64,000 bases of DNA from Nitrospirota bacterium. GTDB lineage: Bacteria; Nitrospirota; UBA9217. A model generated the notes under the pieces. That model was not told where the DNA came from. It was given only the letters and a program-made list of their open reading frames with translations, and did not search any database. Of the stretch, positions 1-64,000 are shown piece by piece (position 1 is the stretch's first letter; the number at the start of each line of letters is the position of its first letter). The translations under genes were made by a program, and so were the position numbers. The DNA is taken from NCBI GenBank assembly GCA_963796285.1, contig CAWCKW010000003.1:32001-96000 (forward strand). The letters are read 5' to 3'.

Positions 1-2
1 GA

Positions 3-440
3 AATACCAGAACGCCGCTGGGCATTGCATGTTTTCGTGTGGCATTAACCGCTCTCCTGGGCTTCTTTGTCGTGTTTCCCATGCGTTCCCTTTTTGCATT
101 AGACGCCATATACTGCTCGGCTGCTCTCACCGCATCGGCAGGCGTCGCGGGCTGGATCGAGTTTCTGCTGTTCAGATACGCCCTCGCTGCAAACATCGGC
201 CGCTTTAATCTCGGGGGCCGGATGATAATGGCGCTTTGGGGCATAGCCATCGCATCCGCCGCTATCGTCTTAGGAGTAGAGTTGTTCGTACCTGGATTTC
301 ATGTTGTCATTCGCGGGATCGTCATACTGGGGCTTTACGGCCTGCTCTACATTGGCGGTGCTACTGCAGCAGGAATCCCGGAAGCGGCGGAAGCGATTCG
401 TCCGATAAGACGGTACCTTTCAGGCATCAAGGAAAGATAA
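3..440 (+). CDS. murJ: Lipid II flippase MurJ/MviN, C-terminal part (5' end lies outside the window)
   Basis: The frame upstream of ORF 39..440 reads NTRTPLGIACFRVALT, matching the MurJ (D/N)TRTP motif, followed by several TM helices. Confidence 0.8.
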   Translation, partial: NTRTPLGIACFRVALTALLGFFVVFPMRSLFALDAIYCSAALTASAGVAGWIEFLLFRYALAANIGRFNLGGRMIMALWGIAIASAAIVLGVELFVPGFHVVIRGIVILGLYGLLYIGGATAAGIPEAAEAIRPIRRYLSGIKER

Positions 441-493
441 TCCTGATGTTATACGTTGCTTCGTGAATTATGTCTTGCCCACTCGCCGTCATT

Positions 494-1012
494 TTAATTG
501 ATATTATCCATAATATAGTTGATGATATCCGTCAGAGTGATAATGCCCGACAGTCTGTCATTGTCGACGACAGGGAGCTGCTTTATCCCCTTGAGGATCA
601 TGAGAGAACCCGCCTTCACGATGGGAGTGTCGCTCGTTATTGTGATGGGCGGCGTCCCCATGAGGGCCCGCACCTTCAGGTCGTCCAGCTGGTGCGCCCT
701 CACTTCGATGCCCTCGAAGCTCGCCATGTGGCGCTCGCCGTCCCTAATGTCAGAATAGCCCGGCAGCATGGCTTTTGAAATATCTGCCTTCGGAATTACT
801 CCAGCAACCGTTCCCCCATCCAACACCACAAGGCCGTTTAGCAGAAAGGCCTTGAAAATATCGGCCTTCGTAATTACTCCTACAATCGTTTCGCCATTCA
901 GCACAACGAGGCCGTTTACGTGGTGTTTCTTGAGGATCTTGGCACAATCCTTCAAGGTTTGTTCCTGCCCAATGGTATGGACTTGCTTCGTCATAATCTC
1001 GGATGTCTTCAT
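494..1012 (-). CDS. CBS-domain protein with an internal 26-aa duplication
   Basis: MKTSEIMT...GLVVLNGETIVGVITKADI and IKQLPVVDNDRLSGIITLTDI are CBS motifs. AAGGAG RBS upstream. Confidence 0.9.
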   Translation of the reverse strand: MKTSEIMTKQVHTIGQEQTLKDCAKILKKHHVNGLVVLNGETIVGVITKADIFKAFLLNGLVVLDGGTVAGVIPKADISKAMLPGYSDIRDGERHMASFEGIEVRAHQLDDLKVRALMGTPPITITSDTPIVKAGSLMILKGIKQLPVVDNDRLSGIITLTDIINYIMDNIN

Positions 1013-1186
1013 GACTAGATCTCCTTCGGAGAAAGATTATTAGCCACAGTGCTCACAATGAATTTAGAGAATAGCTTTGGGCTTCTCGACCGGTGATTAT
1101 AAGTTGTAATCTGTTCGATTATAGCAGATTCTATTCAAAGGTAGGTATTGCCGGTGAATTCAGGCCGAACTACGCTCGACCAGCAT

Positions 1187-3648
1187 CTATGCCGCAGCCG
1201 CGGGAACGCGCCATTTGATCATCGCGACCTTTACGGCGTCGTTCACGACAAGGCACGAGACCATCGCATAGCCGAAGATCACGAGCGTCTGCCACCAGGG
1301 CAAGGGCATGAGTCCCGGCAGCCCCACGAACGTCAGGATGGTGCCCGTGAGCGCATTTGCCACAAGAGCCCCCGCCAGGCTCTTGCTGGGCATCGTCGTC
1401 CAGAACCAGTGGCGCTCCCGCGCGGACACGATGGAGAACACGGCAAAATAGAGCAGCGTGAGGAAGCTGAAGGTAGTGAGGGCATTGTCGTTCGTTGCCA
1501 AGCCGAAACGCGACCAGCCGATCCACAAGAAGAGCAGCGCCTCCGCGACCATCGTAACTCCCAGCACCGCGGAAACGGTAATGAATCCCCCGATGTTCCA
1601 CGTCTCAGGCTTTTTGGATGGCTGAACATGGTCGGTGGCAAGAGCGATCTTCGCGAAGTCCGTCATGAAGACCAGCAGCAGCATCGCAAAGGCTGAGACA
1701 ACGAACTTGCCGGTCACCACGAACGCGATGGCCACGAAAGCAGCCTTCAGGATCGTCCGGCTGATCTTGTTGATGATCCACGTGAGTATGCGTTGATAGA
1801 TGGTCCGACCTTGCTCGACCAAAGCCACGATGTTCGTCAGCCCTGGTTCTGTCAAAACGACGCTTGCGGCGCCCTTTGCAATGTCGGTGGCGGTGCTGAC
1901 GGCGATGCCCACTTCGGCCTGGCGCAGCGCGGGCGCATCGTTGACGCCATCGCCCGTCATGCCGGTCACATGCCCTGCGGCTTGCAGGTGCTGCACCACG
2001 ATGTATTTGTCCTCCGGGTACACTTCGGCGAAGCCATCGGCGCCCGCCAGCAAGTCCACCGCCTCGTTGCCGGCCTGAGCGCTCGCGGCCTTCAGGTCCG
2101 CCACGCGCCGTATGTTGGGCAACCCGACGCCGCGCGCGATCTCACTCGCGACAGCCAGTGCGTCGCCGGAGAGCATCTTCACGGGAACACCGAGGCCGTG
2201 AAGTGTGGCGATGAGCTGCTTTGCCTCCGGTCGCGGCGGATCATACAACGTCACCAATCCGACCAATGCAAGGGTGCCCGTCTCGGGGCCGCGCGCTACC
2301 GCCAGTGTCCGATATCCCTTCAGCGCCGATTCTCTGACCTGCGCCTCCAACGCCTCGATCGCCGGGGGCTGGAGTCCGCAGGCCTGGGCAACGCTTCGCA
2401 CGGCGCCTTTCATCACGCGCAGCCGCTGCCCGTTCTGTTCGACCACGGCTTCCGTCCTCCGGTTTGTTGCATCGAACGGAGTGAAGGAGACCGGCATGAC
2501 CCTGGGAAGATCGTCGAAGATATGCCGCCCTTTTGCCGCGGCGAGGAACGCCAAATCGATCGGATCCTGGTTGGCTTCCTGAGACGCGAGGGCGCCGACA
2601 AACAGCACGTCGGATTCCGTCGCGTGCTCCAGCGGGATCACTCCGGTGACCGCCAGTTGGTTCATCGTGATCGTGCCCGTCTTGTCCACGCAAAGCACAT
2701 CCATCGTCGCCGCATCCTCCGCGGCGCTGAGGCGCGTGACCAGCACGCCGCGCTTCGCCAGCTCCTTCGCCCCGAAAGCCATGCTGACCGTGAACATGAC
2801 GGGGAGGGCGACCGGCACCGCGCTCATCAGCAGGACCAGCATGAGCGGGACCATCTCAAGAAGCGGCGCATGGCGGATGAGCGACAGGACGATCACTACG
2901 CCCAGCAGCGCGCCGACGATAACGAAGAGCCAGCGGACCACCTTGGCCACCACCGCTTCGATGTGAAGCTTCGGACGCGCCTCCTGCACAAGTTCCGTGG
3001 TTCGGCCGAAGTAGGTCTTCGCGCCGGTCAGAATTACCACGCCGTTGCCTTCTCCCCGGCGGACCACGGACCCCGAAGAGAGCACTTCGCCGGGGGCTTT
3101 GTCGGCATCCTGCGACTCGCCGGTGAGGGCCGACTGGTCAACACTCAACGCTCCGGTGAGAAGTTTTACGTCAGCCGGGATGATGTCGCCGGGACGCACG
3201 CGGAGGATGTCGCCGGGGACCAGCTCACGGGCGGGAATGACCTGCCAATTGGCGTCACGCAGCACGCGCGCACTGACCTGCAAGCGCTGCCGAAGCGTTT
3301 CGACGACACCGGCGGCGCGATGCTCCTGGATAAAGCTCAACACGGCATTGACAACCAGCAGTGCGCTGACCACCGCGAGGTCCGAGTATTTCCCGAGGAC
3401 AGCCGACAGGACCATGATCAGTTCGAGCATCCATGCCGACACGCCCCAGAATTTCTCGAGGAACTTGAGGACCGGGTGCCTCTTCTGCTCGGCCACTTCG
3501 TTGTAGCCGTGCTCCTTCAAACGGGCCTCCACATCCGCCCGCGTGAGACCGGCCTCCGGGGCCACATGAAGCAGCGAGAGCGTATCAGGCACCGACGCGG
3601 AAGCGATATCGGGTCCCTTCTTATTTGATGGCATCGAACTCAAGATCA
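1187..3648 (-). CDS. Plasma-membrane proton-efflux P-type ATPase (type IIIA)
   Basis: DKTGT, TGES, MTGDGVNDAPAL, PVALP in TM4 and QDPID are typical of P3A H+-ATPases. Start chosen at ATG 3648 behind GGAGG (alternative 3633). Confidence 0.9.
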
Positions 3649-3867
3649 TGCACCTCCGGTAATTGACGCCGCCCAGCGCGAAGCTCAAGGGCGCGGTGGC
3701 TTTTATACTGCGAGGCGCTTGAGCCGCGTCTCCCTTCAGTTATTGTACCAGATGGAGAGTTGGATTTTGCGCGAAACCTCTAATTCCGGCGCGGCACTAC
3801 AAAGGGCAGGAGCTAATCTTTTCTCCATCTGCTCAGTTCATGGAGTCACTCTTTTCGCGGATAAGGA

Positions 3868-3905
3868 AGGCCGCTGAATCGTACGGAGTCAGCGGCCTTA
3901 GTTTA
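3868..3905 (-). terminator. Hairpin terminator after the cytochrome c gene
   Basis: aaggccgctga...tcagcggcctt inverted repeat. Confidence 0.55.
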
Positions 3906-3933
3906 TTTAGAAGTAAGATGTAGATACAACACT

Positions 3934-4506
3934 TTACAATGCTTTTTTTATTGAGAATGCACCGCGTATTTGGTTGACCGTATAGCCGGTGGCCTTATCG
4001 TGCGGATACTCGGCAGTAAGCTGTTCCTTGACCTGCGGCGCAATGGTTTCCAATGGACCATGGCACTTCAGGCAGATATCCTGCATCGGGATCGCCTTCA
4101 TATAACGCATAAATTTGCCCTGCGGTTCAATAACGATTTCAGCAAATTCCATGTTTGCAGGATTTTCCTTTTCCAGGCGACTTGCAAAATCAGCCAGCAC
4201 TTTCTGCTCCCATGCATCTGGTGAGCCAAGCAAGGGGTTCCGGGTTTTCAAGGAAACCCGCGTTACACGCTGTCCGGTCTTTCGCGATAGATCGGAGGTA
4301 ATTGCCGGAGCAAGGTCCTTGCAAACTTTGATCGCTGCTGCCGGGCCATTTGCCGTCATTTCTTTCTGCAGTGCACCTCCCAGTTGAGACACCATTTCTT
4401 TGACCACGTTGCGGCTGTCTTCTTGAAATTTCGCCAAATCGTCTGCCATTGCCGGACTCGCACTCAAAAAAAGTGCCAGGGTAACCATGAGCCATGTATT
4501 TCTCAT
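3934..4506 (-). CDS. Periplasmic c-type cytochrome, DUF3365/Tll0287-like
   Basis: Signal peptide, RVSLKTRNP..PDAWE, single CLKCH heme motif, DKATGY..GAFS. Confidence 0.88.
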   Translation of the reverse strand: MRNTWLMVTLALFLSASPAMADDLAKFQEDSRNVVKEMVSQLGGALQKEMTANGPAAAIKVCKDLAPAITSDLSRKTGQRVTRVSLKTRNPLLGSPDAWEQKVLADFASRLEKENPANMEFAEIVIEPQGKFMRYMKAIPMQDICLKCHGPLETIAPQVKEQLTAEYPHDKATGYTVNQIRGAFSIKKAL

Positions 4507-4522
4507 AACATTTATTCTCCTT

Positions 4523-5023
4523 TTAATTTGTTACGTCGTGCACTTCATTTAACGACGTATCTATTATGTTGTACGAAACTTTCACATCCATGTCTTTTCT
4601 TAGTGAGTTGTAGACGGAGCAGTATTTTTCATGCGACAGGGATACGGCACGGGCGACTTTTTTTGTGTTCAGGTTTTTCCCTGTAAGATGAAGAGCTATC
4701 TCTACTGTTTTAAAGTACTGAGGCGGTGTTGTGTTCCGTTCCCCGGCGATATCCACTTTGAAATTCTCCAGTTCCATCTTCATCTTCTGCAAGAACATAA
4801 CAACGTCGATGCCCATACAACCGGCCAAGCTCAAGAGTAGAGCGTCCGTTGGTTTGCAGCCCCACTGGACATGGGCGTCGAACTCTATTTCATACCCTTC
4901 CTGTGTTCTTCCGACGAATATCAGTTCCTTGTCCCAGGTCAAAGTTGCTTTGGACAAATGGTTGATTTTTTGTTTATATCCCGTTAAGGACTGTTCCAGC
5001 TCTTCCTTCTCGTTCTCAGACAT
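4523..5023 (-). CDS. OsmC/YhfA family protein
   Basis: PTDALLLSLAGCMGIDV and SHEKYCSV motifs. Confidence 0.9.
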   Translation of the reverse strand: MSENEKEELEQSLTGYKQKINHLSKATLTWDKELIFVGRTQEGYEIEFDAHVQWGCKPTDALLLSLAGCMGIDVVMFLQKMKMELENFKVDIAGERNTTPPQYFKTVEIALHLTGKNLNTKKVARAVSLSHEKYCSVYNSLRKDMDVKVSYNIIDTSLNEVHDVTN

Positions 5024-5059
5024 AATAACTCTCCATTGCTGTCATTCCGCTTTTGTCAA

Positions 5060-5098
5060 GAAAGGAGCCCGCCCCGGCTCAGAACGGGCTTTTTGTTT
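5060..5098. terminator. Hairpin (terminator-like) between the OB-fold gene and osmC
   Basis: aggagcccg...cgggcttttt. Confidence 0.45.
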
Positions 5099-5100
5099 TG

Positions 5101-5556
5101 CTATCTTCTCCACCCCGCCCATGCGGGGACGCCCGAGCTATCCCGCAGGATAAGGACGCTGTCACCCTTTTTGCATTCCGCCGCGATGATGGCTGGTTTG
5201 CCATCAAAGGTTACCCTTGATCCCTTCACCTCGATCTTGTCGCCTTTCTCAAGTTTCACGTCTTGCCGCTCAAGGTACCATTCCGGGCCGAGATGAATGG
5301 CTATGGCCTCTTTGTCCGTCTTAAGCATGAGATGGATACCGGAGTACATCCCCTTCATTGGTGTTATCTTGTCCACTGATTCTATGACTCCGGAAACGGT
5401 CTCCACTGTTGCCGGATCGTACATCCTCTGGTAGGATGAGCCCATGCCCCACCCGCCGCTCCCGCGCCAGCCTTTCCAGGGGCCCGCAAGGGCGACCGAA
5501 GAGACAAAAAGCACTGATAAAGCAACTACCACACTGATAATTCTTGCTGTTCTCAT
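5101..5556 (-). CDS. Secreted OB-fold protein (conserved hypothetical)
   Basis: Signal peptide, Gly/Trp-rich N-terminus, YDPATVETVSG...HLGPEWYL...GDKIEVKGSRV...LRD..G.P.W pattern. Confidence 0.7.
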   Translation of the reverse strand: MRTARIISVVVALSVLFVSSVALAGPWKGWRGSGGWGMGSSYQRMYDPATVETVSGVIESVDKITPMKGMYSGIHLMLKTDKEAIAIHLGPEWYLERQDVKLEKGDKIEVKGSRVTFDGKPAIIAAECKKGDSVLILRDSSGVPAWAGWRR

Positions 5557-5736
5557 GACTGCCTCCTTTTAGCCGGGATTAAATGATGCGTTCATTCAGC
5601 AAACTATTTCTTTTTTGTATTTTCAAGACCTGGCTTTACTTACAAGAATTACATGTCGAAATACCAAGCAAATGGTAGAGCGGGCACCATCCGATCGGGA
5701 AACTCGGGCTGATCGGAGACTGGTCCCGGAATGTGA

Positions 5737-6105
5737 TCAAAATGTCACGTTCTGGCGCTTCATGAGGAGTTCCCCAAGATAGGACCCCGGCTTGACCTCA
5801 GCATTCTTGATCCACTCCGCTCCCTCAAGACCATATGGTTTAACGCAGGATGCGCAGATATAGAACTTGCAGTCGAAGTCTTCGACCAGGCTTTTCATAA
5901 GTTCCGCAACAGGCGAAAAACCCTTCTGCCACTGGACCGACTCGGCAAAGCCCTTCCGCGCCAGGTGCACACCTTCATTCATCAGGAAAAAGTCTATCTT
6001 GGCATCAAAAGCCGCCATGTTGGTGGCAAGCTGGAGCGCTGCGGCTGCGCGTTCAATAGCATCATACGAATGAGTGAGCACGAAGACGAATTCCTTGTTT
6101 TCCAT
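5737..6105 (-). CDS. DsrE/DsrF-like family protein
   Basis: FFLMNEGVHLARKG and YICASC motifs. AGGAG RBS before ATG 6105. Confidence 0.85.
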   Translation of the reverse strand: MENKEFVFVLTHSYDAIERAAAALQLATNMAAFDAKIDFFLMNEGVHLARKGFAESVQWQKGFSPVAELMKSLVEDFDCKFYICASCVKPYGLEGAEWIKNAEVKPGSYLGELLMKRQNVTF

Positions 6106-6136
6106 CTTTTTCTCCTTTTGATCTCGACGGTGATAC

Positions 6137-6517
6137 TTAATGAGCGCAACCCCCATCATCGCTGTGGCCACCGCAGCACCCCTGGACCGTCAACACAGGA
6201 AGGTTTTTCGCCTGAAACAGAGAAAGATTTTCCCGTATTGTCTCCCCCTGCGAACGATGCACCGTGATTCCCATCTGGTTCAGCCTGGTAAGAGCTCCCG
6301 CTCCGATGCCACCAACAACGATCGCATCGACCTTTTGGTTATCGAGCGCCTTCATCGGGTTGCATGCGCCATGCGTGTGGTGCTGGTCCCGATTGTTTAT
6401 CGACGCAACGCCGTTTGTGTCCGTATCGAAAACGACAAATACCGGCGCTGAGCCAAAATGGTTGTACACCGTGCTCTCGATCCCATTATCATTCTGGACT
6501 GGAAAACAGATCTTCAT
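6137..6517 (-). CDS. NifB/NifX-family (dinitrogenase FeMo-cofactor domain) protein
   Basis: MKICFP...HFGSAP.F...VDAIVVGGIGAGA, Cys/His-rich tail. Confidence 0.9.
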   Translation of the reverse strand: MKICFPVQNDNGIESTVYNHFGSAPVFVVFDTDTNGVASINNRDQHHTHGACNPMKALDNQKVDAIVVGGIGAGALTRLNQMGITVHRSQGETIRENLSLFQAKNLPVLTVQGCCGGHSDDGGCAH

Positions 6518-6551
6518 GTGATGTTCCTCCTCTTTATGGTTTATACAACGA

Positions 6552-6827
6552 TTATTCAAATACGATAGCCTGGCCTTTGCTCAGGGCTTTCGCAACCTTT
6601 TTCCGTGCTGTCGTGAGTATTCTTTGAACGGTCCCTCTTGATACGCCCATCCTGGCGCCGGCCTCCGCTTGCGTAAGATCATCCAGATCGCAGAGCTTTA
6701 AAGCCTCAAGCTCTTCCCGCAAAAGGGGTATTTGCTCGACCTCGGACATCGGGATGCATGTGGGTTTGAAGGCTTTGCCTTTAAACTTACACTTGCAGTT
6801 TCGCGGCTTTTTGCACCTCGGCGACAT
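6552..6827 (-). CDS. DUF134 (UPF0251) helix-turn-helix DNA-binding protein
   Basis: PRCKKPR...FKP...EELEALKLCDLDDLTQAEAGARMGVSRGTVQRIL..ARKKVAKAL. Confidence 0.92.
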   Translation of the reverse strand: MSPRCKKPRNCKCKFKGKAFKPTCIPMSEVEQIPLLREELEALKLCDLDDLTQAEAGARMGVSRGTVQRILTTARKKVAKALSKGQAIVFE

Positions 6828-6842
6828 GCTTGCCCCCTCTCG

Positions 6843-6890
6843 TTTTGTGCATATGCTCATAAACATAACAGGCGCCGGTGATAATGTCAA
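6843..6890 (-). promoter_or_regulatory. Sigma70 promoter plus overlapping palindromic operator of the DUF134 operon
   Basis: TTGACA-N17-TATGTT on the minus strand. Imperfect palindrome TTTATGAGCATATGCACAAAA covers the predicted +1. Confidence 0.65.
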
Positions 6891-7401
6891 GGATCATTCA
6901 GGGGCCTTTCGCTTTTATTAGAAAAGACGCGTAGATAGAATATCGTTATATTTTAAGCATAACGGAAAAACTGCTGTCATCGCGCTTGATTTTGAAGGTA
7001 ATGAAATACTCAGAAAGATAGGATAGTTTGAGCCGGAGGTATTTGTGGAAAACTCGAAATGGCAAGAAAAAAGACTGCCCGTAGAGCGGCAAAAGTCATG
7101 TTGCGATAACAAGAGGTAACTTAGAGTATGTCAGTTCTTAATGAAGAAACAGAGGTCTCAAAGAAACAAGCGCTGGGCTGCGTGGGGAAGTTGTTTCCTA
7201 TGATGCCTCATGATTCCTTGTTGCCGAACTTTTATTTTGATCGCCGTCGGCTCCTGTGCGCCGACCGCGCAGAGCAAAAGGCCGACACATCAATCTTGCC
7301 TTATTAACTATCGGAACTGCGCTTTACGTAATGCAACCAGGGAAACAACGTCTCCGGATATGTTCATCCCGCGGTACCCGCTGCTGCAGAGAAGAACATC
7401 C

Positions 7402-8019
7402 TCAATCCAGGATCTTGAGGGCATAGCAGCACATATGGTTGTCGAGGACCTTGTCCACGACCTCCCGGGCCGCACCGCTTTCCTTCAGCCACTTTTCCGC
7501 GAAGCCCTTCTTGCCGGACCCGGACTTGCACCCGAGCTGTATGACCCGGATCTTCTTGCCGCCGATCTTGATCTTTCCCGCGAACGCGCTCCTCATCGGC
7601 TGATGCACGGAGCAGAACGGGCTTACCCCGGCCCCCTCGCCGACCTGGTACTGGTCGGTGATGTTGCTCTGCCTATTGAACTCCGCGGTGAAATCCGCAA
7701 ACCCCTCGGGCAGCTTCTCGAACACCTTGGTGTAGTTCTTGATGGACGGGCCGAAGGGACAGTTCTTCAGGCCGAAGATGTAGTTGTCCATGTGGGTCGC
7801 CTTGCCTTCGATCACCGTGATGGGGTTCGTCGCGTTCTCGATCGCTGCGAGATATGCCTCGAAGGTCGGGTAGTCGGTCTCCGCGATCCGGTCCGCCGTC
7901 TTGATGGCGTTCCGGATCAGCGTCCCCTTGGCGCTTGCCGCGCCGGAGAGCGTGATCATGACCTTGATCATGTCGAGAAAACTGATGTGCGCTATATCGA
8001 GAATATTTTCGTCACTCAT
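7402..8019 (-). CDS. Hypothetical Cys/His-containing protein, V4R/MetOD-like (copy 2)
   Basis: 205 aa with a CPF...FCSVHQ...LGC...MCCY pattern. Near-identical to 9443..10060. The fold call is inference. Confidence 0.75.
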   Translation of the reverse strand: MSDENILDIAHISFLDMIKVMITLSGAASAKGTLIRNAIKTADRIAETDYPTFEAYLAAIENATNPITVIEGKATHMDNYIFGLKNCPFGPSIKNYTKVFEKLPEGFADFTAEFNRQSNITDQYQVGEGAGVSPFCSVHQPMRSAFAGKIKIGGKKIRVIQLGCKSGSGKKGFAEKWLKESGAAREVVDKVLDNHMCCYALKILD

Positions 8020-8065
8020 AATTTACTCCCCCCTAACCCGGACAAGCCGGAACCAAGCAAATCTT

Positions 8066-8147
8066 TTTCTCGCAAAGACGCAAAGGTCGCAAAGGGGTAA
8101 ATCATAAATCCTGCCTTTCTTGGCGCTCTTTGCGTCTTTGCGAGAGA
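8066..8147. repeat. REP-like inverted repeat built from ~9-nt CGCAAAG units
   Basis: tctcgcaaagacgcaaaggtcgcaaag...cttggcgctctttgcgtctttgcgaga. Confidence 0.8.
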
Positions 8148-8218
8148 TAAGGTTTTCTCTCTTTCGTCTTACTCTTAATCCGATGGTATCCTGTTATCCT
8201 GTCAAAAAAGGATTTCCA

Positions 8219-9406
8219 TTATATCGCGGCCGCGAGCGCAAGTTCGTGGCTGTGCTTCTTCAGCTTCAGCCGGATCATGCCGAGGTTCGCCTCCCGGTCG
8301 GCGACGATCACCAGAAACGCGTCCTCGCCGATCGGCGAGAGCATGACCGGGCCCTTCTCGAACTCGATCATGTTGATATGCATGGCGCCTTTGTCGAGCT
8401 GTCTCCCCATGGACGAGGACGCGCCGAAGCCGCTCGAGGCGATCGCGCCGATCATTTCCCGGTCGATGCCGCTCCGCGCGATGCTGTCGAGCAGAAACCC
8501 GTCGCGCGCGACGAGGCAGACGGCTTCGATGTTCTGCATCTTCGCCAGCTCGCTCAATATTTCCCGTGTCGTTGCCATGTTTCCCTCCTGCTTGGATGCC
8601 GCTACTGCGGCCTTGTGCTCTTCATGCTCCATGCTCCGTATCTCCGCCTTCGGCGCTTCGGCCTGGGGGGCCGGCGCGGGCATGGCGGCGCGTTCGGTAT
8701 CAGGCGCCCGCGCAATGACATCGGGTCTTACCGGCCCGGACGCTTCTTTTCGCGTGCGACCTTCCTTGAGCAGCTCTTCCACCGACTTCGATACATTTTT
8801 CTCCGTTATCGCGCACGTTCGGGAAATATCGATTTTCGCTCGATCCCAGGCAGCCATGTGGCTCACTGCAGCATCACCGTGCAAAGGCCCGCTAAAAGCA
8901 TAAATCAGCTCCCCCATGTTGAAATAGAGGGTCCCCGATTCCCCGCCGAATTCTACGGACAGCGTACAGGTCCTTTTCTCATTCGCGACCAGCCGGAGGA
9001 ACGCGGGAAGGTTGAGGCCTTGATAATGTCCGGCGGTCGCGAGGTTCAATTCGGTCACGATCGCGGAGGTCAGTTCCTCGAGATCGAATGGTTTCCGAAT
9101 ATAATGGGGGACGTCGAGCAGTTTTAATTTTTTTTCAATGTCCGGCGCCGTGCCGTGCGCGGTCATGATGATGGAGGGAATGTCGGGATGGTGCTTGCTC
9201 ATATACGCCATCAGCTCGAACCCGTCCACCACCGGCATTTTGAGGTCGGTCACGACCAGGTCCACCGGCTGCGAGGATAGGATCACGCTCGCCTTGGCGC
9301 CGTTTTCCGCGGTCACGATCGTGAACGCGCCGGCGTGCTCCCGGAAACCCTCTTTCAGGCTTTGCAGCAGGTTTGTTTCATCATCAACGATCAGAACAGT
9401 CTTCAT
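8219..9406 (-). CDS. Response regulator: REC + DUF4388/PATAN-like + C-terminal Roadblock/LC7 (MglB-like) domain (copy 2)
   Basis: REC (VLIVDD, TDLKMP, KPF), then LPAFLRLVANEKRTCTL..GTLYF..GELIYA, then LAKMQNIEAVCLVARDGFLL...NLGMIRL. Confidence 0.88.
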   Translation of the reverse strand: MKTVLIVDDETNLLQSLKEGFREHAGAFTIVTAENGAKASVILSSQPVDLVVTDLKMPVVDGFELMAYMSKHHPDIPSIIMTAHGTAPDIEKKLKLLDVPHYIRKPFDLEELTSAIVTELNLATAGHYQGLNLPAFLRLVANEKRTCTLSVEFGGESGTLYFNMGELIYAFSGPLHGDAAVSHMAAWDRAKIDISRTCAITEKNVSKSVEELLKEGRTRKEASGPVRPDVIARAPDTERAAMPAPAPQAEAPKAEIRSMEHEEHKAAVAASKQEGNMATTREILSELAKMQNIEAVCLVARDGFLLDSIARSGIDREMIGAIASSGFGASSSMGRQLDKGAMHINMIEFEKGPVMLSPIGEDAFLVIVADREANLGMIRLKLKKHSHELALAAAI

Positions 9407-9442
9407 GTGACTTCCCGAGTTATGACTTCGGTTCGATGGGCA

Positions 9443-10060
9443 TCAATCCAGGATTTTGAGGGCGTAGCAGCACATATGGTCGTCGAGGACCTTGTCCACG
9501 ACCTCCCGGGCCACACCGCTTTCCTTCAACCACTTTTCCGCGAACCCCTTCTTGCCGGACCCGGACTTGCACCCGAGCTGTATGACCCGGATCTTCTTGC
9601 CGCCGATCTTGATCTTTCCCGCAAACGCGCTCCTCATCGGCTGATGCACGGAGCAGAACGGGCTTACCCCGGCCCCCTCGCCGACCTGGTACTGGTCGGT
9701 GATGTTGCTCTGCTTATTGAACTCCGCGGTGAAATCCGCAAACCCCTCGGGCAGCTTCTCGAACACCTTGGTGTAGTTCTTGATGGACGGGCCGAAGGGA
9801 CAGTTCTTCAGGCCGAAGATGTAGTTGTCCATGTGGGTCGCCTTGCCTTCGATCACCGTGATGGGGTTCGTCGCGTTCTCGATCGCTGCGAGATACGCCT
9901 CGAAGGTCGGGTAGTCGGTCTCCGCGATCCGGTCCGCCGTCTTGATGGCGTTCCGGATCAGCGTCCCCTTGGCGCTTGCCGCGCCGGAGAGCGTGATCAT
10001 GACCTTGATCATGTCGAGAAAACTGATGTGCGCTATATCGAGAATATTTTCGTCACTCAT
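9443..10060 (-). CDS. Hypothetical Cys/His-containing protein, V4R/MetOD-like (copy 1)
   Basis: 205 aa, 3 aa differences from 7402..8019. Confidence 0.75.
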   Translation of the reverse strand: MSDENILDIAHISFLDMIKVMITLSGAASAKGTLIRNAIKTADRIAETDYPTFEAYLAAIENATNPITVIEGKATHMDNYIFGLKNCPFGPSIKNYTKVFEKLPEGFADFTAEFNKQSNITDQYQVGEGAGVSPFCSVHQPMRSAFAGKIKIGGKKIRVIQLGCKSGSGKKGFAEKWLKESGVAREVVDKVLDDHMCCYALKILD

Positions 10061-10106
10061 AATTTACTCCCCCCTAACCCGGACAAGCCGGAACCAAGCA
10101 AATCTT

Positions 10107-10188
10107 TTTCTCGCAAAGACGCAAAGGTCGCAAAGGGGTAAATCATTAATCCTGCCTTTCTTGGCGCTCTTTGCGTCTTTGCGAGAGA
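10107..10188. repeat. REP-like CGCAAAG inverted repeat (second copy)
   Basis: Same as 8066..8147. Confidence 0.8.
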
Positions 10189-10259
10189 TAAGGTTTTCTC
10201 TCTTTCGTCTTACTCTTAATCCGATGGTATCCTGTTATCCTGTCAAAAAAGGATTTCCA

Positions 10260-11423
10260 TTATATCGCGGCCGCGAGCGCAAGTTCGTGGCTGTGCTTCT
10301 TCAGCTTCAGCCGGATCATGCCGAGGTTCGCTTCCCGGTCGGCGACGATCACCAGAAACGCGTCCTCGCCGATCGGCGAGAACATGACCGGGCCCTTCTC
10401 GAACTCGATCATGTTGATATGCATGGCGCCTTTGTCGAGCTGTCTCCCCATGGACGAGGACGCGCCGAAGCCGCTCGAGGCGATCGCGCCGATCATTTCC
10501 CGGTCGATGCCGCTCCGCGCGATGCTGTCGAGCAGAAACCCGTCGCGCGCGACGAGGCAGACGGCTTCGATGTTCTGCATCTTCGCCAGCTCGCTCAATA
10601 TTTCCCGTGTCGTTGCCATATGCTCCTCCTTAGTTGATGCCGCTACCGCGGCTTTGTGCTCTTCATGCTCCATGCTCCGTATCTCCGCCTTCGGCGCTTC
10701 GGCCTGGGGGGCCGGCGCGGGCGCGGAATCCGGCTGACGGTCGCCGGAAGCTTTGTTCCGCTCATCCCACACACGGAAACCTTCAAGCAGAATATAACCC
10801 AACGTAGACTTGATGTTTCTGTCTTTTATGGTACAGACGCTCTCAATCTCGATGGCGGCGTCGTCCCAGCAGACGATGTCGAGCGCGGCCTTCTCATGAG
10901 CATCCAGGCCATTGACGGCGTCCATCAGCACGCCTTCCAGAAAATACAAGGACCCTTCTCGTCCGCGCGACGAGATCCTGAGCGTGCAGGTCTTCTTCTC
11001 CATCTCAACGAGCTGAATAAATGCCGGCAGCGTTATCCCCTTGATGTAGCCCCTCGCTACCGCCTGAAGTTCGGAGAAAATTGCTTCGACAAAATCCTGA
11101 AATTCTATCGGCTTTTCCAGGATCTTGAAGTTACCGATGCTCTTCAGGCGGGACTTGATATCGGGCGTACCATATGCGCTCACGACGATCGCCGGGATGC
11201 CGGGATAATTTTTTGTCATGTGAGCCAGGAGGCCAAATCCGTCCAGTTCCGGCATCTTCAGATCGGTCACGACCAGGTCGATATTGTGCGTTTTGAGTAC
11301 GTCCAGCGCAACCCTGCCGTTCGGAGCTGACAGAGTATTAAAGTCGGACGCATACGCTTCCAGCCCTTGCAGCAGGCTGAGCAGGTAGGACTTTTCGTCA
11401 TCCACGATCAGCACATTTTTCAT
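10260..11423 (-). CDS. Response regulator: REC + DUF4388/PATAN-like + Roadblock/LC7 domain (copy 1)
   Basis: MKNVLIVDD..TDLKMP..EKP, then LPAFIQLVEMEKKTCTL..GSLYF..GVLMDA, then a Roadblock C-terminus. Start is 11423 or 11441. Confidence 0.88.
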   Translation of the reverse strand: MKNVLIVDDEKSYLLSLLQGLEAYASDFNTLSAPNGRVALDVLKTHNIDLVVTDLKMPELDGFGLLAHMTKNYPGIPAIVVSAYGTPDIKSRLKSIGNFKILEKPIEFQDFVEAIFSELQAVARGYIKGITLPAFIQLVEMEKKTCTLRISSRGREGSLYFLEGVLMDAVNGLDAHEKAALDIVCWDDAAIEIESVCTIKDRNIKSTLGYILLEGFRVWDERNKASGDRQPDSAPAPAPQAEAPKAEIRSMEHEEHKAAVAASTKEEHMATTREILSELAKMQNIEAVCLVARDGFLLDSIARSGIDREMIGAIASSGFGASSSMGRQLDKGAMHINMIEFEKGPVMFSPIGEDAFLVIVADREANLGMIRLKLKKHSHELALAAAI

Positions 11424-11455
11424 TGAACCGTTCTTTCCCATAGTATTTATTCATA

Positions 11456-11471
11456 TGCAATGGTCATGCCA
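11456..11471 (-). promoter_or_regulatory. Sigma54 (-24/-12) promoter
   Basis: TGGCATGACCATTGCA on the minus strand matches TGGCAC-N5-TTGCW, directly upstream of the REC-Roadblock operon. Confidence 0.85.
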
Positions 11472-11688
11472 GTGATAAGTCATGCGCCACAAGCTTGACG
11501 CGCGAATGAGGACCATCGATAAATCAATGAGTTTGGTCTTATGAAGGTCCTGAGTGATGTTGTTTGGGAGAGGCGTAAAGATAGGTTAGTCTGAATAATT
11601 CAAAATGCTATAGCAGTTTAAACAACGAAATACCGGGTCTCGCACTGCTCCAGCCGGCTAAATGGTCCAATAAATGAAGACCGCGACA

Positions 11689-13062
11689 TCAATCGATCCG
11701 ATATTTTTTCAGCTTCCGTTTCAGCGTGGTCAGGGATATACCCACGGCGCGCGCAGCGCGGCTGAAATTGCCGCCATGCTCTTCAAGCGCGGCAAGGATG
11801 TGCCGCTTCTCCACCTCGTCCATGGTCTTGAGCGGACCCGGCGCTGCCGTTGCGGATGGCATCGTGCGCCCCCGGGGAGGCGGGGGACCCTTCACAACAG
11901 ATGACCTGAGAAATTCGGACGGCCGCAGGTCCGCTCCTTGCTGCAGGATGATGGCGCGCTCGATCACATTCCTGAGTTCCCGGACATTGCCGGGCCAGTC
12001 ATACTGCGCAAGCTTGGCAAGCTCGCCGTCTGCGAGGCGCACGCCCTTGCCCTTCGTTGTTCTGCTGATCAGGAAGCCGCAGAGCTCTGCGAGATCGTCC
12101 TTTCGTTCACGCAGAGGAGGCAGGTGCATCTTGATCACGCTCAGCCGGTAGAAAAGGTCCTCGCGGAATTTTCTCTCCCGGATCCCCTTCTCGATGTCCA
12201 CACTGGTCGCGGCGATGACCCTGACCCGGGCATGAAGGAGCGTCGTGCCGCCGAGCCGCCTGAACGTGCCGTCATCGAGCACGCCTAATAGCTTTGACTG
12301 GAGCGAAACAGGCAGTTCGCCGATCTCATCCAGGAACAAGGTCCCGCCCTCAGCCACCTCGAACAGGCCTTTCTTCATGCCGACAGCGCCGCTGAAGGCC
12401 CCCTTTTCATGGCCGAACAGTTCCGCCTCGATAAGATTTTCAGGAAGCGCCGCGCAATTGATGCCGATGAACGGCGCATGTCTCAGGGGACCGCGAAAAT
12501 GCACCGATCGCGCTGCAACGTTCTTTCCTGTCCCCGTCTCTCCGGTTATGAGCACCGGCGCGTCCGCTGTTGCGGCCAGGTCGATCAGGCGGAGGATTTC
12601 CCGGATCCCGGAGCTCTGCCCCACGAGGACGTTTTCGGCGCTTTCCACGTCGGAGCGGTAATTCTGGAACTGCTCCACTTTTTCCAGGTCAAGCGTCCGC
12701 AGCGCCTGCTTCAGGACCAGGTCGAGTTCCTCCAGTTCGAACGGCTTCGACAGATAGTCGAACGCGCCGGCCCGGACCGCCTTGACCGCGTTCTCAAAGC
12801 TCGGAAATGCGGTCGTAAAGATGATCTTGGTCTGGCTGTTGCGCTCCAGAATGGACGCGCAGAGCTCGGCGCCTTCGACGTCCGGCAGTTTCTGATCAAG
12901 CAGCACGATGTCGATCTGGGTCGACGAGCAGAGGTCGAGGCAGTCCTTGCCGGTGTGCGCAAGGTAGACTTCGATCCCGTCCGTCCGCATGTAATCCCGA
13001 ACGGAGAACGCGAAGTTCCTGTCGTCATCCACGATCAAAAGGTTGGTCTTCGCCTTATGCAT
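11689..13062 (-). CDS. Sigma54-dependent NtrC-family response regulator (REC-AAA+-Fis HTH)
   Basis: GETGTGK, ELFGHEKGAFSGA, LFLDEIGE, WPGNVREL, C-terminal HTH. Confidence 0.95.
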   Translation of the reverse strand: MHKAKTNLLIVDDDRNFAFSVRDYMRTDGIEVYLAHTGKDCLDLCSSTQIDIVLLDQKLPDVEGAELCASILERNSQTKIIFTTAFPSFENAVKAVRAGAFDYLSKPFELEELDLVLKQALRTLDLEKVEQFQNYRSDVESAENVLVGQSSGIREILRLIDLAATADAPVLITGETGTGKNVAARSVHFRGPLRHAPFIGINCAALPENLIEAELFGHEKGAFSGAVGMKKGLFEVAEGGTLFLDEIGELPVSLQSKLLGVLDDGTFRRLGGTTLLHARVRVIAATSVDIEKGIRERKFREDLFYRLSVIKMHLPPLRERKDDLAELCGFLISRTTKGKGVRLADGELAKLAQYDWPGNVRELRNVIERAIILQQGADLRPSEFLRSSVVKGPPPPRGRTMPSATAAPGPLKTMDEVEKRHILAALEEHGGNFSRAARAVGISLTTLKRKLKKYRID

Positions 13063-14140
13063 GCCGGTTCTCGCCCGCGGGCAGGGTCATGGTGACTGTT
13101 GTCCCCGCGTTTTCCCGGCTCCCGATCTCTATCGTGCCGTCCATCTTCAGAAGCATTTTTTTCACAATGACCAGCCCCAGGCCGGTCCCGTGGCTCTTCG
13201 TTGTGGAGAATGGCTGAAACAGGTGCTTCTGCTGCTCTTTAGGGATCCCCCTGCCGTTGTCCATGACCGTGATTGCGATCCGGTCCCCGGAGCGGGACGC
13301 GGCGATGCCGATCACCGGATCAGCGATGCCGTCAAGCGCGTCAAAAGCGTTCGTCAGGAGGTTCAGCATGACATGCTGGAGAACGCGCGCATCGAAAAAA
13401 CCGTACTCCACATCCTGGGTGAATGCCGTATCGATCCGGATGTTCCTGGCGCTGAAATCCCGCTTCACAATGGAGAGGAGGTTCTCCATGAACGACACCA
13501 GAGGTACCTCGCTGCATTCCGGATTCTCATACATGCTGAAGTTCTTCAGGTCCTTCAGGAGCACCTCCACGCGGGTAATATCGGAAAGCACGCGGTCGAT
13601 GAATTCGCCTATCAACTCCCTGGAGTAGGTATTCAGGTTTTTTTTGCATACGGTCACCGTCGTTTTTATGGAATTGATCGGGTTGCCCAGCTCGTGACGG
13701 ATGCCGGAAAAGATATAGCCGAGGTTGTTCATGGTATTGACCGCTTCCGCGATGGCATTGAGCCGTGTTTTTTCGGTTATATCCGAAAGATAGATCCAGA
13801 GATAAGAGTCGGAAATGACATAGATGGAATATCCGATGAACTTGCGGCCATGCCGTATGGTAAGCGGTCCCAGGGTTTGTGCATAGGTGATCGGCATTTT
13901 TATGTTGGAAATAAGGACCGAGGCGAGCGCTTTGTAGTCTTTGGGTTTTATTGTATCACGGAAGACGTCAATGGCAAGCTTGTTCTGAAAAAAAACCTCC
14001 TGTTTCACGATATCGAATCCGATGATCCCGATGCTGATATCATCGAGGATATTGGCGTAGATGCACTCTCCCAGACAGGGGGTCTTGCTGATCGGACAAG
14101 TCCGGCCGTCCTGCCGGTGAAAACAGGTATCCGTGATCAT
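13055..14140 (-). CDS. Soluble sensor histidine kinase with an N-terminal Cys4 motif
   Basis: RHELGNP H-box, NLLTNAFDA, DNGRGI, GTGLGL. No TM segments. Overlaps the regulator start. Confidence 0.92.
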   Translation of the reverse strand: MITDTCFHRQDGRTCPISKTPCLGECIYANILDDISIGIIGFDIVKQEVFFQNKLAIDVFRDTIKPKDYKALASVLISNIKMPITYAQTLGPLTIRHGRKFIGYSIYVISDSYLWIYLSDITEKTRLNAIAEAVNTMNNLGYIFSGIRHELGNPINSIKTTVTVCKKNLNTYSRELIGEFIDRVLSDITRVEVLLKDLKNFSMYENPECSEVPLVSFMENLLSIVKRDFSARNIRIDTAFTQDVEYGFFDARVLQHVMLNLLTNAFDALDGIADPVIGIAASRSGDRIAITVMDNGRGIPKEQQKHLFQPFSTTKSHGTGLGLVIVKKMLLKMDGTIEIGSRENAGTTVTMTLPAGENRHA

Positions 14141-14322
14141 AAGCTCTCCTTATGCTCTGCGTCTGCCGTACGAACGATTACTTCAGCGCGGAATCCATTC
14201 CGCGAGTAACCTCGTTGTTGATGAACCTGCGGATGATCTCTCCCACTCGGAGAAGCCTTCAGGAAGTGTGCGACCCCTGCGGGGCAGGTCACCTTTTTTT
14301 GCTCATCATGAACAGGCCTTCT

Positions 14323-14634
14323 TCAATTGCCGCGAACTTTGAACAGGACCGCGCTGATCTTATCCATGCGGACCACGGCATCATAGAAGTCTCTGCCGGA
14401 GACCTTCGAGATATGCACGAGGCTGTCCCCGATCTTGCTGACCGTGCCTTCCAGCGTATCGCCGGTATCCATGCGCACGATCACCCTCTTGTTGATATTT
14501 TCCGACAGTATGTCCTTGACCGTTGCCGCCGCGGACTTCATTTCGTACTTCTGTTCATCGGCAAAAACGTTGGGAGCATGCACCGCCATACCGCTCACCA
14601 TAAGCACTGCAACACACAGAATATTTTTTATCAT
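14323..14634 (-). CDS. Small secreted hypothetical protein
   Basis: Signal peptide MIKNILCV...VFA, GAGGGG RBS, beta-rich mature domain. Confidence 0.7.
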   Translation of the reverse strand: MIKNILCVAVLMVSGMAVHAPNVFADEQKYEMKSAAATVKDILSENINKRVIVRMDTGDTLEGTVSKIGDSLVHISKVSGRDFYDAVVRMDKISAVLFKVRGN

Positions 14635-14679
14635 GAAGATCCCCTCCTCGAAATGTGGTCGTTGATCTGCTCGACCTCC

Positions 14680-14980
14680 TGCTGTTGAGAACGCTCGAGA
14701 GCATGGCAACACCTTGCTCTGTAAAAGCGAAAGGAAGCGCGCCACCGAAGAATTTCTTGTGTGGTATCACAGTCTGTGATACCAGCACTTCGGCCTCGGC
14801 AGCGGTCAACGGGAACATGAAATCCTCCGCGAATCTCTCCTCATTCCTCTTAACCGCCTGGTTCAATGCTCTCGTTTCAACACCATAGAGTTCGGCGAGG
14901 TGTGGACTCAGAATAACCTTCTGACCGCGAATAATCAGTATCCTCCGTTCAATTGCTTCAATCGCCATAATTACCTTCAT
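14680..14980 (-). pseudogene. Truncated ORF6N (KilA-N-like) DNA-binding protein
   Basis: RGQKVIL..LAELYGVETRALNQAVKRN..RF..DFMF...FTEQGVAMLSSVLNS. Homology stops where the usual C-terminal helix should start. Confidence 0.75.
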
Positions 14981-15092
14981 CCGATCTCCTTTTTCAAGGA
15001 CCCCGTAGCATAAATTAAGAAGTAAGAAAGGAAAAGTAAGGGAGCCGTTAGGTTCTTACGGCCTGACCTTGAGAATATCACACGCGCTCCTT

Positions 15093-15437
15093 TTAAGGTC
15101 TTACAGCGCTGCATTGTTCGTTTATTGGCATTCCCGTATTTGATACGACTTGAATACACCGATCGTCCCAAAGTTCCAGCATCGCGAAGTCCTTTATGTT
15201 CGTGACTTCAAGACGCGGCAAACCGTGCTTTTCAAGCCAATCATGGATAAACGGGATTTGTTCCGGCACGCCTGCCCGTGCTGTGAAGATCTTAACAATA
15301 ACACCTTGTGATACCCATGCGTTGACACGGGCCATCATGGGCTGAATAGGCTCTCCGATATGCTCAATGCCTTTCCATTCGTCATAATGAGCAAGCGTCC
15401 CGTCCAGATCAACACCGACCCAGTTATTGTTTGACAT
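15093..15437 (-). CDS. Small HAD-superfamily hydrolase (phage-like)
   Basis: GVDLDGTLA, IFTAR, WDDR motifs. Confidence 0.8.
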   Translation of the reverse strand: MSNNNWVGVDLDGTLAHYDEWKGIEHIGEPIQPMMARVNAWVSQGVIVKIFTARAGVPEQIPFIHDWLEKHGLPRLEVTNIKDFAMLELWDDRCIQVVSNTGMPINEQCSAVRP

Positions 15438-15919
15438 TCAATCTCTCCTGTTCTTAAACAATACTTCACGGCTGCTATTATGTCCGTCTTACAAATTCTA
15501 TTTCGCGAAAGGGTGAAACTGATCGGCCGACAGCAGGAAGAATATAACAGAATGCGCTAAATAGCAAGCAGAGTTGATTGGTTCAGGGGTCAGGGGTCAG
15601 GGGGATGCAGTGCGGAATTCGGAATGCGGATTTCGGAATGGAAACATCTGCGTGCTCCGCGGTGAACATCTTGTTACACAACAAGAAAGAGAACCAGGGA
15701 ATCGCACAAACATGGTCGAGCAGCAATACAACCTTCGTCGTAGATATGCCCTGAGCAGCCGCTTCCTGTCCCCTTTTTCCCTCTTAATGCTGATATCCTG
15801 TTGTTCTCTCCCGTTTCCCGGTACGAGTGCTATACTATCAGTATGAACACGTGAAAGCAGGCGTGAAGCAGGGTTCTCAACCCTTTTGAGAATAGTGACG
15901 GAAGAAAGGAGTAATAATT

Positions 15920-16447
15920 ATGAAAGAGGAACTCACAAATAGGAAAGGCTCGATCCTGACGACGGTTCTGGTGGGCGGTGCCGTGGGGGCCGGGTTAGCG
16001 CTCGTGCTGGCGCCGAAATCGGGAAGTGAGATCAGGAAAGACCTGAAGCGGGTCGCCAACCGGTTCACACATGCCGTTGATATCGGCAAGGACCTCTACG
16101 GAGAGGGCAGAGAGTTTGTCGGCAAAGCCGTTGAAGCCGGCAAGAAGGCCTACGTGGAGGAAAAGCCCCTTGAGCCCATAATCAGTGAGAGGGGCTCACT
16201 CGTGGTACCGATCCTGGCGGGCGGTATCATCGGGGCAGGCATTGCGCTCCTGCTGGCGCCGAAGTCGGGAAGCGAGACCAGGGCTGACCTGAAGCAGTTC
16301 GCATCGACCACACGGGAAAAGGTTGGGTCCGCCATTGATAAGGGCAAGGACCTCTACGTGGCAGGCAAAGGCGCGATCACGGAGGCCGTGGTAGCAGGCA
16401 AGAAAGCGTACATCGAAGAGAAGGAGGAAATTTTGCGTGCAATGTAG
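15920..16447 (+). CDS. YtxH-domain protein (two tandem YtxH repeats)
   Basis: GG..GAG.AL.LAPKSGSE.R.DLK occurs twice. Confidence 0.9.
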   Translation: MKEELTNRKGSILTTVLVGGAVGAGLALVLAPKSGSEIRKDLKRVANRFTHAVDIGKDLYGEGREFVGKAVEAGKKAYVEEKPLEPIISERGSLVVPILAGGIIGAGIALLLAPKSGSETRADLKQFASTTREKVGSAIDKGKDLYVAGKGAITEAVVAGKKAYIEEKEEILRAM

Positions 16448-16726
16448 CAACAGGCGGTTCCGGGAGTGCGCTCGGAGGGTGATGCTTATGCCCCCTGAGT
16501 GCATTTCAGGGACGTGGCTTCCTTCGTTGCATAACGCTTATTCGACCACTCGCTCCAGACTCAATAGGTCTTTACTCAAGACATCCCCCGCTTCCCGCCC
16601 GTCCGATACACTACCCGGCTCTCATTCACCCCGTTAGAATTTGGAAACGCTTCAATCGTTTTATAAATATCTTTTGCCCATGCCTGTCTTTAGATATTTT
16701 TCACGTGCCGTAGCATCTTGTTCATG

Positions 16727-17527
16727 CTATAACTGTTCCGCTCGCCGGATCACCCAGAAGTCGTCCGACAGGTTCCTGTCCGCTAGGTACGCGTAGGGGA
16801 TCGTAAAATAGCCCTTCATACCCCAGTCCGTTCCCCAGGAATTTCTGACGATGAACCGTTTTTTTGAGTCATTGTATCCCACGGCCAATACCGCGTGGCC
16901 GCCCACCACGCGCTCGGCGGACTTCGGCATCGGCACGACGCCGGTCCGTGCGACCTGCTGCGTTTCGAAGCTTTCATACACCGTGAATCCGAACACAAAG
17001 GGATAACCTTCGGCAAGACAGGCGCGCATCTGATCGACGGTCAGGAGGCGCTGGTATGAAATGATCTGGTGCCACAGCCCTTCCTTGTAGCAAGCGGGGC
17101 CCGGCTTGACGGCGAACTTCGCTATCACATAGGGCCATTTCCCCTCGGAACAGACCCCCTGGTGTTTCAGCGTCTTGATGCCGTCCCGGATCATCGCGCC
17201 TGAATCGGATCTCACGGAATGCTCGATAACGCGCTCGTTATAATAAATGAAAAGCCTGCTCAGATCTACAAAGCGGATGTTGTCTTTCTTTTCCAGGAAT
17301 TCCAGCGAGCCCGCCAGGGCATTCCCCGTGCAACTGCCGAGGTCCCCCTGGTTTTCCACGGGCGGGCACTGCTGTCTCAGATCGATCGCGGATGGGAGTA
17401 TCGCGGGCACCATATGCACCGCGCCGTACAGGTGATCTCGCTGGTCCGGTAAATCCGGCATCCAGCCGTAGCGGCGTTTTTTGGCATTGCCCTTTTTTGC
17501 CTTACTTGTCTTCTTTTTCACTACCAT
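16727..17527 (-). CDS. Papain-like C1A cysteine peptidase (xylellain-like)
   Basis: YGWMPDLPD, QGDLGSCT, GGHAVLAVGY, RNSWG. Confidence 0.95.
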   Translation of the reverse strand: MVVKKKTSKAKKGNAKKRRYGWMPDLPDQRDHLYGAVHMVPAILPSAIDLRQQCPPVENQGDLGSCTGNALAGSLEFLEKKDNIRFVDLSRLFIYYNERVIEHSVRSDSGAMIRDGIKTLKHQGVCSEGKWPYVIAKFAVKPGPACYKEGLWHQIISYQRLLTVDQMRACLAEGYPFVFGFTVYESFETQQVARTGVVPMPKSAERVVGGHAVLAVGYNDSKKRFIVRNSWGTDWGMKGYFTIPYAYLADRNLSDDFWVIRRAEQL

Positions 17528-17631
17528 ATCATCTCCTCCTTGGGTCGCTGTTCAGATTTTTAAAACCCACCACAGAGAACTCAGAGAAACGTATTTGATC
17601 TTAGTAAGTTCTGTCTTTCCAGTCGCGCGCT

Positions 17632-19110
17632 TCAGAAACCCCCGCATACCTCGTCGATTAACTTCGCGTCAATCACCACCCGCAGCGGCTGCCATGACGG
17701 ATCGAGACGTTTCATCCCGGCAACGAAATCATCGGAGTTCATGAGAAGATACCCTGCTGCCGCGCGAAGAAGATCGATGGTTTTTTCAGGCAGAGAGAAT
17801 GACGTTGGAAGCGCCTGCAGGCATCGGCGCAGGCGCGGATCGGGGATATCGTCGAAGGTCAACTCGGCAAAGGTAAAATCAGTGGTAAGCGGATTATTGA
17901 TCTGCGCTGCATTGGGGCAATTCTGCGCAAGGCGCTTGTTGCAGGAATCAACCGTGTGGGCCAGCTGCTTCATCTGTTTAAAATGTCCATCGGTCATTTC
18001 GAGGCTGTCATAGGAAACGTCATCCATCGGTCCATTCATGATCACATCGAGGACAGCGCCGATACCGGGAGGTGAACTCCTGGCATCCCAGGTCCCCTGC
18101 TTGGTAGTCTTGGCATTGACCGCTATAACCATCAGTCTCCCCAGTTGCCCCAGATTAGCGGCTTTCAGTATGCTCCAGGCGCTGTCGGTGGTGGTTATTG
18201 CCTGAAACGGTCCCCGCAGGCCCAGGTTGTCAGATATGCCGCCGTCCAGGAGGTGGGCAAAGCGACGATCAGGGTCGCGGTACGATTGCGCGGCAAAGGC
18301 TTCGGAAACCCGGCGCTTTGGGTTTTTCTCCCGGTCCAGGCCAAGTTCAACCCACAGGGGAAGCGGTCCGCACTGCTCCTTATAAATGTCCACGGTAAGA
18401 GGGGCGAACGCAACTGGAAAATTCGAAGAAGCAGCCACGGCCCGGGAAAGGTTCACGCCGGAGAGATCCGAGCAAAGCAGGTCGAATTGGTCCTGGGTGA
18501 ACTCGAAGCGGTGGGCAACGCTTATGTCGGTGGCATTCAGCACCAGAAACGGCACGCTCCCTTTGGGCTTCTTGAGCAGGTCACCAAATGTTTTCCCCTC
18601 GAAAATCGTGTTGTTGTAATATTCATCTGCCAGGTCTATTCGGCTGAAGTCCGGCGAGGCAAGCCTTATCCAATTATAAGGATTGAACAGCCTCACAAGA
18701 AGCCCGCTCTGAATGTTTCGCTTGAGGAATTGGTCAGGGAAATCGCTGAAAAATCGTTCGGGAAAGAGGGCGTAGTACGTAGAGGTGAAGCTCCCGCCGG
18801 AAACCGACGAGATGATCTCCACATCGTCGAGGAGACGCCGCTTCGAGCCGTCATGAGAAGTGTATTCCACTAGCCTGAGTTCTTCCATCAATCCGAAGGA
18901 AAAGGCCGCGGCGCGCGTTCCGCCTCCGGAAAACGCCAGAAGAACGAAAGGCCTGTCGCTCGCAGGCTGCCGGCGCACGACGCTGTAGCGGTAACCGGCA
19001 TCCGGTGAAATGGCATCAAGGCGAGGGTTATCTGGATAATGAGCGCACCCGCCAATGATCATTGCCACAACTATGGAAAGGCGCTTCAGACCACAGCTTT
19101 TTTTCTGCAC
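17632..19110 (-). CDS. Patatin-like phospholipase, probable lipoprotein
   Basis: SGGGTRAA, SVSGGS, DGGISDN motifs. IIGGC lipobox-like sequence. Confidence 0.88.
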   Translation of the reverse strand: MQKKSCGLKRLSIVVAMIIGGCAHYPDNPRLDAISPDAGYRYSVVRRQPASDRPFVLLAFSGGGTRAAAFSFGLMEELRLVEYTSHDGSKRRLLDDVEIISSVSGGSFTSTYYALFPERFFSDFPDQFLKRNIQSGLLVRLFNPYNWIRLASPDFSRIDLADEYYNNTIFEGKTFGDLLKKPKGSVPFLVLNATDISVAHRFEFTQDQFDLLCSDLSGVNLSRAVAASSNFPVAFAPLTVDIYKEQCGPLPLWVELGLDREKNPKRRVSEAFAAQSYRDPDRRFAHLLDGGISDNLGLRGPFQAITTTDSAWSILKAANLGQLGRLMVIAVNAKTTKQGTWDARSSPPGIGAVLDVIMNGPMDDVSYDSLEMTDGHFKQMKQLAHTVDSCNKRLAQNCPNAAQINNPLTTDFTFAELTFDDIPDPRLRRCLQALPTSFSLPEKTIDLLRAAAGYLLMNSDDFVAGMKRLDPSWQPLRVVIDAKLIDEVCGGF

Positions 19111-19337
19111 TTGAACGCTACCTCCACGGGTGAAATCGGGTCGGTATCATTTATTTCGATCTTGACCTGTCGTGGAGTACATTTTTTCTTGTCAGGGCAC
19201 TGTAAGGCAATGGTGTGCAGGCCAGCGTCGCATTGTTTAGTCAGCAGGTTGCCGGCGCTGTCCTTGGTAGGACCCTGGTCGCTGCCATCGAGAATCACTC
19301 GTCCTATTACAGTGCAGCGGCATAGAAAGAACTCCAT
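19086..19337 (-). CDS. Small Cys-rich hypothetical protein
   Basis: AGGAGG RBS before ATG 19337. Overlaps the patatin start. Confidence 0.6.
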   Translation of the reverse strand: MEFFLCRCTVIGRVILDGSDQGPTKDSAGNLLTKQCDAGLHTIALQCPDKKKCTPRQVKIEINDTDPISPVEVAFKCRKKAVV

Positions 19338-19413
19338 TGAGAACCTCCTGTGCAATAGTGCATCGGACTCTTATGACATTTAAGGGCATTTCCTAGTGAT
19401 TCCAACCCGAGCG

Positions 19414-19480
19414 GCTCGAAGACATCGGGATCGGGGAGGTTGTCAATTTCTTCAAAGAATAAGTCCTTGAGCCAGCAGAA
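19414..19480 (-). pseudogene. Fragment resembling the C-terminus of a type I R-M HsdM
   Basis: Translates to FCWLKDLFFEEIDNLPDPDV, similar to the HsdM C-terminal WLKDxSLEDxDNLPDPDV. Confidence 0.5.
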
Positions 19481-19750
19481 CCGCCCTCAGGACCCAGTTT
19501 GGGGCCTTTGTTGCACCCGTTGCGTACCGCCCGGTTACGCTCGTTGCTAATGCCGAGAATTTTCCTTTGAAAGGCTGAAAGGTCGCTCATGGTTCTCCGG
19601 GATGTTGACTGTCTGGAAGGGATGCCACATAGTGATACTGACCGATTGAACAGTAAGAAGAATATAATAGAATTCGCTAAATTGCAAGCAGAGAGGTGGT
19701 TGGTGTCCAGAAAAGAGGTGAGAGATTGCCGGTGTATGCGACAACGACGA

Positions 19751-19907
19751 AAAAAAAGCCCCTCATCTTCAAGGGGCTTTTGCACTTCATTTAACTTTGT
19801 TGGATGGTGAAATGGGGCGGCGGACATCAAACAGATTGTCCAACCTCATGGAATCATTTCAGTATTTTCAATGCTATTTTTCGACTTACCCCTAAAGCTA
19901 CCCCAAA
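19751..19907 (-). mobile_element. Displaced tmRNA 3'-end/terminator copy (att relic) with integrase arm-like repeats
   Basis: Copy of 22662..22750, followed by taccccTaaagctacccc direct repeats. Confidence 0.75.
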
Positions 19908-20033
19908 ACATTCTATTTGCCGTACCAATAATCGAAGTTATTAGTGCCCCATCAGGGCGATAAAAAAAAGAAGCCACTGCACTCTCAAGTGGATGCAACC
20001 GCAGCGTAGTTTACACGGCACGGGAAACCGCTA

Positions 20034-20861
20034 CTACTTCACGTTTTGGTCAAGCACTACAGACTTGGTCTCTCCCGTTTCCGCAGCTGACTTGCCTGCC
20101 TGATTCAGCGCTGCCGACTGTGTATTCGCAACCTCTGGATTGGGGGCAGCGATCTGAACAGCGTCCGCATTTATCTTCGCTGCGTTTTCGGCTGCAACTT
20201 TTTCTGCCTCCACTTTTTCGGCCGCAGCTTTTGCCTCCGCCTCTGCCTTTATCTTCGCTGCATTTTCGGCGGCAACTCTTTCTGCCTCTGCTTTTTCAGC
20301 GGCTTTTGCAGCAGCAATCTTTACAGCTAGATCATACTTTGTCACTGCAATCCTCAAAGAATTGAAGAAATCGGAATAATAACCTGGGTCAGTAATATTC
20401 CCTTCCTTGATAACTAAGGTTTGATATTCGGTTCCAGTAGGAATAACCGGTAGGATCCAAAGAAGGTGCCACCAGGTAGTAGATGCGCGGTGGAGAATTG
20501 TCTGCTGGCTTGAAGCCAAGGAGACATTTGTTTCGGAACCTGTTACTTCTGAAATATCTACTGATGCACTGATATTATAAGATATCTCAGGTTTTTCCTT
20601 ATCCTGCATGTTTCGTACAGCTTTTACTATGCCCGACTTTAAGTCTGCGCTTTCAATAGTGAATCCTTGCTGAATAAATACTTGTTTTGTGATCTTGAAA
20701 ATATTTTCAGGTGGCTGCGTGAAGGCGCACTGATTATGGGTAAGTGAATGTTGACTATCAAATGCCTTTTGATACGCCTGTTGATTATTTGCACATCCGG
20801 TTAGTGCAATCATTGCCACAAGCAAAAACCACTGCAAAAGTCTGCTGCCTCTGTTTCTCAT
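20034..20861 (-). CDS. Lipoprotein (DUF2242-like) with an Ala/Glu/Lys-rich tail
   Basis: LTGC lipobox, QQGFTI...ITDPGYYSDFF, repetitive AEKAEAE tail, low GC. Confidence 0.7.
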   Translation of the reverse strand: MRNRGSRLLQWFLLVAMIALTGCANNQQAYQKAFDSQHSLTHNQCAFTQPPENIFKITKQVFIQQGFTIESADLKSGIVKAVRNMQDKEKPEISYNISASVDISEVTGSETNVSLASSQQTILHRASTTWWHLLWILPVIPTGTEYQTLVIKEGNITDPGYYSDFFNSLRIAVTKYDLAVKIAAAKAAEKAEAERVAAENAAKIKAEAEAKAAAEKVEAEKVAAENAAKINADAVQIAAPNPEVANTQSAALNQAGKSAAETGETKSVVLDQNVK

Positions 20862-21189
20862 AATTTCTCCTTTATAAGTTCTCAGAATATAAATCAGTGA
20901 ACTTTCAATTTTTTTATGAAGCTGCCTCTGTCAGGATTTTGGCGTATGCGCTGCAAACTGCTACTTGAAACAAATAATGTTATTAAGTATTGCTGCTACA
21001 AAAGATACAGGAAGAATGCTACTCCTAATTTATTTAGTTGTCAACATAATAAATGGTAATTTAACAAATACCGAATGTAACCCGATATGTTTCAAATAAA
21101 TGCACCTACAACGGGTTCAGGACGGATAACTTTGGGGACGTTGTTTCTATCTATGCTTTCCTTCATCAAAGGAGTCATTAGCTCGTATA

Positions 21190-21283
21190 AATTCACCGCC
21201 TTCGCGTCCTGAACAGCCCACCCTGCTGATACCAGCATCCGGTCGATCTGTTCACGGGCTATGTCTTCGGGGCCTGGAGACAT
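21190..21283 (-). pseudogene. N-terminal fragment of a type I restriction subunit HsdR (EcoEI-like)
   Basis: PEDIAREQIDRMLVSAGWAVQDAKAVNLY, after which homology is lost. Confidence 0.65.
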
Positions 21284-21526
21284 GCGGCCTTTCGTTAAAG
21301 CAAGTTTGCTAAAATCATGGCGCGCTGAAATGAGTGTGCTAAGGCGAGGTTTCCGGCTGCTACTGTATTATAAACAAAGGAATATGTCAAAGACATTCAT
21401 GAAATTTTGACGCACCCTGAGGCTACTCATACCTTAGTGCGTCGAAGGGATTAAGGTGCCTTGGACCACGTATATCGCATCTTACCGCCTGTCGCCGTTA
21501 GTGTTTGGCTATCACAACTGAAAAAG

Positions 21527-21683
21527 AAAAAGCCCCTCATCTTCAAGGGGCTTTTGTACTTCATTGGACTTTGTTTGATGGTGAAATGGTGGGGCGGCGA
21601 CCATTTAATAGGTTGTCCAAGCGCCCTGATTTACAGTACATCTCACAATGGGAATTTAACTCGTACCCCCAAAAGTACCCCAA
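21527..21683 (-). mobile_element. Displaced tmRNA 3'-end/terminator copy (att relic) with arm-like repeats
   Basis: aaaaagcccctcatcttcaaggggcttttg...tggtggggcggcg, then tacccccaaaagtacccc. Confidence 0.78.
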
Positions 21684-21722
21684 CGTGATTTAGCGGCCTT
21701 CAAACATTTCTACGCAGCTGCC

Positions 21723-22133
21723 TCAGACGCGAAACGGATTGGTGATCCGAAGACGGTTGTTAATAAGCTGACCATGTTGCAAATCTTCCGTGTATAAGAC
21801 GGAACAATCGTTTTCCAGTGCGGCTGCAACGATCAAACTATCCCAATATGAAAATTTGTACTTCTTAGTCACCTTAAGTGCGCTGTCAATCGTGCTCTCC
21901 TTAATGGACGCCAAACGAAGCGCGCGCATGAAACCATGCGAGGCTTCGGAAACCTCTTCGATATTGAGAAGGCGCTTTTGAAGACAGGTGCTTATGAATT
22001 CACTGATGACCTGCGAACTGATGACCGCGTCGGAACTTCCGAGGATCACTTCACGTGCTTTTGCTTTCCGGTCGCTGTCACTGCTTATGAAGTAGATAAG
22101 GATATTTGTGTCAATGAATGCCTTATCGGGCAT
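21723..22133 (-). CDS. PIN-domain (VapC-like) toxin
   Basis: FIDTNILIY...QVISEF...FSYWDSLIVAAALE..LYTEDLQHG..NPF. Confidence 0.93.
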   Translation of the reverse strand: MPDKAFIDTNILIYFISSDSDRKAKAREVILGSSDAVISSQVISEFISTCLQKRLLNIEEVSEASHGFMRALRLASIKESTIDSALKVTKKYKFSYWDSLIVAAALENDCSVLYTEDLQHGQLINNRLRITNPFRV

Positions 22134-22308
22134 GGATTTCCTCCCTGTCGAATTTATATCGTGCAGGGAGCTTTACGTTGAATTTATTAAAAATGGAGTC
22201 GAGTATCGACTCTTTTTGAGATGTCAAGATCGCGACGTGTTCCTTACCGAACATCTTTCTGATTTTATTTACTTCCTCTTTACCTTTCACCTCAACGATA
22301 ACTTTCAT
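22123..22308 (-). CDS. Putative antitoxin of the PIN toxin
   Basis: 61 aa, overlaps the toxin start, ends FDREEIHAR. Confidence 0.8.
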   Translation of the reverse strand: MKVIVEVKGKEEVNKIRKMFGKEHVAILTSQKESILDSIFNKFNVKLPARYKFDREEIHAR

Positions 22309-22469
22309 ACTATACCTGCCTTGTCCAGCAAATTGAAAAGCGATTTCTTAATCTGCCGTTATTATATCCACAATGACGCATATTTCAAGACATTTCTGCT
22401 GCCAAGCATTATGGTTTCCATCACGACTTCGCTACGGGCGCTATTAGCTTTCGGATATCAGCAATGGAT

Positions 22470-22640
22470 TCACTTGTTGACGGTCGCAGTGAAGCAGATA
22501 AAGTTAAAGTAGCTTTCATGGTTGAGGGCGTTCACATACGGGTCTGCCCTGGGGATATTATCCAGGCCGTGGACCTCGCTGATCCAGAGCCGCCTTACCA
22601 AAGGCCTGAACAGAAAGGCAACAACCGGAGAATCAAGTCC
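22470..22640 (-). pseudogene. Acyltransferase (PlsC-like) fragment
   Basis: LFRPLVRRLWISEVHGLDNIPRADPYVNALNHESYFNF (degenerate NHxSxxD), followed by stops. Confidence 0.55.
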
Positions 22641-22661
22641 ACTGTGCCCATTTTCCTAAAG

Positions 22662-22690
22662 AAAAAGCCCCTCGTCTTCAAGGGGCTTTT
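22662..22690 (-). terminator. tmRNA terminator
   Basis: aaaagcccct...aggggctttt hairpin with a U-run on the minus strand. Confidence 0.8.
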
Positions 22691-22721
22691 GCACTTCATT
22701 GGTCTTTGTTAGATTGTAAAT

Positions 22722-23075
22722 TGGTGGAGGCGGCGGGAATTGAACCCGCGTCCGAAAACCGTCAGCCAGAAGCTCATACATGCTTATCCCCGCTTTTATT
22801 GCTCTCGCTTCATCCGGCGCCTTGGGGAAAGCTTCGGAATCGGCCAGCCCGGTTTTTCTTATCTCCCCGCCCCGGACGGCGTCGGGAAGACCAGCCTGGT
22901 TTTTGACATCTCTGCGATCGTTCAGGCGCCAACCGCGAGACGCGCTACCTATTTAGGCGGCGTATGCCAGTTCTTGATTATTGGCAGTTGATCTTTACCA
23001 TGTGTTTAACGAGCCCCATGGTACCTCGGCATGCAACTCCTGACCTCTAAATCCCCGTCGAAGCCTGTCGCCCCC
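22722..23075 (-). ncRNA. ssrA: tmRNA
   Basis: 5' GGGGGCGACAGGCTTCGACGGGG, 3' GGACGCGGGTTCAATTCCCGCCGCCTCCACCA, tag peptide (A)ANNQELAYAA*. Confidence 0.97.
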
Positions 23076-23094
23076 TTTTGTTGAACCGATGAAA

Positions 23095-23196
23095 TGCGAC
23101 CAGAACCGACGAAAGTCGACTTAAAACGAATAGATGTCCTTTCGATTCTCGTCACTGCACGTCGCTTCTCGTCGTTTCATGCCGCTTCATGTCGAT
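23095..23196. repeat. Inverted 10-mer tandem-repeat cassette (CGAC.../...GTCG), no gene between the arms
   Basis: gcgaccagaa ccgacgaaag tcgacttaaa ... gtcgcttctc gtcgtttcat gccgcttcat gtcg. Confidence 0.7.
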
Positions 23197-23209
23197 ACAA
23201 TATATTACC

Positions 23210-23578
23210 TCATTCGTCCTTGCTATTCAATACCCTTTTCACCTCAGCATTGCTTATGCCGGTGATGCGGACGACCTTTTCCCTGGAGGTGTGGCCGGTA
23301 ACGATCTCAACATGGGATCTGGGGATAGACAGGGTATGGGCGAGGAACTTCACTAACGCCTCGTTGGCAGCGCCGTCGACCGGCGGGGCGGTGAGTCTGA
23401 TCTTGAGTCCGCCGCTCTCCATCTGGACGATCTCGTTCTTCGAAGCGCGGGGCTGGATGCGTATCGAGAGTGAAACCGGCGCCTCAGGCCCCTTATTCCT
23501 GGGCAGGTTCCTGGGCAGGCTCTTCTTTGGCGTCACCACCGGCCTCCTCGAAGCTGACCATTTCCCGGTGCATCTCAA
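23210..23578 (-). CDS. yggU: DUF167/YggU family protein (true start uncertain, probably downstream of 23578)
   Basis: IQPRASKNEI...LKIRLTAPPVDGAANEALVKFLA...GHTSREK. Confidence 0.88.
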   Translation of the reverse strand: MRCTGKWSASRRPVVTPKKSLPRNLPRNKGPEAPVSLSIRIQPRASKNEIVQMESGGLKIRLTAPPVDGAANEALVKFLAHTLSIPRSHVEIVTGHTSREKVVRITGISNAEVKRVLNSKDE

Positions 23579-23996
23579 TGACCTTCTTGATGTCCTGCAG
23601 GAAGTGATGCTTCCTGCGCTTCAACTCCTGGATCTCCACCTCAAGCTTCGCCTTCTCATCCTGGGAATTGTTTATGAACTGCAGCCTGCGCACCTCCGCG
23701 TCCTTGATGATGACCTCCGCTTCCCTGCGCGCGTTGTCCTTCTGGTCCTCCATGAGCTTCTGGGTCATCAGCAGCGTGTTCTTGACCGTTTCTTCCCGTT
23801 CAGTCAGTTCGCGCAGGCGCTCATCGTAGGACTGGCGGAATTCCTTCAGCTCCGTTGTTTCCCGATACAGTGTTTCCATTTCGTCCCGCACCAGGTCGAG
23901 AAACACCTCGACCTCGGCTTGTTCGTAGCCGCGAAAAACCACATGGAACCGTTTCTGCTGGATATCGATAGGTGTTAACCTGTTGCCGTTACTCAT
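23493..23996 (-). CDS. divIVA: DivIVA domain protein
   Basis: LTPIDIQQKRF..FRGY...EVEVFLD followed by coiled coil. Confidence 0.92.
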   Translation of the reverse strand: MSNGNRLTPIDIQQKRFHVVFRGYEQAEVEVFLDLVRDEMETLYRETTELKEFRQSYDERLRELTEREETVKNTLLMTQKLMEDQKDNARREAEVIIKDAEVRRLQFINNSQDEKAKLEVEIQELKRRKHHFLQDIKKVIEMHREMVSFEEAGGDAKEEPAQEPAQE

Positions 23997-24033
23997 ACGA
24001 GTGCCTCCTCGGGCGCAGCGCTCCAGTGAGCGC

Positions 24034-24333
24034 TTACCCCATTGCGTTTCCGATGCGATAGAGAGTATTGATCAGCGCGTACTGCAGGAACAGAATAATG
24101 AGCGCGGCGATCAACGGCGAGAAATCAATCCCGACTTTGTGGGGAGGGACCAGCTTGCGGATCGGCCTGAGTACCGGCTCGGTCATTTTCGTCAGGACCT
24201 GCACAATGGGATTGTAGGGGTCCGGGTTCACCCATGAGATAAGCGCCCTGATAATGATGATCCACATGTAGATATTCAGCACGACATCAAGCACCTTGGC
24301 CAGCCCCAGAACGATATTTCCAAATACGAACAT
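24034..24333 (-). CDS. yggT: YggT family membrane protein
   Basis: RALISWVNPDPYNPIV...TEPVLRPIR...IDFSP. Confidence 0.93.
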   Translation of the reverse strand: MFVFGNIVLGLAKVLDVVLNIYMWIIIIRALISWVNPDPYNPIVQVLTKMTEPVLRPIRKLVPPHKVGIDFSPLIAALIILFLQYALINTLYRIGNAMG

Positions 24334-24360
24334 TGCTCCTCCCTTAAAAAACGGACATAA

Positions 24361-24398
24361 AGTCGACAGAGATGCGACAAGAAGCGACGAGAAACGAC
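24361..24398. repeat. Left tandem-repeat arm (CGACAAGAA-like) of the four-helix-bundle cassette
   Basis: gtcgacagagatgcgacaagaagcgacgagaaacgac. Confidence 0.75.
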
Positions 24399-24419
24399 CT
24401 GAACCGGTGATGTTTCCAC

Positions 24420-24794
24420 TTACAGCGTCCAATTCTCTGCGTTCCGACTCATGGAAACCAACCGTGTCAGAATGTGCTCGTACGTTCTATCGAGTTTCTC
24501 CGCGGTTTGCTTGTCGATATACGCACATCGAAGCGCAACTTCAAGCCACGTTTGCGTTTCTGATGCCTCTGCTTCGGCGTCGTTTAATTTGCTCTTAAAT
24601 GCCGCCTCATATCTTCTCTTTCTCCATGCTTCGGCAAGATTCGCGGCAACCGAACGGGACGATCTCCGAATTTGATCTACAAGAGAATACTTCTCTTCCG
24701 AAGGAAATGCTTTGGTCATGGTATAGATCTCCATGGCGCCATCCATCGCATCCCGCCACACGTGCAGTTCTTTATGGCTCTGTATGTTCCCCAA
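24420..24794 (-). CDS. Four-helix-bundle protein (23S rRNA IVP / TIGR02436 family)
   Basis: HKELHVW...FPSEEKYSLVDQIRRSSRSVAANLAEAW..RRY...EASETQTWL. Confidence 0.93.
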   Translation of the reverse strand: MGNIQSHKELHVWRDAMDGAMEIYTMTKAFPSEEKYSLVDQIRRSSRSVAANLAEAWRKRRYEAAFKSKLNDAEAEASETQTWLEVALRCAYIDKQTAEKLDRTYEHILTRLVSMSRNAENWTL

Positions 24795-24802
24795 ACCTCA
24801 GC

Positions 24803-24872
24803 CTTCTCTTGTCGTCTTTGTCGTTTTTGTCGTTTCTTGTCGTCTTTCGTCGGTTTTAGTCGTCTCGCTTCT
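24803..24872. repeat. Right tandem-repeat arm (TTCTTGTCG-like), inverted relative to 24361..24398
   Basis: cttgtcgtctttgtcgtttttgtcgtttcttgtcgtctttcgtcggttttagtcg. Confidence 0.8.
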
Positions 24873-24874
24873 CC

Positions 24875-25685
24875 TTACTTCCCCAGTTCCCTGCTCCTCG
24901 TTGTCGCCGCCTCAACCGCGTTCATGAGCGTCGCGCGGAGTTTTCCCTTTTCAAGGGCATGAAGGCCTTCGATGGTCGTCCCGCCGGGAGAGGTTACCAT
25001 GTCCCTGAGCTTGCCGGGATGTTCCTTTGTCTCAAGCACCATCTTGGCTGCGCCGTACACGGTCTGGGCCGCAAGCTCGAGTGCAAGCTGCCGGGGAAGA
25101 CCCGCCTTTACTCCGGCGTCGGACAATGCGTCGATGATCATGAATACGTAAGCCGGACCGCTGCCCGAAAGCCCGGTCACGGCATCCATGAGCTTTTCCT
25201 CCACGATCACCGCCCTGCCCACTGAGTTGAAGATGCTCTGCGCCAGGGCAAGATCATCGCTCGTTGCGTGCTTCCCTCCCGCAAGCGCTGCCGCGCCCGC
25301 AAGCACCAGCGCAGGGGTGTTCGGCATCACGCGCACCACATGGGAAGTCTCCTTCAATCCCTTTTCGATCTTGGCGATCACAATTCCCGCGGCAATGGAG
25401 ATAACGAGCTTCTTAGCATCAACAGCAGATGAAAATATCCGCGAGTACCCGTTCGACCACCTGCGGCTTGACGCACAGGAGTATAATATCAGCCTCACGC
25501 GCAGCCTCAACATTACCCCTCTGCTGAACACCATAGGTCGTATGGAGATGCGCAAGCCTGTCAACGGAGACGTCGGTGACCAGGATGTGGTCGGGTTTTG
25601 CCGTCCCTGCCGCGATCAAACCCTTGATGAGCGCCTCGGCCATGTTCCCGCCGCCGATGAACGCTATTGTTTTATTTGTCGTCAT
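24875..25685 (-). CDS. proC: Pyrroline-5-carboxylate reductase (one +1 frameshift at ~25433, probably a sequencing error)
   Basis: IAFIGGGNMAEA and VKPQ in one frame. RVMPNTP, SGSGPAY and VTSPGGTT in the next. Confidence 0.92.
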
Positions 25686-25746
25686 GAAACCTCCGGTGAC
25701 TTTCGCTGCTCTTCATTCCGCACTCCAAACTCCGAACTCCGAACTC

Positions 25747-26433
25747 TTAAACCCTCTCCCCGAATATCGCCGTACCCACTCGCACCACGGTTGCTCCTTC
25801 TTCGACAGCGGCCTCAAAATCTCCGCTCATCCCCATGGACAACTCTTTCATGACCGCGTTCGGAATATGCTCCATTGCAATGCTCTCCGCCAGCTCCCGC
25901 AGCACGCAGAAATACGGTCTTGAGTCCTCCTGGTTCTCCGAGAACGGAGGGATGGTCATCAGCCCCTGAATGGCGATATTGCCCAGTTTCGCGGCCTCCC
26001 TCACCAGTGCCGGGGCATTTCGTACGGTCATGCCGGCCTTGCTCGCCTCTCCCGCGATGTTCACTTCGACCAGAACGTTCTGCACCTTCCCGATCTTCGC
26101 CGCCTGCCTGTCGATCTCCTTCGCAAGCTCCAGGCTGTCCACTGAATGGATCAGGTCAAAAAGCTTCACCGCGTACTTGGCCTTGTTCGCCTGCAAATGG
26201 CCGATCAAATGCCAGCTCGCAATACTGCCGAGCTTCTCGATCTTCTCCTTCGCTTCCTGTACCCGGTTCTCGCCGAGGATGGTCGCGCCCGCGGCAACTG
26301 CCTCGCGAATCCTTTCAACATCGACGGTCTTGGTCACGACCACGAGCTTGACGGACGCCGGATCGCGGCCTGCGCGCTTTGCCGCGGCAACGATCCTGTT
26401 GCTCACCGTCTTGAAGTTGTCCGCAATTGACAT
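25747..26433 (-). CDS. yggS: YggS/PLPBP pyridoxal-phosphate homeostasis protein
   Basis: VVTKT, GENRVQEA, WHLIGHLQANK, LSMGMSGDF, RVGTAIFG. Confidence 0.95.
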   Translation of the reverse strand: MSIADNFKTVSNRIVAAAKRAGRDPASVKLVVVTKTVDVERIREAVAAGATILGENRVQEAKEKIEKLGSIASWHLIGHLQANKAKYAVKLFDLIHSVDSLELAKEIDRQAAKIGKVQNVLVEVNIAGEASKAGMTVRNAPALVREAAKLGNIAIQGLMTIPPFSENQEDSRPYFCVLRELAESIAMEHIPNAVMKELSMGMSGDFEAAVEEGATVVRVGTAIFGERV

Positions 26434-26450
26434 AAAAAAGAGACGATTCG

Positions 26451-26775
26451 TCTCGCGCAAAGACGCAAAGTACGCCAAGAAAAGCTTTGAGAACAATTGA
26501 TGCATTCATAAAATTCGGAACTGTCACCGTCTGCTTTTAGTTCAGGCATTTCAGCCATTTTATGAAACTGCACCAATTAAGATGATCTCGTAGAAAGGCA
26601 TAATCTACCGCAGAGGCGCGGAGACACGGAGACACGGAGAAATGCATATCGAAAATAATAAAGATTTTCTCTGCGCCTCTGCGTCTCAGCGGTTAAATCC
26701 GACTGATTTCGTGTTCATCAATTATACATGATAACTTTTTTATGCTCCTCTGCGACCTCTGCGCCTCTGCGAGAA
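26451..26775. repeat. Cluster of 9-mer REP-like repeats (CGCAAAG / CGCAGAG / CTCTGCG)
   Basis: cgcaaagacgcaaagtacgccaag; cgcagaggcgcggagacacggag...ctctgcgcctctgcgtctcagcgg; ctctgcgacctctgcgcctctgcg. Confidence 0.75.
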
Positions 26776-26783
26776 ATAATGCT

Positions 26784-27563
26784 TTATGGCTTTATCATGA
26801 TCACCGACAGCATCCTGCCGGTCCTGCCCTCGGCGCGGAAGGAGTAGAACAGGTCACGCCTGCATGACGTGCAGAGCCCGAGCGCGTGCACATTCTTTTC
26901 AGCCAACCCGATCTGCAGCAGCTCCAGTTTGTTCGCTGTTACCAGGTCCAGGCTCCAGCGGTCATCTCCGCGCGGAGTGGAGACCTCTTTCCAGAACGAG
27001 AATGCCTCTCTGACCCGTCCCATCACCGCCTCGTCCACCTCGTAGCATTCGGGCCCAATGGCCGGTCCGATCGCCGCGATCAATTGCGCAGGTTCTGATC
27101 CGAATTCTTCGTGCATCCGGTGTACGGCCTTCTGGACGATCTTCTTTACCGTGCTCCGCCAGCCCGCATGCACAGCGGCCACCGCGGGTTTGACCGGATC
27201 GAATAAGAGGACCGGCACGCAGTCCGCGGTCTCTACGCCGATGGCGATCCCCGGAACATCGGTAATCATCGCGTCGGCATGCACGGTCCGGACATCCCGG
27301 ACGTTCAGGTCGTCCACCGTGACGATATTTTCGCCGTGCACCTGGTTCACGGTCACCACCCGGTCTCTGCAGACCCCGAACGCGCTTGCCACCGCGGTCC
27401 AGTCATCCGGATGCCTGATCCCGTTGTTCCTTGCGCCCAGCCCGCCCTGCCGCGTGGTAAAGGCATGGAGCATCCCGGTTAATTTGTCGAGCGCGGGGAC
27501 CGAAAGCAATCCATCGTCCCTGACCTTGGCGCATTTTTTATGCTGTGATTTGACGGTATTCAT
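26784..27563 (-). CDS. pgeF: PgeF/YfiH (purine nucleoside phosphorylase/laccase-domain protein)
   Basis: FTTRQGG, QVHG, TADCVPV, HAGWR, GPAIGPECYEV, FYSFR. Confidence 0.95.
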   Translation of the reverse strand: MNTVKSQHKKCAKVRDDGLLSVPALDKLTGMLHAFTTRQGGLGARNNGIRHPDDWTAVASAFGVCRDRVVTVNQVHGENIVTVDDLNVRDVRTVHADAMITDVPGIAIGVETADCVPVLLFDPVKPAVAAVHAGWRSTVKKIVQKAVHRMHEEFGSEPAQLIAAIGPAIGPECYEVDEAVMGRVREAFSFWKEVSTPRGDDRWSLDLVTANKLELLQIGLAEKNVHALGLCTSCRRDLFYSFRAEGRTGRMLSVIMIKP

Positions 27564-27584
27564 CGGTGATCCAGATACAACGCG

Positions 27585-29312
27585 TTACTGACAAACTCCG
27601 CAGGTCTTGCACGAGCCGACCTTGCACGGTGGAGTGAATTTTCCCTCGAGCGCCCGCTGATATTCATTCTTAAGATATTCTTTTCTCACACCGATGTCAA
27701 TAAAATCCCAGGGCAGGTGCTCGTTGAACTCGCGCCGTCGATACACGTAAAAATCCATATCGATCGCCGTTGCTTTTGCCGCCTTTTTCCAGTCCCCGCC
27801 GTTTTCATGGGCCGCCCTGATCAGTTTTCCGGTCCTGCGGTCCCCGCGCGAGAGCAGCGCCTGGACATATTCCCACTTCGGAATGTCGTGAATGACGTTC
27901 ATGTTCCCGATCTTCCGCACCGCCTTGTCCAGTGAGCGCTGCTTTTTATTCAGACTCTCGACGGAATCCATCGGCTCCCACTGGAACGGCGTGAACGGCT
28001 TCGGGACAAAGGAGTTCACCGAGAGCGTGATCCTGCCGATCCTGCCGAGGGGCCGGGCATGGTCGAGCTGGACCTCATGCACCTTGAGCGCGAGCAGGAT
28101 GATCGCGTCCACATCTGCCTGGGTCTCCGTCGGCAGGCCGATGATGAAATACAGCTTGAGGTTCGGGATGCCGTGGCGAAAGACCATATCGGCGGCGCGA
28201 AGGATGTCTTCTTCCGTTATGCCCTTGTTGATCACCTTGCGAAGCCGCTCGGATCCGGCCTCGGGGGCGATCGAAATGGTCTTGTGTCCGCTCTTCGCGA
28301 GCCGTTCGATCAGCGTCTCACTGACCGAATCCGCGCGCAGCGATGAGACCGAGACGCCCCCCTCGATCCTTGCGCAGAGGTCGTCAATGTCGGGATAGTC
28401 GGACAATGCCGCGCCCACGAGCCCGATCTTGCCGCACAGCTCGTCCGCCTTGCCTGCCTGCTCGCCTGATCTTTCGATGTTCAGGTTGCGGGGAGGAAGG
28501 TACAGGTAGCCTGCCATGCAGAACCGGCAGTGCCTGCCGCATCCCCGGGTGATCTCCGACAAATACCGGTCGCTGAACTCCGTATGCGGGGTGAGAATAA
28601 CAGTGGCTGCAGGCGCCTTGTCGAAGTCTTTGACCGTCCGCTTGACGATGCGGTCGGGGGCAACGGGCTCAAGCTTTGTTCGTCCCATGATCGTCCCGTC
28701 TTCATGATAGACGACCTCATAAAACTCCGGCACGTATACACCGGGGATCCTGCTGAGGGCGCTCAGAAGCTCGTGCCGCTCTTTTCCCCTGTTCTGCTTG
28801 TACGCATCAATGAACTCTCCTACAACTTCTTCCCCCTCCCCCACGATCACGACATCAACGAAGTCCGCAAGCGGCTCAGGGTTGAAAAAGGAACAAATGC
28901 CTCCGAGGACCACCAGCGGATCATCCTCCGTCCGTTCGCGTTTATCCGCCGGGATGCCGGAGAGTCTCAGGATCTCGAGAATATTCACATAGTCCTGTTC
29001 AAAGGACACGGAGAAGGCCAGGAGGTCGAACTCTCTCACGGGCCGCTTGCTCTCGAGGCAGAACAGTTTTGTGCTGGTTGTACCATACTCTTCAATGTCG
29101 TCCTCATCAGGCAGGAACACCCGTTCACAAGCAGTGTCGGCGCGGCGGTTCAGGATGGAGTAGATCTGGTGCACGCCGAGGTTCGACATGCCGATGTGAT
29201 AGGTATTGGGATAGGCCAGCGCGAATGCGACCTCCGTTCCACGGGCCTTTAAGATCGTCCCGCGCTCGGCAGCGAGCAGGGCATCGGCTTTTTCCTTCAG
29301 CTTTCTGGACAT
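27585..29312 (-). CDS. Radical SAM protein (TIGR03960-like)
   Basis: YPNTYHIGMSNLG, RGCGRHCRFC (CxxxCxxC), PKPFTPFQW, C-terminal CKVGSCKTCGVC. Confidence 0.9.
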   Translation of the reverse strand: MSRKLKEKADALLAAERGTILKARGTEVAFALAYPNTYHIGMSNLGVHQIYSILNRRADTACERVFLPDEDDIEEYGTTSTKLFCLESKRPVREFDLLAFSVSFEQDYVNILEILRLSGIPADKRERTEDDPLVVLGGICSFFNPEPLADFVDVVIVGEGEEVVGEFIDAYKQNRGKERHELLSALSRIPGVYVPEFYEVVYHEDGTIMGRTKLEPVAPDRIVKRTVKDFDKAPAATVILTPHTEFSDRYLSEITRGCGRHCRFCMAGYLYLPPRNLNIERSGEQAGKADELCGKIGLVGAALSDYPDIDDLCARIEGGVSVSSLRADSVSETLIERLAKSGHKTISIAPEAGSERLRKVINKGITEEDILRAADMVFRHGIPNLKLYFIIGLPTETQADVDAIILLALKVHEVQLDHARPLGRIGRITLSVNSFVPKPFTPFQWEPMDSVESLNKKQRSLDKAVRKIGNMNVIHDIPKWEYVQALLSRGDRRTGKLIRAAHENGGDWKKAAKATAIDMDFYVYRRREFNEHLPWDFIDIGVRKEYLKNEYQRALEGKFTPPCKVGSCKTCGVCQ

Positions 29313-29318
29313 GGAAGA

Positions 29319-29347
29319 ATTATACTATGCCTGCATGCCGGGCGCAA
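29319..29347 (-). promoter_or_regulatory. Sigma70 promoter, apparently leaderless
   Basis: TTGCGC-N17-TATAAT, 6 nt before the ATG. Confidence 0.65.
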
Positions 29348-29548
29348 AACAATTCCTGCACACCGTAATGAAGGTTCGTATAGGAAGGGACAAAAGATGA
29401 GGGGCAAAGCTGTATCAGTATTTCATGCGTTTGTATTAGTATGAGAGCGTTAATGATCAGGATACGAAGCTATTCCTGCTATTCTCCGCGCCTCTGGGGA
29501 CATGCGGGGTTGGGGTAAAGCTATTTGATTCTGTCTTTCCCCTGCGCC

Positions 29549-29778
29549 GGGCAGCTCTGACGCGAAAGACGCGCATAGCAATGCTGCATTGATCGTAGTT
29601 ACGAGTACAAGACAAGGCAGACACGCCCTGCACTCGCGACGTGGCGCTCGTAAACGCTGGGTGCAGGCGGCCTCACCCTTTTATAAGGGTGAGGGTGGAG
29701 TGCTGCGAGACCTGCATATCAGGGCGGAGGTACTGTTAATATACCCGCCATGCTGCGCGGCTGAGCGATGAGCTGCCC
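29549..29778. ncRNA. Candidate structured RNA (or palindromic DNA element), unassigned
   Basis: Terminal GGGCAGCTC/GAGCTGCCC stem encloses several internal stems. Confidence 0.4.
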
Positions 29779-29924
29779 AAAAAAAACGGTGCACATCTGG
29801 GGTAAGTACCAACTTAGATAACCTTCATAAGACAGATTGTTAATGAAGAATAAAAAGCGATACCTGCTATTAAGTGACCCACATAAAGTCAGAAGATCCA
29901 AAAAAGCTTGCTTCTGTTCCCGTC

Positions 29925-32618
29925 CTATTTTTCATCCAGGATCTCCCGCACCTTTCGCAGGAGGTCGTTCATGTCGACCGGCTTGAGGAGAAAGTTCACA
30001 TCTTTTTCCAGCAGTCCTTGTTTATGCATGACATCGGCGGTGTATCCGCTCAGGAACAGCGCCTTGATAGTGGGCTCGAAGATCCTGATCTTTTCATAGA
30101 CCTCTTTTCCGTTCTTTTTCGGCATAATAACGTCGAGGAGGAGCAGTTTGATCTTGCCCCGGTTGGCCATGAATTTATTGACGGCATCCTCCCCGTTTTC
30201 CGCAGCAATAACAGTATAGCCGCTCTGCACCAGCATGCTGGTCATAAAGCCTCTCACGATCTCATCGTCCTCAGCAACAAGAATGGTTTCCGATCCACCT
30301 TCGATGGGCGGCGATACGGCTGGTTGCGTTTCTTCCGTCGTCGTTTGAGCAGCCGGCAGATAGATCCTGAACGTGCTCCCCCTTCCGACCTCGCTATCGA
30401 CCTCGATAACGCCGTTGTGCTGTCTGATGATGCCATATACCATGGCAAGTCCCAGACCCGTGCCCTGGCCCACTTCTTTTGTCGTGAAGAAGGGTTCGAA
30501 GATATGCTCTTTGGTTTTCTGTTCCATGCCCATACCCGAATCCGTCACGGCGATCAGGGCGTATGTCCCGGGCTTGCGCAGATCGCGGGCCTTTGCAGCT
30601 TCCTCGTCCAGGTATACCAGCCGGGTTTCCATATACACATATCCGCCGTCCGGCATCGCATCACGCGCATTCGTCACGAGATTTATCAGAACATACTCTA
30701 TCTGCCCGGCGTCCGCCATGACGGTTACTTCCTGATCGATCAGGACGCTCTTAAGCTCCACGTCCTCGCCGATGAGCCTTTCGAGAAGCTGCTCCACTTT
30801 CCGGATAATGTTGTTAATGTTCACAAGCTGTATGTTCAGGACCTGTTTTCTGCTGTAGGCAAGAAGCCCCTTGGTCAGGTTGGCGGCACGGTTTGCCGAG
30901 GCAAGGATCTGAGCAACATAGTGCCGAAGCGGTTCATCCTCCTTCATTTTCATCTGTAAGAGGCTTCCGTATCCGATGATCGCAGTGAGGATATTGTTGA
31001 AGTCATGGGAAATCCCGCCGGCAAGGGTGCCGATGGATTCCATCTTCTGGGACTGGCGGAGCTGCTCCTCAAGCAGTTTCCGCTCTGAAATGTCGATACC
31101 TACGCCCACGAGATAACGCTTGTCATTCATGCTCATCCGAAATCCCGTGAGAAGGAAGGGAATGCGTGCGCCGCGCTTCGTAAGGATCCTGACCTCGGCG
31201 GAAGCCTTGCCGGTATCAAATACTTCTTTCATTTTGCTTAGTATCAGATCCCAGTCCTCGAGAAAAAGATTTCGTAAATTAATTCTTGACAACTCTTCAC
31301 CAGAATAGCCGGTCGTCTCTTGAACATTGTTGTTCCATTGGATCAAAGTCCCCTGTTCATCGCAGATATAGAACATCCCCGGCAGGCTGTCAATGACCGT
31401 ATCTGAGAATTTTTTCTCCTGCAGAAGCGCTCCCTCCGCCTTCCGGTGCTCGGTGACATCAATGCCCGTGGCGATCACATACTCGACCGAGCCGTCCTTG
31501 TCAAGGAGTGCGGTGTTCGACCACGCGATCAGCTTTCTCTGTCCGTCCTTCGCCACCCAGTAGTTTTCGTATCTGTTCGGAAACTTTCCTGATGCCAGGT
31601 TCTTGAATACGCCCTTGACCCCTTCCACCTGTTCAGGGGGGATGAGAAAATCCCAGATAAAACGGTCCCGGACCTCTGCGAACCGATATCCGCTTACCTC
31701 CTCGCAGGTACGGTTGAAGCGGACGATCCTGCCGTCACGGTCGAGCACGAGGACAATAGAGCCGACCGTGTCCAGCACCGTAGACATGAAATCGCGCTCT
31801 TTCTTGAGAGCCTCTTCTGCCTTCTTTTGCTCGGTGACGTCACGGGTTATGCCGAGTAGGGCAATAATATCATTTCCCTCGTTGCGGAGGGGCACTGCAT
31901 GGGTATTGAGCCAGAGATGCCTCCCCTTGACACCGGCCACCTCAAAGGTGAGGTTCCCTGACTTTCCCTGGAAGACCTCGTCCGTGAGTTTTTTGAATGC
32001 GTCGCGATATTCCGGCAGGACGATGGTATAGATCGACTTGCCATGGACCTGTTCAAGGGAGTCCACCTGCATCATGGTCAGACCCGCCGGGTTCATCGTG
32101 ATCAACGCACCGTCAGCGGAGACAAGCTTTACGCATTCCGGCTCAGTATCGATGACCGTCTGGAGATACGTTTTACTCTCGCTAAGCTCACGCTCCAGCT
32201 GCTTACGCTCCGTGATATCATGTACCAGGGAAAGGACACCGCTCGTCTTCCCTGATGCATCACGAAGCGGCGTGTTGTACCATTCACAGATGAGCTTGCT
32301 GCCGTCCCTGCGGGTGTTTTCATTCACCGATTTAGTCGGTTCATCACCGTGCGTGAGCCTGGCCCATATCTCGCTGACCTGCGGTTGGGCGCTTGTCGGC
32401 ACGATCAGTTCATACGCATGTTTTCCTCTGGCCTCGCCGGCCGACCACCCGAAGATGCGCTCCGCGGCAGCGTTCCACTCCACCACGTGAAATGAACGGT
32501 CCCAAACGATGTACCCCATAGGCATTCGGTCGAAAATAACACTGGGCGCCTGGAGTGCAGCGCGGGCCTGCTCGGATAGTTCTGCCAGGTTGTCGGTTGG
32601 TTTTTTGTCCGGTGTCAT
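29925..32618 (-). CDS. Cytoplasmic hybrid histidine kinase, 4 PAS + HisKA + HATPase + REC
   Basis: Repeated PAS/PAC motifs, [28 protein letters not shown]-terminal LLLLDVIMP. Confidence 0.95.
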
Positions 32619-32813
32619 CAGACGTTCTCTCTGTCGTATGCTGCGGGGAGAGGCTCCTCTCTCTCAGCCGCTCCGGGAATTACTCGTTATTACTCCCGTG
32701 AGATATCACACGTCTTTTTGTGATGCGCATTCGTAAACGCGAATGTGTCAAGTATATCAAAACGCACGCGTTCCTGCCTGATAAATGACGCGCACCATTT
32801 GATTCGCTACTGA

Positions 32814-33161
32814 CTAAACAATTCCTGACAGACTCTGCAGCAGGGCCCTGGCAGATTTTACAAAACAGACGCCTTCGGGAAGTTTGCAGTTCCCTGCCTT
32901 TTTTTGCCCAACGGCATTGTCGGGCAGCACGATGCCGGCAAGCGCGGTTTTTGCATCAGCAAAAATCCGCTGAAGCTCGGCGGGCAAACCCTGGATTTCA
33001 GCGCCCTCTGATCGCTCGAAATCCGTCAGACTCTGGCGTGACGCTGCGGTCGTGTTTACGAGTGCTTTGCACGTACGGCAAAAAGGGTCTCTCATCTGGT
33101 TCATCAGTACGCCGGAAAGGTAATGATATCCCCGGACGTTATTCACAAGCACCATGATCAT
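32814..33161 (-). CDS. Hypothetical protein with four Cys (CxxC...C..C)
   Basis: DPFCRTCK...AGNCKLPEGVCFVK. GAGGG RBS. Confidence 0.7.
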   Translation of the reverse strand: MIMVLVNNVRGYHYLSGVLMNQMRDPFCRTCKALVNTTAASRQSLTDFERSEGAEIQGLPAELQRIFADAKTALAGIVLPDNAVGQKKAGNCKLPEGVCFVKSARALLQSLSGIV

Positions 33162-33192
33162 CCCTCCTCTGCTTCAGTAGATTGAGAAAAAA

Positions 33193-33240
33193 AGATGCGG
33201 AAAAACGAAGCTGAACAGCTTCGCCCTTCCGCATCCCTTG
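33193..33240 (-). terminator. Terminator after the Re-citrate synthase-like gene
   Basis: gatgcggaa...gaagctg aa cagcttc...ttccgcatc with a minus-strand U-run. Confidence 0.6.
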
Positions 33241-33258
33241 CTTGTTGCCGGTCAGTAC

Positions 33259-35046
33259 TTATTCCGCCCGTACCAGGTCCTCGAACCTGATGTCCACGCC
33301 GAAGACACCGACGATATTGCCCTCGTCATCTGAGATGGGCGCCGACACCGTGATGCAGAGCGCGCCGGTGATCTTCGAGGTATAGAAGTCGGATACGAAG
33401 CTCTTGCCGTCCTTCATCGGATTGATGAACCACGGCCGGTCCGAGAAATTGTCGCCGAGGCCCGAGTGCTCGAACTGGGCCTTGTACTGGATCTGGGTGA
33501 TGTTCCTCGTGATCTTCCTTCCTTCCGCATTGACCACGTACGCGAACTGGATAAAGGCGTTTTCGTCCAGAAGCTTCTGCATGACCGCCTCCTGCATCGT
33601 GTGGTCCGTGGTGCGCATTTCTTTCCGCTCCACCATCTCCTCGACGAGATGGAGTGCGATCTCCTGCGCCTTCTTCTTGAGCTTGTCGAGGTCAGACACA
33701 AAGTACTCGGGGAGGTACTTCTTCACCCGCTCCAGAAGTTCGTCGTGGGAGATGCTCGTGGTCCTTCCCTGTTCGTACTGTTCCATCACCCACTTGTTCA
33801 TCTTGGCGAGACCGGGGTGGCGCTTGTCGATCTTCTTGTCCGCGTCCAGCCCGAGGTGGCTGTTCACCCATTGGGCGATGCCGGCAATGCCCGATTTATC
33901 GGTGATGATCACGCCCATGGGCCGCTTCAGGATCTTCGAGGTGTCGAAGATATTGTAGATCTCCTCGTTCTTCATCATGCCGTCGGCATGGATGCCGGCG
34001 CTCGTGGAGTTGAACTCAGAACCCACAAAGGGATAGTTGGCCGGGATCGGAAAGTTCATTTCCCTTCTGAAGTACTCGGCCATGTCCGTGATGGCCGCGG
34101 TGTCGATGCCGGAATCATTCCCCGTGAGGCTGATATAATCGATGAGCATGGCCTCAATGGGCGTATTGCCCGTACGCTCGCCGAATCCGAGCAACGCGCC
34201 GTTCACGGCCGAGCAACCATACATCCAGGCGGCCACGCCGTTGACGAGCACCTTGTGGAAATCGTTATGGCCATGCCATTCGAGCTGCTCCGACGGCACG
34301 CCGCCGTCGTGGATCAGGGAGTAAAAGATCTCGGGCACGCCGCGCGGCAGGGCCGTGCCGGGGAAGGGGAAACCGTAGCCCATGGTGTCGCAGGCCCGGA
34401 CCTTGACCGGGATCTTGGCCGCTTCCGAGAGCTTCATGAGTTCCTGCACAAAAGGGATGACGAACCCGTTGAAATCCGCCCGCGTGATGTCTTCGAGGTG
34501 GCAGCGGGGAATGATGCCCTGCTCCAGCGCTGTTGCAACGATATCGAGGTACTGCCGGAGCGCTTCCTTGCGGGACAGGTTGAGCTTCAGGAAGATGTGA
34601 TAGTCGGAGCACGACGTGAGAATGCCCGTCTCCTTAAGCCCCATCTCCTTCACGAGCTTGAAATCTTTTTTGTTCGCCCTGATCCAGCCGGTGATCTCCG
34701 GGAAGCGGTAGCCGCGTTCCATGCAGAGCCGGACCGCTTCACGGTCCTTTTCGGAGTAGAGGAAGAACTCGGTCTGGCGGATCACGCCGCCCGGCCCGCT
34801 CATCCGGTGCATGAAGTCGAAGATGTCCGCGATCTGCCTGGGCGTATAGGGCGGCCGGGACTGCTGGCCGTCGCGGAAGGTCGTGTCGGTGATCCAGATG
34901 TCCTTAGGAATATTGGTCTGGATCATCCGGTCCTCGAGCATCACCCGGGGCACGCTCGAATACGGGAACATGTCCCGGAACAGTACCGGCTCTTTCACGT
35001 CCTTGAGTTCAAAGGGTGTTTTTACTGTCTGTTTTTTAATGGTCAA
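33259..35046 (-). CDS. Re-citrate synthase-like DRE-TIM metallolyase with a C-terminal Cache-like domain
   Basis: ITDTTFRDGQQ, TSCSDYHIF, WHGHNDF, GERTGN, AGIHADG. Tail FSDRPWF...YTSKITGALCITVSAPI...GVFGVDI. Confidence 0.82.
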   Translation of the reverse strand: MTIKKQTVKTPFELKDVKEPVLFRDMFPYSSVPRVMLEDRMIQTNIPKDIWITDTTFRDGQQSRPPYTPRQIADIFDFMHRMSGPGGVIRQTEFFLYSEKDREAVRLCMERGYRFPEITGWIRANKKDFKLVKEMGLKETGILTSCSDYHIFLKLNLSRKEALRQYLDIVATALEQGIIPRCHLEDITRADFNGFVIPFVQELMKLSEAAKIPVKVRACDTMGYGFPFPGTALPRGVPEIFYSLIHDGGVPSEQLEWHGHNDFHKVLVNGVAAWMYGCSAVNGALLGFGERTGNTPIEAMLIDYISLTGNDSGIDTAAITDMAEYFRREMNFPIPANYPFVGSEFNSTSAGIHADGMMKNEEIYNIFDTSKILKRPMGVIITDKSGIAGIAQWVNSHLGLDADKKIDKRHPGLAKMNKWVMEQYEQGRTTSISHDELLERVKKYLPEYFVSDLDKLKKKAQEIALHLVEEMVERKEMRTTDHTMQEAVMQKLLDENAFIQFAYVVNAEGRKITRNITQIQYKAQFEHSGLGDNFSDRPWFINPMKDGKSFVSDFYTSKITGALCITVSAPISDDEGNIVGVFGVDIRFEDLVRAE

Positions 35047-35067
35047 CGTAACCTCCGGTGTACAAAT

Positions 35068-35148
35068 AAATTGGAAATTGCAAATTTTAAATTGATGCCC
35101 TGTTTTTTACATTTTGCAATCTCAAATTTTCAATCTTCAATTTCCAAT
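35068..35148. repeat. Inverted heptamer-repeat cassette (AAATTGx / xCAATTT)
   Basis: aaattggaaattgcaaattttaaattg...caatctcaaattttcaatcttcaatttccaat. Confidence 0.75.
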
Positions 35149-35154
35149 GAGTGA

Positions 35155-35814
35155 TTACGCTCCCCGTATTCCCCTGATCGCCGCGGCATAGTCCTTCTTG
35201 CCGAAGACCGCCGAGCCGGCAACCAGGATATCGGCGCCGGCGCCGGCGATCTCGGCCGCGTTCTCGGGCTTCACCCCGCCGTCCACCTCGATCTCGATCT
35301 TCAGACCCAGTTCGTCGATCCGCTTCCGGAGCCGCCGGATCTTGTCAATTGCCGAGGGGATGAACGACTGGCCGCCAAAGCCCGGGTTCACGGACATGAT
35401 GAGCACCATGTCGAGCTCCGGCAGAATATAATCGAGACTCGAAAGAGGGGTCGCGGGGTTCAAGGACGCCGCCGCCTTCACGCCCTTGTGCTCCCGGATC
35501 AACTGGATAAGCCTGTTCAGGTGAAATGCGGTCTCCACATGTACCGAAATATAATCAGCCCCTGCCTTTGCGAAATCGGCGATGTACAGCTCCGGGTTGG
35601 TGATCATCAGGTGCACGTCGAGCGGCAGCGTCGTGCTTCTCCGGGCTGCTTCCACGATCAGCGGGCCGATGGTGATGTTCGGCACAAAGTGCCCGTCCAT
35701 CACGTCGATATGGATGATATCGGCGCCGGCGGCCTCGACTGCCTTGATCTCCTCGCCCAAGCGGGAGAAATCGGCGGACAGGATGGATGGAGCTACCTTT
35801 ATTTTTTTCGTCAT
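35155..35814 (-). CDS. rpe: Ribulose-phosphate 3-epimerase
   Basis: [35 protein letters not shown]. Confidence 0.97.
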
Positions 35815-35829
35815 GGTATACCTCAAAAA

Positions 35830-35970
35830 ATCAAAATTGGAAATTGAAGATTGGAAATTTTAAATTGCAAATTTGAGTAAATCGGACTTTTTACAAACCA
35901 TCAAATCTCGTACCGATCACTATGCATTTCACTTGAAAATTTCCAATTTCCAATATTCACTTTCCAATTG
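35830..35970. repeat. Inverted heptamer-repeat cassette
   Basis: aaattggaaattgaagattggaaattttaaattgcaaatttg...aatttccaatttccaatattcactttccaattg. Confidence 0.75.
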
Positions 35971-35979
35971 CGCGCCGCG

Positions 35980-36696
35980 CTACCTGTTCACGACAATGTC
36001 CACCGTCGCATCAGCGGCGACCGGGAACCCTGCGCCCGGCTCCTGATGGACGACGACCCGGTCCGTTCCGGTTGCATTGTCCCCTGAAGGCCTCGTGATA
36101 ACGCGGTATTGCAGTCCTATCCTGCCGATGATCTTGAGCGCCTCTTCAGCTTTTGTCCCTGTCAGCTTCGGCATGATATACTGCGGCGCTTTTTTACCCG
36201 CACTGATGAGCATGCTGATGCCCGCGCCTTTTTCAAGCGGGCTCCCGGCCTCCGGGGCCTGCGCGATCACCATGTCACGCTCCACAAGGTCCGAGTACAC
36301 TTTCGACACCGGGCCGGGAGAAAAACCCGCCTGCCGGACCATGAGGTCGGCCTTGCGAAAGTTTTCACCCACCAGTTTTAACGCCTGGGTGTCACTGGGC
36401 CCCAGGCTTACGACCACATGCACCTGTCGTCCCTTCTTTATCCCGCCCCCCGGCGCCGGCGATTGGGAGACCACCGTGTTCCTCGGCAGGGTCGGATGAG
36501 GCTCCTGCCGGTCCACCTTGAGCAGCAATCCCTGCTGCGTAACCGTCTCGATCACGTTCACGATGTCCTGTCCCATGAGGTCCGGTACACGCACTTCTTC
36601 CTGTCGGAGGAGCAACGCGACAACGGCGAATGCGCTCACAATCCCCACGCCGATGAGTACAAAGAACAAACCCAGACCTTTCAGAAAACGTCTCAT
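35980..36696 (-). CDS. PASTA-domain membrane protein (3 PASTA repeats)
   Basis: N-terminal TM, VPDLMG...VVSQSP..G, VIAQAP..G, MPKLTG...QEP..G. Confidence 0.92.
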   Translation of the reverse strand: MRRFLKGLGLFFVLIGVGIVSAFAVVALLLRQEEVRVPDLMGQDIVNVIETVTQQGLLLKVDRQEPHPTLPRNTVVSQSPAPGGGIKKGRQVHVVVSLGPSDTQALKLVGENFRKADLMVRQAGFSPGPVSKVYSDLVERDMVIAQAPEAGSPLEKGAGISMLISAGKKAPQYIMPKLTGTKAEEALKIIGRIGLQYRVITRPSGDNATGTDRVVVHQEPGAGFPVAADATVDIVVNR

Positions 36697-36783
36697 ATCA
36701 GAACCCGCATTTTACCACAGTAATTTTAAGATGCAAGAACTTCTGGCACTGGTCCCCTGCCCGTTGATCCCGGGACCCGGCCC

Positions 36784-38169
36784 CTACGTTTTTTTCATCA
36801 TCCTTACGCCAAAGAACCCGTCCATCTCCGGCGCCTGCGGAAACGTACGGAAGATGCCCCCTGCATCCACGAGCGCTGCCGCTGCCTGTGGAAGAAAGGG
36901 GCGCGGATCATCGATCCTGAAGGAGCTTCCCGGTCCTGAGAGAAACCAGGCGATCACCTCATCGTTCTCTTCAGGTTCCGTGGTACAGGTGGCGTAGACG
37001 AGCGTCCCGCCGGGTCTCAGTAGAGAGGCACAGTTCTCGAGGATCCGCCTCTGGAGCGCCGTATGATCGCCCACCGTCTTCTCTGTCTTGTTCCACCTGC
37101 CGTCGGGGTGCCTGCGGAGTACCCCGAGGCCGGAGCAGGGCGCATCGATGAGGACCCGGTCAAATACCCCTCCCTGATAGCGCGATGCATCGCCCTGGAG
37201 CGGCGTGATGATCGTGGTCCCGAGCCGCCTGCTGTTCTCGCGGATCTTCGCGATCCGGGATGCATCGAGCTCGAGCGCCACGACCGTGCCCTGGTCCTGC
37301 ATGAGCTCGGCCAGGTGCGTTGCCTTGCCGCCGGGGGCCGCGCACGCATCCAGGATCGTCTCGCCCGGCCGCGGCGTAAGCAACAGACCGATGAACTGGG
37401 CCGCCTGGTCCTGGACCACGAACCAGCCGTCCCGATAGGCCTGAAGGGCGCGCAGCCACTGCGGCGATGAAATGACGTCGAGACCGACAGGAGACATGGT
37501 TGTCTCCGAGACCTGCACCCCCTCGGCTTCCAGCGCCGCCTTAAGCGCGGCGCGCGTTGTCTTAAGGATATTGGTCCTGATCGTGAGCGGCGCGGGCCGG
37601 TTGTTCGCCTGGAGCAGGGCCTCGGCAGCTTCGGCGCCGAACCGCGAGACCCAGCGTTTCACGAGCCAGACCGGGTGTGAGTAAAACATGGACATCCGCG
37701 CGACCGGATCCCCGGAGTCCGGATACGTGATCGTGTCCCGTTTTCTGTCCAGGCCCCTGAGCAGTCCGTTCACATATCCGTGCTTGTTGCCATGCTCTTT
37801 AGCGAGTTCCACCGACGTGTTCACGGCGGCGCTCACCGGCACCCGGTCCAGGAAGAGCATCTGGTAAGCGCCGAGCCGCAGGATATTCCGGGTCCAGGCA
37901 TCGGTCGTGCCGATCGGCTTGGCGGAAAAACAATTCAGCACCCAGTCCAGGCGTGCGCGGTTCCTGAGCACTCCGTACACAAGCTCAAGCAGAAAGCCGC
38001 TGTCGCGCGCATCCATGCGTTGCCGCGCCTGTGCAAGCAGCTCATCAACGAAGATGCCCTCCTCGGTACGGCAGAGGATCGTGAGCGCTGTCTCCCGCGG
38101 TATATCCTTATCCACCCTGCGAGCGGCGGCCGCTTCATTCGGTGTGCGGCCTGTGTCATTCATAGGCAT
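36784..38169 (-). CDS. rsmB: 16S rRNA m5C967 methyltransferase RsmB/Sun
   Basis: NusB-like N-terminus, SHPVWLV, DACAAPGGK, DAPCSGLG, YATCT, DGFF. Confidence 0.95.
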   Translation of the reverse strand: MPMNDTGRTPNEAAAARRVDKDIPRETALTILCRTEEGIFVDELLAQARQRMDARDSGFLLELVYGVLRNRARLDWVLNCFSAKPIGTTDAWTRNILRLGAYQMLFLDRVPVSAAVNTSVELAKEHGNKHGYVNGLLRGLDRKRDTITYPDSGDPVARMSMFYSHPVWLVKRWVSRFGAEAAEALLQANNRPAPLTIRTNILKTTRAALKAALEAEGVQVSETTMSPVGLDVISSPQWLRALQAYRDGWFVVQDQAAQFIGLLLTPRPGETILDACAAPGGKATHLAELMQDQGTVVALELDASRIAKIRENSRRLGTTIITPLQGDASRYQGGVFDRVLIDAPCSGLGVLRRHPDGRWNKTEKTVGDHTALQRRILENCASLLRPGGTLVYATCTTEPEENDEVIAWFLSGPGSSFRIDDPRPFLPQAAAALVDAGGIFRTFPQAPEMDGFFGVRMMKKT

Positions 38170-38473
38170 GGCGGTGTACACTCTTTCTCAGCAAGACGTG
38201 ACCTATTCTCGTGATTGCCCGAAACAAAATTGAACACTGCAGAGCACAAATTGCAAAAACCAACATGAAGGGAAAAACACCCTGGCCCGCGGTCATTCCT
38301 CAATTTTGCGATTTGCCTTGGCTGAGACCTCGCTATGATCGTCATCCCCGATCATTGGAGAGCTCCGTTCTTCAGCGCGGTTCACCCCGTTAGAGCAAGC
38401 CGGCGACTGTTTGCTATAGCCAGTCCCCTGTCTGCTCTTGGAGGGCTGAAAGCGCCATCCGTGACAGTTCGTG

Positions 38474-39253
38474 TTATATCGTTCTCTTACTGGGTTCGGG
38501 GTTGCCGCTTACGAAGAATTCGAGCGCTTCAGCGACCTTGCTGATATCGACGCTGGTGTTGAAGCAGGGACCGAAGGGACGGTCGTTCAGGATACCGATC
38601 ACGGGCAGAGGGTAGGCGTCCTGGATGCCGCTCGTCAGGTCCCGCTCGCAGGCAACGGCAATGATGGCTTCCGGCTTTGATTCCGCCACCCTGCGCCGCG
38701 CAAGTGTTCCACCCGTGGCCACGGAGAGGTGGACGTTGTATTTCCGGGCCAGCTCCACCAGGTCCTTGATCTTGCACTTGCCGCAGGCCTGGCATTTGGA
38801 CGCGTCGCTCGTGACCTTGATGGCGCAGTCGCTGAACTGAAGGCAGTGCGGCATCAGGAGCAGGAGGCGCTTGGGCCTGCTCTGTACGTAGCGGGCGCGG
38901 ACGAGCAGATTGTTCACTTCCACGAAGGACTGCTGCACCTTCTCTTTGGAAATGCCGAGGAGCTTCCCCAGCACGATCATGATGGGGAAGAGCACCTCGA
39001 TCACGATCCCCCGGAGCCGTGCCGCGAAGAAGATCTCTTTCCCCCGGACCAGCGTGAAGATCAATAGTCCCACGCCGAGGATCAGAAATCCGAGCGCCCC
39101 GCTCATGGTGAAACACACGACCTCCGGAGCAAGGGGATGGATGTTTCTGAGCCCGACGTAGGGGATCAGATAAAGCCCCACGGTTATCGCGGTAATGAGC
39201 AGGACCGTGAAGACAATGAGGCCGATGAATATTCTTTTTTTAGGTTCGGACAT
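38474..39253 (-). CDS. DUF116 family membrane protein
   Basis: LMPHCLQ, CQACGKC, VATGGTLARR, AVACERDL, GPCFNT. Confidence 0.92.
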   Translation of the reverse strand: MSEPKKRIFIGLIVFTVLLITAITVGLYLIPYVGLRNIHPLAPEVVCFTMSGALGFLILGVGLLIFTLVRGKEIFFAARLRGIVIEVLFPIMIVLGKLLGISKEKVQQSFVEVNNLLVRARYVQSRPKRLLLLMPHCLQFSDCAIKVTSDASKCQACGKCKIKDLVELARKYNVHLSVATGGTLARRRVAESKPEAIIAVACERDLTSGIQDAYPLPVIGILNDRPFGPCFNTSVDISKVAEALEFFVSGNPEPSKRTI

Positions 39254-39267
39254 GATCTTTAAAGATC

Positions 39268-39366
39268 CTAAATTCCAAAAACAAATCGCCAAATGCAAAA
39301 TAAATTCCATAATCCAATATCCGAACTGATTGGTTATTGTATGTTCGGTCATTGGTGCTTATTTGC
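39268..39366. repeat. Inverted short-repeat cassette (AAATTCC/TTGG type)
   Basis: aaattccaaaaacaaatcgccaaatgcaaaataaattcc...ttggttattg...ttggtgcttatttg. Confidence 0.65.
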
Positions 39367-39368
39367 AT

Positions 39369-40317
39369 TTAGTGCCTTGAGGTTTGAATTAACGCGTCAA
39401 ATTTTTTCCGTTCAACTCCCCGGTGTCCCCGCATGAACTCGCCCGCGGTCATGGGCTTCCTGCCCTCGGGCTGGATGCTCAGGATGCGCAGCAGCCCGCT
39501 GCCGGTGCCCGCCTCCAGGGTGTTGTTGTTCCTTTCGTACAGCCTTCCCGGTTCACCGGATCCCTCGAGTATGGCTGGTCGCGACGATCTTGACCAGTTT
39601 TTTGTCCAGATAACAGTATGCGCCGGGCCAGGGAGAAAGTCCCCTGACGCGGTTATGGAGATCCAGCGCGGAAAGGTCCCAGTCAATGAGGCCGTCTCCC
39701 TTTTTTAGAAGAGGCGCCATGGTGGCTTTTGTTCCGTCCTGCGCGACCGGAACAAGTTTTCCTGACGCGAGCAGCGGCAATGCCGATGTTATAAGCTTCG
39801 CTCCGAGCAATGCAAGCTTTTCCGTCAGCGCGCCGGCCGTGTCTTCCGGGCCGACGGGGATGCTCTCCTGCATCAGGATCGCGCCCGTGTCCATACCCTC
39901 GTCCATCAGCATGATGGTGATGCCGGTCTCGTGCTCGCCGCGGATGATCGCCCAGTTGATGGGTGCAGCCCCCCGGTATGCGGGCAGAAGCGAAGCATGG
40001 ATGTTGATGCACCCGAATTTCGGGAGCGTCAGGATCTCTTGTGGAAGGATCTGTCCGTATGCCGCTACAATGATCGCCTCGGGACCCATCTTCCGGAGGT
40101 TCTCGATGAATTCCGGGTCCCTTACGCGCTTGGGCTGCACTACCGCGATCCCCAGCTCCTGTGCCGCAAGCTTGACCGGCGGCGCAGCAAGGGCTCGGCC
40201 GCGGCCTGCCGGCTTATCGGTCCGCGTGACCGCACCGGCAACATCGTGTCCGGCCGCGACCAGGGCGCGGAGCGGTTCAACTGCGAACTGCGGTGTGCCC
40301 ATGTAGACGAGTCTCAT
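39369..40317 (-). CDS. fmt: Methionyl-tRNA formyltransferase (one +1 frameshift at ~39573)
   Basis: MGTPQFA, INIHASLLP.YRGAAPI, RGLSPWPGA. C-terminal IQPEGRKPM lies in the next frame. Confidence 0.94.
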
Positions 40318-40319
40318 AA

Positions 40320-40441
40320 CAAACTCCAAATCCCAAGCATCAAATGACAAATAATAACCAAGCACCAAATTCCAAACATTTGATCATTGTATTTTGGTTA
40401 TTGGTATTTATTTGGAACTTGGGATTTGTAATTTGGGGCTT
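40320..40441. repeat. Inverted heptamer-repeat cassette
   Basis: aaactccaaatcccaagcatcaaatgacaaataataaccaagcaccaaattccaa...ttggttattggtatttatttggaacttgggatttgtaatttgg. Confidence 0.75.
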
Positions 40442-40450
40442 TCTGAAGAA

Positions 40451-40969
40451 CTACGTCTTCTCCGCCAACGCCTTCTTGAACCGTCGCTTGAAGAGACTCT
40501 TTTTGAGCGGGCTTAATTTGTCCACGAACAACAGGCCGTTCAGATGGTCGATCTCGTGCTGGAGGGCCTTGGCCATGAGACCTTCGGTCTCGAGCTCGAA
40601 CTGCTTGCCCGTCCTGTCCTGCGCACGGACCTTGATCCATGCGGCACGCTTGACCTTTTCCGAATAATCCGGGATGCTGAGGCAGCCCTCTTCTTCAATG
40701 ACCGATCCCTCCATAGCGAGGATCTCGGGATTGATGATGACCAGGAGCGGGTGGCGCTGTTCCTCGTCTTCCCGTGTGCTCAGGTCGATCACCGCCAGCT
40801 GGAGCGGCACCCCCACCTGGTTGGCCGCAAGACCGACGCCGGGGGCCGCGTGCATGGTTTCCACCATGTCCTTGATCAGAAGGTCGAGGGAGCTGTCGAT
40901 TCGTTCGACGCGGGTGGTTTTTTTCCGGAGCACGGGGTCCGGATAGATACGAATTTCTCTGAGTGCCAT
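40451..40969 (-). CDS. def: Peptide deformylase
   Basis: GVGLAANQVG, EGCLS, QHEIDHLNG. Confidence 0.97.
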   Translation of the reverse strand: MALREIRIYPDPVLRKKTTRVERIDSSLDLLIKDMVETMHAAPGVGLAANQVGVPLQLAVIDLSTREDEEQRHPLLVIINPEILAMEGSVIEEEGCLSIPDYSEKVKRAAWIKVRAQDRTGKQFELETEGLMAKALQHEIDHLNGLLFVDKLSPLKKSLFKRRFKKALAEKT

Positions 40970-41029
40970 GGTTATTCATATGTAACATGATTTATTTCTA
41001 AAATCAAGGCATAAGATCAAGACGAGGTG

Positions 41030-41059
41030 TTGACACCCTGCCAAGCTTTGTGGTATTTT
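41030..41059 (+). promoter_or_regulatory. Sigma70 promoter, apparently leaderless
   Basis: TTGACA...TGgTATTTT ends 6 nt before ATG 41066. No SD sequence. Confidence 0.55.
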
Positions 41060-41065
41060 TAGCCC

Positions 41066-44000
41066 ATGGCAATCGACAAAAATACAATTTCAAAAGAGGC
41101 CCAGAAGTTCGTTGCCAAGGGCCAGTATGACAAGGCGATTGCCGAGTGGAAAAAGCTCCTCAAGGTAACTCCGGACGATCCCAATATATACAATACCATC
41201 GGCGACCTGTGTCTCAAGAAAAACGCCAAGGTCGGCGCGGTCGAGGCATATCACAAAGCGGCCGATCTTCTGGCCGCTGACGGGTTCACCTCCAAGGCCA
41301 TCGCCCTCTATAAAAAAGTACTCAATATCGATATCAATCAGATCGAAGTGCACCTCGCTCTCGGCGATATGAATGTTGAGAAGGGTCTCATCGGCAATGC
41401 CCTCGAGAATTACAAGCACGTCGCCGACCACTATACCCACAATAAAGAAACAGCCAAGGCCCTCACCATCTACCAGAAGATGGCGGACCTGAACGCCTCC
41501 AATGTCGCGTTCCGAATCAAGCTCGGCGATATGTACGCGAAAGAGGAGATGAACGAGGACGCGGCCAATGCCTATCTTGCAGCGGCGGACGTGCATGTAT
41601 CCAAGAATGCGTTCAAGGAAGCCCGGCAATTGTTCGAAAAGGTCCTTGCGCTGAACCCGGCCAGCAAAGAAGTGTATTACAAGGCCGGCATCGTTTACTT
41701 TAAGGAAGGCAAATTCTCTGAAGCCTGTAAGGCGTTCAAGCCGGCCTTTGAAGACGACCCGTCAAATAAAGAGCTTGCCAATGCGTATCTTGAGGCCCTG
41801 GACAAGGCAGGCAAGGATGTCGAGGCTGAACAGGTCATCCGCGGGCTCCTCGCTATGGACCCGGACGATGCCGCGTTTCGGGAAAAACTGTATCGCCTGT
41901 ATCTCGCAAAGAAAGACTATGACAAAGCAATAGTCGAGGCCGCGACGCTTGCTGACGGGAAGATCAAAAACGAGGATGCCGGCGGCGCAGAAGAAATATA
42001 CAAGGCCTTCGTGGCCGGCAGTCCGGACTTCCCCCCTGGCCGTCAAAAACTGGCCGAGTTCTATCTTTCCGTCAACCGTCCACAGGATGCGGCCACGGAA
42101 CTCATGCAGGCCGCCAAGTTGTTCATCAAAGAAGGAGACCTCCAAAGCGCCAGGACCGTTCTTACCCAGGTGATCGAGACAGCTCCAGGCCTGTCCGAGG
42201 CCAAGGAACGGCTCGAACAGCTGCAGACTCCCGTCACGGCTGAAACGCCCCAACCACTGGAGTTCATGACAACGGAAGAAGGACCGGAACCGACCACACC
42301 CTCCCCTTTTGTTAACGAACCCGAGCCAATACCGGTCCTTGAAGCGCCGACTCCCGCTCCTCCGGTCGAAGCTGCGCCTATTTCGGCGGACGAAGACCCT
42401 GCGATCGCCGAAGCGTTCATCGAAGCCGATGTGCTCATCAAATATGGCCTTGCCGCCAAGGCGATAGAGCAGCTCGAAGCGCTGACCAGCCAGTTCCCCG
42501 AAAGTCCTCGCATACGCACCAAGCTCCGCGATCTCTACCATGAGCAGGGTAACAGCGACAAAGCAGTGCGGCATGCCCTCCTCGCCGTCGCGCTCTATAC
42601 AAAATACGGCAGGGACGACCAGGCAAAAGCAGCGCTGCAGACAATTCGCGAACTGGCTCCCGATCATCCGGCGGTCCTTTCCAGGCTCGGAAGGATTGCC
42701 GTTGCACCGGAAGCGGAAGCGATCTTGGGCGAAGGACCCGCAGCAGGTCATCCGCCGGAGTTCACGCAGGACCATCTCGAAACTCCTCTCACTGAGCCCG
42801 AGAGTGCTCCGCCTTTTCCTGAAGAAATCGCCGAGGAGACCCTAGCTCCCCAGGAGGCGGCCCAGACAGGTGAAATCGAGTTTGAGGAACTCGGCAAGGT
42901 TCCCGATGCATCGGACGTGGAAGAGTCCATGGGCAAAGCACCCGAAGAAGACCTTCCGACGGGGATCATGCAGGACCATCTTGAAACACCTCTTGCTGGG
43001 CCCGAGATATCTCCGCCCTTACCTGAAGAAATCCCCGAGGAGACCGAAGCACCCCAGGAGGCGGCCCAGACAGGTGAAATCGAGTTTGAAGGACTTGATT
43101 CAGGGATACTACCTCCTCTGGAGGAGATATCGCCCGAAGAAACAGTCCCTGTTACCGAACCATTTGCGAAAGAATCGCAACCAGCTGAAGAAGAGCCTCC
43201 CTTTGCCGAACTGCCGGCAATGGACCTGCCGTCCGTTGAAGAAGAGCCTGCCGGCGAGCTGGAACAAGCCGCAGTCGCACCTGCGGATGAATTGGCCGTG
43301 CCCGGACCGCCCGCCGAGATTGATCTTGAAGAGTTATGGGCAGAAACCGAATTCTACTTCCAGCAGGGACTGTTCGACGAGGCAAAGAAACACTACACGC
43401 GGATCCTCGCACTGACCCCCGGCGACCAGCGGGCAATCGATCGGCTTTCCGAAATTTCTCGTGAAGAAAATGAAACGCGGGAATTTGCCGAACTCACCGA
43501 TGCTGTCGAAGGGCTGGAAGGCTATGTCCCGCCGAAAGCTGCCGAGGGAGCGCTGGCAGCAAGCGCATCTGATGAAGAAGCGGTCCGCTCTCTGATGCAA
43601 CAGATCCAGCAGCTTAAGCAGCAGCCTACTGCGCCTCCTCCGCAGGCTCCGGCCGATGCCGTCAGCAGTCCTTTAGAGCCTGCAAAAAAGACCGATGAGG
43701 AAGAGGTCCGCGCGCTCATGATGGAATTTCAGCAGCGCAAGCAGCGCATGAAGCAGCCGACAGCACCCCCCCAAAAAATCGTTGTGTCGCCTCCGCAGGC
43801 TCCTGCCGATGACATCGGCAGGCCTTTCGAGCCTGCAAAAAAAGCCGACGAGGAAGACTTCTTTGATTTGGGTGAAGAGCTCCAGCGGGAAACAGCTACC
43901 CCCGCTGCTCAGCAAGGTGGAAAAGCCTCCATAGCTTCCTCCGAAAAAGCCCCGCAAGAAGCTGCCGAGGACTTCTTTGATCTTGCCGCAGAACTCAGAG

Positions 44001-44611
44001 ACGAATTGAGCGCCATGCCGGTCCCCGTGCGGCCTGTTGCGCCCGCAGAGGAACAGAGCCTCGACGATATCTTCGAGGAATTCAAAAAGGGAGTAGAACA
44101 GCAATCGGCAAAGGAAGACGCTGATACCCATTATAATCTCGGCGTAGCCTATAAAGAGATGGGGCTGCTTGACGATGCCGTTGGGGAACTCATCATGACA
44201 ACCGAGGTGGAGCCCAAGTTCATCCAAAGCCGTTATATGCTCGGCCTGTGTTATATGGAAAAGGGAGAGTATCAAAACGCCATTTGCGAGATCCAGACTG
44301 CGTTGGATTACTCTGAGTCACTGGGGATCGACACCGAGAACAGGATCGCGATGCACTACGACCTCGGACTTGCATTTCAAGGCGCGGGAAATATCAACAA
44401 CGCTATAAACGAGTTTCAAGAGGTCGTGAACGAGAACCTGAAGTATCGGGACACTGCCGCCAAATTGAAAGAGCTCCGCAAGGGAGACTTCATTTCCCTC
44501 GAACAGCTCAAAGATGATATCGAGAAAGAAATATCCTCAAAATTCCTCGAAGAGGGTGAACGGATCGAACGCGAAGAAAAAACCAAGAAAAACGAGCGCG
44601 TGAGAAACTAA
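41066..44611 (+). CDS. Large TPR protein with an acidic Pro-rich linker (SgmX/FimV-like)
   Basis: Many N-terminal TPRs, EADVLIKYGL and ETEFYFQQGL motifs, C-terminal DTHYNLGVAYKEMGLLDDA TPRs. Confidence 0.8.
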   Translation: MAIDKNTISKEAQKFVAKGQYDKAIAEWKKLLKVTPDDPNIYNTIGDLCLKKNAKVGAVEAYHKAADLLAADGFTSKAIALYKKVLNIDINQIEVHLALGDMNVEKGLIGNALENYKHVADHYTHNKETAKALTIYQKMADLNASNVAFRIKLGDMYAKEEMNEDAANAYLAAADVHVSKNAFKEARQLFEKVLALNPASKEVYYKAGIVYFKEGKFSEACKAFKPAFEDDPSNKELANAYLEALDKAGKDVEAEQVIRGLLAMDPDDAAFREKLYRLYLAKKDYDKAIVEAATLADGKIKNEDAGGAEEIYKAFVAGSPDFPPGRQKLAEFYLSVNRPQDAATELMQAAKLFIKEGDLQSARTVLTQVIETAPGLSEAKERLEQLQTPVTAETPQPLEFMTTEEGPEPTTPSPFVNEPEPIPVLEAPTPAPPVEAAPISADEDPAIAEAFIEADVLIKYGLAAKAIEQLEALTSQFPESPRIRTKLRDLYHEQGNSDKAVRHALLAVALYTKYGRDDQAKAALQTIRELAPDHPAVLSRLGRIAVAPEAEAILGEGPAAGHPPEFTQDHLETPLTEPESAPPFPEEIAEETLAPQEAAQTGEIEFEELGKVPDASDVEESMGKAPEEDLPTGIMQDHLETPLAGPEISPPLPEEIPEETEAPQEAAQTGEIEFEGLDSGILPPLEEISPEETVPVTEPFAKESQPAEEEPPFAELPAMDLPSVEEEPAGELEQAAVAPADELAVPGPPAEIDLEELWAETEFYFQQGLFDEAKKHYTRILALTPGDQRAIDRLSEISREENETREFAELTDAVEGLEGYVPPKAAEGALAASASDEEAVRSLMQQIQQLKQQPTAPPPQAPADAVSSPLEPAKKTDEEEVRALMMEFQQRKQRMKQPTAPPQKIVVSPPQAPADDIGRPFEPAKKADEEDFFDLGEELQRETATPAAQQGGKASIASSEKAPQEAAEDFFDLAAELRDELSAMPVPVRPVAPAEEQSLDDIFEEFKKGVEQQSAKEDADTHYNLGVAYKEMGLLDDAVGELIMTTEVEPKFIQSRYMLGLCYMEKGEYQNAICEIQTALDYSESLGIDTENRIAMHYDLGLAFQGAGNINNAINEFQEVVNENLKYRDTAAKLKELRKGDFISLEQLKDDIEKEISSKFLEEGERIEREEKTKKNERVRN

Positions 44612-44703
44612 TATGCCTAATTATTAAGCTTCTGATCGTTTTTTGTGCAATACCCATCCTGCGTTAAAGATAACAACAAATTGAAATATAAGGTATTATG
44701 ATT

Positions 44704-44719
44704 TAGCATCAAAATTGCT
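44704..44719 (+). promoter_or_regulatory. Possible sigma54 promoter of glnBA
   Basis: TAGCATCAAAATTGCT has AG instead of the conserved GG. An NtrC-like half-site (TTGTGCA) lies at ~44643. Confidence 0.35.
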
Positions 44720-44729
44720 TATTATCTAG

Positions 44730-45089
<360 letters not shown>

Positions 45090-45170
45090 GACAGAATACA
45101 GAAGTCAGAAGACTGAAGTCAGACCGAAATGAAACGACTTCTGGATTCTGGCTCCTGACCACTGAATTCT
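45090..45170. repeat. Inverted heptamer-repeat cassette (CAGAAGT / TTCTGG)
   Basis: acagaatacagaagtcagaagactgaagtcaga...ttctggattctggctcctgaccactgaattct. Confidence 0.7.
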
Positions 45171-45194
45171 TGAGTTTAAATACAGGAGGAATCA

Positions 45195-46628
45195 ATGAAA
45201 CCCAAAGTTGAATCAATGAAACCCAAAGATGTTGTGATGATGGCAAAAGAGAACAAGGCAGCGATGGTCGACTTCAAATTCATGGACTTCCCGGGATTGT
45301 GGCAGCACTTTTCCGTGCCCGTGGACGAGCTGACCGAGGGCATCTTCGAAGAAGGCCTCGGATTTGATGGTTCAAGCATCCGCGGCTGGCAGTCCATTCA
45401 TACGAGCGATATGCTGGTCGTTCCTGATCCGGAGACCGCGGTGATGGACCCCTTCACCAAATATCCGACGCTCTCGCTCATCTGCAACATCGTTGACCCG
45501 ATCACCAAGGAGCGCTACTCCCGCGACCCGCGCTACATCGCGCAGAAGGCCGAGGCCTACCTCAAATCCACCGGCATCGGCGACACCTGCTACATGGGTC
45601 CTGAGCCGGAATTCTTCATCTTCGACGACATCCGCTTTGACCAGAACTCCCATGAGGGATACTACCACATCGACAGTTCGGAAGGCATCTGGAACAGCGG
45701 CCGCGTTGAAAATCCGAACCTGGGCTACAAACCGCGCCACAAGGAAGGTTACTTCCCTGTTCCTCCCATCGACAGCCAGGAGGACATCCGCTCCGAAATG
45801 GTGGCAGAGATGCAGAAGGTCGGCATCTACGTCGAGCGTCAGCACCATGAGGTCGCCACCGCGGGCCAGGCCGAGATCGACATCCGGTTCAGCAACCTTG
45901 TCAAGTGCGCCGACCAGGTCATGTTCTTCAAGTACATCATCAAGAACGTGGCGAAGCGGAACGGCAAGACCGTGACCTTCATGCCGAAGCCGCTGTTCGG
46001 AGATAACGGCTCGGGCATGCACACGCACCAGTCCATCTGGAAGGGCGGCAAGCCCCTCTTCTCCGGCGATAAGTACGCCGGCATGTCCCAGATGGCGCTC
46101 CACTACATCGGCGGCATCCTGAAGCACGCCAAGGTGATCGCCGCCTTCACCAACCCGACGATGAACTCCTACAAGCGTCTGACCCCGGGCTTCGAGGCGC
46201 CGGTGAACCTGGCCTACTCGAGCCGGAACCGCTCGGCCTCGGTCCGCATCCCCATGTACAGCGCGAACCCCAAGACAAAGAGGATCGAGGTCCGCTTCCC
46301 CGACCCGTCCTGCAATCCCTACATGGCCTTCGCCGCCATGCTGATGGCGGGCCTCGACGGCATCGAGAACAAGATCGATCCGGGCCAGCCGCTGGACAAG
46401 GACATCTACGATATGGCGCCCGAAGAACTGGCAAGCGTGCCGTCCATGCCGGGTTCGCTCGAAGAGGCGCTGGACAACCTTGAGGCCGACCACGGCTTCC
46501 TGTTGAAGGGTGACGTGTTCACCAAGGACGCCATCGAGATGCATATCAGCTACAAGAGGACCAAGGAAGTGGACGCCCTCCGTCTGCGGCCTCATCCGTA
46601 CGAGTTCTTCCTGTACTACGACATCTAA
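45195..46628 (+). CDS. glnA: Glutamine synthetase type I
   Basis: [45 protein letters not shown] adenylylation region. Confidence 0.98.
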
Positions 46629-46660
46629 TCCGCATCATCCGCAATCAGGTGAACATACCA

Positions 46661-46700
46661 GACCGGGACCCTCAACAAGGGGTTCCGGTTTTTTTTGTTT
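46661..46700 (+). terminator. Rho-independent terminator of glnA
   Basis: accgggaccct...ggggttccggt followed by a T run. Confidence 0.8.
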
Positions 46701-46885
46701 TCTCGCTACATCGTTCGAAGTCCTGCGAATAGAGCAGTATTCACTCTTCCACTTTATACCCCAGTCGTTTCTGACTATTCTGCAACATATCGTCTTTATT
46801 AAATTTTAATGCTTTTATGTTTCATCTTAGCAGCAATTTAATTAACGGTTATGCTATACATTTATCAGAAAGAAGGGGGTGACCG

Positions 46886-46966
46886 ATGGACATTATCTAT
46901 CTTGGGATCTGCATTGCGTTATTCATCGTCAGTTGGTTTTTCGTGAAACTCGTTGAACGAGTCTAG
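46886..46966 (+). CDS. 26-aa hydrophobic peptide upstream of kdpF
   Basis: MDIIYLGICIALFIVSWFFVKLVERV with a GGGGGTG RBS. Not in the ORF track. Confidence 0.7.
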   Translation: MDIIYLGICIALFIVSWFFVKLVERV

Positions 46967-46980
46967 GAAGGAGGCAAGGA

Positions 46981-47073
46981 ATGGAACTATTCTACTGGAT
47001 TGGCGGCATTCTCGCCGCGGCGCTGTTAGTGTATCTCTTGATAGCACTTCTTAAACCGGAGGCATTGTCATGA
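46981..47073 (+). CDS. kdpF: K+-transporting ATPase subunit F
   Basis: [44 protein letters not shown] overlap with kdpA. Confidence 0.9.
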   Translation: MELFYWIGGILAAALLVYLLIALLKPEALS

Positions 47074-48876
47074 CTGGCAACGATATTTTGCAGATATTTT
47101 TATTTTTTGGCGTTCTGTTGCTCCTCGCAAAACCGCTCGGAGTCTACATGGCGCGGGTTTACGAAGGACAGCCTTCGGGCCTGGACCGCGTGCTCGGGCC
47201 TGTTGAACGCCTGTTTTACCGGATTTGCGGCATCAAACCCGACGAGGAGATGAGCTGGAAGAAGTATGCCGGCGCGGTGCTTCTTTTCAGCGCGGCGGGA
47301 TTGTTCTTCCTCTATGCCTTGCAGCGCTTACAGGGTTTTCTGCCGCTGAACCCGCAAAAGTTCCCGGCAGTCTCCCCTGATTCTTCCTTTAATACGGCAA
47401 TAAGCTTTATCACGAATACCAACTGGCAGGGGTACGGCGGCGAAACAACGATGAGCTACCTCACGCCAGATGGTCGGGCTTGGGGTGCAGAATTTCGTGT
47501 CTGCCGCGGCAGGTATGGCTGTGCTCGTTGCCCTGATCCGGGGGTTTGCCAGGCACTCGGCAGAGACCATCGGCAACTTCTGGGTCGACCTCACCCGTTC
47601 AACACTTTACATCCTGATGCCGCTTGCTCTGGTTTATTCCATGCTGCTCGTATCTCAGGGAGTTGTGCAGACCTTCAGCGAATACAAGACCGTTGCGCTT
47701 ACCCAGACCATCACCTACGATAACCCGAAGCTCGATGCCCAGGGCAACCCAGTCAAGGATGAAAAGGGAAATCCGGTGACGGAAAAGGCGGAGATGAAGG
47801 AGCAGGTCATACCGCTCGGTCCGGCCGCATCGCAGATCGCGATCAAGCAGCTCGGCACGAACGGCGGCGGGTTCTTCAACGTCAACTCGGCCCATCCGTT
47901 AGAAAACCCAACCGCTTTCTCCAATTTTCTTGAAATGCTGGCGCTCATTCTCATACCTGCGGCGCTCTGTATCACCTTCGGCAGGATGGTCGGAGACAAG
48001 CGCCAGGGGTGGGCGCTGCTTACCGCCATGGTCGATCGTCCTCGTCACGCTGATGGCTTTATGCACCTGGAGCGAGCAGGGCGGCAATCCCGCGCTTCGC
48101 ATCCATCGGCATCGATCAACAGGCGAGCACTATGCAGCCCGGCGGCAATATGGAAGGAAAAGAAGCCCGCTTCGGGATCGTTGATTCCGCGATCTGGGCC
48201 ACGGCGACCACGGCAGCCTCGAACGGCTCGGTCAATTCCATGCACGACTCCTACACGCCCATGGGCGGCCTTTACCCGCTGGCACTGATCCAGTTGGGAG
48301 AGGTTATCTTCGGCGGAGTCGGCTCCGGGCTCTACGGCATGCTGATCATGGCCATTATCACGGTCTTCATCGCCGGACTCATGGTCGGGCGCACGCCGGA
48401 ATATCTCGGCAAGAAGATCGAGATGTTCGAGATGAAGATGGCCTCGGTCGCGGTGCTGGTCGTGAATGCGCTGGTCAAGATCGGCACGGCTGTCGGCGTT
48501 GCGACACCAGCGGGAGTCGCGGGAGTAGCGAACCCCGGTCCGCACGGATTTTCCGAGATACTTTACGCCTTTTCATCTGCAGCGAACAACAACGGCAGCG
48601 CCTTTGCGGGCCTCTCCGCCAACACGGTCTTCTATAACACGGCGCTCGGGCTGACCATGTTTATCGGAAGATTCTGGGTGATCATCCCGGTGCTTGCCAT
48701 TGCCGGCTCTCTCGCGAAGAAGAAACAGGTACCTGCCGGCTTGGGAACGCTGCCGACCCATACGCCTCTTGTTCGTGGCGCTTTTGATCGGGGTCATCGT
48801 GATCGTCGGAGCGTTGACGTTCATGCCGGCTTGGGCGCTTGGGCCAATTGCCGAACAGTTGATGGCAAGCAGATAA
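47070..48876 (+). CDS. kdpA: K+-transporting ATPase subunit A (four +1 frameshifts, ~47466, ~48034, ~48098, ~48768)
   Basis: [24 protein letters not shown] and NNGSAFAG are spread across consecutive frames. Confidence 0.9.
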
Positions 48877-48965
48877 ATAAAAACATTCACCACAGAGTAC
48901 GCAGAGTAAAAGCGGAATGATTTTTTAAAAAATAAATATAACCTCTGTGGTTAAAGGAGTTACCT

Positions 48966-51041
48966 ATGAGCAGTAAATCGAAAAAGCGATCGCTCTTTGA
49001 ACCAACGATCGTAAAAAAAGCATTATGGGATTCGTTCAGAAAATTGAACCCAGTACACCAGATCAAGAACCCTGTCATGTTCGTCGTGGAAATAGGGAGT
49101 ATTCTTACGACCCTCCTCTTCTTTCACGCAGTCCTGACGGGAAAAGGCGAAGCGTCGCCTTCCTTCATCCTGCAGATCTCCATCTGGCTCTGGATAACGG
49201 TGCTCTTCGCCAACTTCGCCGAATCCATGGCAGAGGGAAGGGGCAAGGCCCAGGCCGAATCCCTCCGCCAGACGCGGCGCGATGTCATGGCCAAGCGGCT
49301 TGCGAAGCCTGCGCCTGATGCGGAGGTCACGAAGGTCGCCTCGTCACTGCTCAAAAAGGGCGATGTCGTTCTCGTGGAAGCGGGCGACATCATCCCCATG
49401 GACGGCGAGATCATCGAGGGCGTGGCCTCGGTGAATGAAAGCGCCGTGACCGGCGAAAGCGCGCCCGTGATCCGCGAAAGCGGCGGAGACCGGAGCGCGG
49501 TCACGGGCGGTACTACCGTTTTATCCGACTGGCTCGTGGTGCGGATCACGACAAGTCCGGGAGAGACGTTCCTCGACCGGATGATCAGCATGGTGGAAGG
49601 CGCAAAGCGCCAAAAAACACCGAACGAGATCGCCCTTGATATTCTGCTCGCGGGCATGACGATCATCTTCCTGCTTGTGTGCGTGACATTGCTCCCCTAC
49701 TCGCTCTTCAGCGTCAAAGCAGCGGGTCAGGGCGCGCCGGTCACCATCACGGTGCTCGTAGCGCTCCTCGTATGCCTCATCCCGACCACCATCGGCGGGC
49801 TGCTTTCGGCTATCGGCATTGCGGGTATGGACCGGATGATCCAGGCGAATGTGATCGCCATGTCCGGACGGGCCGTGGAAGCAGCCGGAGACGTTGACGT
49901 GCTGCTGCTCGATAAGACCGGGACCATTACGCTCGGTAACCGGCAGGCCACGGAATTCGTTCCAGCGCCGGGTGTACATGTGGGCGCACTTGCCGACGCA
50001 GCGCAGCTCGCCTCGCTGGCCGATGAAACGCCGGAGGGGCGGAGTATCGTGGTCCTTGCAAAAGAAAAGTACAGCCTTCGAGCCCGAGACATGCAAAGCA
50101 TCAAGGCGGAGTTTGTCAATTTCACCGCCCAGACGCGGATGAGCGGGGTAAACCTCCAGAACCGGGAAATCCGCAAAGGCGCGGCGGACGCGGTTGAAAA
50201 GTACGTTCAAAAAATGGGCGGCATGTTTCCTCCCGAGGTCCGATCCATCGTTGACGACATTGCCAAACAAGGCGCAACCCCACTCGTGGTTACCGAGGGG
50301 AGCAAAGTGCTCGGCGTCATCCGGTTGAACGACATCGTGAAGGGTGGTATTAAAGAGCGCTTCGCTGAAATGCGCAAGATGGGGATCAGGACGGTCATGA
50401 TAACTGGCGACAATCCGCTTACAGCGGCCGCGGTCGCGGCCGAGGCAGGAGTTGATGACTTCCTTGCAGAAGCGACGCCCGAGGCAAAGCTCAAGCTCAT
50501 CCGCGAGTACCAGAAAGGCGGCAGGCTCGTTGCCATGACCGGCGACGGCACGAACGACGCGCCCGCGCTCGCCCAGGCGGACGTGGCCGTGGCCATGCAC
50601 AGCGGGACCCAGGCGGCAAAGGAGGCGGGCAACCTGGTTGACCTCGATTCGAACCCGACCAAACTCATACAGATCGTCGAGATCGGGAAGCAGCTCTTGA
50701 TGACCCGCGGCACGCTCACGACCTTCAGCATCGCGAACGATGTGGCGAAATATTTCGCCATTCTGCCTGCTGCATTCCTTTCCATCTATCCGGCGCTTGG
50801 AGCGCTGAATATCATGGGCCTTGCAACGCCGCAGAGCGCTGTGTTGTCTGCCGTGATCTTTAATGCCTTGATCATCATCTTCCTCGTGCCACTGGCGCTG
50901 CGCGGCGTGAAGTACCGCCCTCTCGGCGCCTCGATAGTCTTACGAAACAACGCTTTGATTTACGGCGTCGGCGGCTTGATCGTACCGTTCATCGGCATTA
51001 AGCTGATCGACATGCTCATAACGGCGATACATATTGTTTGA
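48966..51041 (+). CDS. kdpB: K+-transporting ATPase subunit B
   Basis: [33 protein letters not shown]. Confidence 0.98.
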
Positions 51042-51051
51042 TATGACCTTG

Positions 51052-51134
51052 CCCCTCACCTCAATCCTCTCCCCAATAGGGAGAGGAAGTAAAAAGTCCC
51101 CTCGCCCCTCAGGGGAGAGGGCCAGGGTGAGGGG
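51052..51134. repeat. REP-like palindromic element (CCCTCACC..CCTCTCCC..GGGAGAGG type)
   Basis: cccctcacctcaatcctctccccaatagggagagg...cccctcgcccctcaggggagagggccagggtgagggg. Confidence 0.75.
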
Positions 51135-51160
51135 TGGTCTCGTACTGAAAGGAGAAACCA

Positions 51161-51733
51161 ATGTTCACCATGATTCGTAACTCGCTCATGTCCCTATTAC
51201 TGTTCACGGTAATCACGGGGCTCATTTATCCCCTGGCCGTAACCGGGCTAGCGCAAGCGATTTTCCCAAGTCAGGCAAACGGCAGCGTCATCACGAAGAA
51301 CGGCAAAGCCGTTGGCTCTTCGCTTCTCGGCCAGCAGTTCGAGGACCCGAAGTACTTCTGGGGAAGGCTCTCGGCAACGGGTCCTTATCCGTACAACGGC
51401 GCCGCTTCGTCAGGCTCCAACCTCGGCCAGAACAATCCAGCTCTCATGACGAATGTTGAAGGGCGCATCAAAGCCCTGCATGAGGCGGAACCTGGAAATA
51501 CTGCGAAGATTCCCGTGGATCTGGTCACGGCCTCGGGCAGCGGTCTCGACCCGCACATCAGTCAGGCTGCTGCTGACTATCAGTTGCACCGAGTGGCAAA
51601 GGCCCGGGGACTCGATGATGCCAAAATCCGAGACATCGTTGCCAATAATACGAAGGGACGCTGGATTGGCCTGATCGGTGAACCGGTGGTCAATGTTCTT
51701 GAGCTGAACCTGGCGCTCGATGGACTGAAGTAA
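51161..51733 (+). CDS. kdpC: K+-transporting ATPase subunit C
   Basis: YPLAVTG, QANGS, SSGSNLG, VTASGSGLDPHIS, VNVLELNLALD. Confidence 0.97.
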   Translation: MFTMIRNSLMSLLLFTVITGLIYPLAVTGLAQAIFPSQANGSVITKNGKAVGSSLLGQQFEDPKYFWGRLSATGPYPYNGAASSGSNLGQNNPALMTNVEGRIKALHEAEPGNTAKIPVDLVTASGSGLDPHISQAAADYQLHRVAKARGLDDAKIRDIVANNTKGRWIGLIGEPVVNVLELNLALDGLK

Positions 51734-51751
51734 TTGTGGAGGATACATACA

Positions 51752-52141
51752 ATGAAAAAGATTGCAGAGCTTCTTGCAGTTCTTCTTATATTATGCGCGG
51801 GGCTGCCTCAGCTTGTAAACGCCGTTTCCTGGTCCCCCATCGAGGAAGAACGTCAAGAGAAAGTTGACAAGGGGATCATGGTGAAGGGCATGGCCGTATG
51901 CCTCTTCCAGAGCGGGACTGCGGACGTAAAGAAGGCGATCAGCATAGGTGACATTCTCGTCGTGTACGCGGAAAGCCCAAAACACGCGCTCAAGGAAGTC
52001 GGGAAAATAAAAATTCTTTCCTATTCAGGAGAAGATTACCTGAAAGGCGAGGTTGTCGAAGGCGAAATTAAACCCGGCGACATCGCAAAAAAAGGAGAGG
52101 TCGCAAGCCTCGTCATATCGCCGGGTGATAAGTGTAAATAA
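51752..52141 (+). CDS. Secreted hypothetical protein in the kdp operon
   Basis: Signal peptide, GGAGG RBS, beta-rich mature region. Confidence 0.65.
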   Translation: MKKIAELLAVLLILCAGLPQLVNAVSWSPIEEERQEKVDKGIMVKGMAVCLFQSGTADVKKAISIGDILVVYAESPKHALKEVGKIKILSYSGEDYLKGEVVEGEIKPGDIAKKGEVASLVISPGDKCK

Positions 52142-52184
52142 CCTGCACAACAACCAGCTGTTAACTTTAACACAGGAGGATCAA

Positions 52185-53344
52185 ATGAAAAGGTTCGGTA
52201 CTGTTATAGGTATCAAGATCGGTTTAGCGATTTTTTGCGCTTGTATGCCATTGTCCGCGCCGGCATTCGCCGAGGACGCGAAACCGGCAGGTCTTACCTT
52301 CGATGAGATGAAAAAAGCTCTCGGTTTGAGCGTCTATGTGCAGACAGGATATACGTACAACGGAAATGCAAGCAGTCTCACTAATGTCCCCGGTGATCCG
52401 GGCTCGGAAAATAACCTGCGCGGTTACGACCACAAGGCAAACAGCTTCGGCCTCGATCTGGCGGAGATCGTGTTCGCCAAAGACCCCGCGGCGAGCGTGA
52501 TCGGCTACAAAGTGAAGGTTTCGGCGGGAGAAACGGCGAAATTGATGCATGCGACAGGTTTGGGAACTCAACCGACAGGAACGGCGAATCCCGAATCGTT
52601 TGATATCACGGAAGCCTACATCAGCTACACCGCGCCGATCGGCAAGGGACTGCGATTTGATATGGGGAAGATGGCCACGTTCGTCGGCGCGGAAGTGATA
52701 GAGGCCATCGACAACCCGAACTATTCCCGGTCATTCCTGTTCGTCTTTGCGGAACCGACGACGCATACCGGTGTGAAGGCAAGCTATGTATTCAACGACA
52801 ACGTGAACGCGGCATTGTTCGTAGTGAACGGCTGGGACAATGCAACGGACAACAATAAGGGCAAATCGGCCGGTGTGAGCGTCAATATCGCGGCGGGCGA
52901 TCCTTTCTCCGCGTACATCAATTATCTGCAGGGCCCCGAGAGCGACAACAACAATCATGACAATCGGTCGCTTCTCGATCTCGTTGCCACGATCAAACCC
53001 GTAAAGCCTCTGTCCATCATTTTGAACTATGACAACGGCAAGCAGGACAACAGCGGCGCATCTTCGGTGAAATGGAGCGGAATTTGCGGGGATCGTAAAA
53101 TATGATTTCAACGATACCTACAGCATATCGGTTCGGGGCGAGTCCTTTGACGACAAGGACGGCTTTCAGGACAGGCACGTCGCAGAAGTTGACCGAAGTG
53201 ACGGTGACGCCGGAGATCCGGCTAGCCGGCGGCCTGATCGTGCGGCCGGAATACCGCCACGACTCATCGGACAAGCAGTCCTTTGACAACGGCACGAAGA
53301 AATCGCAGGACACGATCGCGCTCAACGCGATGTATCGCTGGTAA
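52185..53344 (+). CDS. Outer-membrane beta-barrel porin (two +1 frameshifts, ~53084 and ~53165)
   Basis: Signal peptide, GKMATFVGAEVIEA..NPNYSRS..HTG..VNGWD, RPEYRHD, C-terminal aromatic YRW. Confidence 0.8.
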
Positions 53345-53362
53345 CGTTATTTTATCTTTGCC

Positions 53363-53409
53363 GTTGATTCGGTTGGGTTGCGCCTTGCAACCCAACCGAA
53401 TCAGCATTT
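53363..53409. terminator. Long hairpin between convergent operons
   Basis: gttgattcggttgggttgc gcctt gcaacccaaccgaatcagc. Confidence 0.7.
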
Positions 53410-53574
53410 TGGAATATTCGTGAGATCTTACTCCCACCGTGCGTCATGTTCCGTCCGTTCAATCATAACTCCAGGTTGAATTCTCCGCCGCTTGAGCGTG
53501 TTAGTTTATTACAACAATTGACACCATCACCTTGTCGTCAATTGATTTCTTTCCGATGAGTATTTTCAGAAATT

Positions 53575-54297
53575 TTAAGTCTGATCATTTTTTCCCTTAT
53601 GGAGACCATGGGCAAGAAGGTCAGGCCTTACTCTCGAAATGAACTGTATTACTGAGCCGGTAATGGCACTCTCAATAATCCAGCCGATGCTGCCGAGCGA
53701 GAGCACAATCACCGCAAATGTCCGAATGGATGAGCTCTCCGGTTCGCCGAGATGTTCATGGGTTTGGTCGATCACGCCGCCCTCATGTTCATGATGGTGT
53801 GCAAACAACTCCGCATCTACATGTGAGATGCCGACGATACCTATCAGGAGCAGTGATGCGAAAAAGAGTGATAAAACCGTCGACACTGCAGCGCTCCAGA
53901 ATACGGGCAATCTCGTTCTGAACAGATAAAACAGGGTGTGTCCAAGAAAGGCTTCGGCGCCAAGCAGCAAAGTATTGAGACCGACGACGGTAATACCGCC
54001 ATGACCGACCATGGCGAGCATTAGATTAACGATGAACGCCGCCATGAATCCCAGGGATGGCCCGAGCAGTATGCCGGCAACAACCGACATATTGAGGTGA
54101 TAAGCGATAGGCAGAATCTCCAGGCTCATGACAACGAGCATCACGGCAGCTAGTGCCCCCAACAAGGGGACCTTTTTCTTCATATCCGCCTTCCTCAAGC
54201 GGAACATGCTCAGAGCGAGGAACAGCGACATCAGTAGGAAGCCCGAAACCCACAGCCAAACAGGGAGAATACCATCAGGAATATGTATGTGCGTCAT
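53575..54297 (-). CDS. CbiM/NikM-like ECF S component with a His-rich loop
   Basis: HIPDG near the N-terminus, GILLGP, GHGGITVVGLN, HHHEHE loop. Confidence 0.85.
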   Translation of the reverse strand: MTHIHIPDGILPVWLWVSGFLLMSLFLALSMFRLRKADMKKKVPLLGALAAVMLVVMSLEILPIAYHLNMSVVAGILLGPSLGFMAAFIVNLMLAMVGHGGITVVGLNTLLLGAEAFLGHTLFYLFRTRLPVFWSAAVSTVLSLFFASLLLIGIVGISHVDAELFAHHHEHEGGVIDQTHEHLGEPESSSIRTFAVIVLSLGSIGWIIESAITGSVIQFISRVRPDLLAHGLHKGKNDQT

Positions 54298-54310
54298 GAC
54301 GCTTTCTCCT

Positions 54311-55201
54311 TTATGTTTTGTGAATCTGTCGTAAACCGCCCGCAAGAAGCCTGGAGACTAACCAACCTATCGCATAGAGTACGCCAAGGAGGACAACATC
54401 CGTCGGGCCGACCGGCAAATCCCATTGATATGCGGTCCAGAAACCGAAAAACGCGGTCGCGCCGCCGATCAAAGAGGCCAGCACCGTGAACTGGCGCATG
54501 TTGCGAGCAAATTGATGCGCAATCAGCGCGGGAATCAGCAAAAATCCGAATGCGATGAGCGGACCGACGCTGAGCACAGCCATCGAGACGGTTAATCCAA
54601 TCAGCAGGTAGAGCAACACATCCCAGAAAACGACTTTTTTGCGAAGAATAACCGCCATGTCGCGGTCGAATGAGACGAGGAGCAACTCCTTGTGGAACAG
54701 TCCCAGTACTGCGAGGACGACCGTAAGCGTTGCCGCCGTCAGCACGAGATCGAAATTGGAGATGGTGATGACCTCCCCTTTCAGCATATCGAGCCAGCCG
54801 ATTTCTCCGTAAGGGTTTTTTGACAGCACTAAGATGCTGAGCGCGGCGGCCACAACGTAAGCGGTGCCGAGCCGTCCTTCAGCTTGTCCGCGCCCGCGTC
54901 GTTCCAGGAATGCCAGCACCAGGATCGCGGTCAGCGAGAACAGTATTGAGCCGACAAAGGCGAGCGCGTGCGCGCTGTGTGAGCCGTGCTCGGTCAGCTT
55001 GAATCCAAGCCACAGAGGAAGCGAGAGAGCGATTGCAACGCCGGTCGAGGAAATCTGGGGCAATGCCACACCCATGAACACCAAGCGGCGCATCACGAGA
55101 AACACGCCAACGAGCGGGCAGGCAAAGCCGACAAGCACGCTGGTATAAAGCGAGTTACGAAGTAGAAAATCAAAAGCGAGAATCTGGTGTAAGGTTTCCA
55201 T
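54311..55201 (-). CDS. Metal (Zn/Mn) ABC transporter permease
   Basis: VGVFLVMRR, KELLLVSFD, DLPVGP. Confidence 0.9.
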   Translation of the reverse strand: METLHQILAFDFLLRNSLYTSVLVGFACPLVGVFLVMRRLVFMGVALPQISSTGVAIALSLPLWLGFKLTEHGSHSAHALAFVGSILFSLTAILVLAFLERRGRGQAEGRLGTAYVVAAALSILVLSKNPYGEIGWLDMLKGEVITISNFDLVLTAATLTVVLAVLGLFHKELLLVSFDRDMAVILRKKVVFWDVLLYLLIGLTVSMAVLSVGPLIAFGFLLIPALIAHQFARNMRQFTVLASLIGGATAFFGFWTAYQWDLPVGPTDVVLLGVLYAIGWLVSRLLAGGLRQIHKT

Positions 55202-55202
55202 A

Positions 55203-55916
55203 TCAGCCCATCCCTATTTCAAATATTTCCGCTAATCGTTCGGCTGTGAGTAGTTCGCCTGCTGCCCCGTGAAAAACCTTGCCCTCGTGAAGCCAGATCA
55301 CTTTTTCAGCATAGTGACGGACGGCCGAAAAGTCGTGCGTAACGAGCAGCACCGTGATTTTCCTTTCCTTGCAAGTTTTCGAAATGAAATCCAGCACAGC
55401 GGTCGTTGCCTCACGGTCTACCCCCGCCGTGGGTTCGTCCAGCACCAGCATGTCGGGACGTGTGGCCAGGGCACGGGCGATGAGCACGCGTTGTTTCTGA
55501 CCACCCGAGAGTTCGGCAAAGCGCTTGTGGGAAAAAGCCTCCGCACCCACTGCATGCAGACACTCGCGCGTGAAGGCGCGTTCGACCGGCGGGATAAGCC
55601 CCCCCGAACGTATGCGACCATAAACACCCATAAGCGCGACATCGAACCCTGTGAGCAGATACACCGGGTCGAACTGATTGGATTGAGGGACATAGCCGAA
55701 CGTAAGCGGTCCGCCCGCAGATGCGGTATCGATGCGGCCTGAGACCGGCGGCAGCAGTCCGAGCAGCGTTTTGAGCAACGTCGATTTGCCCGAGCCGTTG
55801 GCCCCAAGGATAGCGGTGAAGCTTGCCCGGGAGATGGAAAGCGTAAGCCCGGACAGCACCGGCTGGCCGTTGTAACCTATGCTCAGGTTATCCAGTGTTA
55901 TCAGTGATTCATTCAT
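55203..55916 (-). CDS. Metal ABC transporter ATP-binding protein
   Basis: GANGSGKS, GYVPQ, LSGGQKQR, LDEPTAGVD. Confidence 0.93.
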   Translation of the reverse strand: MNESLITLDNLSIGYNGQPVLSGLTLSISRASFTAILGANGSGKSTLLKTLLGLLPPVSGRIDTASAGGPLTFGYVPQSNQFDPVYLLTGFDVALMGVYGRIRSGGLIPPVERAFTRECLHAVGAEAFSHKRFAELSGGQKQRVLIARALATRPDMLVLDEPTAGVDREATTAVLDFISKTCKERKITVLLVTHDFSAVRHYAEKVIWLHEGKVFHGAAGELLTAERLAEIFEIGMG

Positions 55917-55970
55917 AGTCTGTTATATAAGTGTCCGCCCGAGAACCCGGACGGACACTCGCTCCTGTCT

Positions 55971-56903
55971 TTATTTCCTTGCTTGCACGGCATCTACCAT
56001 CGTGTGAACAATATAGTCCATCATCTTAATATACGTCTCTGTATTCGGCACGCCGCCCGGCATGATAGGCAGCGTTACCATGGTCGCGCCGGTCTGTTCG
56101 GCGATATTTTTCGGCGCCTTTTCCGGAAACTGCGGCTCGCGCACGACGATGGCAACATGTTCGGACTTCATCGCTCTGCTTAATTCCTCAATGTGACGCG
56201 GGGTCGGATCGATGCCAGGCTTCAGTTCGATCGTGCCGAAATAAACCAAACCAAAGCGCTCCGCAAAGTATGGCCAGTGCTCGTGATAGGAAACGAACTT
56301 CACGCCTTGGAGCTGTTTGGCCGCCGTCTTCCATTCGGCAATCTTGGCATTGAGCTTGGCGAGATAGGCATCGCGATTACGGGTGAATTCTACCTGATGT
56401 TTTGGGGCAAAGTCTACGAACGCGTTGTAGATATTCTCGATGGCGGTCTTTGCCAACACCGGGTCGAGAGTGTAATGCGGGTTGCCATAGGGATGAACGT
56501 CGCCCTGATAGTGGTCGGTCGATTTGGGCACATCGCGCGGGATGACGCCCTTGGAGCAGTCCACATAGCCAGGCGTGCCCTTCTGGATGCGGGGATTCTT
56601 ACTCGCCTCCAAAAGCGCGGGCAGGAATGCATGTTCACAATCGAACCCGATTAAAATCATCAGGTCCGCCCGGTTCATCATCGGGACATAGCTCGGCTTC
56701 ATCGGGACCCCGTGCGTGTCTTCGACGCCGGTGGCCAGGCTTTTGACCTCGACTAAGTCTCCGCCAACAGCGCGTGCAAAATCAGCGAGGTCGGTGAGCG
56801 TCGTAACAATCCTGATTTTATCAGCATGAGCGGGCGTCGCCCACCCGCACAAGGCCCCGGTGAGCGCAATTATCGATATCAATGTAAATAATTTGGATTT
56901 CAT
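55971..56903 (-). CDS. Metal ABC transporter substrate-binding protein (ZnuA/TroA cluster A-I)
   Basis: EDTHG, GDVHPYGNPHY, YHEHWPYF, KPGIDPTPRH. Confidence 0.92.
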   Translation of the reverse strand: MKSKLFTLISIIALTGALCGWATPAHADKIRIVTTLTDLADFARAVGGDLVEVKSLATGVEDTHGVPMKPSYVPMMNRADLMILIGFDCEHAFLPALLEASKNPRIQKGTPGYVDCSKGVIPRDVPKSTDHYQGDVHPYGNPHYTLDPVLAKTAIENIYNAFVDFAPKHQVEFTRNRDAYLAKLNAKIAEWKTAAKQLQGVKFVSYHEHWPYFAERFGLVYFGTIELKPGIDPTPRHIEELSRAMKSEHVAIVVREPQFPEKAPKNIAEQTGATMVTLPIMPGGVPNTETYIKMMDYIVHTMVDAVQARK

Positions 56904-56925
56904 AGTATATCCCTCCTTCTTAGAG

Positions 56926-58200
56926 TTAGCGAGACTGCCACCCATGCGAGTGTGCGCCGATGATCCACGCCCATTGCAGATAAACGGCGTCATCAGGGCG
57001 CAGGCCGGTCGCGGCATTGTTGTCGGTGTGCGTATATTGAAGGCGCAGCTGGTTCCAGTGGCTCGTTGCCCAGGTTATGTTCGCGGATTCCGCGGAGGTT
57101 TTGGCCTGCTTGTTTGCCATGTCCTCCACTTGTTCATATTGGACCCCGGCTATCCATTGCCGATGGAACTTGTATGTGATGTAGGAGTAAAGGCCCAGGG
57201 ATCTGACGGAGCCGCTCGGCAGGGCGTTGCCGGAGGGGTCCGTCACATCATAACGGTTGTCGCTTTGGAGCACTTCCGTGCCCCAGGTGATGGTCTGGAA
57301 CTGATTATTGCGAAGAGGCTTCCAACTCAGCATCACGTCCACTCCCACGAGGCGCCGCTCGCGTTCGGTAAAGGTGTTACCGCCTACGGTTGGAAACGAT
57401 GGATTCGCGGGGTCGGGGTTCCACTGCGCGACTGTTCGCGGATTCCAGAGGCCCGAAATGCCCGGTTCGAACGAGACATTGGGTGTCAGGTCAAAATAGG
57501 TGGACAAACGGCCCCAATAGTTCAAGCCGCTACCGTTGCGGTTATCGCCGACAAAGTTCGGTGGATTGTCGCCGCCGAACTGGTCGCCCGCGCCGAGCGT
57601 CAGGCTGATGTAGTGGTCGACCGGCACCAGCCAATTAACCTGCAGCCCGTCCGTCCTCGCCTCGCCGCCGATGTATCGGTCGAGCACGAGTTGACGATTC
57701 ACGAAGGGCAGCTCATGATCATGGATGTAGCCCAATCGGCCGAATTCTCCGAAGAACCGTCCCGCCTTTACCTCCAGGTTCCCGGGCAGAGACGTCGTCT
57801 GGAGCGCTGCCTCTTCGATCCCCCAGCTCTCTTCGCCGGTGACCGGATCGGCTGATCCGTTGACCACTATGTAGCCCTTCGCGAATGGATCTATTGACGC
57901 GGCTGCGTTCAGTTCCACCGAACGTTGAAATATATCAACCCCGCCGGGCCGGTCGCTGCCCGTATCCGTTGACCCTTTGCTGCGATAGGAGAAGATGGTC
58001 TCGCCTACGAACCCGATGGCCGGGTTGAATATGCTTGGAATTTCCCTTTTTTGCGTTTCGGACAGTTGATCAATGGTTTGTGATTGTTCCTGCACCGTGT
58101 CTTCGAGCTTCTTGAGCCGCTCCGCTGTATCGTCGGCAAAAACCGCCCGGCTGAACGAGCAGAAAGTAAGAATGCAAATAATGCACAATACTCGTTTCAT
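56926..58200 (-). CDS. Outer-membrane beta-barrel protein associated with metal ABC uptake
   Basis: Signal peptide plus coiled coil, FNPAIG, ELNAAASIDPF, HDHELPFV, C-terminal GAHSHGW. Confidence 0.8.
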   Translation of the reverse strand: MKRVLCIICILTFCSFSRAVFADDTAERLKKLEDTVQEQSQTIDQLSETQKREIPSIFNPAIGFVGETIFSYRSKGSTDTGSDRPGGVDIFQRSVELNAAASIDPFAKGYIVVNGSADPVTGEESWGIEEAALQTTSLPGNLEVKAGRFFGEFGRLGYIHDHELPFVNRQLVLDRYIGGEARTDGLQVNWLVPVDHYISLTLGAGDQFGGDNPPNFVGDNRNGSGLNYWGRLSTYFDLTPNVSFEPGISGLWNPRTVAQWNPDPANPSFPTVGGNTFTERERRLVGVDVMLSWKPLRNNQFQTITWGTEVLQSDNRYDVTDPSGNALPSGSVRSLGLYSYITYKFHRQWIAGVQYEQVEDMANKQAKTSAESANITWATSHWNQLRLQYTHTDNNAATGLRPDDAVYLQWAWIIGAHSHGWQSR

Positions 58201-58341
58201 AAGTTCCTCCGTGGATTCGAATAGGACAGCTACGGCGAGAACGCGCGAAAAAACCATCATCAGCATCCCGATCAATAAAGGATTAGCTTGAATGCGCGTA
58301 TCTCACAAAGCCTATGTTGGTAGTACGTGGGAATAGAGGAA

Positions 58342-58630
58342 TTATGCCGGGGGGCCGCGAGTGCTGCGAGAAAGAGGAAAAGAGCTTTTCGATAAGAGCG
58401 GGAGCGGAAGCAACTAATGTTGTTTCGGATAAACAGGGGATGCCATCAAAAGGAATTATTGATGGCCCGGTCGCGGACTGATGATTGCTTGCAACGCAGA
58501 TGGGGCAGTCGTGATCGTCATCAGTATTTTCGTGGTGATGCGAAACGGCAACAAGCGTGGAAAGAAGGAGGAGCAGTGCAAGTAGTGCGGCAAATCTATG
58601 GTGTGCATTCATGGTGCTTCTGTTTCGCAT
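58342..58630 (-). CDS. DUF2946-like leader protein (TM, HHH, CPIC, C-terminal RGPP after correcting a +1 insertion)
   Basis: SHHHENTDDDHDCPIC. Removing one base near 58372 gives ...RSTRGPPA*. Confidence 0.75.
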
Positions 58631-58636
58631 GAATAT

Positions 58637-58665
58637 AGATTAAATGGTGTGGCAAGATATGTCAA
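58637..58665 (-). promoter_or_regulatory. Sigma70 promoter, apparently leaderless
   Basis: TTGACA-N17-TAATCT, 6 nt before ATG 58630. Confidence 0.65.
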
Positions 58666-58849
58666 GTATTTTAAACAAACGCACAGGACCGTTTTATGAA
58701 CAGCGATATCATTCTTTAAGAAATCTTCCTGCTTTTGTCCCTTTTTTAGTAGCATTTTTATGTGGTTAAGATTAATATTGTTTCTTGTACATGACGATGA
58801 AAATTGTGCGAAGATAACATAATGATGTTATCTTTCGGAGTCAAAAGCA

Positions 58850-61545
58850 ATGGAAGAACGCAGACCTGATCCCGACCAGCTTCTCCATCGGGCACGCGAA
58901 GAGGAAGAAAGAAAACGAGAGGGGCAGCTGAAGATGTTCTTCGGCGCCGCGCCCGGTGTCGGGAAGACCTATGCCATGCTCGAGTCCGCCAGGCAGAGGC
59001 GCGCCGAAGGCGTCGACATCATCGTCGGTCTTGTCGAGACCCACGGCCGTAAGGAGACCGAGGCGCTCCTCGAGGGCCTGGAAATACTCCCCCGCCGGAA
59101 CGTTGAATATCGCGGCGCTGTTCTGAAGGAGTTCGATCTCGATAGCGCCCTTCGCCGCAAGCCCGCAATCATGCTCGTTGACGAACTCGCCCACACGAAC
59201 GCACCCGGCTCCCGCCACAAAAAGCGCTGGCAGGACGTGTACGAGCTGTTGGGCGCGGGCATTTCCGTCTACACCACCGTGAACGTGCAGCACCTTGAAA
59301 GCCTCAACGACGTTGTCTCCCAGATCACGGGCGTCAATGTACGAGAGACCGTGCCTGATTTTCTCCTGGATCGTGCCGACGAAATTGAGCTCATTGACCT
59401 GCCTCCCGACGACCTGCTCCAGCGTTTGCGGGAAGGCAAAGTGTACATGCCCGAACAGGCCGCCGCGGCAATCGAGAATTTTTTCCGCAAAGGCAACCTG
59501 ATCGCTCTCCGCGAACTGGCCCTCAGGCGCACCGCCGACCGCGTGGACGAACAGATGCAGGTCTACCGGCAGGACAAGGGGATCAAAGCTATCTGGCCAG
59601 CCGGAGAACGTATTTTGGTCTGTGTTGGCCATAATCCCCGCTCGATCCGCCTGATCCATGCCGCGCGAAGACTGGCAGCCGGCCTGCGGGCAGAGTGGAT
59701 CGCCGTGCACGTGGAAGCGCCGTCACGGGTCCGGACCTCGGAAAGCGACATAAAACAGCTGGGCGACCACATGCGGCTCGCGGAAAGTCTCGGCGCGGAA
59801 ACAGCGGTGTTGAGCGGCCAGCGGATGAGCGAAGAAGTCATAACCTACGCACGCAGCAGGAACGTGAGCCGGATCATCATCGGTAAACCGACCCATGCCC
59901 GCTGGAAGGACAAATTGTTCGGTTCCCCCCTGGACGAGATCGTGCGCGGCAGCGGCGATATCGATGTCTATGTCATATCCGGCGATGTTGCCGAACTTCA
60001 TTCGCATACTCCTGCACGGTCGCGTATCCGTTCCTGGCGCAAACGTGAGTTCGTCTGGAGCATCCTGACCGTGGCCGGCTGCACCGGCCTTGCCCGGATC
60101 ATGTCCCCCTATTTCGAGCGGCTGGACGTGGCCATGATCTATCTGCTCGGGGTCGTGCTCATATCAAGCAGGACCAGCAAGTGGCCGGCCCTGTTCACCA
60201 CGATCATGAGCGTGGCAGCCTTTGATTTTTTCTTTGTTCCGCCTCTTTATACATTCGCGATCAGCGACGTGCGATACTTCATTACGTTCCTTGTCATGTT
60301 CCTGGTCTCCTTCATCATCAGCAGGCTCACACTCCGGGTGCGGCAGCAGGCTGAATCGGCAAGGCTGCGCGAGCGCAGGACCGCGGCCCTGTACAGCATG
60401 AGCCGCGAGCTCGTCCGCGAGCGCGGCACCAAACGCCTCAGCGAAATCGCAATACGGCATATGAGCGATATGTTCGACAGCGATGTCGCGATCCTGATCC
60501 CGGACGAAGGCAGGCCGTCTGAGTGCAGACAGGCGCCGCCGATGCCGTCTTCACACCCGACCAGCAGGAGCTGAGCGTTGCCCAGTGGGTTCTCGAGCAC
60601 CGGCAGGCGGCAGGCTTAAGCACGGACACGCTGCCCGGGGCAAAGGCATTATATCTTCCGCTCGTCGCTTCATCGGGCGTAATCGGCGTCGCCGGCATTC
60701 TGCCGAAGAACGCCGGCGACGGTTTCGAACCTGAACAGTTCCACTATCTCGAGGCCTTCGCGAACCAGACGGCCATTGCGATCGAGCGGTCCTTCCTGGG
60801 CGAGGCGGCCCAGCGCGCCATGCTGAAGGCCGAGACGGAAAGCCTCAGGAACACGCTCCTCAGCTCCATCTCACACGATCTGCGTACGCCGCTGTCGGCC
60901 ATCACGGGCGCGGCGACGACCCTCCTGGAGAATGACGCGGCCATCGACTCCGTCGGCCGCCTTGATCTTCTCCAGACGGTCCGCGAAGAGGCCGACCACT
61001 TGAACAGGATCATAAAAAACGTACTCGACATGACGCGGCTCGAAGCAGGCGCCATCACCCTGAACAAAGAATGGCAGCCCCTTGAGGAAGTCGTGGGCGC
61101 CGTGCTCAACCGTCTGGGCAACCGCCTCAATGATCATCCCCTGACCGTAAAACTACCGGGGAACCTTCCGCTCATTCCCTTCGACAGCCTGCTCATGGAG
61201 CAAGTGCTCGTGAATCTGTTCGACAATGCCATCAAGTACACTCCCAAGGGGACGCCGCTTGAGTTGTCTGCATCGGAATCGTTCTACACCGTGACCGTCG
61301 AGCTGGCGGACCGCGGCCCCGGTATCCCTTCCGGGGAAGAAGAGCATATTTTCGACAAATTCGTGCGAGGTCTCGGACCGGGAAGCGGTGTCGGACTTGG
61401 CCTCGCCATCTGCCGCACCATCATCGAAGCCCACGGTGGTAAAATATGGGTGGAGAACCGCGAGGGCGGCGGTGCGGCATTTCGATTCACGTTATCAACG
61501 GCGGGATTGCCGCCCGCGCCGAAACAGGTAGAGGAAGATGCCTGA
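58850..61545 (+). CDS. kdpD: Sensor histidine kinase KdpD (frameshift at ~60510-60522)
   Basis: GAAPGVGKT, VDELAHTN, Usp domain, 4 TM, GAF, SHDLRTPL, GVGLGL. Confidence 0.95.
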
Positions 61546-61637
61546 ACAAGGGAACACGTGTATGCGCAGAAGTCTTGATGCCGAATCCGCATCAACACTT
61601 TCACTCTTTATCGCGTAACCGACACTGATATTCAATC

Positions 61638-62345
61638 ATGCCTGACGACAAAGAACTCATACTCCTTATCGAAGACGAGCCGCAGATGCGGCGTTTCCTG
61701 CGGATCACGCTCCAGACGCAGGGCTTTCGCCTTGTGGAAGCGGCGACCGCGCAGGAGGGTCTGATGCAGGCGACAACACGCAACCCCGACATCGTGCTGC
61801 TCGATCTCGGCTTGCCGGATCTGGACGGACTGGAAGTTACGAAGCGGTTGCGCGAATGGACGCAAACGCCGATCATCGTCATTTCCGCGCGGGAACAGGA
61901 GCAGGACAAGGTCAAGGCGCTGGATGCGGGCGCTGACGACTATCTCACGAAACCGTTCAATGCAGGGGAACTGCTGGCGAGAATCCGTGTCGCATTACGG
62001 CATGCGGCAAGGCAAATCACTGATCAGAACGAGCCGGTCTTTACCATACTGAATCTACGGGTAGATCTGGCGCTGCGGCAGGTATTCGTGGACGACAAGG
62101 AAGTGCACCTGACGCCCATTGAGTACAAGCTATTGATGGTGCTCATCCGGCATGCAGGCAAGGTCATCACTCATACCCAACTTCTGAAGGAAGTATGGGG
62201 GCCGGCGCAGGTGAATGAGGTCCAATATCTCCGTGTGTACATGACACAGCTTAGACATAAACTGGAGGCGGACCCCGCGCGGCCGCGGTTCCTCATGAAC
62301 GAGCCGGGGATCGGGTATCGCCTGAAATACGATCCCGAAGGGTAA
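61638..62345 (+). CDS. kdpE: Response regulator KdpE
   Basis: LLDLGLPDLDG, HLTPIEYKLL, YLRVYMTQLRHKLE, EPGIGYR. Confidence 0.95.
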   Translation: MPDDKELILLIEDEPQMRRFLRITLQTQGFRLVEAATAQEGLMQATTRNPDIVLLDLGLPDLDGLEVTKRLREWTQTPIIVISAREQEQDKVKALDAGADDYLTKPFNAGELLARIRVALRHAARQITDQNEPVFTILNLRVDLALRQVFVDDKEVHLTPIEYKLLMVLIRHAGKVITHTQLLKEVWGPAQVNEVQYLRVYMTQLRHKLEADPARPRFLMNEPGIGYRLKYDPEG

Positions 62346-62597
62346 GGCGGACTCGCTTGCCAACATGCGCATAAAATAGACATATGCTTAATTTAGAGCC
62401 ATCTGTTACGAACGATCAGTATCCTTATAAGCGTCGAGACATTGGAGAATCAAGACCTTAGCGAAACAAAGTTCGTATCATATCAGGCACAAGTCTTGCT
62501 TTAGTATTAAGGTTCGAATTGCGATGACCGTTGATTAAGCATCAGGGTATCAACGGGCATCTTTTTTGGCTGTGCAGCGTTAAAGGAGAAATATTTC

Positions 62598-64000
62598 ATG
62601 GACCAACAGCACAAACCCTCGCCCCTCCAAAGAATAAGAACCGTCATCCTTGGCGGAAAGCACAACATCGAGGATACCACGCTCTTCCATAAGCTCTCGC
62701 TCATCGCTTTCTTCGCCTGGGTCGGACTCGGCGCTGACGGACTTTCATCGTCCTGTTACGGCCCCGAAGAGGCCTTTATCGCCTTTCATGGCCATGTCTA
62801 CCTGAGCGTCTTCGTCGCGCTCATGTCGGGAATAACGGTGTTCATCATCGCCGCAAGTTACTCGCAGATCATCGAGCTCTTCCCGTCAGGCGGCGGTGGT
62901 TATCTCGTTGCGAGCAAACTCCTGTCACCAACGGCAGGGATGGTCTCGGGCTCGGCGCTCCTGATCGATTATGTGCTGACGATTACCATTTCCGTGGCGA
63001 GCGGGGCCGATGCCCTGTTCAGTTTTCTTCCCCCCGCCTTGCTTTCCTACAAGCTCGTGTTCGCGCTTCTCGGCGTATTACTTCTTACCGTTATGAATAT
63101 GCGCGGCGTGAAGGAATCGGTCCTCCCTCTGGTGCCCATCTTCCTCACCTTCGTGGTCACCCACGCGTTCATCATCGGCTACGCCGTGATCATGAATCTG
63201 GGAAATTTGGGAATGGTCGCAGCCTCGACCAGGGCGGACATCATGCAAACGCAGGCGGAACTGGGGATAGGCGGTATGCTCCTGCTCATCCTGCGCGCCT
63301 ATAGCATGGGCGCCGGCACGTACACCGGGATCGAGGCGGTCAGCAACGGTCTGCCCATCCTCCGCGAGCCGAAAGTGAAGACCGGCAAACGCACCATGCG
63401 GTACATGGCTGCCTCCCTGGCCTTCACGGTCATGGGCCTGATGATCGCCTACCTGCTCTATCATGTCGTACCGCAGTCCGGCAAAACACTGAATGCCGTT
63501 CTGTTCGAAACCATGACCAAGGACTGGGGAAAAGGCGGTGTCGTCTTCGTGCTCATAACGCTCCTGTCCGAGGCGGCGCTCCTGCTTATCGCGGCCCAGG
63601 CCGGATTCCTCGATGGACCCCGGGTGCTTTCGAACATGGCCCTGGACCGCTGGTTCCCGACCAAATTCGCCATGCTCTCCGACCGGCTTGTCACACAGAA
63701 GGGCATCCTGCTCATGGGCGGCGCGGCCCTCGTCACCATGGTCCTGACCAACGGCTCGGTGAAGTATCTCGTGGTCCTTTACAGCATCAACGTGTTCATC
63801 ACCTTCTTTCTGTCCCAGTTCGGCATGGTGCGCCACTGGTGGCAGGTCCGCGGCAAAGAGGACCATTGGGAAAAGAAGCTTTTCATCAACGGCCTGGGCA
63901 TGACCTTGACGTTCGGCATCCTGGTGACCGTGACCATGCTCAAGTTCAACGAGGGAGGCTGGATCACCCTGCTCCTTACGGGCTCCCTGGTCGCGATCGC
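62598..64000 (+). CDS. APC-family permease, KimA/YdaO-like (runs off the window)
   Basis: Own translation from ATG 62598: MDQQHKP...GLGADGLSSSCYGPEEAF...YSQIIELFPSGGGGY...DYVLTITISV...YTGIEAVSNG. Absent from the ORF track because there is no stop in the window. Confidence 0.85.
   Translation, partial: MDQQHKPSPLQRIRTVILGGKHNIEDTTLFHKLSLIAFFAWVGLGADGLSSSCYGPEEAFIAFHGHVYLSVFVALMSGITVFIIAASYSQIIELFPSGGGGYLVASKLLSPTAGMVSGSALLIDYVLTITISVASGADALFSFLPPALLSYKLVFALLGVLLLTVMNMRGVKESVLPLVPIFLTFVVTHAFIIGYAVIMNLGNLGMVAASTRADIMQTQAELGIGGMLLLILRAYSMGAGTYTGIEAVSNGLPILREPKVKTGKRTMRYMAASLAFTVMGLMIAYLLYHVVPQSGKTLNAVLFETMTKDWGKGGVVFVLITLLSEAALLLIAAQAGFLDGPRVLSNMALDRWFPTKFAMLSDRLVTQKGILLMGGAALVTMVLTNGSVKYLVVLYSINVFITFFLSQFGMVRHWWQVRGKEDHWEKKLFINGLGMTLTFGILVTVTMLKFNEGGWITLLLTGSLVAI

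Follow-up and report, generated by a model that had tools for sequence, protein, structure and literature searches.

How does a small gene come to lie in the gap between two housekeeping genes, framed on either side by rows of short repeats that could pair with each other across it? The question is raised by one locus in a stretch of 64,000 nucleotides from a Nitrospirota bacterium (the whole of which we call "the window" and to which the coordinates below refer). A sequence-only reading had taken the locus for a small mobile cassette, or for an mRNA element resembling the intervening sequences (IVSs) of 23S rRNA, with no transposase of its own. We argue that these 0.53 kb are probably one copy of a widespread kind of palindromic hairpin cassette, in which a small gene lacking a promoter sits between two inverted arrays of a short tandem unit, built on the design of the ORF-bearing rRNA IVS and lodged in an operon spacer.

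Results

The Cassette and Its Surroundings

All of the genes around the locus (window positions 22722–26505) lie on the minus strand, in the order yggS (25747–26505), proC (24875–25685), the cargo gene (24420–24794), yggT (24034–24333; PF02325, E 3e-25), divIVA (23493–23996), a DUF167 gene (23210–23578), and the tmRNA gene (22722–23075, from an Rfam scan). The yggS–proC–yggT–divIVA row bears out the housekeeping operon in which the gene had been placed, between proC and yggT. These two are host genes, upstream and downstream, and stand outside the cassette; TIGR00112 matches proC in two pieces, with an apparent frameshift at 25432. The cargo gene encodes 124 aa from a TTG start and is matched by the PF05635 and TIGR02436 profiles.

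The arms were delimited with TRF and by mapping their cores. Read on the sense strand, the 5′ arm (24800–24872, minus) has six CGAC cores at a spacing of 9–10 nt with purine-rich spacers between them, and the 3′ arm (24361–24406, minus) has four GTCG cores at 10–11 nt with pyrimidine-rich spacers. The former sets in a few bases past the proC stop codon (24875–24877) and, at its inner end, contains the cargo gene's ribosome-binding-like stretch, GAAGG..GAGG; the latter ends about 27 nt ahead of the yggT ribosome-binding site. With these limits, the cassette occupies the entire proC–yggT spacer, and the stretch that differs between relatives (24343–24874, minus) is bounded by the stop codon of proC on one side and by the ribosome-binding site of yggT on the other.

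Nothing in the unit looks like machinery for movement: it holds no transposase (as had been claimed), no recombinase, and no nuclease. A scan for promoters and terminators on the minus strand within the cassette gave no candidate site. No target-site duplication is evident at 24343/24874, where the relatives compared offer no clean empty site. The Rfam scan of 22000–27000 found the tmRNA only; the cassette does not lie in a 23S rRNA gene and adjoins proC and yggT instead.

Arms Built of Repeats

TRF reports one array at 24809–24863 (period 9, 5.8 copies, score 62) and another at 24364–24398 (period 10, 3.4 copies, score 42). Each unit, read in the sense direction, consists of a CGAC core and a purine-rich spacer of 5–6 nt, so the earlier description of a 9–10-mer repeat was right about the spacing and too generous about constancy, which is limited to the 4-nt core. 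The 5′ arm is inverted relative to 24368–24406: over 39 nt, complementarity is 72%, and it is 79% for the inner 24 nt and 84% for 19 nt.

The predicted RNA duplex between the arms has an energy of −48.0 kcal/mol, compared with −36.0 ± 4.4 kcal/mol when the 3′ arm is dinucleotide-shuffled 500 times, a level of stability that three of the shuffled versions reach; even shuffled arms pair well because one arm is rich in purines and the other in pyrimidines. When 551 nt of context are folded, 44 of the first 95 positions have a probability above 0.5 of pairing with the last 110 nt, and the minimum free energy structure is closed by the arm helix. The fold of these 551 nt as a whole is not significantly more stable than that of shuffled sequences (z −0.82; 22 of 100 shuffles are equally stable). 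A score for inverted repeats, comparing the sequence upstream of a gene with the reverse complement of that downstream, is 35 for the cargo gene, which ranks 9th among 3573 gene-like ORFs of the genome (crude ORF calls; median 15, 99th percentile 23). The complementary arms that the sequence-only reading described are therefore real—as arrays, as an inversion, and as a duplex measured against shuffles—and they are predicted to fold. An ORF within an inverted-repeat stem that itself contains short tandem repeats is a feature of 23S rRNA IVSs, and the proC–yggT cassette has it.

The Cargo Protein

The family assignment made from the letters (IVP/TIGR02436) holds with room to spare: PF05635 matches at E 3.2e-32 with 111.4 bits (cut-off 33.8) over profile positions 1–104 of 106, and TIGR02436 matches at E 1.2e-30 with 105.9 bits (cut-off 24). 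A stripe of four residues, R44, S48, N52, and E55, is present in each of 81 aligned relatives and corresponds to the RxxxSxxxNxxE motif as defined in excerpts of PMC3936711; the G of the GxxR published in those excerpts is Q41 in the window protein. A basic patch (R43, R47, R58, K59, R60, and R61) is retained in 79–81 of the 81. A homopentameric toroid of four-helix bundles is characteristic of the family; sequence comparison with the Protein Data Bank gives 2gsc (E 7.5e-14) and 2rld (E 6.5e-11), entries with five chains each, and PADLOC has no match for the protein.

The cargo protein is maintained by purifying selection. Between the window's own copy and that of G013 (locus L021), a genome of another genus, the dN/dS of the cargo gene is 0.06, as is that of proC, and values for the cargo range from 0.04 to 0.08. 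In the same comparison, pS is 0.51 for the cargo, 0.70 for proC, and 0.87 for yggT, which puts the cargo about 3 and about 5 standard errors (rough binomial ones) below its two neighbors. This deficit could mean that the cassette is younger than the split of the hosts, or it could reflect extra constraint rather than transfer.

A kinship with Avd, the accessory protein of diversity-generating retroelements (DGRs), had also been claimed. Distant matches do exist, and excerpts of PMC10053308 note the PF05635 family as Avd-like: bAvd (PF22296), the only Pfam match besides PF05635, scores E 1.3e-4 with 22.8 bits, and the Avd equivalog (NF033474) scores E 3.6e-6 with 27.2 bits. Both fall below the family cut-offs of 40 and 80 bits. 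A distantly related four-helix-bundle fold with a basic surface is what the two share; unlike Avd, the window gene has no nearby reverse transcriptase and no context of template and variable repeats. The sole RVT_1 match of the genome is on another contig (C12:725044; the window is on contig C3), and the neighbors are housekeeping genes, so that a DGR remnant or accessory gene is the least credible of all of the readings that we weighed.

The proC–yggT Junction Among Relatives

With the C-terminal part of ProC as a query, we searched 40 relatives and the window's own genome; 39 of the 41 genomes were matched, 30 loci were taken, and 28 of these have both proC and yggT (L020 and L025 have no yggT match). 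Twenty-one of the junctions, the window's included, belong to f1, the bacterial family of the window.

The four-helix-bundle (hb) gene is found at this junction in 3 of the 21 f1 genomes and always with arms, which is the comparison that the sequence-only reading had proposed as a check on itself. Neither outcome that would have told against that reading was seen: the relatives do not conserve the gene at this place without repeats, and the arms do fold. Besides the window's copy, there is that of G013, at 88.7% amino acid identity, and that of G023, which at 76% identity has a TGA nonsense codon and has lost its start. In all three, the arms keep their CGAC and GTCG cores and vary in their spacers; G013 and G023 have a further CGAC array 3′ of the hb gene.

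What fills the other spacers? The 18 f1 spacers that lack the hb gene are 29–337 nt long. TRF finds tandem arrays in 10 of them and none in 8, and the units differ from spacer to spacer (AGTTGGG, GAAGGGT, AACCGTTTG, GAAGCGGG, AGGTCA, AAGGTAAG, CAAAGTT, and GAAGGGAA, among others). Several fold into clean hairpins with no gene in them, such as L015 and L019 (−39.9 kcal/mol). Beyond f1, six of seven junctions measure just 2–12 nt. The proC–yggT junction is thus a site where repeats come and go and where the hb gene is the exception. Among the f1 relatives, there is no clean pair of a filled and an empty site with exact breakpoints, each spacer having some other filler. A degraded cassette that we considered in G004 (L009) was set aside: the evidence was an 11-nt exact match to the 3′ end of the cargo gene (E 0.033), which is too weak.

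Metagenomes add to this picture. The cassette recurs nearly unchanged in contigs of three DNA runs from different studies, and a contig of run X5 lacks one 10-nt unit of the 3′ arm, at 24374. Other contigs depart from the window at 24342/24344 and rejoin it at 24879, which are the ends of the spacer (joined in X5 and X6; as loose ends in X1, X6, and X17). Since the flanking sides of these contigs are short (18–27 nt), we read them as relatives with another filler and not as precise excision. The single RNA run with any coverage of the locus, X17, derives from a relative that lacks the cassette; its contigs span parts of yggT and proC, differ from the window at 7 to 32 positions per piece, and leave 24388–25119 uncovered, so that no RNA contig reaches across the cassette. 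No contig matching the window showed mixed orientation of the cassette, with the proviso that contigs drop rare variants.

The cassette is, then, a discrete unit, present or absent at one and the same site among relatives. The proposal of a small mobile cassette gains support from its presence in 3 of 21 junctions, from the loss of a 10-nt unit, and from the recurrence of arms and gene together in unrelated contexts and on plasmids.

The Same Design in Many Phyla

A scan of one genome per species gave at least 557 relatives of the cargo. The best 80 of these, at 56–69% identity, come from Nitrospirota, Cyanobacteriota, Chloroflexota, Planctomycetota, Acidobacteriota, Desulfobacterota, and others, and to these 80 the counts that follow refer. 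Of the loci with at least 60 nt of flank, 67 of 78 have a tandem array upstream of the gene and 66 of 77 have one downstream. A period of 8 predominates (49 of 67 loci), and the median copy number is 4.4 (per arm, copies run from 2 to 17, with 4 the commonest number). In 29 of 59 loci, reverse-complementing the 3′ unit gives the 5′ unit, compared with 6.3% when the arms of mismatched loci are put together. In the 73 loci with at least 100 nt on either side (7 of the 80 were dropped), inverted scores have a median of 42, compared with 19 when loci are mismatched and 16 in the direct orientation; the mismatched control's 95th percentile is surpassed by 30 of the 73, a threshold inflated by G-rich units that many loci have in common. 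The window's own 9–10-nt CGAC unit is an outlier within its protein clade.

Arms and gene are inherited and transferred jointly. Three loci (L110, L113, and L088) have gene and arms in common at 83–96% nucleotide identity and flanks that are unrelated. Plasmids carry the cargo gene too, in 33 records of which 9 are conjugative, and the arms are there in the one record inspected; among 50,697 phage records, there was no match to the cargo at E ≤ 1e-8.

Do the arms and the protein form matched pairs? The link between repeat unit and protein identity is weak (median 0.66 vs. 0.62, reached in 0 of 500 shuffles), and of pairs with at least 80% protein identity, 13 of 48 share a unit by a strict measure. 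We considered strictly cognate protein–repeat pairs and found them unsupported, given this weak link. One repeat for each subunit of a pentamer is likewise unsupported, with a copy number that peaks at 4 and spans 2–17.

Orientation raises a different possibility. In L077, the cassette is inverted relative to L046 and L052 between identical flanking genes, and among the 80 loci, the cargo runs with both neighbors in 37 and against both in 9 (the neighbors are opposed in 16, and a neighbor is uncalled in 18). One might therefore suppose that the arms are mainly recombination sites, which flip the cargo and so switch its expression by read-through on and off. This inversion is the only case in the 80 loci, no invertase is nearby, the contigs on the window have a single orientation within the limit already given, and the abundant hairpins without a gene have nothing to flip; we regard an invertible switch as quite improbable.

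Sibling Hairpins in the Genome

Hairpins of like build without a gene are abundant in the window's own genome and in f1. The genome has 589 tandem arrays of period 6–11, of which 273 lie outside ORF calls, and neighboring arrays form 17 inverted pairs and 1 direct pair. We count at least 64 tandem-repeat hairpins: 53 with a purine-rich 5′ arm and a pyrimidine-rich 3′ arm (R-loop-Y), 3 of the converse kind (Y-loop-R), and 8 mixed. This number is a lower bound because the crude ORF calls put arrays inside ORFs and the partner threshold is strict; the hb cassettes themselves are missed by it. We had considered the purine-rich 5′ arm, seen in 37 of 40 hairpins between co-directional genes, as an orientation linked to transcription and rejected this: R-loop-Y reads R-loop-Y on either strand, so that the count is one of intrinsic polarity and is mute on RNA function.

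The commonest unit, CGCAAAG(N1–2), has 16–110 hits per genome in ten f1 genomes, against 0–1 for a reversed control pattern. Genes can ride in these hairpins. All three GxxExxY (TIGR04256) loci of the genome are inside such hairpins, with inverted-repeat scores of 33–52 (background 99th percentile 25); the two intact genes have arms of the CGCAAAG type, of which there are dozens of gene-less siblings. By eye, the translations of these two do not look like recent copies of each other. A small, putatively GIY-YIG-like gene, so named for its motif, is also bracketed by inverted repeats.

TIGR02436 itself has seven hits in the genome. Four have flank scores of 36, 35, 31, and 31, above the same 99th percentile of 25, and the other three are fragments with internal stops. 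Our impression by eye had been of arms at every paralog (7 of 7); measured, inverted flanks are present at 4 of 7, and a TRF array is on at least one side at 6 of 7. The arm sequences differ among these copies, which is a poor fit to a single transposase acting in trans.

The closest sibling of the window's arms lies a short way off, between the DUF167 gene and the tmRNA gene (23081–23200), as a hairpin without a gene that, on the minus strand, folds at −41.6 kcal/mol. Its 5′ array is identical to the 5′ arm of the cassette at 27 of 33 positions, and beyond the cassette and this hairpin, the genome has no purine-spaced CGAC array; with just two members, the CGAC family gives no sign of recent spread there.

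The selA–selB junction tells much the same story as proC–yggT. An hb paralog with GACAGA-type units is there in the window's genome alone of 11 f1 genomes, and 6 of the 10 relatives have repeat hairpins scoring at least 24, with units that are other and partly related. By eye, the two arms can be seen to change in concert from one species to another at either junction; by a half-split score, the hairpin is supported in just 6 of 10 selA–selB relatives and in about 4 of 8 chosen proC–yggT spacers. Array arms also overlap gene ends, as at the tail of selA in the window's genome.

A genome so full of short arrays invites the skeptical view that there is no functional unit here at all, only ordinary slippage of simple sequences that happens to flank a small gene, and the ease with which even shuffled purine-rich and pyrimidine-rich arms pair would suit it. 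Slippage by itself does not account for 17 inverted pairs against 1 direct, for a unit that the two arms of one locus have in common much more often than do arms of different loci, for a flank score that ranks 9th of 3573, or for a like design around the hb family in many phyla. We give this view very little chance, less even than the invertible switch.

A Stem in RNA or Repeats in DNA?

If a stem is under selection as RNA, the positions of the sense strand that are not Watson–Crick pairs should be G·U far more often than A·C. They are not. Among the cassettes that score at least 30, which make up about three quarters of the 73 loci, the tally of G·U-type to A·C-type mismatches is 72:72, with no excess of G·U, and there is none in the 34 gene-less hairpins between co-directional ORFs of the window's genome (16 vs. 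21). Selection on an RNA stem is, therefore, not visible. Variants of the unit in one arm are unmirrored in the other, as in L046. Taken together, the lack of an RNA-type mismatch bias, the unmirrored variants, the slippage of units, and the inversion suggest that the arms are made and kept alike at the level of DNA. The arms act as DNA repeats: they gain and lose units, their cargo can be flipped, and their mismatches have no RNA-type bias.

This bears directly on the most serious rival, that the cassette is a regulatory element of the host—a hairpin in the intercistronic RNA that serves processing, stability, or translational coupling, with a ring-shaped protein that binds the repeats and regulates itself in the manner of TRAP, which recognizes triplet repeats. 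There is something to be said for it: many relatives have some repeat hairpin at proC–yggT and at selA–selB, the protein is under purifying selection and conserves its basic stripe, the entries of its solved relatives have five chains, and the cargo points the same way as its two flanking ORFs in 37 loci and the opposite way in 9. Set against this are the missing G·U excess in cassettes and gene-less hairpins alike, a copy number in the arms that peaks at 4 and not 5, and solitary arrays that have no strand preference relative to the flanking genes (59 vs. 51). Close relatives, moreover, differ in their units at one site and mostly lack the gene there, and cassettes are found in unrelated operons and on plasmids. 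We consider a host regulatory element unlikely, if more deserving of attention than the other alternatives above.

Discussion

How might such a cassette make its living? The following sketch of a hairpin cassette in an operon spacer joins the observations with what is known of rRNA copies. Having no promoter of its own, the cassette would owe its transcription to read-through from the operon around it. Once transcribed, the arms could form an imperfect duplex of about 40 bp, which, by analogy with the rRNA copies, may be cleavable by RNase III, and such cutting would make an insertion harmless, whether between cistrons or in rRNA. In DNA, the arms would be kept alike by copying each other, as in the correction of palindromes, and not by selection on RNA pairs. 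Arms made of repeats would also offer homology to sibling hairpins that needs no fixed register, by which copying could bring in a cargo, exchange it for another, or remove it. The basic four-helix-bundle protein would bind nucleic acid, most likely the repeat arrays, and aid the persistence or spread of the cassette.

One can go further and imagine that all of these repeat-armed hairpins are a single, widespread, and undescribed class of mobile DNA: the hairpin without a gene would be the basic form, small genes would settle in its loop, copying between siblings, guided by homology, would spread or replace it, and the IVSs of 23S rRNA would be copies that landed in rRNA. The passengers of the loop would then be four-helix-bundle proteins, GxxExxY nucleases of the PD-(D/E)XK kind, and perhaps small GIY-YIG nucleases. 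We offer this larger idea tentatively and hold it to be possible rather than probable.

The nearest known system is the 23S rRNA IVS. In Coxiella burnetii, according to excerpts of PMC4990558, the IVS of helix 45 has three tandem GACAGAT repeats, variable in number between strains, ahead of the S23p ORF, and RNase III cuts at the first of them; 23S IVSs with an ORF also occur in Leptospira (Ralph and McClelland 1993, as cited there). The likeness to the cassette, as far as these excerpts go, is extensive: a PF05635-family ORF in the loop of a long inverted-repeat stem, short tandem repeats of changeable copy number in the 5′ part of the stem, and a sporadic distribution, read as horizontal transfer, with no mobility gene. 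The differences are as plain. The window's cassette lies between two protein-coding genes of an operon and not in an rRNA gene, its unit is a CGAC core at 9–10-nt spacing and not the Coxiella heptamer, and purifying selection plainly acts on its protein, in contrast to the Coxiella ORF, which the same excerpts call decaying. Excision by RNase III, demonstrated for rRNA copies, is for the cassette a possibility.

REPINs and their RAYTs come to mind as well. There, a small Y1 HUH transposase gene is flanked by inverted palindromic repeats, and copies without the gene are found in intergenic DNA. Common to both systems are a small gene flanked by inverted repeats and repeat families that persist across related genera. 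As to scattered gene-less copies, the likeness is uneven: in this genome, the CGAC unit has just one such sibling, and the CGCAAAG hairpins have dozens. In contrast to REPIN–RAYT, the cargo here is not a Y1 HUH transposase; it is a four-helix bundle, with a GxxExxY protein of the PD-(D/E)XK kind taking that place in sibling cassettes, and the arms in the window's genome are tandem arrays of 7–10-nt units that vary from copy to copy.

Short tandem units in intergenic spacers are familiar from the STRR sequences of cyanobacteria. Heptamer arrays resemble our arms in this same respect: excerpts of PMC4692102 describe GGGAATC in Xanthomonas, with 70–75 convergent inverted pairs, and GGGGAYT in Nostoc, and excerpts of PMC4679880 describe TAACTGA in Beggiatoaceae. 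Both propose G-quadruplex or regulatory roles; in the text of the two, we found no link to four-helix-bundle genes, the terms "four helix," "23S," and "intervening" occurring 0 times.

The design of the IVS-type cassette is, thus, already known from rRNA, and its occurrence in operon spacers appears to be new: in the full-text literature outside subscription journals, figures and supplements aside, we found no description of repeat-armed PF05635 cassettes beyond rRNA. There is a small practical consequence for annotation, in that the arms can resemble CRISPR-like arrays. This may be the reason for the two associations of the PF05635 family with cas loci noted in excerpts of PMC3936711 and in a figure legend of PMC10910872.

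Knowledge of the PF05635 family goes back to the earliest rRNA IVSs, and to our knowledge, the family is still without an assigned function. Should the rRNA copies turn out to be a special case of a general operon-spacer cassette in many phyla, several matters would become testable: what the protein binds, with its own arms as the obvious candidate; whether RNase III renders the insertions harmless; and by what route a unit that lacks a recombinase is gained and lost. And if the bolder idea of one class of mobile hairpins were also true, the four-helix-bundle protein would be its nucleic acid-binding factor, which would be a first function for a family that has gone unexplained since 1993.

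Polarity of the Arms

The polarity of these repeats is strong and intrinsic: the purine-rich array leads, whichever strand is read. Among 64 tandem-repeat hairpins counted in the genome (a lower bound), 53 run from purine-rich array through loop to pyrimidine-rich array, 3 run the other way and 8 are mixed, and the same order holds when the loop is a gene. Of 59 cassettes from the 80 best loci of the cassette's protein clade (L038–L117, among at least 557 relatives listed), 50 have the purine-rich arm first, none the pyrimidine-rich arm first and 9 some other arrangement. Complementary arrays in the rare pyrimidine-first order flank a hisH-like gene on the window's own contig (C3:178332–179021), where they are probably halves of two adjacent hairpins. 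One guess is that the polarity keeps the C-rich arm from being the first exposed to Rho.

One cassette of the clade occurs in both orientations. Its copies in loci L046 and L052 have the same neighbouring genes as the copy in L077 but point the other way, and the inversion breakpoints fall within the arms.

Other Cargoes

Elsewhere in the genome, tandem-repeat hairpins enclose all three loci of the GxxExxY family (TIGR04256, PD-(D/E)XK), at C12:332565–333037, C12:1321404–1321875 and C1:83666–84121; two are intact, with CGCAAAG-type arms, and the third is frameshifted, with TGACAGGAT-type arms. A 90-aa ORF (C10:73053–73325), whose N-terminus we take to be GIY-YIG-like, lies between the two copies of a different inverted repeat (score 48). 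Two hairpins with CGCAGAG/CGCAAAG arms, C13:289479–289839 and C13:431002–431237, have in common a non-coding loop sequence of ~100 nt, apparently an ORF-less cargo that is repeated.

Repeats and Reading Frames around proC and selA

The genome's commonest hairpin family, built on the unit CGCAAAGA, has members in the window at 8071–8142 (C3:40071–40142), 10112–10183 (C3:42112–42183) and 26456–26480; among these are two hairpins 2 kb apart with identical units and identical loop lengths (23 nt). Directly 3' of the yggS stop codon, in the yggS–proC spacer, begins a solitary array of ~4 sense-strand copies of GAGTTCG (window 25717–25746), which lacks an inverted partner. A similar unit, (GGGAGTT)n, occupies the proC–yggT spacer of the relative G006.

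The window's proC falls into two frames, 25419–25685 and 24875–25564. Contigs from all four runs compared with the window lack one base at 25432 (A-run 25432–25435), and proC is unbroken in relatives. The frameshift at 25432 probably arose in assembly or else occurs in this genome alone.

At the selA–selB junction, both here (C12:143090–143130) and in relatives (L119–L126), the 5' repeat array of the hairpin overlaps the 3' end of selA; the final residues of SelA are therefore repeat-encoded and vary among relatives.
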